A DNA stretch of 62,986 nt, filler included, from Dugesia japonica (lineage: Eukaryota): assembly GCA_001938525.1 (NCBI GenBank). It is 5 parts of 5 records of this genome, joined end to end, with 100 filler letters (N's around TTAATTAATTAA, not from the genome) between each part and the next. Parts side by side here need not be neighbours in the genome. Positions count along the whole stretch, not along the records: positions 52,533 to 62,986 come from MQRL01621425.1; 4 more parts are not named here. One strand, given 5' to 3'. Of this stretch, positions 1 to 62,986 are shown one piece after another. The notes beneath the pieces were generated by a model. That model did not search any database. It was not told where the DNA came from and saw nothing but the letters and a program-made list of their open reading frames with translations. The translations under genes and the position numbers were made by a program. Each line of letters starts with the position of its first letter. Position 1 is the stretch's first letter.

Positions 1-560
1 TTTGAAGAAACAGGCAGTGTTATGTATAGGAAAAAATCAGGATGTCCATCAAAGCAGAATGAACGATATGCTGTCGTCCAGGATGCTTTACAAAACAGTG
101 CATTAGAAATTGGCTTTACTTCTCCTAAAAGAATCTCAAAACAAACATCCCTCACAGCAGTGTATACCACATTCTTCGCAACAAACTGCGGTTATATCCC
201 TACTTATTCATGATACTACAAGAACTAAAATCAACTGATCCTCCCCTCCGACTGCATTTTGCGAAGTGTCTACTCAACAATTAGGAAAGGTTGAATAACA
301 TCTTGTGGAGCGATGAATGCCATTTTTATGTGAATGGTGCCATAAACAAAGAATTTTGTCATCAGGTCTGCGCAAAACCCAAGAGCATACTACACAATCC
401 CTTTGCATTCACAAAAAGTGACGGTATGGATTGGCGTCTCAAAACATTTTACTATTACCCCCTTTATCTACCATGAAACTGTCAATGACAAGTGCTATCT
501 TTCAATCATGAAAGAGCATGTTCTACCGGATTTGAGGAAAAATATTAAATTTTGTTCTGC
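1..560 (+). mobile_element. Tc1/mariner-superfamily transposase relic (frameshifted DDD/E domain fragment)
   Basis: Translated pieces ILWSDECHFYVNGAINK and HSQKVTVWIGVSKHFTITPFIYHETVNDKCYLSIM match the IS630-Tc1-mariner 'FSDEAHF...NKQN' and 'KVTVWCG...IGPYFF' motifs; spread over several frames. Confidence 0.8.
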
Positions 561-1503
561 TAATTTCATGTATATCAATATGATCCTGACAATTTTGTGT
601 GCTTACATTTTTGTATTTTACATGTATAATTTTATTTAAATGAAATATCAACTTCGTAAATTACATTATAATTATAGTATTTCATATAGTAAAACAAATG
701 TAAATAAATAAGAGCTATTAAAATTATAAGAACTTTGTTTAAATATCTAATCAAAATTTTAGTATTAAAAATGGTTTTATTTCAATTTTATGGATCTTAT
801 TTAAAACTTTGTAGAAAACATAAACAAATAAATTTGAATAAACAAATAATGATGTTATAGTTTCGATTGTGAATAAATTTTGCTATGGAATCGAGTTTGA
901 TATTAATTATCTCCAAACTCATCTAACATGACGTATTATAAAAAGTGAGGGCAGATGATAACTCACTCACTCTTGCTTTTAAAAAAATTGTTATCACTGT
1001 TTGTAATGATAACATATTTATAAAATAAATATCAAATTAATATTGTGATATTTGTTTAAATATTCATTTTGTGATAATAAATAAATATTCAAATTATTAT
1101 GAGTTTTGTTTATCACANTATTGTCAATTTTAGTTTTTATAAATGTAAAGCTGTTACGTTGCAGTCTTTTAAAATGTTATATATATTCAGTGTAAATAGT
1201 AATATTCACGATTTTTAAATTTCTAGTCTTAGCAGTTTGACTGCTTTAACATAATTGTCTTAGTGGTTTGTCAGCTGAAACAAACGCTTATAAAAATTGT
1301 AAATTGATGTGATATAATACAATTATTACAAATAAATCAATTTTCATTTTTAAACATATCGGTTATGTACAACTATTACCAAATCATAAAATCGATTGCA
1401 TCACTTAAAAGTATACATTTGTATGAGATATACTCTTTACCGAAGCCATTTATTGCTATAATACGTAACTTAGGCATAGTATCGAGTCTATTATATTAAA
1501 TTA

Positions 1504-1912
1504 CAGTGGAACATCTCAAAAGTGACCACCTCTATAAAATTTACTACTTCTAAAAGTATAATGAAATTCTTAAAGGTTAGCCTAAAAATTCATTAAAATA
1601 ATTAATAAAAAGTGAGCACCTGTAAAAAACAATTTCTTTTAAATAAAAAAAGTTTTATTTAGAAATAGAAAAGTTTTTTTTTTAAATAAATTAGAGTTAG
1701 TGGAAATTTTAAAAAGTGAATTATGGGAAAATTTAGTGAAAGACAGAACAAAAATATTATTGAGTATTTATTCAAATAAACATTTTAATATTCATTTTGT
1801 GTTCTGATTTATTAATAAATTTAGTATTTTTACCGTAGATTATAAAATGGTGACCACCTCCTAAAAAGTGACCACTTCTTGAGAAAGTGGTCACTTTTGT
1901 GAGGTTCCACTG
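1504..1912. mobile_element. MITE (Tc1/mariner-pogo type), ~410 bp, TA target duplication
   Basis: TA-CAGTGGAACATCTCAAAAGTGACCAC at the left end; GTGGTCACTTTTGTGAGGTTCCACTG-TA at the right end (terminal inverted repeat); internal AAAAGTGACCAC sub-repeats; no coding capacity. Second partial copy at 61988-62100. Confidence 0.85.
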
Positions 1913-2096
1913 TATAATTAACTCGAATACTTTGTTGTGTTTCCGTGTTTGACCAAGAGAACCACAACAAATATAATAAATACTTAAAATTATTATTTTA
2001 CATAAAATAAAATTTATCAGACAAAATCTTGATAATGAACACAATTAAATTTTTAAAAGATTTTATCAATAAACGCAATTTATTTTGCAGTATGTA

Positions 2097-5000
2097 TCAT
2101 TTTATATAAAATTTTCTTTCTTCATTACTACATAGCATGGCACCCAAGGCACTAGNAAATCCTAAATCCAAAAATTTATATTCGATTCCCATTGGAAATA
2201 ATGAATTTCTTTTTAAAATTTCTCTTTGAAACAGACTCGATTGGAAAAGATTGCCAGAAAGAAAAACCTTAATTATCAAAAATTTTCATCAAAGTTTATG
2301 ATATTAATTAAAATATTTAGAAAACAAATTCGTTTAATATGGAATAAATGGTTGTTCTTTTAATTGATTGATTACCGACAATATTGTTTAAAATGTTATT
2401 CGAGCCAACTGAAATCCTTGCAGTAATCAACCTGATACATTTCTTTATATTAAAGATTAAGGGATTTTTCCAAATGATGTTTATTTCAAATAGTAAACCT
2501 ATCCTAATAATATACTCTTTTCAAATATTTTTTATACCCGTCAATTATACTTGACAAATTTGTTTTAATAAATGTACGTTGTTTGACTTAACAATCGAAT
2601 TGATAATAATATATTTATTAATAACACAAAAAGACACATTATTATAAAGGTTTTTGAGAAATCGATTTTATAATAATATCCGGACACTATACATCATGTC
2701 CACACTCGTATATTCAATGATACATTCAACTGTTATCAGATACCTCTGTCAATTTACTCCATTAATATATAAAGATCAATATAGGAATAATATATAACTG
2801 ACAGTCATATTTCACGGATTACGAGAGAAAACAAGTCTGTTTATGCTCCAAAATGATGAAATTGGTTATCAAANNNNATGGCAAAATTCTTGATATATTA
2901 CATGAAAATCTACTTAAGAAGGATTATGAAATTAAGATTATCAGAGAATGCCTTCCAGCCTATTGTGATTTTCCCTGATTTACAACTGAATAAATCAAAT
3001 AAAAAATAAATACATTTTAATTGACGTAAAAAGCCTATTTGACACTAGATTGAGTTTTAGAGGAGCTGACTACCAAAATGGAGTTAAATATAAAAGCATT
3101 CTAATAGAAACAGAGAGGATTCTTTGGCAGACTTGGCAATACTATTGCACACGTTCATTGTAGGAAAGCGCGGGATTCTGGTTTAAAGTAAACAGAACAA
3201 CTCTTCATCCATTACGTTTCAAAAGCTCTGAGATAGATAGGATATNNNNNNNNNNNNNNNNNNNNNNNNNNNNNNNNNNNNNNNNNNNNNNNNNNCTATA
3301 AATGTGGTTTTTATGCAGCTAAAGATTCATACCGAGTCTGGAAGAATTTTTCTTAAAGTAAAAACAAAGATGAAAAACAAAATGGAAAGAAAAGAATGGA
3401 AAAATAAGAAAGAGTTAAGAGAATCATGCTTGTAGATAGCTGGCCGCGAACTATATTGCAGGCAGTAACTGCACATGTGGGGACAGTGTTAGGTCGTTGA
3501 GTCTTTTCGGTAAAAATTAAATCCGACAATATTTTTCATAAATTTGATATTTCATTCAATTAATATTTGTAACATGTAGATCTATAATATTTTTACTTAT
3601 CTATGCAAGATCATATATTAATAAAGCTTGATCAACTCTTATATTCCGCTCATCTTCTGGCCTAGAAGTATCATCTGAATTCAATTTTAAGTTTAATCTA
3701 GTTCTTGGACTTGTTTTAAATAATTTTAAATAATTGTTTTTGAATAAGTGTATTTCTCCTGGATACTTTTCATAGGCAAATGGTTTTAATATTTTATTAA
3801 CAAATGTTAAATTTTTAAGATTACCTCCGGTGCGAGTTGACCCAATCACCTTCTTTAAATATTCTACCACCCATTACTCTCATTTTAATATGCTTTTTTC
3901 TAATAATACCCAATAAATCATTCCTTTAAAGTCTGTATTTTTTGTTATGTGTAAAGATACTTCCACATTATTATTATTTAGTTTATCATCTTGAGCTCAA
4001 CCATCCATACAAAAGATGGAATTTAAAGTTCCAAAGTCTTTTAATAATAATTAAGAAATATTATTTCATTATTTTCAACATTAAATTCCATTCNGTTTAT
4101 TGAATAGTATGCATTATTTAAATATTTTTAGATTGTTATTGTAATGGCGNGGTTATAGTTCCGCGCTATTATTGCTCTATAATTTTGTAAAGCATTATTA
4201 TTGCATGGTTGTCGTGTGCGGCATTGATCGTGCTGTTTTAACGTGTCACAGAAAACATTGCAAAGTAATATATTGTAATTTTGCATGAATCCAAATAGAT
4301 TTTTTTCTCAAAGTATTCTATAAAGTTCTTTATTGCTTTATATATTTATTTTCCTTTATGAAAATTCATGTTTGCATTCAAACCATATTTTTGAAAATCT
4401 CTTTTATTATGATTTAGAATCTAATCTGTTAACTGACCATATTTTCTTTTATATGCTTATGAAATTAATACAAAATTTAACATGGTTGAAATTGTTTCTG
4501 GGTTATTTATTCATTCTACTTACGTCAATTTTATTTTAAATCTTATTGTTTAAATAAATTATGAAACAAATTATTTTCTAAAGTTGTTTTACTTACATCT
4601 GATAATTTTATTGATACTTTGTAACCACGGTGACCAATGTGGCTTTAGCAAAAGCCGGAAAAATATTATCAGTCTGGCAAAAATGTAGTTTAAAAAAATT
4701 TTAATTGAAAAATGCAATCCTCGGCACACAAGAATTTAATATTATCATACTCGTTTCCATATCATGTGGTAGGTGAATTTGGAAAACTCATAGAATCATT
4801 AACATNAGAATTCAACTCCATAAATTTATTAAAATAAAAACTATGCTTAACACTATTTTGTTTATTTAAACAAATTAAACTCCTGTGTTTTTATTGGTGA
4901 TCATTTTTCAAAATCGAAAACTGTAATTTATTTATTTAAATATAATTTATTTCAAGCATTTTATTTATTTAAAATTTAATACAAATTTTCTTTCATGTTT

Positions 5001-7274
5001 AAAAATTTTATTTATTAAAAATTTGATTTATTATTCAATCATCATTTTTGAATTTTTTTAAATTAAAACTTAATTTATTTATTTTAATTTAATTTATTTC
5101 AAACATTTTATTTATTTATTTAAAATTTAAGACAAATTTCCGTTTCCTCAAAAGTTTTAATTTATCATTAAAAGAAAATATTTGTTATTTAAATTCTTCA
5201 TCAATACTTTAAATCTTTCTTCCAAACAAAAGATTTTAAAAATATGATCACCAATCACACAAAACTTTTAACTCGCTTTTCTAAACACACTTACATCACT
5301 CTTTTTAAGAAATTTTTTGATCTTTTCTACGTTTCTTTCGAAACTTTCAGGATGTAATGTCTGTCGTGAACCTTTCCTTTGATCTTAAAGGGTCCTTCCA
5401 AGCGATCTTGGTTCTTGTTTCAATTTTCAGTAAGACTTCATCACCAACCTTGAATTGTCTTTTGGTCAATATCTCTTTATCTTGATATTTCTGCTCTCTT
5501 TGAGAATCTGTTTTATACCATTTTTCTCTTTACAAATATGATTTCTGGTGGTTTTCTGTTTTGTAGCATTCAAAGTAAATTCTATCTGTGGCAAGACATC
5601 AGCGTAATCTGAGGTTTTCCTTTCTTTGAGTGTCGCATTTATCATATCTCGCATTGTCCTCAACTGCCTCTCGATTTGTCCATTTGTGTTATGATGATGA
5701 GGACTCGAGAACTTGGGTGTAATTCCATGTTCAGCTTCAAAATCTTTCATTGATTTAGACTTAAATGCTCTTCAACAATCAACTCTAATTTTTCTCGGAC
5801 ACCCGAACTTTAATATCCACTTCTCCATTGTTGATTTTTGTATGGTATCGTCATCTTGTCTTGTCATTTCTATCAAGGCTATATACTTATTGCATTGATC
5901 TATTATACCGAGAACATATTTTTTCCGGTCTCTTGTCCCCGGCAGTGGTTCACACACATCTTTTAATAACAGTTCAAACATTTCGGCTGGCTGCGTCTGA
6001 TGATTAAATATTATTTTTGTTTAATCATTGTACGAATGAAATATTTGTATATGTGGTTAGATAATATGCTATCGTTTATTGATAATAACAAAGATGGTAC
6101 TCATTGCTAGAAAGTTATCTTCTATACAAATTGGATTTTATGATATCATTTTATGATATCTTTTTGAAAAGCCAATTAATAAAACTAAATAAAATATTAC
6201 TTTTTTGACTTTTTTCATAGAACATATTTGATTCCAAAACGATGAAATTAAAGAGCTTTGTAAACCAATTAATGACAACGATATATCGTTTTTTGAATAG
6301 TTTTCTAAATCAAAATTATTCTCAACACATTTTCCGAAAGAAAATATTGGTAATTCTGGTGGAAATGGTGATCTTTCATCACTAACAAACATTTCTTTTG
6401 CTAAAGTATCTACGTTTCTAATATCACCCTTTGACGCATAATTTATAATTTCATCATAGTTCTAAAATAATAATTAAATACAAACTAAAATTGAAAACTC
6501 TTAACATTTGTATCAATTAAACATTTTGCTAATCCCAAAAACGTTTTACTTCCGCTTTGTAAAACTTTAATTGGTTCTGCTAGACCGTTTTTGTTATAAT
6601 AAAAAGAAATCATTCCTGAACCAGAAATTCCAAGTAAAAACGGATAGATTGAAGAAGAGTTTTCCATTTTTTCATTATGTAAATCCAAATCTTTCTTCAT
6701 CTTTTCTGAAATCTAATTTTGCAAAATTAAAAATCATTTTTTTTGGTCAAATTAAATTTCTAACTTTATTTAATAATTCACCTTGAAATTGTCCTATTTT
6801 ATCAAAGGCTACTGGAGGATAAAAAACATTTTCTGGAGGTAATTTTTCCACAGCAATTTTATGGCCAACTACTGATGCTAAATCATCTTTAACGTAAACT
6901 ACATTTAATTTGAACACCTCTTCAATTTTTGCTCTATGAAAATAAGAGTTTTATTATATACTTTTAAAGAAAAAAGAAACCAACTTATTTTGGAGATAAT
7001 TTGCGCCTGTAATGTGAATACTTAAATTCGATTTTCCAGGTACAAATGAAACTTGTTTTAACCATACCAATGCGATTTCAAAATGCTCACTGTTGAAAGT
7101 AGTATACTGTAAAGTTACATCATGTATTTTTTCATCAATTAATTGATCTTGATTTTTTTTATGTAAAAAAATTAAATTTGTCAACGAACAACCACAATCG
7201 ATTCCAATTAAAATCCGATTTTCTAATAAACGACATTTTTCAAGTTTTATTTCACCTGATTTTAATGACTTCAT
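2097..7274 (-). CDS. Type II (eukaryotic/fumble) pantothenate kinase-like protein, divergent; 5 exons: 7274-6985, 6933-6782, 6705-6506, 6461-6201, 2267-2097 (357 aa)
   Basis: All introns are GT-AG with consistent phases, and the exons sum to 1074 nt. Motifs are colinear with PANK1-3: IGIDCGCSLTNL (GMDIGGTLVKL), HITGAN (ATGGG), YPFLLGISGSG (YPLLVVNIGSG), KTFLGLAKCL (GTFLGLCSLL), ASKGDIRNVD (ASKGDSTQAD), FSFGK (SSFGN), SKNDI (SKEDL), KVFLSGN (RVVFVGN), GFxSALGAM (GYFGAVGAL). Confidence 0.85.
2640..3245 (+). mobile_element. Non-LTR retrotransposon 3' relic (NeSL/Utopia/R2-type restriction-like endonuclease), inside PanK intron 4
   Basis: Degraded translation LIDVKSLFD...GVKYKSI...TFIVGKRG-W resembles the RLE 'IIDV..PF...K..KY...PFIVGSLGSW' motif. 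Confidence 0.55.
5270..6000 (-). mobile_element. Ty3/Gypsy integrase relic inside PanK intron 4
   Basis: KKYVLGIIDQCNKY, WILKFGCPRKIRVDC, FSSPHHHNTNGQIERQLRT (rve integrase core), followed by a GPF-like motif; frameshifted. Confidence 0.85.
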
Positions 7275-7699
7275 TTTTAAGAGATTTTCAAATATTTTGA
7301 TAAATTGATTGATTTGATAAACTGATTTTCATTAAAACTTTCTCAATAATGTTAACTGAAATTTTTAATGCTAATCTAACGTAAGAGTACTTTGATCTCT
7401 TATTAATTTTTAAAACTATTAAAGTACATTATAATTTTTTTTTTAATTACTCTTCAATTTTACANNNNNNNNNNNNNNNNNNNNNNNNNNNNNNNNNNNN
7501 NNNNNNNNNNNNNNNNNNNNNNNNNNNNNNNNNNNNNNNNNNNNNNNNNNNNNNNNNNNNNNNNNNNNNNNNNNNNNNNNNNNNNNNNNNNNNNNNNNNN
7601 NNNNNNNNNNNNNNNNNNNNNNNNNNNNNNNNNNNNNNNNNNNNNNNNNNNNNNNNNNNNNNNNNNNNNNNNNNNATTATTATTATTATTATTATTATA

Positions 7700-8230
7700 A
7701 AATCAATGCATAACAATAGTCCGTGAACAAGTAATGTGACTTATAAAAACATTACCTAATAGTGAAAACTTTGAATTTCATGATCCAAAAAAAGATATTT
7801 AAAAAGAGATTGGACTTTGAAGTTAGAAAACAATTAAAAACTATTTGTGGCCTTCCACTCAATGCTTCATCAGTATATCTTTACTTTTCAATTAAAATTG
7901 GTGGTTTGGGACTGGTATCTATTAGAGATTATTATGTCATCCAAGTCATTCTCCACACATTTCAAATTATCAGATGCAATGATCTCAAACTAAAATAGTC
8001 TCCAAACATTTATGCAATTATGGAATGAATTAATAAGGGTGACCGAGATAATTGACTCAAATCATGGTGAACTAAAACTCGAAATATTAATTAATAGTAT
8101 CAAGCACCTTAGTGAACACTGTGATTTAACTATTGTCTTTAAAAATAATTATTTTCATCTCTGTTTAGAACTTAAGGGTAGATTCAAACACGTCCTTCTT
8201 ACCGAAAACATTGATTAAAATTATAACAAT
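7700..8230 (+). mobile_element. Non-LTR retrotransposon RT thumb relic (NeSL/Utopia/R2-like)
   Basis: RLDFEVRKQLKTICGLPLNASSVYLYFSIKIGGLGL = typical 'LD..VR...K..L.LP......Y....GGLG' segment. Confidence 0.7.
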
Positions 8231-8599
8231 CTAGATACGACTCATGTTTTAGTCAGTATCTTTTAATGTTACACCATTTATATTCATGATATTGGTTTCA
8301 CTAAGAAGGTTGTAACATTTAGGTCTCAGAAAAATCCATTCCTTATATTGCTTAGTCTTATTCTCATCCTTAAATTTTTCAACTACTTAATTCAATATAT
8401 TGTTATTAAGTGGATGAAGTGTATTATAGTTAGACGTATTCAACAGATACTTTATTAATTGTGCAGTTCTTCTCTTTTCAATATCTTTCCAATTCAACAT
8501 ACTGTAATTGAAACATCTCATATAGTTTTAAAATAGTTTTTGTCTAATTTTGAAGTACTCTGAAATCTTAGGTCGTATTTAAATCAATATAATACTTCA

Positions 8600-8631
<32 letters not shown>

Positions 8632-8905
8632 TATCTTGTTTGAATTTCAAAATTTTAATTTCCAATTACAAATACAATTGTAGTACTACATATGATGTGT
8701 TAACANNNNNNNNNNNNNNNNNNNNNNNNNNNNNNNNNNNNNNNNNNNNNNNNNNNNNNNNNNNNNNNNNNNNNNNNNNNNNNNNNNNNNNNNNNNNNNN
8801 NNNNNNNNNNNNNNNNNNNNNNNNNNNNNNNNNNNNNNNNNNNNNNNNNNNNNNNNNNNNNNNNNNNNNNNNNNNNNNNNNNNNNNNNNNNNNNNNNNNN
8901 NNNNN

Positions 8906-9900
8906 AAAATCCTTATATATTAGTTTCTGACTCAAGGTTCATCCGTATAAATTATTAATAACAATACATAATAAATCAGTATTCCCATCAAAATCCACAT
9001 AATATTTATTAACAAATATATATTAACAAACCTCCTCTGGTTCCACCTTCAAATAAAGTGTACATGTCTTCTAATAGTTAGATGGATTTATCAAGGATCA
9101 TCAATGTAAATTCCCATTGCATACCGAAAAATGTTAGAAGTTCTAGTTTATTGTGTGTTAAAGACTTGGCTTTAAATTGCTGGAAGAAATCAGCTAATAG
9201 AGAAACATCTACCTTCAAATATACTATCACATAATCTAATAAGTTCCAACATCCATTGATTTTCCACATCTAAATAGCTTTAGTATATGAATTTTCGTTT
9301 ACTTCATTCCACCTGGGATGTATGCTTGTTGTCTGTTCAAGTATTTTTAAGCTAGCTGCGAGTTTATAGGGAAAATTTTCATTTGATTTTATAGTTTGAT
9401 TATCCTTAAATTCTCTGATTTTCAATGGAATTGTTTTATAGTTTTAATAGCTGATTGCAGAAAAGAACTAATAAAACGGTAAGTATCTATAAATTTGATT
9501 GTATTTAAAATTTTTGCAATCAAACACAAGAATTTGTCACTTGTTGTAGAAATGCGAGAAATTTCAAAGACTAGAACTTATCAAGTCTATATTTTAGGAT
9601 ATAATGTAAGTCATAACCTCTTAGATTGTGAAACAAAACCGATAATTCAAACAGGATTTTTCTACTTAAATTACATTTTCAATACGATGTTTCTAAGTAT
9701 TTTCCTGTGAAGTAATCATGATCTCGAACGAATTTTAATTGATTTCCTACATATATTAGAATCTAATTTTCTCAGTTAGGGTATTAATAATTGTTTAACT
9801 ATTTCCTTCATAATATGGTGGTACAATGTTTTTGGTTATGTTCTCAACCATCATTAAATTTTGAAAATGCATTTATAACTTATAAGTTGATCATACTTAA
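8906..9900 (-). mobile_element. Polinton/Maverick-type protein-primed DNA polymerase B relic (exonuclease to palm start)
   Basis: ENFPYK, LLDYVIVYLKVDVSLLADFFQQF and FEGGTRGGL motifs of pPolB; many stops. Confidence 0.7.
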
Positions 9901-10790
9901 TTTTATTACTTAGTTGTCAACAAAATATAATCCATCAGAAGTCAGAACATGTTTCTGATGATACTGCTGATCCTTTACTAATACCTATTCAAAATCTGAA
10001 TAAAGGACAAAGGGTGCTTTTTTCGTGTTAGACTGCTACTGCATGTAAAATTTTAACTTGCCAACACAACTATGTTACGGTTATAATGTGAGGGATGGTC
10101 TCAACTCAGTTAACATTAAAAATCTCTTAATGAAAAATAAAATACATTAATTACTTTTTTACATAAGTTGGGTATTCGATTAAATCCGCAGCAATCGAGT
10201 AAATTCAAAGTTTCACTGATCCTTGGAATTTAATTATTGACGTTAAAAATTATTTTATATTTTTCGATTGTTTTTCGTTAAAATATATTCATGAGAACAT
10301 TTCAATGTGTTCATTGTTTATTTATTTAACTCTTAACAATATAGTAATTGATCAATAATTTCCAATGAATATTGCAAGTTAAAAATAATTAAAATACATA
10401 ATAGACGTAAATAACCTTATCCAAATTTATTATATCATATTTTACAAGTGTATTTACATAATTATCCAATCAGATCATTTTGAAAATTTGTCCGAAAAAT
10501 GATATTCGGTCGTTAAGGATTAATTAAACATCACTTTAAAATATAGTTTGACGAATTTATTGAAATGCAGTGTATCGGTGCCAAAATGAATAACATATTA
10601 CACTAAGTTTAAAATTTCAAAAGTATTATAATTGAATTTTATTATCAGAAGTTTTGTATTTTTTCAAGTTTATTTTCATAATCTTACATAAATAGTTAAA
10701 AACAAATAAGTCCTTGATAAGCAGTTTTCGAGAATTTCTAATATTAAATTTGATTTAATTATCAAATAAATTAAAATAACAATCAATTCT

Positions 10791-10961
10791 TTATTTCATG
10801 TATAAATCTTTATCTTCATTAGAACACAACATAGCACCAAGCGCCCCTCCAAATCCTAAATTTAAAAATGATAACTCTATTCCGAGGTTATATCTTTTGT
10901 TTCTGCTCATTATTTCTTTATGAAACAAATTTGACTGGAATGTATTACCAGAGAGGTAAAT
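10791..10961 (-). CDS. Terminal exon of a second pantothenate-kinase-like paralog (upstream exons cut off by scaffold end)
   Basis: tttag|IYLSGNTFQSNLFHKEIMSRNKRYNLGIELSFLNLGFGGALGAMLCSNEDKDLYMK*. It is 171 nt, the same length and phase as exon 2267-2097, and clearly homologous to it. Confidence 0.8.
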   Translation of the reverse strand: MYLSGNTFQSNLFHKEIMSRNKRYNLGIELSFLNLGFGGALGAMLCSNEDKDLYMK

Positions 10962-11247
10962 CTAAATATTAATTTTAGGAATTAAGATATTATATAGTCA
11001 GAATATATTATCTAGAAATTTTGCATATTCCGAAAAAAACAAATATCGGTATTAGTTATTCATTATCCATTTCAGAAAGGAATGGATAATTAATAGAATG
11101 TGATTCTTTACAGTTCTGACACTCCTAGAAAATATCAATATTGTTTATTGAGAATTTAAAACAACATCATTAATAAATTCGTTTTTAACAACAAATAATT
11201 TTTATTTCAAAAAATCAAGCAAAAATCAAAGTTGATGGCCATTTCTT

Positions 11248-11280
11248 TTCAGTATTTCGGCATAGCCTTCTTCAAGAATT
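11248..11280 (-). ncRNA. Variant minimal hammerhead ribozyme motif (Penelope type)
   Basis: Minus strand reads ttc-TTGAAGA-A-GGC tat GCC-GAAA-ta-ct-gaa: perfect stem II, but C3>U in the core and a non-canonical cleavage site. Confidence 0.45.
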
Positions 11281-11630
11281 GTTGTTCAGTTGCAACAAAT
11301 TATTTGTTGTTAAAAACGAATTTATTTATTGACAGATCAATAGTTTTTTAAAAACATAATTTAAGTTTTAAAACAATTTAAAAACTAGATTTAACATCAT
11401 TAATGTTTAATTAAATTATTTATTAATTTCAATAATTTAAAAGCTTAGATTAAAATGTTGTTTTCTTGGTTTGATGACATTAAATCACGTGATAGTTAAC
11501 CACTCAACAGTTATTCACGAACATTTAATCACTCGACACTTAATCACTGATAAATAAAATAAGCATCAATGTACATTATTAATTTATTAATTAATCATTA
11601 TGATTTAATTTAATCCCCGAAATTACATCA

Positions 11631-11730
11631 NNNNNNNNNNNNNNNNNNNNNNNNNNNNNNNNNNNNNNNNNNNNTTAATTAATTAANNNNNNNNNNNNNN
11701 NNNNNNNNNNNNNNNNNNNNNNNNNNNNNN
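11631..11730. other. Artificial scaffold-concatenation spacer (44N + TTAATTAATTAA + 44N)
   Basis: Exactly 100 nt with a stop-in-all-frames 12-mer in the centre; the identical construct recurs 4 times. Confidence 0.9.
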
Positions 11731-11796
<66 letters not shown>

Positions 11797-11889
11797 GAAA
11801 AAAGACGTGTCATTAATATTAAGTATTTATTTAAGAATATATATTTTGTATTATTCAAACAAAATTGACTATTTAAATAAAAACTATTT

Positions 11890-14526
11890 TCTAACTTCCC
11901 TCTCCATAGAAATTGAAACTCATTTTAGCCATTCAACTCGTCTTGACTTTGGTTTATCTGGAAAATCCAGTAAGACTTGATGGGGATTTAAAAACTTAAT
12001 AATCGTATACGGCCCTTCATATCTGTCTCCACTTTTATGCATATTATGGGGTTCCTTTTTTACAAGAACATTTTCACCAATTGCAAATTGTCTGTGACCT
12101 CTTGTATCTGATTCGTACTTTCTCATTTCCTCCGCAACTCGTTTCAGTTCTATGTTGCATTAATTAAAAATTCAATCTTGGGAATGAATTTATCACAAGT
12201 AAATTTATTCTTATTACTATTCATTGAAGTGACTAACATATCTCTGACTGTTCTAATTGCTCGCTCTGCTAGACCTTCGACTTGATGTTGGTTAGGTGAT
12301 GTAAATTTCTGTGTAATTCCAAATCTTACACACAACTCGTTCATTTTGCTACCTTCAAAATCTCTACCCCAATCAGATAATATTGATTTTGGTTTTCCAA
12401 ATCGGTAAATCCATTGGTTCTTTATTGCATCTGATATTGCTGTTTCATCTTGTTTACTAAGAGGTATCAATCGAACTAGTTTGCTAAATCTATCGATAAT
12501 AACAAGCTACTACTTTTGATTAGACTTTTACTCAGAAAAGTAGGCCACATCTATTACAATTTGTTCTAGTGGTCCTAGACCTCTCTTGGTAACAAAAGGT
12601 CTTTTGCTCAACCAGTGTAGACCTTTCTTTTAGCACACATTTCTCATTTTTGAATTTTGTGTTCTATTTTTCTACTCATATCAGATCAGAAATATATCTC
12701 TTGAAAATATTCCACTAAATTCTTGCTTCCCAAATGATATAGTTCTTCTTGCAAGTATTTAACTAATTTTGGTGAGTGATTCTCTGGTATAACGATTAGT
12801 TTCTTCTCTTGTTCATCTTTAATCGCAATATTGTCAAATAATTTGAATTTATCTAAACTTCTAAAATATTTGCTTTTCTTCATATCAGTAGTAACATTAT
12901 TATCCAAGCCTTGTAACCATCGTAATATTGATCTTAGTATTCCACATTGGTTTTGCAACTCTTCAATATTTTTGTCATAAAATATATTTTCGTTTAAACT
13001 GTTTATAAATTGAATTTTCGATTTAGTTACTTTACCATCATGGTGCTGTGTTAAGCATTGAGTACACAGCATTTCATTTATTCTGGAAAGTACGTCAGCA
13101 TTACTGTGATCCGTTCCTTTTCGATNTTCTAAATCAAAATTAAATCCAGAAAGATTAACAAACCAAGTCTGAAACTGTGGACTAATTGGTTTATTTGTTT
13201 TTTTCATAACTTTATGGTCAGTTCTTATTTAAAACTTTTTCCCAATCAAATAATCCTTAAAATGCATGACAAATTCATGAATAGTCAAAAGTTCTTTTCT
13301 GGTTACACATTAACCTTTCTCATGAGAATTAAAAACTCTCGACGCAAAACCCATAACTTTTTCATCACCTTTGTTATAGTTTTGGTTTAGAACAGCTCCA
13401 ATAGCTCCAAAACTTGCATCAGTGTCCAGAATCATTTCTTTTGGTGGACCAGAAAATGCTTATATTGGAGCTATAGTTAATTCATACTTTAGCTATTGGA
13501 AACTACTTTCAGCCTCTTTGGACCACTCGATCAATTTTCCATTTCCTGATATCATTGCATACAGTGGCGCAGTAATAGTTGCATAATCTTTGATAAATCG
13601 ACGATAATAATTAATCTTAATTAATTGCGTAACACAACCTGGGATTGGTGCTTCTGTAACTTTTTTAATTTATCATCATTTGTTTGAATTCTTTTCTGAC
13701 TAATTGTGTGCCCCAAAAAATTCAATTTATCAGTTCTAAATACACACTTTCCTGGATTAACTTTTAATTTTGATGCTTTAATTAATTCAAATGCTTTTCT
13801 AGCCTTTGATTATGTTCTGATTATGCACTGATTGTATAATTTCATTGCAATCATCTTCATTGATCTTTGCGTTCTAATAGCTTGATGAGAAAAATTACCA
13901 TTATTGCTCGGTTATGAAAATTTTTTATCTCGATCCTTATATATAGTAGATTTTTCAGATTCATTTCTATTTTCTGAAGATGTAAATTTACTGAATTCCT
14001 TTGGTGCTCAAAATTTGTCTTCCCTTCTGAACGTTGGTTATTTTGGTTTTATGACATGGACTTCTCGATGTGCAACCAATTTTTCTAAATTCATTGCATA
14101 TTCTCTTCTTCTTTCGTTAGACATTGATGGGTCTAGGGCAAAGGATTCACGTAGTTTTTCACTCTGTAATCCTTGCAGAATAAATGCTCTTGCAATTTCT
14201 TCAATTGTTAATTTCTTTTGAAACACATCTGTAACCATTTTTTTCACTCGAATCTCAAAGTTTTTGTACTTCTCGTCTCTTCTCTGTTTTATTGAAGACA
14301 ATTCCTTTACTTTATCATAAATCGATTTTTATTTGTAAAAGTTTCCATAAACCATGTTTTGACCTCATCATTAGTAACAGAATCATTTGAACAAGTAAAT
14401 TCTTCCCATAATTGTTTCGCATCGCCTCTTAGGAGCCTATCTAACGCCAAAGCAAATTCCATTTGATTGAATGTCGCAAAATCTTTCGTTGTGTGCATTC
14501 AATCTTCGGCATCTTGACTGAGACCA
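11890..14526 (-). mobile_element. Internally deleted Ty3/Gypsy LTR retrotransposon (gag, RT C-term/RNase H, integrase)
   Basis: PBS-like TGGTCTCAG at 14526, then gag-like ORFs (LLRGDAKQLW); RNase H ILDTDASFGAIGAVL and RKGTDHSNADVLSR; integrase WIYRFGKPKSILSDWGRDF, EGLAERAIRT, RYEGPY; purine tract GGAGAGGGAAG at ~11905. No protease or YxDD segment between ~13800 and 13900. Confidence 0.9.
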
Positions 14527-14959
14527 NNNNNNNNNNNNNNNNNNNNNNNNNNNNNNNNNNNNNNNNNNNNNNNNNNNNNNNNNNNNNNNNNNNNNNNNNN
14601 NNNNNNNNNNNNNNNNNNNNNNNNNNNNNNNNNNNNNNNNNNNNNNNNNNNNNNNNNNNNNNNNNNNNNNNNNNNNNNNNNNNNNNNNNNNNNNNNNNNN
14701 NNNNNNNNNNNNNNNNNNNNNNNNNNNNNNNNNNNNNNNNNNNNNNNNNNNNNNNNNNNNNNNNNNNNNNNNNNNNNNNNNNNNNNNNNNNNNNNNNNNN
14801 NNNNNNNNNNNNNNNNNNNNNNNNNNNNNNNNNNNNNNNNNNNNNNNNNNNNNNNNNNNNNNNNNNNNNNNNNNNNNNNNNNNNNNNNNNNNNNNNNNNN
14901 NNNNNNNNNNNNNNNNNNNNNNNNNNNNNNNNNNNNNNNNNNNNNNNNNNNNNNNNNNN

Positions 14960-15047
14960 AATAATATAATAATAATGATAATTATAATAATAATAATAAT
15001 AATGATAATAATAATAATGATAATAATAATAATATTAATAATAATAA
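14960..15047. repeat. (AAT)n microsatellite
   Basis: Directly visible; similar tracts at 11731-11795, 25230-25388, 32741-32863, 35155-35200, 40281-40312, 55700-55765. Confidence 0.95.
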
Positions 15048-15079
15048 GTTGAAAACAATCTATTAGTTAAATCAAATGA

Positions 15080-15700
15080 ATTTCAGACGCAAAAGTTGTC
15101 ACCTTCATAGGCAAACAAAAATTATAATAAATAATATCAAAATCTAACTTTAAAAAATAATTTAAGCTCAGTGAGAAATATCAAATCATAAAAAAAATAT
15201 CAGATGTAGTAGAAACCACAAAAAAAGTTAGATAGTGGATTTGCTCGGCAATATTACTACCAGTACGAATACAATGATGCTCTTGAACCCTTGTACAGAG
15301 ATGACAGGCAGTATCTTCAATGTATGTGTCATCACACCCATTATATTTATACTGATAAACGAGAGTATAACACAAATTATTCGGTGGATGAAATTTATTA
15401 ACAAACCTATAGTTTAAAATGATGTGGAAACTATTTTCAATTAATGTAGATCCTTAGCTTCTTTCAAAATGAAATACTTTAACATTTTAAGTCTATTAAA
15501 ATAAGGAATCAATAAAGTAAATGGCTCAACAAAGTTAGTTAAAATGTTATTAGGCTCAAAATTATTCAACAGTATCAACCATTTATCGAAATGAATATTA
15601 TAACAAACTTAAATGTTATCAATTAACTGAGAAATTAACGAATTTAAAAATTATTTAATATATCCATTTGCTTGCAGTAATTTTAATAAATGTTCGATTA
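15080..15700 (-). mobile_element. Penelope-like element relic (GIY-YIG endonuclease) with degraded 3' hammerhead
   Basis: LVYQYKYNGCDDTYIEDTACHLCTRVQEH = 'VVY...C..C...YIG.T.R.L..R..EH'; a decayed tgaagg-tgac...gtc-tgaaa motif lies at 15080-15112. Confidence 0.75.
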
Positions 15701-16489
15701 TTTTTGATGAATGCATTAGATCTGTTGATAAACGAATTGATGGATGTGTTACCCTATTTATTTTGTGATCCTACTTATAAGATGAATATAAAAAAAGATT
15801 TATCGTTTTGTTCTTGGTTATTGTGCTAAAAATTATTTGAAATCAGTCCAAATATATTACAATAAAATTTTATTTTAAATAGCGTTAATTAGTTATTTAC
15901 CAATTAATTATTAATTACACTTGAAATTTTTATTGCCAATCATAATAAGTTCAATTAAATTTTAGAAAGAACGGAATAATGAGATTTCTTCTGATTTGAC
16001 TGTCAATGTTACTGTGCAGATTTTACAGACGCTCAGGTTAAAGTAAACGTTACAGACAAAAAATAAAATGTGTTGAAAATTTTTCAACATTCATAAAGGA
16101 AAGCTTTAATAAAGAATATTAAATTTAAGAAAGAAATTCATATTAATTATCAATTTTTAAAGAAATTTCCAAATTGAAATTTGCGCAAGAAATATAAAGT
16201 TCAAAACTTTTATTTATTAAAAAAAATTATATGTAGTTATTTAAAATGTCCAATATTGATATTCAAAACTACAAAATATAAATTAAAACAAATATTACTA
16301 TAAATATCTAAATAATAATTTCACTNTAAATTTTCAAACTTAACTTTGAATTTATTTTTATTTTTCAAATAAAATAAATCTTTAAAATTTTTGAAAAAAT
16401 TGAAATCAATTCCTAAAAAGAATTTAAACTCTTCATTAGGTTTTATCATAAATACCTAAAATACTTTAAATATATAAATATATATTTAG

Positions 16490-17310
16490 AGTTTATTTAA
16501 GAGTTCTTTTTATCTTTTTTTCGTTAAAATCCTCTTCAAGGATAAACCTTATGCCATTGACCTTCTATTTTATCCTTTCTTTGAATCAATCTTGGTTCCA
16601 TGTCTCAACTCATATCAAGAACTCATCTTCATCTCTGAACTTTCAATCCTCAATATCCTCAACTGGGGCCTTCCACATTCTTGGTGTATCTGCTTTGTAT
16701 CAATTTTCTCTGTTAATCTTCTACTCAAATAAGATTTTTGTTGGTATATTTTCTATAGTTTTCTAAATTATAGCGTTTAAGATGAATTTTATCTCCTATA
16801 ATATGTATGCCTAATCTGATAATTTTCTTTCTTTAAATGTAGCGATAATGATATTTCGAATATTCCGAAACATTTTCTCAACTTTTCCGTTTGTGCTATG
16901 ATGCTAAGAAATAGAAAATCTTAATGTAATTCCATATATTTTTACAAAATTTCTTTTCTGTTTAACTCAAATGTTATCCTTCAATTTTCACTAATTTTCT
17001 TCGGCTATCCAAACTTTAAATATCTAATTTTCCATTATTGCTTTCTTATGGTGTTTTTATTTTGCCTTCCAATCAAAAAAAATGGTCTGCTGTTTTAAGA
17101 GTCTCAGTTTATCTTCAATATGTTTTCGTCCAATATTCATGACACCAATCTATTTTGTTCTTTCCGATATATGATGTCTCGGGCTACAAATCAAATTTTT
17201 TGCATCACTTAATTAATGTTTTTAAATTATCACATTTGAAATATATTGTTAATAACTCTTTCTGTTAATTTTTTTACCACTTCTACCTTAGTGGGCCAGT
17301 GAAAGATATT
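16490..17310 (-). mobile_element. Heavily degraded Ty3/Gypsy integrase relic
   Basis: Remnants FGxPKKI, S*HHSTNGKVEKMFRNIR and a GLSLKR/GPY-like tail; homologous to 5270-6000. Confidence 0.65.
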
Positions 17311-17449
17311 CACCATAGAATTTAAAATAATTCACTTTAACAATTGCAATTATTGTGAGAATAATTGTTGGATGTAACCATTGATCGTTTCTTAGAACTC
17401 ATTAAAAAAAAAGCTTCTATCAAAAATTTTGTTTTTGTTTTTTGAGATG

Positions 17450-17485
17450 GATTCGATTTTTTGACTTTGTCTTCGTCAGGAATTG
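17450..17485 (-). ncRNA. Mutated minimal hammerhead motif within a Penelope pLTR-type repeat (17405-17490)
   Basis: attc-CTGACGA-A-GAC aaa GTC-aAAA-aa-tc-gaat; GAAA mutated. Downstream tail TTTTGATAGAAGCTTTT is shared with the copies at 40010, 52763 and 53290. Confidence 0.55.
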
Positions 17486-19343
17486 ATTCCTTAAAATCCA
17501 TAACTTCTTCAAATCAGAAGAAGTTCTACTTAACTTGGTAATTCAAACACACCAAATATTTTTTAAAGATAAATAATAATTTGAAGAACAAATAAAAATT
17601 AATTCAATAATTAAGAGCAAACCAAAAATTTTAAATTAATTAATTAATTAAATTAATTAATTACCAGAATTTAAGTAATTTTTAAAAAAAAAAACTCTAA
17701 ATAAATAAATAAATTGATTTAACATCAACCGGATTTTAAAAATGAATTAATTTATGTCAAGTGATTCCAAATCTTTTTGAAATTGAGGGCCGGTCTGTGA
17801 GTTTGGGATCACTGTTTAATAACAAATTTTAGTGTCTAAATATCAAATTCGGACTTGACTGATCAAAACGTGAACGTGCCGTTTTTGTATATCTAAATAT
17901 TAAAAGTAAAATTAATTATGTTATAAATTATTTATAAATGGATTCATCAAAACAAACAGAAATAATTTGAAGAATTGCAAATAAATATGAAAGATTCAGA
18001 AAGTATGGAATTACGAAATTGTTTAAATGATTTTTAAAAAAAACATCCAAAGAAAACATATTCCGTCAAATACCGTTCAAATTTGAAAAATTAAAATACA
18101 AATATTCTCCTCTTAACAGTATTTTTAGGAAACATTTCAATATTCTTAGGATTTTTAGTTAATTATATTTTTAAAAGTTTTATAATATTTATTTGTATTT
18201 AGATTTGTATTTTAATTTACATTCGTATTAGAACTAATTGGATTTGTAATAAAATCGAATTGAGGTTTTTTTATAATAATATTAGAATTAATGAAAAAAT
18301 GGTCTTTGTTTGAATATTGAGATGTTTTGGAGTTTATTTAAAAACGAGTTAGACATTGTATATTTATAAATATTAGTAATTTTTGTTTAAATTGTATTGT
18401 GGCTTAATATAAACTTTTTGAAAAACATTTATTAATAATCTTGTAATAGTTTATTGAATTTAATTATATAATATTTAGTTNNNNNNNTATTTATTTGTTT
18501 CAGTTTCCAAACTACTTTTTACCAGAGCAAACAAGAATAATTGAAATGATATTTTATTGAATAAATCTTTGGGAATAGAAAATTTATCTTTTGATGTTGC
18601 ACATGTATCTAACAAATTTCATAATTAATATTAATTACTATGAGTTAAAGATTAGTTAAATTTTAAAACTTGCATATTAATGATAAGTATAAAAGTGATT
18701 TATGGAAACTAACTGGTGCAAGACAACAAATAATTTTTTGAAGATAAAATGTCTATGTATTGTACAAAAAGAGATGTGAAAGTAAAGTCAATTACAGATA
18801 TCATTTATCCATACAAAGTAGAAAAAATTCAGGCATTCATTATCTAAGAAATAATTAATTATTTATCATATTCAGAAATTTACCGTAAATGAAATGTAAG
18901 AACTGAAGTTGAAATTAATTTAATAAATTATTTTTTTAAAGTACAATCTAAATTCAAATCAGGTATTATTTAAAAAAATATTTAAAGAAAATTATTACAA
19001 AACAATATATTCAATTTGAAATAAAATAAATTAAACGACTTTATTAGATTTTATTATTAGATGGTTTATTAAATAATATTTATAAAGCAACATTTATTTT
19101 ATTACCGCTCTTTGTACATTTAAACAATGACTGATTTATGATTTCAATTATATCTAATGAATTATAGATCACTTATGTCAACATAAACAAGAAAAACGCT
19201 TGAGAAATGTGATTTATATAAATGGAAATTATTTACAAAACATTATCACAGCAATCAAATGAAAATTGCATTTTTTGTAAAAAAAATGAAATTTCAAAAA
19301 ACTTTTTTTTTTAAATTTTAAGATAAAATAATAAATTGTTTAA

Positions 19344-21597
19344 CCTTTGAGTGGGCGCACACTTTATTTTGACACGAGCAGGCTCGCGCCGTAAATTTTA
19401 CGACATACAGTTTAAAGTAAATATTCACTATTTTATGTTAACATAGAGTTGCGTAATTATTGGTAATCTAAGAAAAAACAATAATTCAATGAACTTACCA
19501 AAATATTTTATTTGCAAAAATATTAAAAAACAAACATAAAACACAAAGCAAAGCTATGTATATTTTTAGTCAGAATTGGACTCACCATTTATATTCACAC
19601 AATCAATACACACAATTTTTGTTTGAGAGTGACGCTTACATGTAAATGTCTGACAATTGTAACATTTCATTGATGCTCAGGTTTTTTTCCCGTCTCGTGC
19701 GCACGAACGACATGTACCGCGTTTTGGAGGCTGTTGTTCTTCTGGAACATTCTCCTTAGGTACTCCATAATTTGAGCCTTCCTTACAATTTTTTATCTGA
19801 CTGGCTAGTAAAGGAATATAAAATCTGTGAATTTATTCCAGCTATATTCATAATGCTATAAAAAAACAAAACAATGCCATCGTCCAGTTATTCTGGAAAC
19901 AGAATTTATTGAGCACATTTTGTCAATTGTGTCAACACCACCTTTCGTAGCATTATAATCCATAATCACTAGTGTGTTTTTTGGTGGTGGGATCTATATA
20001 ATTTGTGTCATGAAATGTTGACAATAGTATAACTGTAGCATTTTTTTGAGGTACATAAGAAGTGATCATTTTGTCTTTTTGGAATCCAAATAAACTGGTA
20101 TTAACTTTTTTAGTCTTATGAGGAAGAAATTCTGGTGGAATTTTGCGTTTAAGTTTTTTCAAAGTTCCAATTATCGTAATTTTTTTTCTAATAAATAGTT
20201 AGCCAGAGGGACACTTGTATAATAATTGTCTGTTGTCAAATTATTTTTAGAATTTTCAAATGGTTCAACCAATCGTTTCACAATGTCAAAAGCAAGTTTG
20301 ATAAGGATACGGACCATCTGGCTGTTTTCCGCAGTAAATTTCCAAATTGGAAGTATAAAATGTTTTAGCATCACACAGTGCATACATTTTGATCCCATAT
20401 TTTGCTGGTTTGCTAGGAATATATTGTACCCAGCTGCAACGACCTCTAAACGGATGCAACACTTCACCAATGGTTGTATATTCACTTAATTTGAAGCACT
20501 TCTTGCTATTGTGTGCAAATGCCTCTAGAAACAAACGAATGGCTGCCAATTTATTTACTTTTCGCCTTTCCTTTCTTGTGGTTTTATCATCAAACCTCAG
20601 ACAGCGCCAAAAATAAAAAACGCTTTTAACTCATTACTGCCTTACAAATTTCTATTCCAGTTCCGTCAGTTGTCCAAACTTCCATCACATTTGCATGATA
20701 GAATTTCTTGATACCAATTATGTACAGAAGACCCAAATAGGCAAAAAAGTCCCTTCTTGTTGTTTCTTTACAGTCTCGTTCTCTAGAATATGTACGTTTA
20801 GTTCTTAGTTGAGCAATGTACATATTTGTAAATGTTACAATTTCGTCTATCATATTGAGATAAATTATTTTCAAAAATGCATCTAATTCATTACTGATAC
20901 CTTTCGCAAATTGCTGTAGGCTAGTGGCTTCTTTTACTATGTTAATTTTTTTAATTTTTGAAGCATTTTTATTTTCAAATTTATGCCATTTGGTTGTTTC
21001 GTCTATTCCAATATAAAAGTTTTGAAACAGAGTATTTTCTTCATTTTGTTCATTTGTTATATCTGAAATGCTTTGTTCCGACAAACTGTCAAAATCATCC
21101 GTGTCTATATTCTCTTCACTAAACTCACTATCACTTTCCACACTTTCTACATCACTTTCGTATTCTTCAAACATACACTGAACAATATTTTCGAGTTTTC
21201 CTTTCATGAGAGGTCTTTTTTTATTGTGATATTTTGTCTTATCTACATGAAAAAATTCAAAATCATATGTATCGATAATGTAATTGACTAATTAATAATT
21301 AATAAATTATATATACATTCCTTTTTGATTCACAAGACGAAAAAATATATAAAAATATTAATAGAATTACACTAGTAATCGCGCTCCGTAAACTTTATTC
21401 TCAGCACGATCATTCATGTACAATCATGTACAGACAAAATATTGCGTCATAAAAGCAAATAATGCTGGCCCACATAACCGGTAAACTTTGTTGTAGGAAT
21501 AAATACAAGTTTCTCTTAAAATTTCACATGTACAGACATTTTATATAAAAAATAATAAATTTGCAGTAAACTTTACGACAGCGCGCCCACTCGAAGG
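19344..21597 (-). mobile_element. Full-length piggyBac transposon (2.25 kb) with frameshifted transposase (~21207-19570)
   Basis: TTAA at 19340-19343 and 21598-21601; TIRs CCTTTGAGTGGGCGC / GCGCCCACTCGAAGG; transposase motifs FRGRC..QYIPSKPAKYGIK, TTDNYYTS, KGGVDTIDKMCS; C-terminal Cys-rich tail. Confidence 0.95.
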
Positions 21598-23060
21598 TTA
21601 AAGTAATAATTATCAAGTATTATTTAGTAAAGAAAATTTCATTATATTATCAAATTACTTTATGGTAAAATAAATTAGGTCTACAAATTGAAAATGGTGC
21701 TTATTTAGTAAATTGCTTCAAAGTCACAATCCAACATGTTTTCTTTGTTAAACGAGTAAATATTTACAAATAAATATTGGATAATCAATATCAATATAAG
21801 AAACCATATATATTATAACAAGCCCAAAACAAGAAAGAAATTAAATAATATCCAAAGCTACACGTGCATCAAGATTTAATCTTAAATTAAGAGATAGATT
21901 TTAAGATATGTAGTGTATATTGTTAATAAAACATGGATAAACATTTTTAAAAAATTAATCCAATTTTTATAATAATTTAAGTCACAAAGCTTGAAATGTA
22001 GAAAAACAATTTGGAACTGTTCATTTACAAACAATTTTTAGATTTGCAACTAATTAGACTTATAGTGCTTTTAAATCCATGGAAACTTAAATAAGTTTTC
22101 TTTACTAGTTTCTTTATGACTTAATAAATTTACAATTAGGTTTGTTTAAATCTTTATTTATATTTTACTAAGTATTATTACTTGTATAGTATTTCTATGA
22201 CTTAATGAAATTAGCATATTTGGTTTATTATGTTTTTTGGTTTATCGGGTTTTAATGAGTGTATTTCATTTATTAATTGTATTTATTTTATTATGTTTAT
22301 TATATATGTCATATAGAAACTATATAAAACCCAATAAAGCCATATAGAAACCCATTAAACTTCATAAAACCCTATAAAATGTTTAGAAACGATAAAACAA
22401 GATATTGTTAGCCTAAACCACATCATAAAATTCCTAAAAAAATTCATCGAAGTCATTACAAAATACTAAACTTATATAGCTGACAATAAAAATTATTCTA
22501 ACACTGAGATAAAATTCGTTTCATAATACATAAAATTACCCCAAGGTTTTCAAATTTCCGAACTAAAATAATGAAAAGTAGCTCAAAATTACATAGAAGG
22601 CATTAGAAAATACATCGAATACATTTAAAATTACATAGATGTCTCAACTTACGTAGATGTCAATGAAAAATGGTATGTATATGTATATTCTTGTGTGTGT
22701 CTTATCTTTCATAAATTATGAATAAATATTAAATGCAACATAAATGCATTTTTGAAATTTTTCATAATCATTTTAAATTTTTTTTATCTATTTACAATTT
22801 GTAAGTAGATAATTTAATCATTAATTATTCATGTTTAAATATTAAATGACAAATATACGCTCCCTATTCGTCAAAATATTTTGAAAACATGACAGTTATA
22901 TTAATTACTTATGACGAATCAAATGATATCAAGTTTGATACATTTTTTTTAAAAGATGATGCCAAAATTCCATTTTAAAATATTTTTTTAAAAGGTTCTC
23001 TGTTCTGTTTTGTGTAACTTTCTCGTTATGTATGTATTTTTCAATACTAATTCTTTAGAC

Positions 23061-23560
23061 CAGGAACCTTCAACCTGGGCGATAGAAAGAAAGTGTGCAG
23101 TTGGTGGGCGCTCTCTGTATATGTGGGCATTAGCTTTTTGACAATTTATCTGCTGCTTGTACCCAGCTGTTACTATTAACTAACATATGTTCTGGATTCT
23201 GCAGTGCAGATCCAAGAAAAATTGCTGGAATTGCAAAATGATAAGGTTACACATACCTTCTATGGCAAAGGTGGATTACCAAAACTTGGCAGCGCAAAGA
23301 AATGTCAACTCTCTATTCAAACTTATGACAGAAAAATAAATTGCTCACATTGGCTTTTCCAACATCTTACCTCGTCGAGTATGAATTCAGTGCAGTAACT
23401 AATCTCCTCAACAATAAAAAACAATCTAAATATAGCTAAGAGGGTTGATTTAAGACTACTTCTCATCAATCTAAAACCACACATTAAGTCTTTGGCAACC
23501 AAACAACAAGCGCATGGGTCTTATAGACTTTGAAATCTTTAGCACTGTTTCAATCATATT
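23061..23560 (+). mobile_element. hAT (Charlie/Buster/ZBED5-like) deletion derivative
   Basis: CAGGAACCTTCAACCTGGG terminus; C-terminal dimerisation motif LAFPTSYLVEYEFSAV...DLRLLL...QQAH. Confidence 0.7.
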
Positions 23561-24029
23561 GCATTCTTTCTTGTTAGTAAATAGTATTTGAATTTTAATT
23601 AGTTTTTTAAAATATAGGTAGGAGGCAGACCTATTTATAGATGAAACAGATTTTCGATGAAACAATATATATATATAATTATTATTATACGCCCCATCCT
23701 TTTCTCATGAACGAAGCATTTTACGATCAATATCTTTAGGTAATATATAACTAGTTTTTAATCTCTAGTTAAACGATATCAAGATTAACTTAACAGATCA
23801 AAAATGGATGCTGTACAAGTTATCAATCATACATCTTAAATGATTTTTTACTGTCACGCTTGATTGAATTGGGGATTGTACTATGCGATCCGACTGTATG
23901 TATGTATCAAACAATACAATAGTGGTATCTGTACGCTACCGTTCGGCCGAGGAAAGTTTGAATTCCTGTACGCATTTCACGGTAAAAAATTTTTAATCCA
24001 GGTGCAAAGTTGAAAGTGTCAATGCAAAA

Positions 24030-24960
24030 CCGGAATCCCGGAACATTTTGAGACGGTTTTTAATATCGGGTTTTGTTGATTCAGTTTCGGTTTTTCGGTT
24101 TTCAAATAATAAAGGTATTGAATGATACAGCCTACGCATCAAAGTCAACTTTCCAAAACGATGAAATTTTACAAAAAATATGTAAAACCAGAGTTTGGAA
24201 AACTGTTGATTTTAATACTTAATTGTAAGACTTAATGGAATAGTCTGCTTACTATGATGGAACGATTGTTTTTACTCAAAAGCTGTATTCAAAATTCAAT
24301 TATAGATTTGAAATTGANAATCAGTTTTTCTGACCATGAATATAACATCGTTTCATCGGCTATTTCTTTTTTAGTTCCTGTTAAAGTAGCGGTTGAGGCA
24401 TTGTGTCGCTATGGTACTAATTTGATTACGGCTGAAGCAACATTTAAATCTTATTCCAGGACCTTCAAAATGTAAATATACCACTAGGTACTGAATTATT
24501 AAATGCAATAAAGAAACGTATTTATGAGAGTCGCATTAAAATTTCAGGCATTATTCAATACTTACATCATGCATTTGAAGTTAAAAAAGAAACGTGCATA
24601 GCAAATAACCAAACGCTTTCATTTCCAAAACTCACTAAAACTGAAATAGTCAAATCCTTGTTGAATATAGCACCAAAATACGATTTATTTAATTTAAAAG
24701 AGAACGCTAGTAAAGAAAATAGTGAAAGCGATAATGATTGTGACATTCAAGAAATTAAAGACTACAGAACCAATTTGGAAATCTTAGTATGAAAGAACTA
24801 CTTGTGTGATTTCTGGTATGAAAACAAAGAAAACCCAAGATTATTCTAATCTTTTGAAAAAAGAAAGAGCGTTGTTTGAGGAAGAAGAAACAAGGGACAT
24901 ATATATCCAGCAAATTGGCGATGTTTTATTGACAATCCAGTCTACAAGTGTTGAAGCGAA
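24030..24960 (+). mobile_element. hAT transposase relic
   Basis: LILNCKT*WNSLLTMMERL (TRWNS motif), PVKVAVEALC, LLTIQSTSVEA. Confidence 0.75.
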
Positions 24961-25227
24961 TTGTAATATTTAAATATCAATACAATTTTTTCAAGTAAAT
25001 TTTTCTTTAATAACACATGGACGACTACAAGCGTATTTATAAATATTCTTTTATCTATAATAACCATATTAAGGAAGAAGGAAACATTTACTACGATATC
25101 AACAATTTCAAAGATCGGATTTCAAATTTTTTAAAGCTTATTATAAACTCACGCGATTGTTGATTAGTCTTAGTAAAATCACACAGACATCTCAACATTA
25201 TTGTTATCATTATTATTAATATTGATG

Positions 25228-25267
<40 letters not shown>

Positions 25268-25323
25268 NNNNNNNNNNNNNNNNNNNNNNNNNNNNNNNNN
25301 NNNNNNNNNNNNNNNNNNNNNNN

Positions 25324-25388
<65 letters not shown>

Positions 25389-25390
<2 letters not shown>

Positions 25391-26937
25391 GTGTTTTCCT
25401 TATTAAAAAACACTGCCGTCTATTTCCAGCTTTTTAAAAATTTATAAAAATAGGTACACTGCCTTTTATTTGGGTACTGCCTTCTATTAAATTTCTATAA
25501 AAATTAGAAAGAATGTCTATAATTATTTTTGTTTTTTGTAAATGTAAAAAAAATATTTATAATTTTATTAATGATAATGTAATTTATTCATTAATCACCT
25601 ATACATCGTCTTCATCGAAAAGGGCATCTGTCATCACTTGTATTATATTTTGGCTATTAACAAGAGGACCGAACTTTTCATGCTTCAATATTTCCGAGTC
25701 CTTCCAAGATGCACTTGGATGCATGTATGAAGCAATCAACTCGTTGTTAACTACTTCAGGTGTTATTTTATCCCAGGCATTTTTAATCCACGTCGTGACT
25801 TCATCAAGACTTGGCTTGATGGGATTTTCTCTTACATTTCTCTTCATACGGTGTTCAATGAAATCATTAATTTCGTCTCTAAGATAAATCTTGAATGGAA
25901 AGTTAATTACCAAATCAAGACTTTGAAGATGTGCTGTAAGGCCAGATGGTATTATAATAGAATCGATCTTTCTAATGCGCAAATTCTCTTTCATGCCCTT
26001 TGTACGATGAGAGGATGCGGAGTCCCAAACAAGCAGATGTCTTATGTTGTTAAGAAATTCTGATTTGAGATTTCTGTCCAATCATTGTTTGATAGTTTCT
26101 TGAGTTGCCCAGCCTTTCTAGCTTTCAAAAATATCGATACCGTTATTACTTGAAATTCCATTCTTTTTTCCCTTAGAAATGATCATCGGTGTAACTTTTG
26201 TACCATTACGCCTTATTGCCAAAATACATGTAACTCTAAATGACTCGTACCCGGTTGCCGCAATATAAATAGAACTTTTTCCCGTCATGTCAACTGTTTT
26301 TTGATTGATATCCCCATAATATACTGCTGTTTCATGCATGCATATAATATTAGAATTACCGTATTTTGTTAAATTCGTATCTTCAATAAACCTCTTGTAA
26401 GACAAAGCTCGTGCAACAACCTGATCATCTTAAATTTTAAACAGGGTTGTTGGTGCTCGCAAAGACAAATGAAATCTCTTCATGAAGTTAGAAAGCCAAT
26501 GAGGACTCACCTTAAACCCACTTTCATCTGTCTTTGCAAGTTGAAGTGCAAGCGCCTGGATATATCTGCGACTCACTATCCATCAACGGNTGCGTTTGTC
26601 TACAATCATGTCGAAAATATTGTCCTCCATTTCTTCAATGGTTGGCTTGCGGCCAGCTCCAGATTTTCTACATTTCATATACTGATAACCCAAATGTTCC
26701 TCCCCGAATTCAATTATCTGTTTTGAAATTAGTCTGATATGAATGTTATTCTCTCTTGACACTCCAGAAAGTGACTTATGTTCGAGTTGGCTGACAATCT
26801 CTTTTTTATACTCAATGCTATATGATTTTCTTCTGCTGATAATTAATTAACGGCTTGGTAATAAAAAATTTTTAAATAATGAGGTATATAAAATTTATTG
26901 GCAATCAATTTTAGAAAAATAATCTATAAAATATATT
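25389..26937 (-). mobile_element. pogo/Tigger-family transposon (HTH CENP-B + DDE_1), disrupted, truncated by scaffold end
   Basis: TA-CCGTGTTTTCCTTATT terminus abutting (TAT)n; RKSYSIEYK HTH, WLSNFMKRFHLSLRAPT, ICMHETAV, LLVWDSASSH, IPSGLTAHLQSLDLVINFPFK. Confidence 0.88.
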
Positions 26938-27037
26938 NNNNNNNNNNNNNNNNNNNNNNNNNNNNNNNNNNNNNNNNNNNNTTAATTAATTAANNNNNNN
27001 NNNNNNNNNNNNNNNNNNNNNNNNNNNNNNNNNNNNN
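26938..27037. other. Artificial scaffold-concatenation spacer
   Basis: 44N-TTAATTAATTAA-44N. Confidence 0.9.
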
Positions 27038-30000
27038 TTTAATATTTCTAAACCTAGTCTATAGACTACAGATTTCGTAACCTATGACCAGAAACATTCA
27101 TATTATTTGGATATAGTATTTCGTTTGTATTACTTCTTGCTTGACTAATCACATGTTTCGTCTGCCTCAGTTTCATCTTTTGTCTTTACCTTAGTAGCCG
27201 TTACTTCACTTCTTAATTTTACTTGACTCTTAATTTTTCAGTGGGGGAAGCGCAAAATATGAATCTTGTCCGCGGGCGCCAAACAAACTAGCTACACCTC
27301 TGCAGTGCATTAATACGTGTTGTTCATAATATGCTTTTAGTTTATTCATGATTATCGAAAGTATGTCAGGCATTGATAAACTTTTAGAATTTTAGCTTGA
27401 ATATGTATCTTGAAATTAATCTCATAAAGTTATAATCTTAAGAACTCATTATATTTATGATATGATTTTATTATAAATATGATATTAGTTATCTATATGA
27501 TTATTATTTTACCCATTAATTATTACTCATTGATTGATACCTGAATATTATAAGGTGCTATTTTATATTGTTAAATCATAACTATTATCATTTAGTTTAA
27601 TCTTATTTCAGATGGTTATGATTTTTAAATTAATTTAGATTTCAGTTAAGATTAACATGGTTGACAAAGCCGAGGTACCATTCGTTACTACAGCAGAATC
27701 GGGAATTTCTTTATATGATTAATTTTGAGTAATACTAAAGATTATATTAATTGGTAATCAACATCGTGCACGCCCGATTCAGCTTTTGGTGACTGATGAT
27801 CGAATATCTACTTAGGGGGAGGGGGTTATAATTAGAATTTTGTTGTGGAATCACTGTTGCTCGAATTGATGAGTTTGTCTATTTCTCGAATAATATAAAT
27901 TGATCAACCATTCGTGAAGCAGAAAACTTCATAAGTTTTCATCAGATGTTTGTCAAGATTATTTTGAATGTACATGATCTTCTTTATGAATTAACTAATT
28001 GACCAACTGTAATCAAAAAGAAATTGAAACATAAAGACGGGATACCACATAGTCCCGCATGGACTCAGGTTAGATAGAACAATGCACGGGGTATTGTCGA
28101 AATTCTGTGGGCTTTGGGGTATCTAACCCTAGAAAATATCAAGATGGTACTAATAAAAAGGACAATAATAGAAGGAAGATCATCAAGAGAAAGTGTCCAA
28201 GATAAAAAGCCTCGAAGCGCAACAATATCATTTTTGGTAGTTAAAATTGTACATTCATTGATTTTATCTGTATTTAAAATTCAATGTATGAATGAATCAC
28301 TTAATTGGCATAGGTTAATCTTCTACTTTTGTTGTTCTAGATTTTCATCTGGTTGTTCTCTTTATCTGTCATATTCACTCTACTCTTTTTTTGATTTTCC
28401 ATTTTTTAATTTTATGTATCTCCCGAATATCTCTCCCACATTTTTATCTTCAATAAGAATGTTTCTCTTACATACCTGCTCACAACTGTATCCAAAATTC
28501 TCCTGAGCCTCCGCTCCCCTTTTTTTACTATTTCTTTTCATAACCTCAAATAATCAAAAAACAGAGTAAAAGCTACTCTGGCAGTTATGATATAAGCAAA
28601 TTAAATAAAGGTTTTCCCTAAAATTCCAAAAACTAAAATGCAATAAACTGATAATAACGTCAATTTTTTTTCTTTTTTTTATATTTTATATAATTTTTAC
28701 CATGTATAATAAATTAATTAATAAATTTAAATTAATTAATTTCGCTTTCCTATTGTTTCAAATATTATTGTTTCATAATTGGCTGTCTGTTTGTTATTAT
28801 TACTTCTTTAAGGACCATTGGTTATTATTTTGTTTCTGTTATTAAATTATAATCTTTATTCGTATTAATTTTCTTAAACTTCTGATGTTGGAATTTATTG
28901 ACTTTATTCATTTTGTTTTGTTACTGTTCTTCACAATATTTTATTTATTATTATTTTCTAATTAATCTTTTCTATATTTGTGATACCCATTTACTTCAGT
29001 GTTATTGAGATTATTATTTTTTATTATATTATTCTTTTGTTTCACTACTATCATTGCAATTCTGTTAATATTGCCACTATCATCATTTTTCATATAATTG
29101 TTGAGCCGATCGTAATGATTCATTGGTTTAAGGTATTTATTGAGTGTCACCTTTTTATTAATAGTTATATGCTTTTATCTATTTTCAACTTCAATAACTT
29201 CTCCCATATTCTTTTATACCAGATCGTTCTACCCAACACACACGCTAATCATAATGAATAAAAACTAACTCTCCCATTACATTATCTAAGTATTATCTTT
29301 ACAAATCGCACATCTCAAACGCGCGTAGTTCTGAAAGAGAATTCATGATGCTAAATTTCAATAACTTATGTTCAATACTTATAAAGCATTAATTAGAGAA
29401 AAACTCCAATTATTCATTCAAATGATTCTTAATATTCTGAATTGCTGTTAAAATATTTTGAAAATATAAAATAAATTAATTTCAAACATACTTATTAATA
29501 TCGGTTAATATGACTTTTTTATATTCATTTAAAATTAAATTCATGCAATTAAAAGGCGTTTGTAAGTCAACCGAGAATGACAATTGTTTATGTATCAGCA
29601 TGACCAAATGTTATTCATACTTAGCTACATTAATTTACGAGCATCAAACTAATGCACATTAATAAGGTACAGTTAAAATTGATTTGACATACAGCACCAA
29701 TCGTCTGTCATGGCGATATTACACACCAGAAATGTATAGACTGCGATAAATTTAATGTAAAAACAGAAACTGTTTCTTTTGACATATTTTTTCAATAGGC
29801 AATTAATTATTTTTGTTTTCATTTTTAATTAATCAGTCATTGTGGGTCAATGTAATATCTCTTTAATGCTCCACAAAAAAGCGTGTGTGATTTTATGTAG
29901 TTACTGTTGAAATATGTTCAGAAACAGCCGTCACTGATTTGATCTCCATATGTTGTATTGATTTAATTCAATTAATAATATTTAAATTTCTTTTATCTTA

Positions 30001-31134
30001 TTCCAGTGATATTTTATAAGTGATTGTGAAAAAATATTTTTATTTCATATTTTTTCTCTATTGTTACTTTAGGAGTGGGCAGTATCAAATATGATATTTC
30101 AAAAGGAAATAAAATAAATTAAGGATATAAAAATTATTACTCGATAAAATCTTTAACAATGTTAAATAATTAACTTCGCAGAAATAAAATCAAAATAATT
30201 CAACAATAGACCATCAAAAATCTATCATTATAATTAATTTATTTTCCTTTTGTAATTTTCAGGATTAATTTTACTATTTAGTTGATAATTAAAAAATCAA
30301 CAAAAAAATTTAATTTAAAAATTTATCAATAAAATATAAAACAAAATACCGAGTTATTTAAAATGAAACTTTTTCTAATTAGCAGATACGAATATAATCA
30401 TGAAATTTTAATATTTAATTTATTGATTATTTTCCTTTTTGAAAAACATTGACTATTACTATAATTTTAATTAAAAGAAGTATAATAAATATTGATTTTA
30501 ATTTAAAATTTAATTAAAAACTTTGAAATTTATTTATAGGTGCAATTTTATTTTAATTATATTTTGCACATTTATTTGTTAGTATTGACATTGATATAGA
30601 AATTTTCCGATGTCTCCACAAGGTAATTGGAATCAAATTTAGTTGGATCAAAGCTGTCATCATTTCGTACAACATGCCGCCACATGAATATGGATTGCAT
30701 ATTAAATTTTGAATTTCTTTTCCAGCAACTAATTGGACCAACGGTTTGCATCAATCAACCCTGTCATGTTTTCAAATGCAATCACAATTTTCTAATTAAA
30801 TATTTGTGAAGTGTACATAGAATTCTTTGATAGATCAATGTCACAAAATGGAATTAGAGAAAAAACATTACTGACGGTAGGTAAAATCATTTGCTGACCT
30901 ATCTATCAATACTACTGAATTTTAATTCGTTACCTTAACGGACACACTCATTGCATAAATATTCTATGGATTTTATTGGCTTCATTTTTCGCGCTTATTA
31001 AAAACAAATCAAATTCGTTAATATTTATTTTCTTATTTAAAATTTATAATACTTTTTACGTTAAAGTCACAGATAAAGTAAATTTCATGAAAATAAAATT
31101 TAATTTTAAATTTTAAAATATTTTAGTATTCCAA

Positions 31135-32739
31135 ATGTCTGAAATTATGCCAAATATTGAGCCACATGAATTGGATCTACGAACATCGAGAAGCAGAAAG
31201 AGAAAACTTGTTGAAACTTTTACCGATGATACATTTTTACTACCATTGCAAAAACAATTAGAATCTAATCCAACTGTATCTTCAACTTTATATTCTCCTT
31301 CAATTATTAATTTAGTATCATCCATACAAAACAATCCAAATAAAACTCCCCAAGGATCTTTCCCGTATAACAACATTTTTCCTCATCATCTTCTACCATT
31401 ATTTCCAATTCACAATCGACAATTATTTAAATATTCCGAAATGAATAGGTTTATGCGTACTGGAATGGAATCAGCAAATTTTAATGACTTCCATCCATAT
31501 ATTCCAAAATCTACACATACTAGTCTTCAAAACAAAACTACACTAACTAATGATAGTGGGAAATCTTGCATTGAAATACCAATAATACATCCATCAACGA
31601 ATAACTCCCCTGTTTATATTTCTGAAATGACAGAAAAGTTTTCACCCAATAAAATAATTTCTGAAAAAACATCTAATAATCAAGAATCAGTTACAGATGA
31701 TAATCATTCTTTTGAGGAAAAGGAAGAAGAAGTCGAAGAAGAATATCTTGAAGCCAGACTCGATGATTCAGAAGCTAGAGAATCTGCAGATGGAAACGTC
31801 CAAAATTGGAACTATGAAGAACAATTTAAACAGGTTTTTATACTTAAAATTTAAGGAAACTTTTTATAACTTATAACATAATTTATATATTAAAATTTAT
31901 TTTAACAGGTATACATTAAACTATTTTGATTAATTTATTTCGAAATATTTTTTTTGTTTTCATTGAAACATAAAATAAATTTACAAGCACTGTATTTAGT
32001 TTTATATATTCAATTTAATTTGTATTACATGTTTTTAATCCATATTTATATATATATATATATTTTTAAACTGTAATTTAATTGCCAGAGAATTAGTATT
32101 AATTTAAAATATGGTTTTATAGCTTGAACTAATGTAGTAGTCATTTAACATTTTTTCTAACATTACAAAAACTTAACAATATGATCACTGAAAATTTTAA
32201 TAACAAAAATAAATTCCATCTTTTTGTTTTCATGATTGATTGACAAGGATTTCTTAGAAATGAAATTCGAAGGATGATAACAAAAGATACAAACATATCG
32301 CAGATGATATGAGACAGATATTTCATTAAATGAATAAAAGTTTATTAATTATTTATGAGCGGCTTATTAATGAAGAGTAATATGCTGTAACACTGAGAGA
32401 TCTGTTTATTTAATTAGGTTGTAAAGATGAAGATTATTTTGAATACACAATAAAATAATTCAGTAACCAAAACAATGAGTTTGCAATATTTATCAATTAA
32501 ACATCGATTCAATTCGTAAATAATTTATTGCAATATTCTATTAACAAAATGATTTAAAAATATTTGATTACATAAATGTTATAAAAATAAATTTATGAAA
32601 ATAAATTGCTAGACTAATATTAAATTAATTAATTATATCTTTTTACTGCACAATATTATTTAAAAATAAATAATATCGCAAAAAATATTAATGATAAATA
32701 ATAATAATAAATAATTATTAATTAATATATTAATGATTA

Positions 32740-32805
<66 letters not shown>

Positions 32806-35151
32806 NNNNNNNNNNNNNNNNNNNNNNNNNNNNNNNNNNNNNNNNNNNNNNNNNNTAATAATAAATAACGCCATTTAAAATAAAATTTTATTGTTATATA
32901 TTTCGACGGATCAACTGTTATCATCAGACTAAAAAATTAAAAAATGTGTTTATTTAGTCTGTATTATTTTAACAAAGATTCAAGATATTATAATGAATAT
33001 AAGATGGCTATAATCATAATGCTTAATTTTGAAAGTTTAAATTTTTTCTAATAAATTTTTTTTATTCAAATAACACTTTCCTATTATAATATTTTATATA
33101 ATATTTTTACAATTTTAACACCTAAAAAAATCAAAAAACGTTTTACAAATATTAAAAAAAATTTTTTTTTAATTAAACTTTGAAAATATTTGAAAAACGT
33201 TTTATGATTTTTTAGACTTTTATAGATTTTCTTATTGTAAATACATCATAAATAACATAAATAAAAAAAAATTACATCATAAATACATTTGGGGCCACAA
33301 AAATTCTGTCTTGGTTTCTGTAATTTGATACCCAAAGGTACTTGTGTTTTAAATATAATTCTTGGATTGTGTTTGAGTTTCGATTTTTTTATTATATTTT
33401 GCATGATTTTTCATTAATAAAAGGTAATTTAATTATTGTGTTTCTCTTTTGTTTGATTTTATTAAATTTTGTATTCGAGGATAAAGACTTAGATACATTA
33501 TTATTTGGATAGCCATTATTTAGGAATGTATTTTTTATCAACCTGAGGGAAGTCAATATCATTTCTTTATTTGAAGATAGTCTTTCAGCTCTTATTCTTT
33601 CACCCTCGATTATTACAATTTTCTGTCAGATGGTAGTATTACTACTCCAGAGTAATATATGTCCACTGTGAAACAGTTTCATATAACTGGGTAATTAATA
33701 TTTCACCAATTTTCTTTTGGATTACAGTGTCCAGAAAAGGAATCTGAAAGTCGATTGACTTCTCTAAAGTAAATTTGATATTATCATTAATATTATTGGC
33801 TAATTCNAAAATATTTTCAAAGGAGAATTGGTAACAAAGAACATAATCTTTATATACCTAAACTATATATGTATTTTCTACTTAGCTATGAGAATTATTT
33901 TACTTTCAATAAAGTTCATAAAAATTATAGCTAGAATAGGAGATATATTGTTACCCATTGCCAGACATTTTTTTGTTTAAAAAGTGTGTTACGGATAAAA
34001 ATGATGCTAGAGCACAAACATAAATTGATAAGACATTTGAAATTATTTTTGATGATTTCTGGAATATCTTTATGTTCTTTATATCTTTCAAAGAAATCAC
34101 TTACAATATAGATGACATTTTCAGGTCCTTCAATGGTGATTGATCTATATAGATTTGTTATATCCAATGAACCAATTTGATCATCGTTCTTCCAGTTATA
34201 ATTCTTAATTCGTTCAACAAACTCTTTTCCAAATGTGCCCGAATAATACTCAACAATAGTCTCACACAATCTGCCATAAGTTTGCATAATAAAGTATCAG
34301 ACGCATTGGCATTAGGTCTTCTTTTCATTATTGTTTTATGATCTTTAGGAACACACTATATAGATGATGGAACTAGTTCATGACATTTTACTGTTAAAAA
34401 TAAATATTTTTATAATAATAATAATTGTACTCTTGATTTGCTGTTCATTATAAATTACATGGCAAATGAAAAACAACACTTTCTGTGGATGAAAGGTGTC
34501 TTTAGCTGTAGTGATGTACTTTTTCTAAGTGGCCATCTTTGTATTTTAACGGGATATATTTTCTTTATCCATTACTACTCTGTCTAAAAATGATGCACTT
34601 CTCATTGTATTTAATACAGCATGACACTGTTTTATCTGTGTTTCGGTCAAATTATTCTGTACCTAAATTTCTTCATAATTCTAAAAACGTGAAATGAGTT
34701 ATTCATATATAAATCTAATTTTCCTAAATGGTAATCCTGAATTAAGCTCAATAAATATTTTTATTCTATCCGCGTCAGTAAAGAAAAAACGACCCGATCT
34801 TTACTCATCTGCTAGATTATTATTACCACTATCCAATTTGAAAAGCCGTCCTTGGTTCTATGTAACTGAAAAATGATTCTCAAAGAACACTTCATAAATT
34901 TCTTTCCACTTCAGTAGATAGATAGAAACATACTTGAACAAAGACTTTCTACCTTGTCAGCCAATCAGATTGCGTTTAGTCAATTAGTTAATATTATAGT
35001 CCACAACACTAAAATTACATTCTTTCACACTAAATTCTATGCCAACACAAAAAGTTTAATCCATTACACTAAATTTACATGAAGCTAATTAAAAATTTGC
35101 ATCAATTACATAAAGGTCATTAAAATTTTTCATATATTTACTAGAAGTCAA

Positions 35152-35201
<50 letters not shown>

Positions 35202-38200
35202 TTAATAAATTATAATAATTTAATTTTTGTTTTACCATATTAAATGAAAAACTATGGTTTACAATTAATTATTATAAAATTATATATTAATTATTATGTT
35301 TTATTGCGTTAAATAAAAATACGGCTATCGTTACAGTCTAGAATATTCTAGTGTGTAATGACATCGGAAATATATACAGTGTGCCACAAAAAACCAGTCA
35401 TTGTTAATATATTTCCTTAATAAGTTTTTATCATTATTTATATTTTTGTGTCTTAAAGAGATTAAATTAAAAATTTTTATTTTTAAATTCCACAAAAAAT
35501 TGATAAGTTAAAGTTGTCTTCATATGCATTAAACATTTAATTTGCATTAAATCGATTTAATTTTAATCTTTAAATATATCTAAACTAGATGATTTAACAT
35601 GTGGTAAAATTTTAACCTTAAATTATCAAAAATTTTCAGGTAGAAAAATTACTGAAATGTCGGATAAAACCAGTCTACTGTTGGAGATTTTTTACGAAGA
35701 TATAATGACAGAGGTAGTTGTTAACGAAAAATGGGTTCTGGTCACCCTTCTTTTATTCAAAGAAAATAGAGTGGCTTTGTTCCAAATTTTAGAAAAGAAC
35801 CTAAATTAAGCGCTGTTAAAATATCGAAGTGTTTAAATGAGTGAAGAAGAGTAGTTGTTTCTTCAGAAACTATAAGAATGATGCGTAGGAAGGGCGACTA
35901 CATTGATTGTTCTCCTGTCAAAAAATAACTTCTTCCTAAAAAAATAAAATCTTAAAAATAAAAAAATTAAAGATTTGTAAAAAAAATGTTATTTAAGCTA
36001 AATAATATGTGGGAAGATGTTATTTTCTAAAATAAATCGAAATTTATTCTTTTTTAATTCTGATGGAGCAGATTAAGACGGGAGAAATTCTGGCCCAGCT
36101 CGTATCTCGAATGTACTGTAAAACATGAAAGAGGAAATGTTATAATATGGGGTTGCATATCATCAAAAGATGTAAGTAAATTGACTTTTATTGATGGAAT
36201 TATGAATTATGATGGATTTATGTTTATATAAATATTTTAACTAATTACTTGTCTGTTTCTGCAAAAACCACGGGTCTTAATCGTTATATATTTCAACAAG
36301 AAATATATAAAAACACAAATCAGCTTATACAAAGCAGTTTTTTGAAGAAAATACTATCAATTTGCTTCTTTGGCTTTCTCAATCATCACATTTGAACCTT
36401 AATGAATATGTTTAGGCTCATATAAAACAAAATCTTTGAGGAAAATACTTCAAAAATATGGAAGCCGTAAAAGCATAGATAGTAAATATTTTCAAGAGTA
36501 TTGATCAACAATTTATAGTTAATCTAATAGATTAGATGCCAAGAAAAATAAATGAAGTCATAAAAGTTAACAGGGGCCATATAAATTATTAAATTTNTAG
36601 TTACCGGTTTTTATGTGAAATTTAAAAATGAAAATTTTTAATTTAATCTCTTAAAGACATCAGAAACGAAAAAAGATTGTAAACAATGATAAATAAACTT
36701 ATTAATGAAATATACCTTCATTTTCTTTTAGTTTTATTTTAACAATGACTTCTTGATAAAAATGGAGAGACCAGTTTTTTGTGGCACACTGTATGTGCAT
36801 CAATTGCAAGATGCATATACTATTTCATCATTATTAAGTTTACTATATTATATGTTTTAATTTATATATATTAATATGAACTATGACAAATAATATAGCA
36901 AATTTAATATATTTTATGCAAATAATATGGGAAATTAAATAAATTTATGAAAACAATGTGAAATTAAATTTATTTTATGCAAAAAATATGAGGAATGAAA
37001 TTATTATGTAAACAGATAAATTTATAATCAATTTATAAGTTAAATTTTAGGTAAATAGTTTTGCTGAGCCATTGTTTTCTGCGTTTCATATTGACATAAA
37101 GACACTATTTTTAATCATCAGTTACAACTATGTAAATAAAACGGTGCTTGTGACCATGAGTAAAGCGATGTTGAGCGAAAAAATTGGCCGCAGTTGTGGT
37201 GCACTGATTTTTGTTCTTTTCGCTCAATGTGTGAGTAACCCAAGCGCTGAGTTTCTAAGAATTTACCATTGAGTGAAGACTGTTCATCATCATTTATGAC
37301 AGCCATTCATCTCTATTGCCAATTCTCTGGTTGCCTGACAGGAATATTTCCGTGGAATTTTATTCAATCGTCCTTCATCAAAGCTAATTGAGTGCCCAGT
37401 GCGAAGTCTGTTCTCATGGTCAAAATTTCTACTTGTGAAACACAAAAACCAACAATGAGTGGAATTTTGTTGCATTGATCCTTTTACAACAAACAACACA
37501 AATCTCATGAACGGCTTGCGTGGTTGTAGATCCTCAATTATATGCAAAAAGCAAATGGTGTCGAAAGACTGCCTTTTGATTCACTTGGCGTTTTATTTAT
37601 TTAATTTAATCATTTAATTTCTGATTAAAATGTTATATTTTAAAAAACTAAACCCAACAAATTGAAAACTGGATTTTTTGTTTTCATTCTATGTTTAAAT
37701 TTAACAAATAATTGGCGACTTTTTATTTAATTTTGTTTAATTATCTGTATAGTTGTTGTTTCTTATATTTCTTGGATTAATGAAAATAAAATAAGATATC
37801 GATTTTAACATATTGTAATTAAATTTATTCTAAAAGTAACTAGTTTTATGTTTAACGTAACATCATCTTCAGAATATTTGTAAATTATTCAAGACACTAA
37901 AATTTTATACAAACATTAAATTTTTAAAAAATTATTTAACTAATGAACAAATTATTAATCTATAAAATATTTAATTTAGTTGATAAAAATCATTAACTTT
38001 ATTAATTTCATTTAGTATATTTTTAACATGAATTTAATTAATAATTTTAAATTTACAAATCTCACATAACTCTCTTTTGAAAAGGTTTTAGCCATTCTAT
38101 AATTCTTATCAATGTGTTTTCATTAGGTACAAAACTTTAACGAATACGTGTGATTATTTCATCTTTTTTCGTACATATTTTTTAATTAAAATAAACCTTG

Positions 38201-40522
38201 GATATTCAATTTTCGTTTTTCATTGCTTACTTTTATGTTAATACTCATTTTCTCTATCAATCTTTCATAAATATGTTTACCAAAAATGATTTCGCAATTT
38301 TTGATTCTTCAAATTCTATTTCATTTTTTAATAAATTACATTTACAAATGACTTTTCATTGTTATACTTTGTTTCAAATTGATTTTATTCTTTAACTGTA
38401 TATTAAACGCGTCTAACAATTTCATTCCATTTATTATATCCAGTGATATAATAATCAATATTCTGGTTTCCTTCTATATTTACATTTATTGTTATTTTAC
38501 ATTATATCTTTACAGAACCATCGTTTACACATTTTATTTTCACATTTTTTGGCTTGACATTAATAAATGGGTATTTCCAGAATATTTTGTTCAATCACAT
38601 TTAGTTTTGCTATTGTGTCTCATAAGCATNTGATCTCATTAGCATAACTTTGTATGTAATCTGTGTATTAGATATTTATTTGGAAAACCTGTCATACCAT
38701 TATGAATATTTTGTGGTTCCATTGTATCAGAATGTTTTTTAATAATACCGCAATGCTTTTATTTCTTTTCATCAATCGTTTCTTCACATTAAGAAAATTG
38801 AACAATACAAATTTTTTTTTCATTCCTCGTTATGATATATAATAATGTCTGCCAATTCTTCTATTTTCTTAAAGGAAATCATTTACAAAAAAATTACCTT
38901 GTCTGGAATGTTCTTTCAGCTTTTACTAGCACACAGCCTTAATAATATTTTGCGTATTTGTGAAAGTAATAAATCTGAAACTCATATTTTCTTTTAATAA
39001 AAATAAGTAATGCTAACTTTGTTTAAACATTAGTTGATTTGGCTTGTTCACATTTCTTCGGTGTTATTTTCAAATTGACAGTGAAAAAGAACCCTTTTAG
39101 ACATATTTTGCCTTTTTATTTCAGCTGCAAATGTACATACACAAATATATGATGTGTACGGTTCTAATGGAGAAAGAGAAAGTACTGGCCAAAATTTGTT
39201 TTAGAAGATTTATTTCTGGAAACTTTTCCCTATGGTTCTGATAGGCAATTGGAAACTTTTGAAGACCTGTTATCATTGAAATTGATAGACACACAGCGGT
39301 TCATGAAATAATAGGACAGTTAAAATCATCAAAAACAACCAATTAAAAAGACTTGGATATGAAAAAAATGCTTGATACTTGGATTAATATGAATGAAAGA
39401 AAATGAATTTGATGCAAATAATAAATATCTATATTAAGACGTAATTAGACCAATTTGTTTTTGAAGAAATCTATAACTAACGATAAAAATTGGATTTTAT
39501 ACAATTATGTTAAACGCAAAAGATAATGGTCCAAGTTCAGTAAACCACCTCAAACAATAACAAAGGCTGAAACTCACCAGAAAAATGTCATGCTGTTCAT
39601 AAAGGAATTACATATTTTGAACTCTGACCAGTTAACACTTCAATCGACCCAAATGTTTACTGTCACCAATTAAGCAAATTAAAGGATTCCTTGCAGCAGA
39701 AACGTCAAAATTAGTAAATCATGTTGTTTTCACGACAATTTAATACCTCAACAAATTTAATTTAATGAAGACTTGACGAAAATTACTGAAACTAGACTAG
39801 GATTTACTGCCGCACCCATCATATAATCCATCACACAAATTCTAAAAAAATTTTAAATAATAAAAGTAATAAAATATTTAATAATAATAATGGAATTTTT
39901 AAATTTTTTCTTTATTTTCTTTTTCAATTGAATAAAATTAATATAATTTATGCCATTTAAACAATTTTATAATAATGTTCTAATATCGATAAAATCTATC
40001 AAAAATTCGTATTCCTGAAGAAGAAAATAGTCGAAAATTTGAATATCAATAAAACAGCAATTTAATTTGATCGAAGCTATTACTTTATTTATGAAATCTC
40101 AAATGTAATCAATAGTTAATTTCAACAATTTTTCTCGCAATAATTGCAATTATAATAAATTTAAACAATTTATTTAAATTATATAATATTTAAATTCCAT
40201 ATTTAATTTCCAGAAAGTATTAGATTAATTTAATTTTTATTTATTAAATGTAAAAGTATCACATTAGTCACATTGAAAAATTATTATTATTACTATTATT
40301 ATTATTATTATTNNNNNNNNNNNNNNNNNNNNNNNNNNNNNNNNNNNNNNNNNNNNNNNNNNATTGTATAACGACTTTTATTGCATTCATCTTGTAAATA
40401 TAGTACTTTTAATTTATAATAATATTTAACAAAATACATAATTACTTAGCTGTATGAATTATCAGAAGATTCCAAACGAAAAGAATTTCTTGATGATTTA
40501 TTTAGTTTCATGCAAAAAAAAG
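31135..40522 (+). CDS. ARID3: ARID3 / dead ringer (retained, Bright) transcription factor, 5' part: exons 31135-31833 and 40450-40522
   Basis: Exon 1 ends NWNYEEQFKQ|gt after an acidic tract; exon 2 is ttag|LYELSEDSKRKEFLDDLFSFMQKK-G|gtaag. Spliced, this reproduces the ARID3 extended-ARID signature W.YEEQFKQLYEL..D.KRKEFLDDLFSFMQK.G. The remaining exons are not in this scaffold. Confidence 0.92.
32865..35155 (-). mobile_element. Penelope-like retroelement relic in the ARID3 intron, flanked by (AAT)n
   Basis: RT motifs YSVPKDHK..RPNA, GSLDITNLYRSIT, LAMGNNISP, IKFTLEK...IPFLDT, FLNNGYP; hammerhead-like motif at the 3' end (32895-32930). Confidence 0.8.
32895..32930 (-). ncRNA. Degenerate hammerhead motif at the 3' end of the Penelope element
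   Basis: Minus strand gt-CTGATGA-T-aacagttgatccgtc-GAAA-ta-ta; core intact, stems I and II imperfect. Confidence 0.55.
35377..36791 (+). mobile_element. Full-length decayed Tc1 element (1.4 kb)
   Basis: TA-CAGTGTGCCACAAAAAACCAGTC ... GACCAGTTTTTTGTGGCACACTG-TA; TVKHERGNVIIWGCI, YIFQQE, WLSQSSHLNLNE motifs. Confidence 0.9.
36870..37020. repeat. Degenerate ~30-bp minisatellite
   Basis: Units like TATGCAAATAATATGGGAAATTAAATAAATT repeated 4-5 times. Confidence 0.55.
37040..37560 (-). mobile_element. mariner transposase N-terminal relic
   Basis: FDHENRLRTGHSISFDEGRL...QATRELA, then PQLRP.FRSTSL as in mariner HTH regions. Confidence 0.7.
39170..39830 (+). mobile_element. mariner transposase relic
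   Basis: ITNDKNWILYNYVKRK, KAETHQKNVML, LLPHPSY (DEKW / HPPYSPDL remnants). Confidence 0.7.
40010..40045 (+). ncRNA. Minimal hammerhead motif (Penelope pLTR family)
   Basis: tattc-CTGAAGA-A-gaaaatagtc-GAAA-at-tt-gaata: stem I tattc/gaata pairs, core intact, stem II imperfect; followed by the family tail TTTGATCGAAGCT. Confidence 0.6.
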
Positions 40523-42636
40523 GTAAGATTTTGTGTTTTATTAGAAGTTAAATATTTCTCTTTAATTTTATTATGGAAATGTTCTCATTTTCTAAATAGA
40601 AATCATTAAAAAANNATCAAATTTATTGTGCATTTGAAAGTCTAACAGTTTGAAATTTATTCTATTACCAGTTGAAAGATCCAGTTATGTTTAATTATTC
40701 ATAATTATTGATGACAGATTAAATGGCGGATAATGTTTTAGCAAAGTAAAAAGAAATTAGTCTTAAAAACATGTGTTTCACTTAGATTTTAATTGCAACT
40801 TGACCGAAGTAGTATCACTAATGATTGAACTACTAACTATAAATGTTATTTTCAATAAAACACAGTGCCCTGATCATCGTCCTTAATTGATTAAACAACA
40901 TAATTCTTACAACCTAAATCTACATAATTCTATAATTATTAGCCATCTTTAATGGTAAATACAAGACTATATCGGTCTCCCTGTCGATGGCATACTAAAC
41001 AGACTTTTAGATTTTAATACAAATGCGTAATTAGTTGACAACTCTCTAGTTTGTTTATGAAAACATTGATTATGCACGAATATTGAAGATATCATTTGAC
41101 ATATTGATGTAATCAGGATGCATGTCATCTATACATATTAGGTTTAATGCCAGCAGTTATTTAATATTGGAATGTTCACCACCGATCACTGACTGATGTT
41201 ATGCTCTCTGCTCCCCTGGTTGCTATTAAAAAAGATAATGGTCCTAATGATCGGATGGATATTTAGACATAATTTGTGTGACGTAAAACCATAATCTCTT
41301 AGTTTCTGAGGAGACAGTAATTATAAATGAATCCACATAAAATTACATGGTTGATCATTAGAAGCGCAGTGTGTTGTAACCAAGTTAATGTTAAATACTA
41401 ACACTTAGTAATTCTGTGTAATATTTTACGACGTTGATGAGATCTAAGTAAATTTATGATTTATTTTTTTCTAAATCGTAACTTAAATAAAAGCAATTCA
41501 AAAAGATTCAGCCATAATTAGATAAACGGTATTAATTTTTTTATTAATATTCATAAATATTAAAATTTAATTTATTTCTTTTTTATTTTATAAGTTTTTG
41601 ACGCAAAGCAATTAAGAAAACAATTTAGACTGATTATTGGAAAAAAATGAATGTGTTTTTGATTAATTTCTCGGAACAGTTTGGTATTTTATTTAAAATA
41701 GTTTCGAAAATTTAATTTTATTTGCGTAATAAATTTAAACATCGAAAATATCAATAATTTTTAAGTAATTTCAATTTAATGAAAAAATATAATATATTTG
41801 TGACATTACTTTGTCTAATATCAATTTCAATCGGTTAATTAATTGCCTTCATTCTAATTTTTACTTGATAAATAATTCAATTACTTTATATATTTTTTGA
41901 AAAATTCAATTAATTCCATGAGTTTTTCTTTATATTCTCGTAAATTTCGTTGAAAATTCCAAAAACAAATTTTAATTTTATCCTCAATTTATGCTCTTTG
42001 AATTTAAAATTGAAACTGCTCTTTTGAATTTTTTTATTTGAACTTATTTTCAGATCTTTTATCCAAAGGTTTTCATAGTTTCCAACATACTATCTTATAT
42101 AAATTCAAAAATAATATAAAATGAAATCCAGAAGCATTTTTTTCAAAATTCTTATAATTAGTCAGAATCACATTGATTTAATTATTCTCCTGTATTCTTT
42201 TAGAATTTTCTTTAATTTCTTGTATTATAACTGATTAACAGAGAACCTGTTATTAAATCTAATTTTCTCGATAAATTTTCAACAAATATATTTTTTTTAA
42301 AATGAGCGATTTACTTATTAGATTGTATTTTACATTGTTTCAGTGTATAACAAAGCATAATTTCTATATTTTAAAATATTAAAGAATTATTTTCATTTTA
42401 ACAAAAAATTGCAAGAGAAACAATCTTTTATATAAAAGTATTTTTAATACTCTACATGGGAACGGTTTTTAATAATGATTGCTAATCAAAATAATCTAAT
42501 CAAAATTTCATCAATTATATTTTTACTTCAGCATAAGGCTGGTATTTAGAGCAGTAGCACTTGAAATATATGAAATATTTCCATAGTTTTTTGAGTAATA
42601 GTAAGAATGTCATATATTCTAAAATATGGTAATATA

Positions 42637-43921
42637 TTAGGCTGGAACATAAGTTTGTGGCATATTATAGTTGAAAATGAAACACAAGTTTAAAACCAAT
42701 ATACATAAATTTTATCAGTAAAATACGCACCATCATGTTTCCCTACTTGTCGCCATTTTTGAAGAAAACTTCAATAAGCCATTCTCCTAGAATTTGCCTT
42801 CTTTTTAGCTATGAATTGGTCCAAGGAATATTTGCAGTTCTCTAAACTTTGGAAATTTTTCACACAAAGAGAACTTTGTAGGGATCCGATTAAATGAAAA
42901 TCCAAAATCGCTAAATCGGGCAAAGACGACGGGTGATTTAGTTGTTCTCATCTTAGATTTGTAATTCTCCAGTTATCAAATTCACTCGAGGTTTGGCATT
43001 ATCATGGTACAAAACAATACGCTTCCAATTTTCCAATAAAGGGCGCTTTTCATTTCATCGATTACAGCTTTAATTTGATCTTATTGAAAACAATACTTTT
43101 AGAAATTCATGGTCTGTCCTGGTGGAAGAAATTCATAATATATTACACACTTCCAAACACATCAAATACAGAACATAATTTTCCTTGAATGGATATCGCC
43201 TTTTGGAGTGGTCTTCATAGGCTCATTTCTTTGTTTCTAAGATCGTTTTCATTATCGATTATTTACTAATACTATTAATTTTTCATACACAGTAATTGTC
43301 CTTTTTAGAAAGGGTTCGTTTGAGTTTCTTACTAATAAGTAATTGCATATTGACTCACGAGTCATTAATTGTTTTCCCGTCAATTGATAAAAAATTCAAA
43401 CATCATAAAGACTGATTTATTCAAGTGTTCTCAAATGCCTTCTCACACTCATGTGATATTTGCAATTTCTTTGCAATAAATTGTGTTGTAGAATGGAATT
43501 CATTTTCAACAATTGATTGAATTGCATCATCATTGATGAAAACATATCTACCAGAGCGTTCTTCATCTTCTACGTTGTAAATTCCTCTTTTGAACTGTGG
43601 AAACTACTTGACGACTGTGCTTCCTGGTTCAACGTTTTTTTCGTAAACGGAAAAAATCTTTTTTACTCTCTGTGCATCGTTTTTTCTTTTTCGAAAATAG
43701 AAAAGCATGAGACGCCTAAAATGCACTTTGTTTTATTCAATTCTGAAATACGACTAGACAATATAATATTTTAAAAAACTAAACAATACTGTTGAAAAAT
43801 GCGTTTTAAAAAGATATTTCAAGTAAGGTGTATATGTAATATATTTATTCCACAATATATTTATGACTATAGATGTTTAAAGATAGTTGTGTAAAAAGCT
43901 TCGAACTTATGTTCCAACATA
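42637..43921 (-). mobile_element. Full-length decayed mariner element (~1.3 kb)
   Basis: TIRs TTAGGCTGGAACATAAGTT / AACTTATGTTCCAACATA; relic motifs VLYHDNAKP, HPSSLPDLAILDFHLIGSLQ, DGAYF. Confidence 0.85.
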
Positions 43922-44067
43922 CATTCGATTTTTAACTAATTAAAGCATTTTATGCCTTAATTCGCGAAAAAATTTTTGATTCCAAAAATATAAAATTGTA
44001 TGAAATCATTAAATTAGCAGAAATTAGATAAATTAATGTTTTACAATTACAATTATTGCGAGAATAA

Positions 44068-44167
44068 NNNNNNNNNNNNNNNNNNNNNNNNNNNNNNNNN
44101 NNNNNNNNNNNTTAATTAATTAANNNNNNNNNNNNNNNNNNNNNNNNNNNNNNNNNNNNNNNNNNNN
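44068..44167. other. Artificial scaffold-concatenation spacer
   Basis: 44N-TTAATTAATTAA-44N. Confidence 0.9.
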
Positions 44168-45099
44168 AATGCCATGTAGAAAATTACAGAAAATTATTTC
44201 TTCCCAAAATAAATCAGACAGAAAAATTACAGCTGAGAAATCAGCAAAATTAAATAAATAAACTTTATACACATTATTGATAAACATAAATAAAGTTTAA
44301 TAATCAATGGATTGAAATAAAATAACAATGTCATCACTATTTTAAATGTCTGTTATTGATCTGAATATGGGCATCATATTGATTTGATTTTGCTTTGTTG
44401 ATTGATGGTTGTTGCATCGTATGTTGAGGATTTATTGAGTTGAGTATCAATTATTTGTTTGTGTTTGGTGTTTGTGTGAATTTGTTTGTATAAATATTTG
44501 TATGAGTGAGTATGTGATCTCAACAATTTGTAAGCGAATTAATCTCGATAGAATAAAAAAAATTTAAATTTGATGATAATAATTCTCAAACGAATGAACA
44601 ATCAAGCGCAATTGGATAAAACAATTAAAAAAAATTTAAATAATGACTTGAACAACAGCAAAATTAAAAATATATAACTGAAAAAATTGAAGTTATTTAC
44701 TGTATTCACTATTTTTTTAATCAAAAAATTCATATGATCTGATAGCTGGACTAAAGAGATTGTTTATCAAAAAACAAATCATCATCACTGGTGCATTAAA
44801 ATTTAACGACTTCTAATTTATAATTTTTGACGTGTCTTTACAACCAATTGGTTACATGAAAATTTTCAAAATTATGCATAACTCGCAAACGAGTGAATTN
44901 ATTTTTATGAATGATCTATTTTTCGATAGAACAATTAAATACAAGCATTTTTTCAATATTTTGTTTTATTTTAACTTTTAATTTTTGTTTAAATTTAAAA
45001 AAATTTAAAAATTGACTCTTAAACAGTTGATATTTTTGAAACACTAAATTTTTCACCAGAGGTTTTATAGCGTTTTATTTTTCTTAAAAACAATCTACA

Positions 45100-45616
45100 T
45101 AGTACTTAACATTATCAAGTTATCTTGAATAGTTTGGTGAAAAAATGTGAAAAGTCGATATCAGTTTTTCAATGGGTGTGTGGCGATCTAAAAAAGCTTG
45201 CCCAACACTGCTTCATACCTACAAGCCTCGATGCAGAAAGGGTTTTCTCGGTTTCAGAATTGCTTGTCATGAAAAACAGATCAATATTTTTCGATAAAAA
45301 CGTCGATAATTTATGATTTTTAAGAACATTTTTTCACAATATAAAATAATATTGTTTCATTTTCTAATGATTTTTTCATTTAATTTCTTACTTTTGAATT
45401 TTTAAATAAACACAAATGAATTGATACAATATTTTACTGAATGTTATTTCATTTATTGAAATAAATTTATTTTTCCTGTCTGGGAAATATTTTCTAGCTG
45501 ATATGCATGTAGAAACTATAAAAAAGTCCTTTAACGAAAATTATCGATATTGTCGGTATTACCGGTTTAGGCAATTACCAATTACCTCGGAAGTGCTTCA
45601 GTAATAGACACCCTAC
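45100..45616 (+). mobile_element. hAT 3' end relic
   Basis: PTSLDAERVFSVSELLVMKNRS...VDNL*FL (hAT dimerisation domain); terminus ...GTAATAGACACCCTA. Confidence 0.7.
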
Positions 45617-47369
45617 ATGCTATATGCTAATTTGAAAAGTTTTTGTGCGCATTGAGTTAATTTTGCATCTTGTAATCCGATAATTTTGATATTTTTAGAA
45701 TATTGTTTGTATTGAGTTGTTTTCTTGTATCTGTNNNNNNNNNNNNNNNNNGTCATCGTCTGATGTGTATTTAATTTCTTTATCTAGTACTTGCTTATGA
45801 ATCATTCCTCATGTCCAGTCATATAGTTCGTCTGGGTCAGTAATTGATTGACTTTGAAATAGTTTGGATACTCCTGATAGTACATGTAATCGAATTTCCG
45901 TGAGAATAATATTTTACTTATAATAGCTAAGGATTTGATAATTGGTGGTTGTTTGTGTAACAATTAGAATTCTTTATTTATTTTGACACTTCATTGAAAT
46001 CCAAATGATTCACTTTATTTTGCCATCATTCCTTTGGTTTTTATATGGTTTTTGTTTATCATATATATCTCTGTCTGACAACTAATAATAATTGAATTTT
46101 AGTCATTCTTTGTTTATTATATTCATAGATTATCAAAAAAGGTTTTTAATATATTTAAATTATATCTATCTGTTCCGCTAGTACGTGGTTTTTGTTTATC
46201 CAAGTGTATCTATTTTGATGTTTTAATTAGTGGTTTTGGTTTTGGAATTTCTGCTTTTTTATTTATATCAATTTCTTTATTTGGTTTTATCGAAAGAAAT
46301 GGAATTCTCATACTGATTTTAAAGTCTCGTACAATCCAGTTAAATGTATCGCATATTAACGTTAGGTAGTGGACTTTATATGTACCTTAATATATTTATT
46401 ATATAATTCATATTTCTATAAATATATTATATAGTTGACTATGCGAATGAAATAATAATTAGAAAAATGTATTATATCAAATTGTATCGTTATTATTTTA
46501 ACACTATAAGTCTTAACCGAAGTAGGTTTCAAATTTTTACAGTAATAAAGAAAAGGGTGAAAATATGACATTTCACACTGGCATATATACCTTTTCTGAG
46601 ACCTAGTTTAATTGATTATTTTTAAGTCAATATGTACAGTAAATACAACTTTATATTAAAATCCCCATATTAAATAAATAAAATTTTAAAAATAATCAAC
46701 ATTCAAATATTCAAAATAAATAAAAACATAAGTTTCTTATAAATTCCATATCAATTAGTAGATCGAAATATTTACAAGATTTTAAAATTCCAATATTAAA
46801 TAAATAAAATTCAATATACATTTTTTATAAATTTCATGTCAATTAATCGAGTGAGATATTTACTTTTCCAAATAATCGAACCTAATTGAATAGTAAAAAT
46901 AAATTGCAAAAAAATTGTTGATCAAACTTAATAAATTACAGGAAATTTTTTTAAATAATATACACATTAAATATAATGATATACAGTATACTGCATGTTA
47001 GATCATCAAAGTTTAGATCATAATAATCAAAATAAAGTAAGGATATAATCACAGTCATATCGAATAGTCAATTAACGTAATGTCAGGTCATAAAATAGAC
47101 AATTCGAATTAAAAATTTGATTATAAGATTTAATAAAATTGTTAAAATTAAAAATTGATTGGATGATTGAATTGATTGATGATTGAATGTTCTGGTGTTG
47201 TTTGCTTGGTTTTTGCCTGTGCTTGTATTATCCAATGTTTGCATTTTTAATTGTTGCTTTCTGCAATATTAAGTTCTCAAAATGTGTTTATTCACTTTAA
47301 ATTACATATCTGAGTCTTTTTTCTGACTTTTTTTTATGTATTGTTGTATGTATATTTCAGTTGAAATTT

Positions 47370-47860
47370 CTTTAATTCTGTTTACGATTCGACCTTATTA
47401 AAACGTCACACGGATTAATATTCGCTGAGTTCGGTGCCAATCTATTCCATTGCCATTGAATATTTGTGCATCTAAGATAATAACACGATCATCGAAGTAT
47501 TCACTTAATAGATCAGACTTGAGAAATTCTATATAGATGAGCTCCATCTTACATAAACCAAAAATCGTGAAATTCATTTGTTGTTTTTAACATATTTCGA
47601 TAGAGTTCTCCTTTGATAGTTTCGCAAATGAAAATCGGCCCAATAATCATTTTTGATGACATAATTCACCCAACGGTTATTCATTTTGGACGAAGAAGCT
47701 TAATTATGGAAAAGTGAATTCTAGGGACTCCAGAAACGCCAATTTTGCTTGTTTACGTGCTCTTCAAATTGAAAGTGTACTTTATCCATTTCTCTGCACA
47801 ATCTTTCCAAAAATGCCACATAAAAACTAAAACCATTTCCAAATTCTTGTTTTTAAAAAT
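47370..47860 (-). mobile_element. Tc1/mariner-superfamily transposase relic
   Basis: MIIGPIFICETIKGELYRNML...DFWFM*DGA...SANINPCD, resembling 'IIGPYFF...WFQQDGA...SPDLTPCD'. Confidence 0.65.
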
Positions 47861-50800
47861 AATTTTAAAAATACCATATATTATTTATCGTATTAAAGGA
47901 AATATTAATTTTTATTAATTATTATTAAATAATTTGACAAGATCTTCTGTTATGTTCACTTTTGTCTACAATTTCTGCATTTAATTGCCAATTTCTTTGG
48001 ACTTCGCTATACTTCAGATTCTTTGATCTACCACACCTAATTTCTTTTAAATGTTCACGCGTTTCTGTTTCTTTAAACAAAATTGAAATATCAAACAAAT
48101 ATAAAGACCATAATAAATTTGCTTTATATTAGTAATTAGTGCTTTTCGCCAAATAAAATGTTCGGAAACTTGTTTCTAAATAAAAGAAAATTACATTGAT
48201 TTATACACTGAATACTAAATTCTTTTGAATAATTGCAAGAACGTAATTTTTCAGATATCTTTAGAATTATTCTTGGAGAAGATTGAGTTAAATCTTGAAC
48301 TTGATATTCAGTTGAAATCGTGGTTGGAAAAATTTGTGTTAAAAGACATCGCTGAATTGAAGAATTTATCTGAGATGTTGTTCTAACCGAATGATATTCA
48401 TATGCTTCGAAATGTTTTTTTTATAGTAAAAATACTGAGAAATAAAGTTAATGAATAATTCGATTGTCATAGTTAGGTATATCTTCAATTGGTAATTCAT
48501 TTTGTAAATCACTAATAATATTTTGAGACATCATTTATTTTACTACTATAAACCAAGTTTCATAATATAAATAATATCAAAATACAAGCATTTCAATATT
48601 AATATTTATATAACTCAATTTCTTTTGGGTGAAATTATTAATTAATAAATATTTCCTCATAGTCATTATGAACATAAATTTCTAAATATCTAAATTAATA
48701 AATATTAACAAATTAAAAAGTAGAAACCTGATCTAACATGATTTAAAAGCCTTATTTTCATTTCAAAATCATTTACGAATAAAGAAATTGCCTAAAAAAT
48801 TAAGTATTATATAAAATAAGAATAGTAATTACTGTTTTCAAGTTTCTTAAATAGTACAATATGTTCCACATATTGCCACGACGGAGTTGAATAAATTAAT
48901 TTGAATAAACAAAACAAATATAGTAGTTTTTATCTGGTATAGAATATAAATATTTTAATTCTTATTTAAATTTGGAAAGATGATATTTATTTTAATAATA
49001 TTTTTTATTTTTTAATCTTATAAAAAGTTCGATATTTCTATTAACACCACGGCGTCACAATTTTGAGGGTTAGTGTACCTCTTAAAAATCAATCGGTGGG
49101 TTTGGCGGTCCCATATCTGCTCCCATTTGTATTTCACTGAAAATAAGAGAATTTATTCAGACGGAATTAAACAGTTAAAATTTCATTTAAATATATCAAA
49201 TTAATAATTCATTACTACGGATAATAATTTATTTAGTAAATCAAAACAAGGAATGATTAAACAGGTTGACCCAAATCGTCTACATGATTGGGCGCGAACA
49301 TTTCTACAAAACATTGCAGATCCGTCTCACCAGGGATTAACTTACAATTCACCGTCAATAACGCGTTAAAGATGTTAGTCTTAACGGTAATTGTAATGAG
49401 AATATAATAATTAGGATGATAATGTTCAAAACCATGTGGTTGTTAAGAAGGGTATTATAAAAAATTAAAACTGTCATTATAATAATAATAATCATATTAC
49501 GGATAAAGGTTTACCTGTTGTTAATAATAAAAATGTTAAGGATAATATTACGATTAACAATAGCGCTACAAACAGTCCATTTGATAGTTAAAATGCCAAT
49601 TGTCATATTCATAAGAAGAATTCTGTTAATAATATCTTTATGGTTAGAGAAATAAATTACAACATGACACATTCTAACTAAAACCACCGAGTAATCAATA
49701 ACTCTATTACCGGAGAAAACACTGCTAAAATTCTCAATGACAATGTTTGGTGCACACATTTCTTTTCCAACGAGAGATTCTCTTATTACCATATCAGGGT
49801 GAGTGAGAATTAACTGATTCGACATACAAAGAAAAATTAACCTCCAGTGCGCTCGACTAAACTAGCTGAGTCAAATAAATGTACACGAGCGTGGCTTATA
49901 TTAACGATACAAAGAAAAAAAAACGAGGAGACGAAAAAAATTATTTGTGAGATTCATCTAGTTGTTGAATTATTCCACCACACTTCTATCATAGACTGGA
50001 ATTTGTGATGATTTTTCTCTATGCGTAACAACAAAATTGGATTTAATATTTATTATCGATAACATTCATACTGGTAAATTTTTTTTATATAATAAAAAAA
50101 AATAATTAAGATAATAAAGAAAAAATTTGATTAAAAATAATGTTTATTCACTAATAAAATATTAAATGAACAAAATCATACTTCTTTAATTGTTGTGATT
50201 CTGCAACGGAATAATATAGCACGATATTCTCCAATTTCTTCGTATTCTCAAATTAAAACTTTGTAGATTGATACGCCAGTTTCAGTGGTTTTATTTCACT
50301 TAAAAAAAATTTCAATTTAATAAATTTCATTAAAATCCAGGGGGTTTATATACTTCCTCGTCAACACCCCGACTTCTCTACCATTGGCCGGTTATTTTTA
50401 TTTTCTGGTTTGACGCTTCAGATTGGCATCAGCTCTAAAATATCTAAAATTTCTAAGATTTTCAACCGCCCGATTGGTGCCTATTTTTAGACCACCTGCT
50501 GATTTTCAGGACTTTGTTTTTCGTTTATCTTTTGGCCTCTCATTGGCCCAATCTTTACCCCTTCTTTCCAGACCTTTCCGGTAGAGATAACATTTTCTCG
50601 TTACGAAAAACAATTCCCCCGTGTTATTTCCTTTCTGAATTTTCTTTCTCGAACCTCCTCCGGTTTCCTGAGCCTTTTAACTGATTTTTAATCAATTAAT
50701 TTTCTTTTTTCCAAATAAATTAATTAATTTATTTCAACACTTCTTATTGTAATTAATATACTGTTTTCTTATTTTTCACACAACTTATAATTTCCTTTAA

Positions 50801-52432
50801 TTATAATCAACTGATCTCAGCTTCATTATGATAACCTTCCTTTTCTTTTTAATTTAAACTTTACAGATNTTNTTTTTAATTATTTATTCGTGATTTGTTA
50901 CTGAAATGAGAATTNTTATTAATTATTCCAAACTACTACATTTCATAACTTCTTCATCACTCAAATTTTGGGCCCCTGAATACAATTTCACGAGGATCGG
51001 GTGTTTCACCTCAACAAAGGTCATATAATGATTTATGGAAATATGGCCTGGCTTCATTCTGAGCGTGATTTACCATGCTAAGTAGTGTCTGGTTTTCGCT
51101 CATCTCTATCACAATTTCGGGATCTTTTATGCTCTGTAATCTTGTATATATAATTGAGGAAAGCGGATAACTTGTATTTTCTCTTTTTTCATCATTAATC
51201 TTTTCCTTCCGAAATGGCGGTTTTTAATATTCGATTACCAACGTGCAAATGAGGATTTGAGTAAGGTAACCAGGCAAATTTAGAAAAAATACGGGACATT
51301 TTCAAGAAAAAATACTAGGAATTTTTAAAAATAATCTTTTACGAATGTTAATTGCTAAAACCACTTTATATTCAAATTTTTAAATTTCATTACCATTTAT
51401 TTTTGGTACTTTTCTTCAGAAATTACATTGAAAAATTTATTGTTTTCTTTCACAAGTTTAAATGTTGAGATAAATTCGGGTATATCACGAACCCATATCA
51501 GCATTTACATGAGTTTAAGAAAAGTCTAAAAATTTTAAAATAATCCAGGTATCGATATAATACATTGATAAATTTCATTATATGGTCTTAATATCGTTAA
51601 TACATGAAATAATATTAGTGTAGATAAACTATATAGTCTGCTATTAAATACGATTCACAAAATTTACTTTTAAAATGTTTATTATTGTATCAAATTTTTA
51701 CAATAGAAATTCAGGCGATGTTATTTTTATTGCTAGGTGTTTACTCGGTAAGTATCAGCTTTTTTTGCAATTTGAAAGAGGGTAATAATTCTAATTTTAC
51801 TTCGCTATTCATACTAGCGATATACATGTGACCTTGATAAAATTTACCGAACAATAAAAATAAAATTTATAAAAAGCATATTGAAAATTTACAAAAACAG
51901 GATCCAATTAAAAATTTACATTTGGAAAATAAAAACCATTAATATTTTTTCAAAAATTATTATCTTAATAATATTTACCATTTATTTCATATCCAATGAT
52001 AGTTCATTTATAAATTTCAATAGAAATATTTTCCAAAAAGNNNNNNNNNNNNNNNNNNNNNNNNNNNNNNNNNNNNNNNNNNNNNNNNNNNNNNNNNNNN
52101 NNNNNNNNNNNNNNNNNNNNNNNNNNNNNNNNNNNNNNNNNNNNNNNNNNNNNNNNNNNNNNNNNNNNNNNNNNNNNNNNNNNNNNNNNNNNNGGTGAAT
52201 AAGTCAATTAGTAAAAATATAGGGCTTCTGATGTGGTTGAATGCTGGTTTGATTGATTCCAGAGTATGATTTATTGAACTGTTTGATATTTTGTCTTTTT
52301 TGATGTTTATGTTGTTGTATGTATAATTATGTTTGATGTTATTCATTTATGGGATTAAATGCTAGTGTATTAGTTGTGGTTTTCCCAAACATAAAGAATT
52401 CTAAACAATTCATATTTGAGTTGTATTAGATT

Positions 52433-52532
52433 NNNNNNNNNNNNNNNNNNNNNNNNNNNNNNNNNNNNNNNNNNNNTTAATTAATTAANNNNNNNNNNNN
52501 NNNNNNNNNNNNNNNNNNNNNNNNNNNNNNNN
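52433..52532. other. Artificial scaffold-concatenation spacer
   Basis: 44N-TTAATTAATTAA-44N. Confidence 0.9.
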
Positions 52533-52762
52533 TAATCTATTCAAGATTTATGTTTATAATAGTAATAATTTTTGAATTAATTTATTTTTATTTAATTTTA
52601 ATTGGTTGATTTTAATTCTTATTCTTATTTTAAATTTAATTATTTAATTTAATTATTGTAAATTATATTTATTTTAAGATTGTCTTCTTTGATTAGTATT
52701 TCTTCATGTTTTTTTCTATGTAGTGTAGAAAAAAAATTTCTATAAAAAATTCTTAAAAATGT

Positions 52763-52798
52763 CAATTCCTGACGAAGACAAATTCGAAATATTGAATC
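52763..52798 (+). ncRNA. Minimal type I hammerhead ribozyme motif (left arm of inverted pair)
   Basis: caattc-CTGACGA-A-gac aaa ttc-GAAA-ta-tt-gaat; core intact, one mismatch in stem II. Confidence 0.65.
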
Positions 52799-53253
52799 TC
52801 AAAATACAAGAAAAAATTTTGATCGAAGCTTTTATTATTTTAAATGAATTAATATATTTTATCTCAATATATTTTGTAACAATATATTTTGTCCGAAATA
52901 TTTTGTCATGGTACCGATCTGTTAAGCAGAGTATATTGTACAGTGTCAGACAACACACGAAGACGCGATGAAAGTGAAATTAAAGAGAAGAATACTAAAG
53001 GAGAACAATAAAATAGTCAAAGCAAGGTTTATAGGCAAACAAGTATCAAGAGATTTGAGGAAGAAAGTATGCTTGAGATGGAGCAAAAAAAATGTTCGTA
53101 ATCATGATCATTTTAATTAACAATTTTAAGGAGCAACATAGATCATGTAATTTATAAATTTCAGTATTTATTCCTCCATAATTTTATAACTTACATCTAT
53201 AATTTAAAATAAAAGCTTCGATCAAAATTTTTTTATTATTTGATATTTGATAA

Positions 53254-53290
53254 CAATTCGATATTTCGACTTAGTCTTCTTCAGGAATTG
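53254..53290 (-). ncRNA. Intact minimal type I hammerhead ribozyme (Penelope type)
   Basis: CAAUUC-CUGAAGA-A-GAC UAA GUC-GAAA-UA-UC-GAAUUG: 6-bp stem I, 3-bp stem II, complete CUGANGA/GAAA core, palindromic AUAU stem III, AUC cleavage triplet. Confidence 0.8.
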
Positions 53291-54170
53291 ACTTTTTTAA
53301 AATTTAAATAAATTTAAATTATACATCTATAATTTCCATATAATTATAAATCAATTCAGAAAAGATGTTTCTTTTAAACGCAAAAAAATAGGAATAATTG
53401 GGAAATCAGATGATATTTACTTATTCGTCAATCATGAAAATATTAATTTTCATGATTCCAAAAAAAATTTTCCCTGGTGGTATATTAATTTGTTCTTATT
53501 TAAATCCTAGAGCAAGGAAGATAGTATAAATTTTAAAAAATTTAAAAGAATTAAGTTACCCAAAAATAAAATATTTGATCGTTTAAAACTTAAAGAAATT
53601 TATCTTTATGAATTCTTGGATTCACATCGAAATATGCCATAAATTAAATAATAACTAAAGAAAAGTTTTATATTTCTCTAACAAGCGAATATATTATGAA
53701 AGATTTAAAACAGGATATAAAATAATGAATTGTTCTAATTTATTGAATTACATTTTNNATATAACATTAAATATGTTTTGATTCTAAATATTGAGTTAAG
53801 TATTATTATTCAATAAATGAATTAGATTCAGTTTATTTCTTTTATTTTTCATCTTTAATTTGGTAATTATGTCTTTAAAGCACGTGAATTACATTAAGAT
53901 TCATGACTAACAATCATTTGAATTCTTTGAGAACGAAATATGTCAAAAATAACAATAAATATATTAATGATAACTTTGATTTATATAAATAGTTCGATTA
54001 ATTAAAATTTAATAATATTCTTCAATGGAAAGTACTTAAAAACCAATTTTTTCCTTTATCTAGANNNNNNNNNNNNNNNNNNNGGAAGTATGACTCAATC
54101 AATACAAAATATGGATTTTCAAATAAAATACTATGTAAATTTATTTAAAGAATATTAAAAAATCAATTAA

Positions 54171-54706
54171 CTTGAAAAGGGCTAAGAATTCCGAACAAAG
54201 TATGTTTAAGTTGATTTAAACTATAAAGATGGAAAAGCTGGCCAAAAGCATTTCAAATATTCATTAGGTTCTATGAAAAAATCAAGTGCTTAGGATAAAA
54301 TAAGCGATTATCAGATATTAAAACTTTGCATTCCCACAAAAATATAACCACATTTTAAATTTTAAACCATTAGGGATTTTACTTAGATATTGTATTGAAA
54401 ATATAATCNNNNNNNNNNNNNNNNNNNNNNNNNNNNNNNNNNNNNNNNNNNNNNNNNNTTGAAAAGGGCTAAGAATTCCGAACAAAGTATGTTTAAGTTG
54501 ATTTAAATTATAAAGATGGAAAAGCTGGCCAAAAGCATTTCAAATATTCATTAGTTTCTATGAAAAAATCAAGTGCTTAGGATAAAATAAGCGATTATCA
54601 GATATTAAAACTTTGCATTCCCAATTTAAAAACACAAAAATATAACCACATTTTAAATTTTAAACCATTAGGGATTTTACTTAGATATTGTATTGAAAAT
54701 ATAATC
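54171..54706. repeat. ~240-bp direct duplication across an N gap (probable assembly overlap / allelic haplotigs)
   Basis: 54172-54408 is repeated at 54459-54706 with a few SNPs and a 10-bp indel. Confidence 0.8.
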
Positions 54707-55699
54707 TCTCGCAAAATTCAGGGAAACACAGTGGTTGAAATCATAAATTAATATAAAATTTTAGAATATCATAAATTTTTAAGAATTAGTTTTCAAGCCC
54801 CTATGCGAATGCACGTGTTACACATACATTGCATATATCAGCGCCAATAGAAATCAATTATTGTATATTATCATTTAGCTTCAATTGAAGCTACTATTCT
54901 GATATTAAAATTCAATATTAACTACAAATTTATTAATTAATAAAATTATTTCGTTTTTTTAATTAAAAAACAAGATATAAAAAAAATTATAAAAATATTA
55001 AAAATCTACATTAGTTTTGAAATTTGTATATTTTTTCTGTTTTTCCGTAATGAAAGGAGCCACATTCTGAAAATTTATTTCAGGTTTCAATTTGTAATTA
55101 TCGGTACTTAAAGAGTTGACAGTATCTACTGTACTTTCGACAATAAGATCCGAATTCAAGGAATTTATAAAACTACCATTTTCAGAAATTATTGATTGCG
55201 AATCAGAGTTTGATTTTGTTTCGGATGAGCTATCTACAAAATATAAACGATAATATCTTAAATAAGAAAATTTAAATGTACAAATAAATTATTACAGGTA
55301 TTTGTTTTTTTAATGACAGAAAAAAATTTAAATATGTAACAGCAAAAAAGATAGTAACCAAATTAAAACTTAAAATTAATATGGTGGACCAATCAAAATA
55401 GAAATAAAACAATTGATATTTTAATAAATCAAGATGCTGAGTTCCAAAAAAACAATTCAAACAAATACTGCATAAACAATACAAACATCTAACAATCAGT
55501 ATCTATATTCAAATATACGACATAATTATTTCTGACCATAAATCAGCATATGAAATGTTCGAGTCTTGATTGACTCCCATCTTAAATAATACGTTCTCTC
55601 AATTGCACCTGAGAGATTATGCTGTTCACCCGGAAAATATTAACATTAGAATTCTCCCCGAGCAATATTATTATTAACTGATCAAACCAACCTATTAAC

Positions 55700-55765
<66 letters not shown>

Positions 55766-55867
55766 NNNNNNNNNNNNNNNNNNNNNNNNNNNNNNNNNNN
55801 NNNNNNNNNNNNNNNNNNNNNNNNNNNNNNNNNNNNNNNNNNNNNNNNNNNNNNNNNNNNNNNNNNN

Positions 55868-57393
55868 TCTACCCCGAATTTGGTTTCATTATAAAATATT
55901 ATGGTTTCAGGCAGTTTTTTATTGTCTTTTTCAATATTCACTGAGTTATGTTTCGTACTCAGTAGTAGTACTTTTTGCGTTGGCTTTTATATACTGTCAA
56001 AGTGCAATTATCTGTTTTATAAATTTCAGATGAAAATCGAGATAAATTATCTTTTTTTTGGCCAGTTTCGGCTATTCTCTTTTATTTGCACGAATTGTTT
56101 CAACCAACGTAGTCCGTTTTTCCAATAATTTTGATGCCAGTGATTTGCTAGTCAAAAAATTATCAGTGGTTACATTTCTTCCAGCACCGGTAAATTGTTC
56201 AATTAATTTCAGGACGACAAACGCACTCAAAGGAATTGATGACTGTCTTGTTTCGTTCATTCCCAAATACGGAATCCATTTATTATAAATTTATTTTGGA
56301 GATCAGATATCCACAATAATTTTATTCCGAACTTATAAGGTTTGTTCAGCATATACTGCGTAAATCGGCATCTCGCTTTGCTTGGGAATAGTTGTTCGTC
56401 AATTGCTTGACGGTCATTCTCATCGGAAGATGACGACAATCTCAAAAGTCTTCTTGGTCTACTATTCAAGATGTTCTTTTCTTCACTATTACTGTCTGAG
56501 GAAACACACATTTCTTCTTCTGATTGATCCTCTGAAATATCTGCTGGTTCAATTTCAGGATCAAAATCATCTTGGTCGATATCCGAAAGATCTTTTCTTA
56601 TATTTTCATGTCCTCTAAAATTCTAGGTATTTTCGCACGTCTCGGCATTTTTAGGGTAAAGTTTCAAAACTGGATAAAAAAATTCTAAATATATTTTCAC
56701 TTATTATAATAAAAATATTCACACTTAATTTACATTGCAAGCTACAATAATTGTAAATTGAAAGAAATATATTCAATTGTCCACAATATTGTAAGTATTT
56801 CAACTTCCCTTATTTAAACCGTATACAACAACTGTCAATGACAAAAACTGATATGAAAACAATAACTAGAAAATGACTGAATACTGTACTGAGTGAGTAG
56901 TGTATTTCAACTGTAAGCGACAATTACCAATAAGAAAATAAAAATGCATTAAAAAACATTACAAAATTCTGAAAATTTTGGAAAACCCAGTGATTTCAAA
57001 ACAGTAGTTTTTCCNNNNNNNNNNNNNNNNNNNNNNNNNNNNNNNNNNNNNNNNNNNNNNNNNNNNNNNNNNNNNNNNNNNNNNNNNNNNNNNNNNNNNN
57101 NNNNNNNNNNNNNNNNNNNNNNNNNNNNNNNNNNNNNNNNNNNNTATCAAAAAAATGGAAGTGGAAAATCAAAATAATTTATAATATTATTAAATACACC
57201 AATACCTCACTTTGCGTTGCAGATAGGTTCCAAAAAAACACGACGCAAAGTGAAACAACACAAAGTGAGGTATTAGTGTACATGAATTTAGAAAAAGTCA
57301 TAACATTATTTAAAATATTAAATAAAATTTCAAGACAAAATCTTGTGAACAATTGATACAACCGGTCATTTTGACCGGTCGATAGTTCTAGTG
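55868..57393 (-). mobile_element. Second piggyBac family relic (internally deleted) with one intact end
   Basis: AIDEQLFPSKARCRFTQYMLNKPYKFGIK, VTTDNFLTS, FYNETKFGV; terminus TTAA-CACTAGAACTATCGACCGGTCAAAATGACCGGT (57397-57361). Confidence 0.85.
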
Positions 57394-58399
57394 TTAAAAC
57401 GTGTGAAAGTAAACAATGAAATATATATAAGTTAAGAATTTGTATATGAAATCGTATTATTAAAATGTTTTTTATGACGTGAGTTTTTACAACTTAAGGT
57501 AAACTGTGAAATTTCACACCTTTGAAATGAACTTTCACAACCTAACCTTTATATTTATTAATGAAAATGATGAGTCTCATATTATTTTTAAATGTGAAGA
57601 ATTTTACTATTTAATCATGACATTTTAAACATTGTTTTACAATTGCAATTATTTCGAGAATAATTGTTGTATATAACCATTGATCGTTTTATNNNNNNNN
57701 NNNNNNNNNNNNNNNNNNNNNNNNNNNNNNNNNNNNNNNNNNNNNNNNNNNNNNNNNNNNNNNNNNNNNNNNNNNNNNNNNNNNNNNNNNNNNNNNNNNN
57801 NNNNNNNNNNNNNNNNNNNNNNNNNNNNNNNNNNNNNNNNNNNNNNNNNNNNNNNNNNNNNNNNNNNNNNNNNNNNNNATATGATTTATATTTTTATACC
57901 ATTATTTTTCAAATAATATTTTAATTACTATTTATTATTATCATTTTTATTACTCTAAATTTTTAAATACGATTATTAAAACTATGAAATACTTATTTTG
58001 ATTATTATTTCAATTCAAGATTTTAAATAAGAATAAAGATATTATAAATATTGTAAATTTATTATTTATAATTATCTTAAAAATTATTTTTACATTAACA
58101 TAGTAATAATATCATAAATATCATTATTTCTTTAAAGATATTATAACAAAAATTTATTATTTACAGTTTTTTTTAATGTATTTATTAACACCTATTAAAT
58201 GATAATTTTTTTATCAATAAATATATAAAGGCAATAAAAAAACAAATGTGATAAAAAAATTTTATTTACAATCAAATATCACAAAATAAAAAAAATCACC
58301 AATAAAAAATGTCAAATTTTCTTAATCTGCTTCGCTTCTTTCGTAGAATTTCTGATTGAATACAAAAAAACAACGATTATTTATTTAATTTCATTTCAT

Positions 58400-59520
58400 T
58401 TATAGTTTCATAATGGCCATAGGCCAAACTGTTATTCTTTTTACTCCAAAACCGCTTGTCATCTAAACATGACAACACGCGTTTTTGCTCTCGATTGTGA
58501 ATATCTGGTGATTAATTGATCAAAAGCTTGATTGTCCAACACTCTTGGATTCTCCTCCGTTATATACATCTAGATAATTTTGATGTTGAATATCGTTTTG
58601 GTTCAAGTTTATACCTTTCGTTTTCATTGATTTTGTGTTATCTTTTTTCTTCATGCTGTAATATTTCGGTCTTATCAACTCAGAATATTCTTCTCCTTGA
58701 CCTTCATCTTTGAATAGACCGATCTTGTTGACCACTTTACCGATCTTTTTGATAATAAAAATCTTTTGATAATAATTATCCAGCAGACAATCCGATTTCA
58801 TTTCTGACAAAAGCCGGTTTTTGTCTACTCCAGTGCATGAGAGAAAAAAGCTGTCTGTATAATCAGCAATAACATCAATTCTACAATTGAACCGCTGGCG
58901 ATATGAATCTAATTCTTCACATTGCAGTTGATACATTTTTAAATTACTGAGATCCAACACCACTTGACCGATATAACTAGGTCTATCTAGACATATACTA
59001 TATTTATCCAACAAGACAGCTTTCAGGGCCTCTGCGACATCCAACGTTTCCTTAAATGTTATTTTACTTGTATGTTACAAATTTTTTTATCATTATTGCA
59101 AAACCTCAGATTCGTGCGCTTCTTCAAATTTTCCACCGTTTTGCCATAGATCGCATTGTTTAATAACTTAAAAACAATTTTCTCAAACTTTTTACTTAAT
59201 GCTGCTTTCCTTGCTGAATTGGTTTGAATATAATTTGCAAAGATTTCCGATTCTTAAAATTTGACTATTCCATGAACAGCAGTTACATGAGCTCCCAATT
59301 TTACCTACAAATCTAAAAATTTCTATTATACAAGGTAATGACGTTTCGGTTCATCTGTCATTAGTAGCTTCTTTACTTTTGATTCTGGTGGGCACTTATG
59401 TTCTGGAGCCAATGGTAATTGATCTAGCCTATCATGATGTTCGATAGATATTTCAAAATCAACTTCTAATAAATATCCAATATCATTAATACTGTCACCT
59501 GACAAATTGTTCTCATACAT
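58400..59520 (-). mobile_element. Polinton/Maverick-type DNA polymerase B relic (palm to C-terminus)
   Basis: GYLLEVD...HDRLDQLPLAPE, KLLNNAIYGKTVEN, YIGQVVLDLS, YTDSFF, IGLFKDE, LSCLDDKRF. Confidence 0.85.
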
Positions 59521-60129
59521 ATATATCTACAAGGAGCGTGTTATCTTAACATTTTTATATTCTAAAATACTAGTTCCACGATTTATATAATATGAGCGTT
59601 ATCCATAGGAAATACGGTAATGAAAAGTTTACTTCTAAACTTCTAAACTTTTGAAACATGAATTAGAATTTAATACCTTCTTATAATTAAAATTCATTTA
59701 TTTTTGTAATTTAGATTCTATATCTAAGGTATTATGACAAAAAAAGAAGTATGGCCAAACACAAGAATACTTTATAAAATTTTAATTTTTGTTGACAATA
59801 AAAACTGATAATTTGTGATTTTATAGAACTAAGATCTATTTTTAAGTTATAATTTTTGAAAATTATGTAAAATAATTGCTTTGAAAATTAGGTTAATAAA
59901 GTTTTTGCAATATAAAATAAAGCTATCTAATTCTTTTTAAAAAATACATTGCATTATAATAACNNNNNNNNNNNNNNAAAAAATTTATTATGTAACACTG
60001 TCACTAGCTCATTCTTATCTAAAATTGAATGATAGAATATGAAATAGTGTGTGAGTTTTATATTTTATCAGCACTAATAGTTGACAACTTATGTTGTAAT
60101 TAAAAATCAATACATAAATATATAATTAC

Positions 60130-61324
60130 CAAATATTCCTGATGATGCCGTAATCGGGTTAATTGTTATAACTTTTAAAGTTAAGCAATCGCCGGAAGTC
60201 TGAATTATTTTAACTACACTTTCATGAGACATTTCATGTACATCAATACCGTTTACCTACAATAACATAAAAAAATATTTTTGATTTTTAGTATCTAACT
60301 TCCAACAAATAATCTCCTATTAATAACCCAGCTTGAAAAGCAGGGCTGTTTTCTGCAATACACTCAAAATATTGAGAAGCTGAACCATGTGCTTTAGATA
60401 TAATCTCAGATTCATCTACAATTAACAAAAAATTAAAAATGCATAATAAAAATAATAAAATTACTTTTGAAACCTTTGATAACAAATCCGAAACCGCAAG
60501 ATCCTTTTTGTAAAATTGCCATTCTAGGAATATTTTCAAGCTTATGACTCCTTAAATAAATAATTTATTTGAAATATGTCCAATATTAATAAAAAATTAC
60601 ATTACTAAAGCTATTGGAGTTCTAGCTTTAACATCTGATTTTATATTGAAAGCTAAATTTTGAAATATATAATAACATATATCATAAATAATGCTTAAGT
60701 ATAAATTTAGTAATTTATAAAAAGAAAAGTTATTAAACAATTTTGAATACATGAAGTTGATTCTGACTTCATGGAAACATTAGTAAAATGTTGTAGAAAT
60801 TGTCTATCAGCTGATTGAGAAATGTACGTGGTAGCTTTACTTATATCTGATGAATTTGTATTATCATCACCTCTTGAATTGATGCTTTGACTTTTAGAGT
60901 CCAAATATCTACCATCGTCAATTTGATCATCTAATTTACTAGAACTCGAAAATCTCTTTGATAAAGGAAATATGCTTCTTCTTTTATCATTGAACTTTGG
61001 TAAGGTGGTAACAGGAACTTTATTATTTTAATAAATACTCATTTTAAAAATAAAAACCATACCGACGTCTTCATCTTTAAAATTTTGAATTAAGTCTGCA
61101 ATTTCTAAATTATTTGACAATAAAGCTGTTTGATAAGCTGATTTGTTTTCGAAATCTAGAGCGTGCCGAGTGATACCTCTATAAAGAAGTAATCTGGCAC
61201 AGGAGCCTTGATTATGCAGAGCACATATATGCAATGCAGTACTACCCTTATTTGTTTTGGAATCTATATCAGCACCATAAGTTAAAAGATGATCTAAATG
61301 ATTTGTTCTGCCATATAGACATGC
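60130..61324 (-). CDS. SHANK: Shank/Prosap scaffold protein, internal exons: 61324-61063, 61017-~60750, 60652-60601, 60550-60465, 60415-60300, 60256-60130
   Basis: ACLYGRTNHLDHLLTYGAD...GSTALHICALHNQGSCARLLLYRG...DV/VP matches the Shank ankyrin repeats. PDZ: AILQKGSCGFGFVIKG / QYFECIAENSPAFQAGLLIGDYLLE / VNGIDV...HESVVKII...LKVI. Introns are GT-AG with compatible phases. Confidence 0.88.
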
Positions 61325-61987
61325 CTAAAATTATGTTACATTTTAAAAGAATTTTCAACATAAAAAATTATAAAATAATAAAATTTCAAATCAAATCACT
61401 TATTAATTTTGCCTCAGACGCATGTTGATCGATAACTTTTACAATATTGAAGTGTCAGTCCTGCAAAGATTAACAATTTATCACCTATTTTATCCATAAT
61501 CTTTGCATANNNNNNNNNNNNATTATTTCTCAGAATAACCAGGCTTAAATACAAATATTCGAAAACATTCTGGATATAGCTAATAATTTTGCTAAAGACA
61601 AAATTCATTTAAAATAAATCAATTCCAGCTAAGCGACAGACTAAAAAATAAAGCAACTTATTAACAGAAATGTAAAAACATCAAACAAACGCGTTTAAAT
61701 GTGAAGTGTAAAATAATATTAAAGTTTTGTACACTGATTAAATATTTTCTAAAAAGTAACGAATCAACCAGTNNNNNNNNNNNNNNNNNNNNNNNNNNNN
61801 NNNNNNNNNNNNNNNNNNNNNNNNNNNNNNNNNNNNNNNNNNNNNNNNNNNNNNNNNNNNNNNNNNNNNNNNNNNNNNNNNNNNNNNNNNNNNNNNNNNN
61901 NNNNNNNNNNNNNNNNNNNNNNNNNNNNNNNNNNNNNNNNNNNNNNNNNNNNNNNNNNNNNNNNNNNNNNNNNNNNNNNNNNNNNNN

Positions 61988-62100
61988 ATTTTAATATTCA
62001 TTTTGTGTTCTGATTTATTAATAAATTTAGTGTTTTTACCATAAATTGTAAAATGGTGACCACTTCTTGAGAAAGAGGTCACTTTTGAGAGGTTCTACTG
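61988..62100. mobile_element. Right end of a second copy of the 1504-1912 MITE
   Basis: Near-identical to 1782-1912, ending GAGAGGTTCTACTG-TA. Confidence 0.85.
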
Positions 62101-62740
62101 TATATAACTAGTTTATGACTTTAGTTGGTAAAATTTAAATATATAAAATAAATAAATTAAATATATTATTAAATAAGGAAAGGAAAAGGAAATTTTAAAT
62201 TTATAAACTTTTGATAAATTTACAAATTTGTAATTTACAGTGAATATTTAAAAGTTACAATTCCGTAGACATAAATAATATATATTTTTGAAAATATTAA
62301 ACATCTGATATAAATTTAATTTTCTTTAAATCATATTGTTATTGTATTTTGAAATTTTATTTAAAAATATTTTTATGAACNAATATTTTTTATTTTCAGT
62401 CTCCTTTATAAATTTTTTAAGTTTGTTTGAAAAAACAAATTTGTATGTTGTATTTTTGAGTTGTCCTGTATTTGAAAAAATTTTGGAATGAAAAGTGTTG
62501 ATTTTTTAAATGCATCGATGAGTACTACAAACCCATCTAACAAAACCAATATTTATTTTTATTACAAAAAATAATTTCAAAATCACATTTCTTAAAATTT
62601 ATAAATGATAATTTATTAATGATAAACAGGATGCTTTTCTTCAAATATTGTAATTTAAAAAGAATTATTTAAATATTACGATTGAGATAAAACACAAGTT
62701 TTGAANTATTGTTCTAAATAAATATTTGTTAATTAATTTT

Positions 62741-62765
62741 GTAACATGGCGTCACGAGCCGGGTT
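62741..62765 (+). mobile_element. Possible LTR 3' end (..AACA) plus tRNA primer-binding site TGGCGTCACGAG
   Basis: CA immediately followed by a TGG-initiated GC-rich tract, the Gypsy LTR/PBS arrangement; no partner LTR is visible. Confidence 0.3.
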
Positions 62766-62986
62766 TAATAAAATTTTAACAAATGTTTTAAACATAGTTC
62801 ATAAACTGTCAAATTTTCATATCAGAATTGATAGTTCTTTATATATAAAGTAATTCTTTCACGATTAGTTTGCGTGCGCAAATTATTCGTTTGAAGCCAA
62901 TTTTCTTTAAAATAAAAAGTTGTGCATAATTATTTGAATAATTTGCGCGCTTAAATACTTGACATATTGAAAAAAGTTTTTATGTC

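What the first reader, a model, noticed from the sequence alone, without database searches (positions are those of the whole stretch)
53254..53290. Structurally perfect minimal hammerhead ribozyme hidden in non-coding AT-rich DNA
Seen: the minus strand reads CAAUUC CUGAAGA A GAC-UAA-GUC GAAA UA UC GAAUUG. That gives a 6-bp stem I, the full catalytic core, an extra A before stem II, a 3-bp stem II, a palindromic AUAU stem III and an AUC cleavage site. Known: Penelope-like elements carry minimal type I hammerheads that are thought to cleave as dimers through the palindromic stem III. Inference: this copy may still self-cleave. No Penelope ORF is nearby, so it may belong to a non-autonomous ribozyme-bearing element. 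It is on the same strand and scaffold as Shank, so it could be transcribed in a Shank intron or 3' region.
Basis: partly seen in the sequence, partly recalled or inferred. Interest (0 to 1): 0.75.

Follow-up and report, generated by a model that had tools for sequence, protein, structure and literature searches.

The report
Solo hammerhead ribozyme repeat copy
The 37-base motif is a real minimal hammerhead ribozyme sequence, but it is one stranded copy of a very abundant short mobile repeat of a kind already known from animal genomes, and this copy shows no sign of being transcribed or cutting itself.

Summary
The minus strand 53290→53254 reads CAAUUC-CUGAAGA-A-GAC/UAA/GUC-GAAA-UAU-C-GAAUUG, with every hammerhead core base in place. 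A composition-matched 20-Mb random control gave no such motif.

It is not an isolated motif. It lies at the 5' end of a ~100-nt unit (53305→53206). That unit is flanked by 28-nt direct repeats, a likely target-site duplication (p≈0.001). A degenerate inverted copy lies 460 nt away at 52748-52850.

Reads of the same organism show the unit is hugely repeated. Summed contig depth is 4-7×10^5 on the unit against ~10-20 in the unique flanks. Inside the ribozyme the family varies only at N7, two loop-2 bases and H17, the positions a hammerhead leaves free.

Three hallmarks match the published minimal hammerheads of Penelope-like elements: an extra base between positions 9 and 10.1, the G10.1-C11.1 pair, and a palindromic helix III. 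Helix II differs, at 3 bp rather than 6-8.

There is no RT or GIY-YIG ORF in the piece, no same-strand partner for the required dimer, no RNA reads on the unique flanks, and no read ends at the cleavage site.

Verdict: a genuine but ordinary relic copy of a known kind of ribozyme-bearing non-autonomous retroelement, probably inert at this locus.

The parts
53254..53290 (-). Minimal type I hammerhead motif (right copy). Stem I is 53285-53290 with 53254-53259. The core CUGAAGA is 53278-53284 and the extra A is 53277. Helix II GAC-UAA-GUC is 53268-53276 and GAAA is 53264-53267. The palindrome AUAU is 53261-53264 and C17 is 53260. The predicted cut lies between 53260 and 53259.
   Evidence: Sequence. 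Single descriptor hit in the piece. No hit in 20 Mb of random sequence. The minimum-free-energy structure is the hammerhead secondary structure.
53206..53305 (-). The ~100-nt repeat unit that carries the hammerhead at its 5' end. It is followed by a variable A-rich spacer and a conserved block. Here it is a solo insertion.
   Evidence: Homology to the left copy (I1/I3, 19, 42). Summed contig depth is 4.4-7.1e5 on the unit against 9-30 in the flanks, and the loose ends on both sides have low-agreement consensus.
53208..53233 (-). Conserved 26-nt block AAAAAATTTTGATCGAAGCTTTTATT downstream of the ribozyme. It is identical in both local copies.
   Evidence: I3, 100% complementary. Few family variants fall there.
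53178..53205 (.). Left member of the 28-nt direct repeat flanking the right unit (putative target-site duplication).
   Evidence: D11 (23 of 28 identical). The placement test gives p about 0.001. The sequence is near-unique by read depth.
53308..53335 (.). Right member of the 28-nt direct repeat (putative target-site duplication).
52748..52850 (+). Second copy of the unit, in inverted orientation relative to the first (convergent, about 79-86% identical).
   Evidence: Summed depth is 1-4.7e5.
52763..52799 (+). Degenerate hammerhead of the left copy: CAATTC CTGACGA A GAC AAA TTC GAAA TAT T GAATCT. The helix II closing pair is broken by G11.3 to U, a change private to this copy. Stem I is reduced to 4 bp.
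   Evidence: At 52783, 95% of family depth reads G.

Best explanation
The motif is a genuine, sequence-intact minimal type I hammerhead ribozyme (min-HHR). It sits at the 5' end of a ~100-nt non-autonomous repeat unit that is extremely abundant in this genome. By architecture the ribozyme belongs with the min-HHRs described in Penelope-like elements (PLEs) and their non-autonomous derivatives. This copy (53206-53305, minus strand) is a solo insertion with a ~28-bp target-site duplication. It lies about 7 kb downstream of Shank ANK/PDZ exons on the same strand.

Inferred mechanism for the family: the ribozyme cannot close helix III alone, because A15.1-U16.1 would enclose only two bases. It becomes active only when two sense copies swap strands. 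That forms a 4-bp AUAU/AUAU helix III and intermolecular stems I, with cleavage after C17. This would process multimeric or paired element transcripts during PLE-type retrotransposition.

At this locus that cannot happen in cis. The only neighbour is an inverted, degenerate copy 460 nt away, so a read-through transcript would fold into a ~90-bp imperfect hairpin. This copy is therefore most likely an inert relic.

What is shown: the motif, the repeat family, the selective pattern of variation, the target-site duplication, the absence of an ORF, and the absence of locus-specific RNA. What is inferred: the PLE relationship, the dimer mechanism and the inactivity.
For: The motif and all 11 invariant core bases are present. 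There is one hit in the piece and none in 20 Mb of composition-matched random sequence.

Three descriptor-independent hallmarks listed by Cervera & de la Pena 2014 (PMC4209133) are met: an unpaired base between A9 and G10.1, the G10.1-C11.1 pair, and palindromic 15.2-16.2. The same paper reports pairs of min-HHRs on opposite strands 100-700 bp apart, as seen here (I1/I3).

Family size: 14,831 DNA contigs of the same organism lay on the stretch. Summed depth is 4.4-7.1e5 on the unit against ~9-30 on the unique flanks.

Family variation at 10% or more within the 37 nt falls only at free positions. These are N7 (53280, 49%), L2.1 (53273, 80%), L2.3 (53271, 54%; 52782, 45%) and H17 (52793, 49%). 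The adjacent spacer has about nine variable sites in 20 nt. The chance of four of four variable sites landing in the eight free positions is 0.001. The helix II break in the left copy is private, since the family reads G at 95%.

The 28-nt flanking direct repeat has p~0.001. Many contigs show head-to-head inverted junctions, with the forward copy starting at a fixed point 0-11 nt before stem I and the inverted copy cut at varying points (tables 5 and 5c). This resembles the PLE insertion architecture described by Craig et al. 2021 (PMC8557442).

An independent metagenomic repeat (L008/L028) has the same A-GAC-NNN-GUC helix II with a different stem I and a palindromic ACCGGU helix III. Retrozyme families with consensus units of 51-972 bp and dispersed monomers are reported in bioRxiv 10.64898/2026.07.22.740005.
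Against: No Rfam hammerhead model reaches threshold, and the fold energy is unremarkable (z -0.98). Helix II is 3 bp with a 3-nt loop, whereas published metazoan PLE min-HHRs usually have 6-8 bp.

No PLE ORF carrying this unit could be examined, because no further genome of this organism was reachable. The PLE link therefore rests on architecture only. No compensatory covariation was seen within the family, only conservation, which recent amplification from a few master copies could also produce.

The unit boundaries do not coincide with the cleavage site. No head-to-tail tandem junctions were among the best-supported joints, so how dimers would form in vivo is unclear. The calculated double-hammerhead dimer (-4.8 kcal/mol) is far less stable than an extended duplex (-18.2). 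The depth ratio is not a true copy number, as the tool itself cautions.
Confidence: 0.8

Rival explanations
1. The copy is still catalytically competent. It self-cleaves in Shank pre-mRNA or 3' transcripts by pairing in trans with transcripts of other family copies.
For: Core and stems are intact and close to the family consensus. The motif is on the same strand as the Shank exons. Family RNA is present in poly(A)+ libraries on both strands, so trans partners exist.
Against: There are zero RNA reads on the unique flanks 52912-53184 and 53341-53756 in X21 and X22. No site has a fifth or more of molecules beginning or ending there, and family reads run across the cleavage site into the spacer. 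The active dimer is thermodynamically disfavoured. Published PLE min-HHRs cleave poorly even as dimers in vitro. Helix II is only 3 bp.
Confidence: 0.08
2. The hammerhead match is fortuitous. The ~100-nt unit would be the terminal inverted repeat or end of an AT-rich DNA transposon, MITE or foldback family, and the 'ribozyme' would have no RNA function.
For: The two local copies are arranged like terminal inverted repeats with a shared outer terminus. Inverted junctions are common genome-wide. There is no Rfam hit and no unusual folding energy. Stems show conservation but no covariation.
Against: The interior between the two copies is single-copy (depth ~9-18), so the 560-bp structure is not itself a mobile unit. 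A 28-bp target-site duplication is unlike the duplications of DNA transposons, which from my own knowledge are about 2-10 bp. The chance expectation of the motif is ~8e-10 per bp. Family polymorphism avoids every core and stem position and hits exactly N7, loop 2 and H17 (p~0.001). The extra base, G10.1-C11.1 and the palindrome are independent hallmarks.
Confidence: 0.08
3. The unit is the severely truncated end or pseudo-LTR of an autonomous Penelope-like element, not a separate non-autonomous family.
For: PLE min-HHRs lie in pLTRs, and most genomic min-HHRs are solo motifs thought to come from truncated PLEs. An inverted truncated copy adjacent to a forward copy is typical of PLE insertions. 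In RNA reads some copies continue downstream of the unit with a consistent sequence (loose ends at 53202 and 52850).
Against: Most DNA contigs end with low-agreement flanks on both sides of the ~100-nt unit (agreement 0.47-0.53). That implies a short unit with two defined ends. 5' truncation would give variable upstream ends, but the upstream end is the fixed one. No RT or GIY-YIG remnant is in the piece.
Confidence: 0.3

Closest known systems
Minimal hammerheads (min-HHR) of metazoan Penelope-like elements (Cervera & de la Pena 2014, PMC4209133)
   Same: Type I topology with open stem I and no loop 1. An unpaired base lies between A9 and G10.1, and the G10.1-C11.1 pair is present. Helix III is reduced to a palindrome that can pair only in a dimer. 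There are thousands of mostly solo copies per genome, and occasional opposite-strand pairs 100-700 bp apart.
   Different: Helix II is only 3 bp with a 3-nt loop, whereas 6-8 bp is usual in PLE min-HHRs. No PLE ORF or pLTR context could be shown. The unit is very short (~100 nt), with the ribozyme at its very 5' end.
Metazoan non-LTR retrozymes and their dispersed monomers (Cervera & de la Pena 2020, PMC7229834; Li et al. 2026 preprint, 10.64898/2026.07.22.740005)
   Same: A short AT-rich non-coding repeat carrying a type I hammerhead. It is non-autonomous and abundant, with target-site duplications larger than 4 bp. Monomer copies are scattered through introns and intergenic DNA. The unit length is within the reported 51-972 bp range.
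   Different: Retrozymes are defined by head-to-tail tandem arrays, and by canonical hammerheads with loop 1-loop 2 contacts that cleave efficiently. Here no tandem array is present, no head-to-tail junctions were seen, and the ribozyme is of the minimal kind.
RAGATH-1 hammerhead (Rfam RF03152)
   Same: It is the best Rfam alignment. The spacing CUGAnG-(a)-AGACnnnGnC-GAAA is the same, with a very short stem II.
   Different: The score of 15.6 bits is far below the 56.3 gathering score. RAGATH-1 has an upstream hairpin and a long stem III, both absent here, so this is not a member.
CChMVd (+) hammerhead with an extra A between A9 and G10.1 (De la Pena & Flores 2001, cited in PMC4209133)
   Same: It tolerates an extra nucleotide at the same core position.
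   Different: It is a type III viroid ribozyme with full-length helices and is unrelated in sequence and context.

Membership tests
Hammerhead ribozyme, type I | Invariant core: C3 U4 G5 A6 N7 G8 A9, G12 A13 A14, A15.1-U16.1, H17 | tested here: met
   All are present at 53284-53278, 53267-53264, 53261 and 53260. No family variant of 10% or more falls at any of them.
Hammerhead ribozyme, type I | Helices I and II flank the core, with the 5' and 3' ends in helix I | tested here: met
   Helix I is 6 Watson-Crick bp and helix II is 3 bp. The minimum-free-energy structure of the 37-mer is exactly this fold.
Hammerhead ribozyme, type I | Helix III closing the three-way junction | tested here: inconclusive
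   Only A15.1-U16.1 around two bases, which cannot form in a monomer. A 4-bp AUAU/AUAU helix is possible in a dimer, but the computed double-hammerhead (-4.8 kcal/mol) loses to an extended duplex (-18.2).
Hammerhead ribozyme, type I | Match to a curated Rfam hammerhead covariance model at its gathering score | tested here: not met
   No hammerhead hit at E<=10 on the 10-kb piece. On 251 nt the only hit is RF03152 at 15.6 bits against 56.3. The clear min-HHR in L028 also fails, at 20.5 bits, so the models are insensitive to this class.
Hammerhead ribozyme, type I | Site-specific self-cleavage after H17 | not testable with these tools
   RNA-seq gives only indirect data. There is no pile of read ends at 53259/53260, and family reads cross the site.
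PLE-type minimal hammerhead (min-HHR) | [quoted passage not shown] | tested here: met
   A at 53277. It is also present in the left copy (52776) and is invariant in the family.
PLE-type minimal hammerhead (min-HHR) | Conserved G10.1-C11.1 pair | tested here: met
   G at 53276 pairs with C at 53268.
PLE-type minimal hammerhead (min-HHR) | Palindromic 15.2-16.2 / loop 3 | tested here: met
   AUAU at 53264-53261.
PLE-type minimal hammerhead (min-HHR) | Large genomic families with covariation and compensatory changes | tested here: inconclusive
   The family is very large, and variation is confined to N7, loop 2 and H17. Only per-site frequencies were available, so linked compensatory changes could not be scored.
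PLE-type minimal hammerhead (min-HHR) | Long helix II (6-8 bp), as in most metazoan PLE min-HHRs | tested here: not met
   Helix II is 3 bp with a 3-nt loop.
PLE-type minimal hammerhead (min-HHR) | Location in the pseudo-LTR of an element encoding RT and GIY-YIG endonuclease | tested here: not met
   No such ORF is in the piece. The longest ORFs hit only piggyBac transposase, PDZ and ANK.
Metazoan non-LTR retrozyme | Head-to-tail tandem repeats of the ribozyme-bearing unit | tested here: not met
   No tandem array is at the locus. The two local copies are inverted. The best-supported genome-wide junctions are head-to-head or tail-to-tail, not head-to-tail.
Metazoan non-LTR retrozyme | Canonical type I hammerhead with loop 1-loop 2 tertiary contacts | tested here: not met
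   There is no loop 1, and loop 2 is 3 nt.
Metazoan non-LTR retrozyme | Expression as small circular RNAs | not testable with these tools
   Only poly(A)/cDNA short reads were available. No back-splice-like head-to-tail joints were listed.

The most novel reading that the evidence does not exclude
The ~100-nt unit may be a distinct, ultra-compact class of ribozyme-first non-autonomous retroelement. The hammerhead has only a 3-bp helix II and sits at the extreme 5' end. The unit appears to insert with ~28-bp target-site duplications and typically forms head-to-head inverted pairs rather than tandem arrays. It has expanded to tens of thousands of copies in what appears to be a small, very AT-rich animal genome. 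On this reading the ribozyme, or its hairpin-forming inverted pairs, would work differently from the circular-RNA retrozyme cycle.
Probability: 0.15. Interest if true: 0.5.

Novelty: new member of a known kind. Interest (0 to 1): 0.27.

Why it matters
Minimal hammerheads are already known to occur by the thousands in animal genomes, in Penelope-like elements and their non-autonomous derivatives. One more solo copy therefore changes little.

What is mildly useful:
- The family behind it is extremely abundant, and its pattern of variation is what a hammerhead under constraint would show.
- Its helix II is unusually short, and its insertions have long target-site duplications and inverted junctions.

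These features make it a convenient family for testing how PLE-type min-HHRs are used. For Shank biology there is no sign of any effect.

Tried and rejected
- Rfam, both on the whole piece and on a 251-nt window with permissive filters, gave no usable hammerhead hit. The same failure on a clear min-HHR from L028 shows the models are insensitive to this class. It is not evidence that the motif is false.
- Folding energy gave no signal (z -0.98).
- An exact family pattern scanned in metagenome contigs gave 0 hits. A looser 17-base core plus helix II pattern gave 120 metagenome and 22 viral loci. Almost all are chance strings in unrelated, often GC-rich contigs. Only L008 and L028 carry a full motif, and because I picked them by stem I they cannot count as independent covariation.
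- I looked for further copies of the unit in the piece by sensitive blastn and found none beyond the two.
- I looked for a target-site duplication around the left copy and found none. It is embedded in other repeats.
- I searched the paper library, and the supplements of PMC4209133, for the helix II string. There were no hits and no supplements are held.
- The MITE/TIR reading of the 560-bp inverted structure is rejected because its interior is single-copy.
I therefore could not fetch more of this genome to extract full family copies or a PLE ORF.
I repeated it on 52600-53756.

Full report
**1. The observation**

On the minus strand, 53290→53254 reads CAAUUC CUGAAGA A GAC UAA GUC GAAA UAU C GAAUUG. 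In standard hammerhead numbering:
- Stem I has 6 Watson-Crick pairs (53290-53285 with 53259-53254).
- C3-A9 is CUGAAGA, with N7 = A.
- One unpaired A (53277) follows.
- Helix II is G10.1-A-C / G-U-C11.1 around a UAA loop.
- G12 A13 A14 follow.
- A15.1-U15.2-A16.2-U16.1 forms the palindrome AUAU.

I wrote a descriptor for minimal type I hammerheads: stem I of at least 4-6 bp, CUGANGA, 0-1 extra base, helix II of 3-8 bp, GAAA, a palindromic helix III and UH. It finds exactly this site in the 10,454-base piece. It finds nothing in 20 Mb of first-order Markov sequence with the piece's dinucleotide content. My hand estimate is about 8e-10 per base pair. The motif is therefore far beyond chance for one window, although a handful of chance hits would be expected over a scan of many gigabases.

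Thermodynamics adds nothing. The 37-mer's minimum-free-energy structure is the expected stem I plus stem II fold (-4.6 kcal/mol), but 30 of 200 shuffles fold as well (z -0.98).

Rfam has no hit at E≤10 on the piece. On 251 nt it gives only a sub-threshold alignment to the short-stem-II RAGATH-1 hammerhead (15.6 bits against a gathering score of 56.3).

**2. The motif is part of a repeat unit**

A second copy lies in inverted orientation at 52748-52850 on the plus strand (I1 and I3; alignments; 79-86% identity). The shared unit is about 100 nt long and has these parts:
- about 10 nt of A-rich leader;
- the 37-nt hammerhead;
- a variable A-rich spacer of about 15-30 nt;
- a 26-nt block, AAAAAATTTTGATCGAAGCTTTTATT, identical in both copies;
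- a short tail, TTTTAAAT.

The left hammerhead (52763-52799) is degenerate. G11.3→U breaks the closing pair of helix II, stem I is down to 4 bp, N7 is C and H17 is U.

The right unit (53206-53305) is bracketed by 28-nt direct repeats, 53178-53205 and 53308-53335, with 23 of 28 bases identical (D11). Of 16,638 random placements of a 102-nt segment in the piece, only 16 had flanks that similar (p≈0.001). I read this as a long target-site duplication of an old insertion. No such duplication is visible around the left copy, which is embedded among other repeats.

**3. The family in the genome**

Twenty public runs of one (coded) organism hold the stretch or a part of it. I laid two contig sets and two raw RNA-seq runs on 52600-53756.
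- From the best DNA holder, 14,831 contigs lay on the stretch.
- Summed contig depth is 4.4-7.1×10^5 over the right unit and 4.7×10^5 over the left hammerhead.
- The single-copy stretches 52912-53184 and 53341-53756 have depth of about 9-30.
- The tool warns that this is not a copy number. Even so, the four to five orders of magnitude of contrast, together with two copies in 10 kb, argue for at least 10^4 copies.
- On both sides of the unit the loose-end consensus of DNA contigs has low agreement (0.47-0.53). The unit therefore has two real ends. In RNA reads one subfamily continues downstream with a consistent sequence.

**4. Pattern of variation**

Within the 37-nt ribozyme, the only sites where 10% or more of DNA depth differs are:
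- 53280, which is N7, A/C at 49%. A loose-end copy has U here.
- 53273, which is L2.1, with 80% A.
- 53271 and 52782, which are L2.3, with A/G at 54% and 45%.
- 52793, which is H17, with U/C at 49%.

At 52783, 95% of family depth reads G. This restores the C10.3-G11.3 pair that the left copy has lost.

No core base and no helix II base varies. By contrast, the roughly 20-nt spacer just downstream has about nine variable sites and an indel. If four polymorphic sites fell at random among 37 positions, the chance that all hit the eight free positions (N7, the extra base, loop 2, the two inner palindrome bases and H17) is 0.001.

This is what purifying selection on a hammerhead would give. It is conservation, not compensatory covariation, because only per-site frequencies were available and not linked haplotypes. 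In RNA reads, two minor stem I variants (53289 and 53254, 10-20%) show no visible partner change.

**5. Comparison with what is known**

Cervera and de la Peña (2014, PMC4209133) described min-HHRs in the pseudo-LTRs of Penelope-like elements and, mostly as solo motifs, by the thousands across metazoan genomes. They listed features that were not in their descriptor and that argue against chance:
- families within a genome;
- the G10.1-C11.1 pair;
- palindromic 15.2-16.2.

All four are seen here. They also report pairs of min-HHRs 100-700 bp apart on opposite strands, which is this locus's arrangement.

One difference stands out. Their metazoan motifs usually have a helix II of 6-8 bp, whereas this one has 3 bp and a 3-nt loop.

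A metagenome scan with the 17 specified bases of core plus helix II returned 142 loci, almost all chance strings. Two loci from one project (L008 and L028) carry a complete min-HHR with the same A-GAC-NNN-GUC helix II. Their stem I is different (ACACA/UGUGU) and their palindrome is ACCGGU. The homology between the two loci begins at the ribozyme. The short-helix-II form therefore recurs elsewhere. Because I picked these loci by their stem I, they are not an independent covariation test.

Craig et al. (2021, PMC8557442) describe PLE insertions as often having an inverted, 5'-truncated copy abutting the forward copy. Many contigs (tables 5 and 5c) show exactly such head-to-head junctions. The forward copy starts at a fixed point 0-11 nt before stem I, and the inverted copy is cut at varying points. 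No head-to-tail junction was among the best-supported ones.

The 2026 preprint by Li et al. (10.64898/2026.07.22.740005) reports retrozyme families related to PLE pseudo-LTRs, with consensus lengths of 51-972 bp and dispersed monomers. A ~100-nt unit is therefore not unprecedented.

**6. Context and expression**

No ORF in the piece resembles a reverse transcriptase or GIY-YIG endonuclease. The ORFs that hit anything are piggyBac-type transposase fragments (56072-56511), a PDZ-like exon (60288-60539) and an ankyrin exon (61028-61234), all on the minus strand. The ankyrin exon matches Shank3 residues 286-343 at E 3e-14. The ribozyme is thus on the Shank strand, about 7 kb downstream of the PDZ-like exon. 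I cannot tell whether that is intron or 3' flank.

In the two raw RNA-seq runs the unique flanks of this copy have zero reads. The 778 and 21 reads that lie on the units nearly all run on into unlike sequence (97-100%), so they come from other copies. In the paired oligo-dT run, both units show roughly a 2:1 excess of one read orientation, and the direction is the same relative to the ribozyme in both. I do not lean on this, because the library's strandedness is not on record.

No position qualifies as a place where many molecules begin or end. Reads cross 53260/53259 into the family's spacer. There is therefore no sign of efficient cleavage in poly(A)+ RNA. Standard libraries may under-sample cleaved ends.

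**7. How it most likely works**

For the family (inferred): the monomer cannot close helix III. Two sense copies must swap strands to form a 4-bp AUAU/AUAU helix III and intermolecular stems I. This is the double-hammerhead model cited. Published PLE min-HHRs cleave only weakly even then. My calculation puts the double-hammerhead dimer at -4.8 kcal/mol, against -18.2 for a simple extended duplex. Cofactors or co-transcriptional folding would therefore be needed.

For this copy: there is no sense partner nearby. A transcript through both local copies folds the two units onto each other in a long imperfect hairpin. I therefore rate self-cleavage at this locus as unlikely (about 0.1) and the copy as an inert relic. 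I rate the identification as a hammerhead-derived element of the PLE/retrozyme kind at about 0.8.

**8. Limits**

As a result, the PLE parentage, true copy number, full-length structure of the family and linked covariation remain untested. N runs were left untouched.

Noticed in passing
window 52639-52731 and 52851-52905: Two further high-copy repeats flank the left unit. The first has summed depth up to 4.9e5, and in other copies it continues after 52731 as TGTAGCCTGTTCCTAGTGTTTTCCATGTAA. The second is 2.8 copies of the 15-mer AATATATTTTGTAAC, which is also repeated genome-wide. I did not resolve whether either belongs to the same element family.
   Followed up: partly
window 54172-54706: A ~290-nt direct duplication, 99-100% identical (54172-54408 against 54459-54706), straddles a run of 50 N (54409-54458). 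It looks like an assembly artefact at a gap rather than biology.
   Followed up: no
window 56072-56511 (minus): Two adjacent ORF fragments of a piggyBac-type transposase (PF13843, E 1e-8 and 9e-7). This is a decayed DNA transposon between the Shank exons and the ribozyme.
   Followed up: partly
window 58520-59520 (minus): A 174-aa ORF and a 64-aa ORF in the GC-richest part of the piece have no Pfam or PDB match. From memory they resemble family-B DNA polymerase debris of large DNA transposons (YTDS-like motif). This was not tested.
   Followed up: partly
window 57195-57280: A hairpin with 25-nt arms (92% paired) and a 36-nt loop gives weak sub-threshold miRNA-model hits (mir-2013 at 25.7 bits, E 0.096). 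It lies beside an N run.
   Followed up: no
window 60288-61234 (minus): Shank exons are inside this piece. The ankyrin exon 61028-61234 matches Shank3 residues 286-343 (E 3e-14), and a PDZ-like exon lies at 60288-60539 (weak PF17820 hit).
   Followed up: partly
L028 2853-2895 (minus) and L008 ~40-80 (minus): Metagenome contigs of one project (GC ~0.4) carry a complete minimal hammerhead: ACACA CUGAGGA A GAC AUA GUC GAAA CCGG U C UGUGU. The repeat homology between the two loci starts at the ribozyme. There is no ORF of 150 aa or more on either contig.
   Followed up: partly
window 53208-53233 plus family continuation (loose ends): The conserved block contains TTGATCG. In the longer RNA-expressed subfamily this is followed about 30 nt later by its complement CGATCAA. 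A conserved hairpin downstream of the ribozyme is therefore possible in full-length members. It was not tested because those copies could not be fetched.
   Followed up: no
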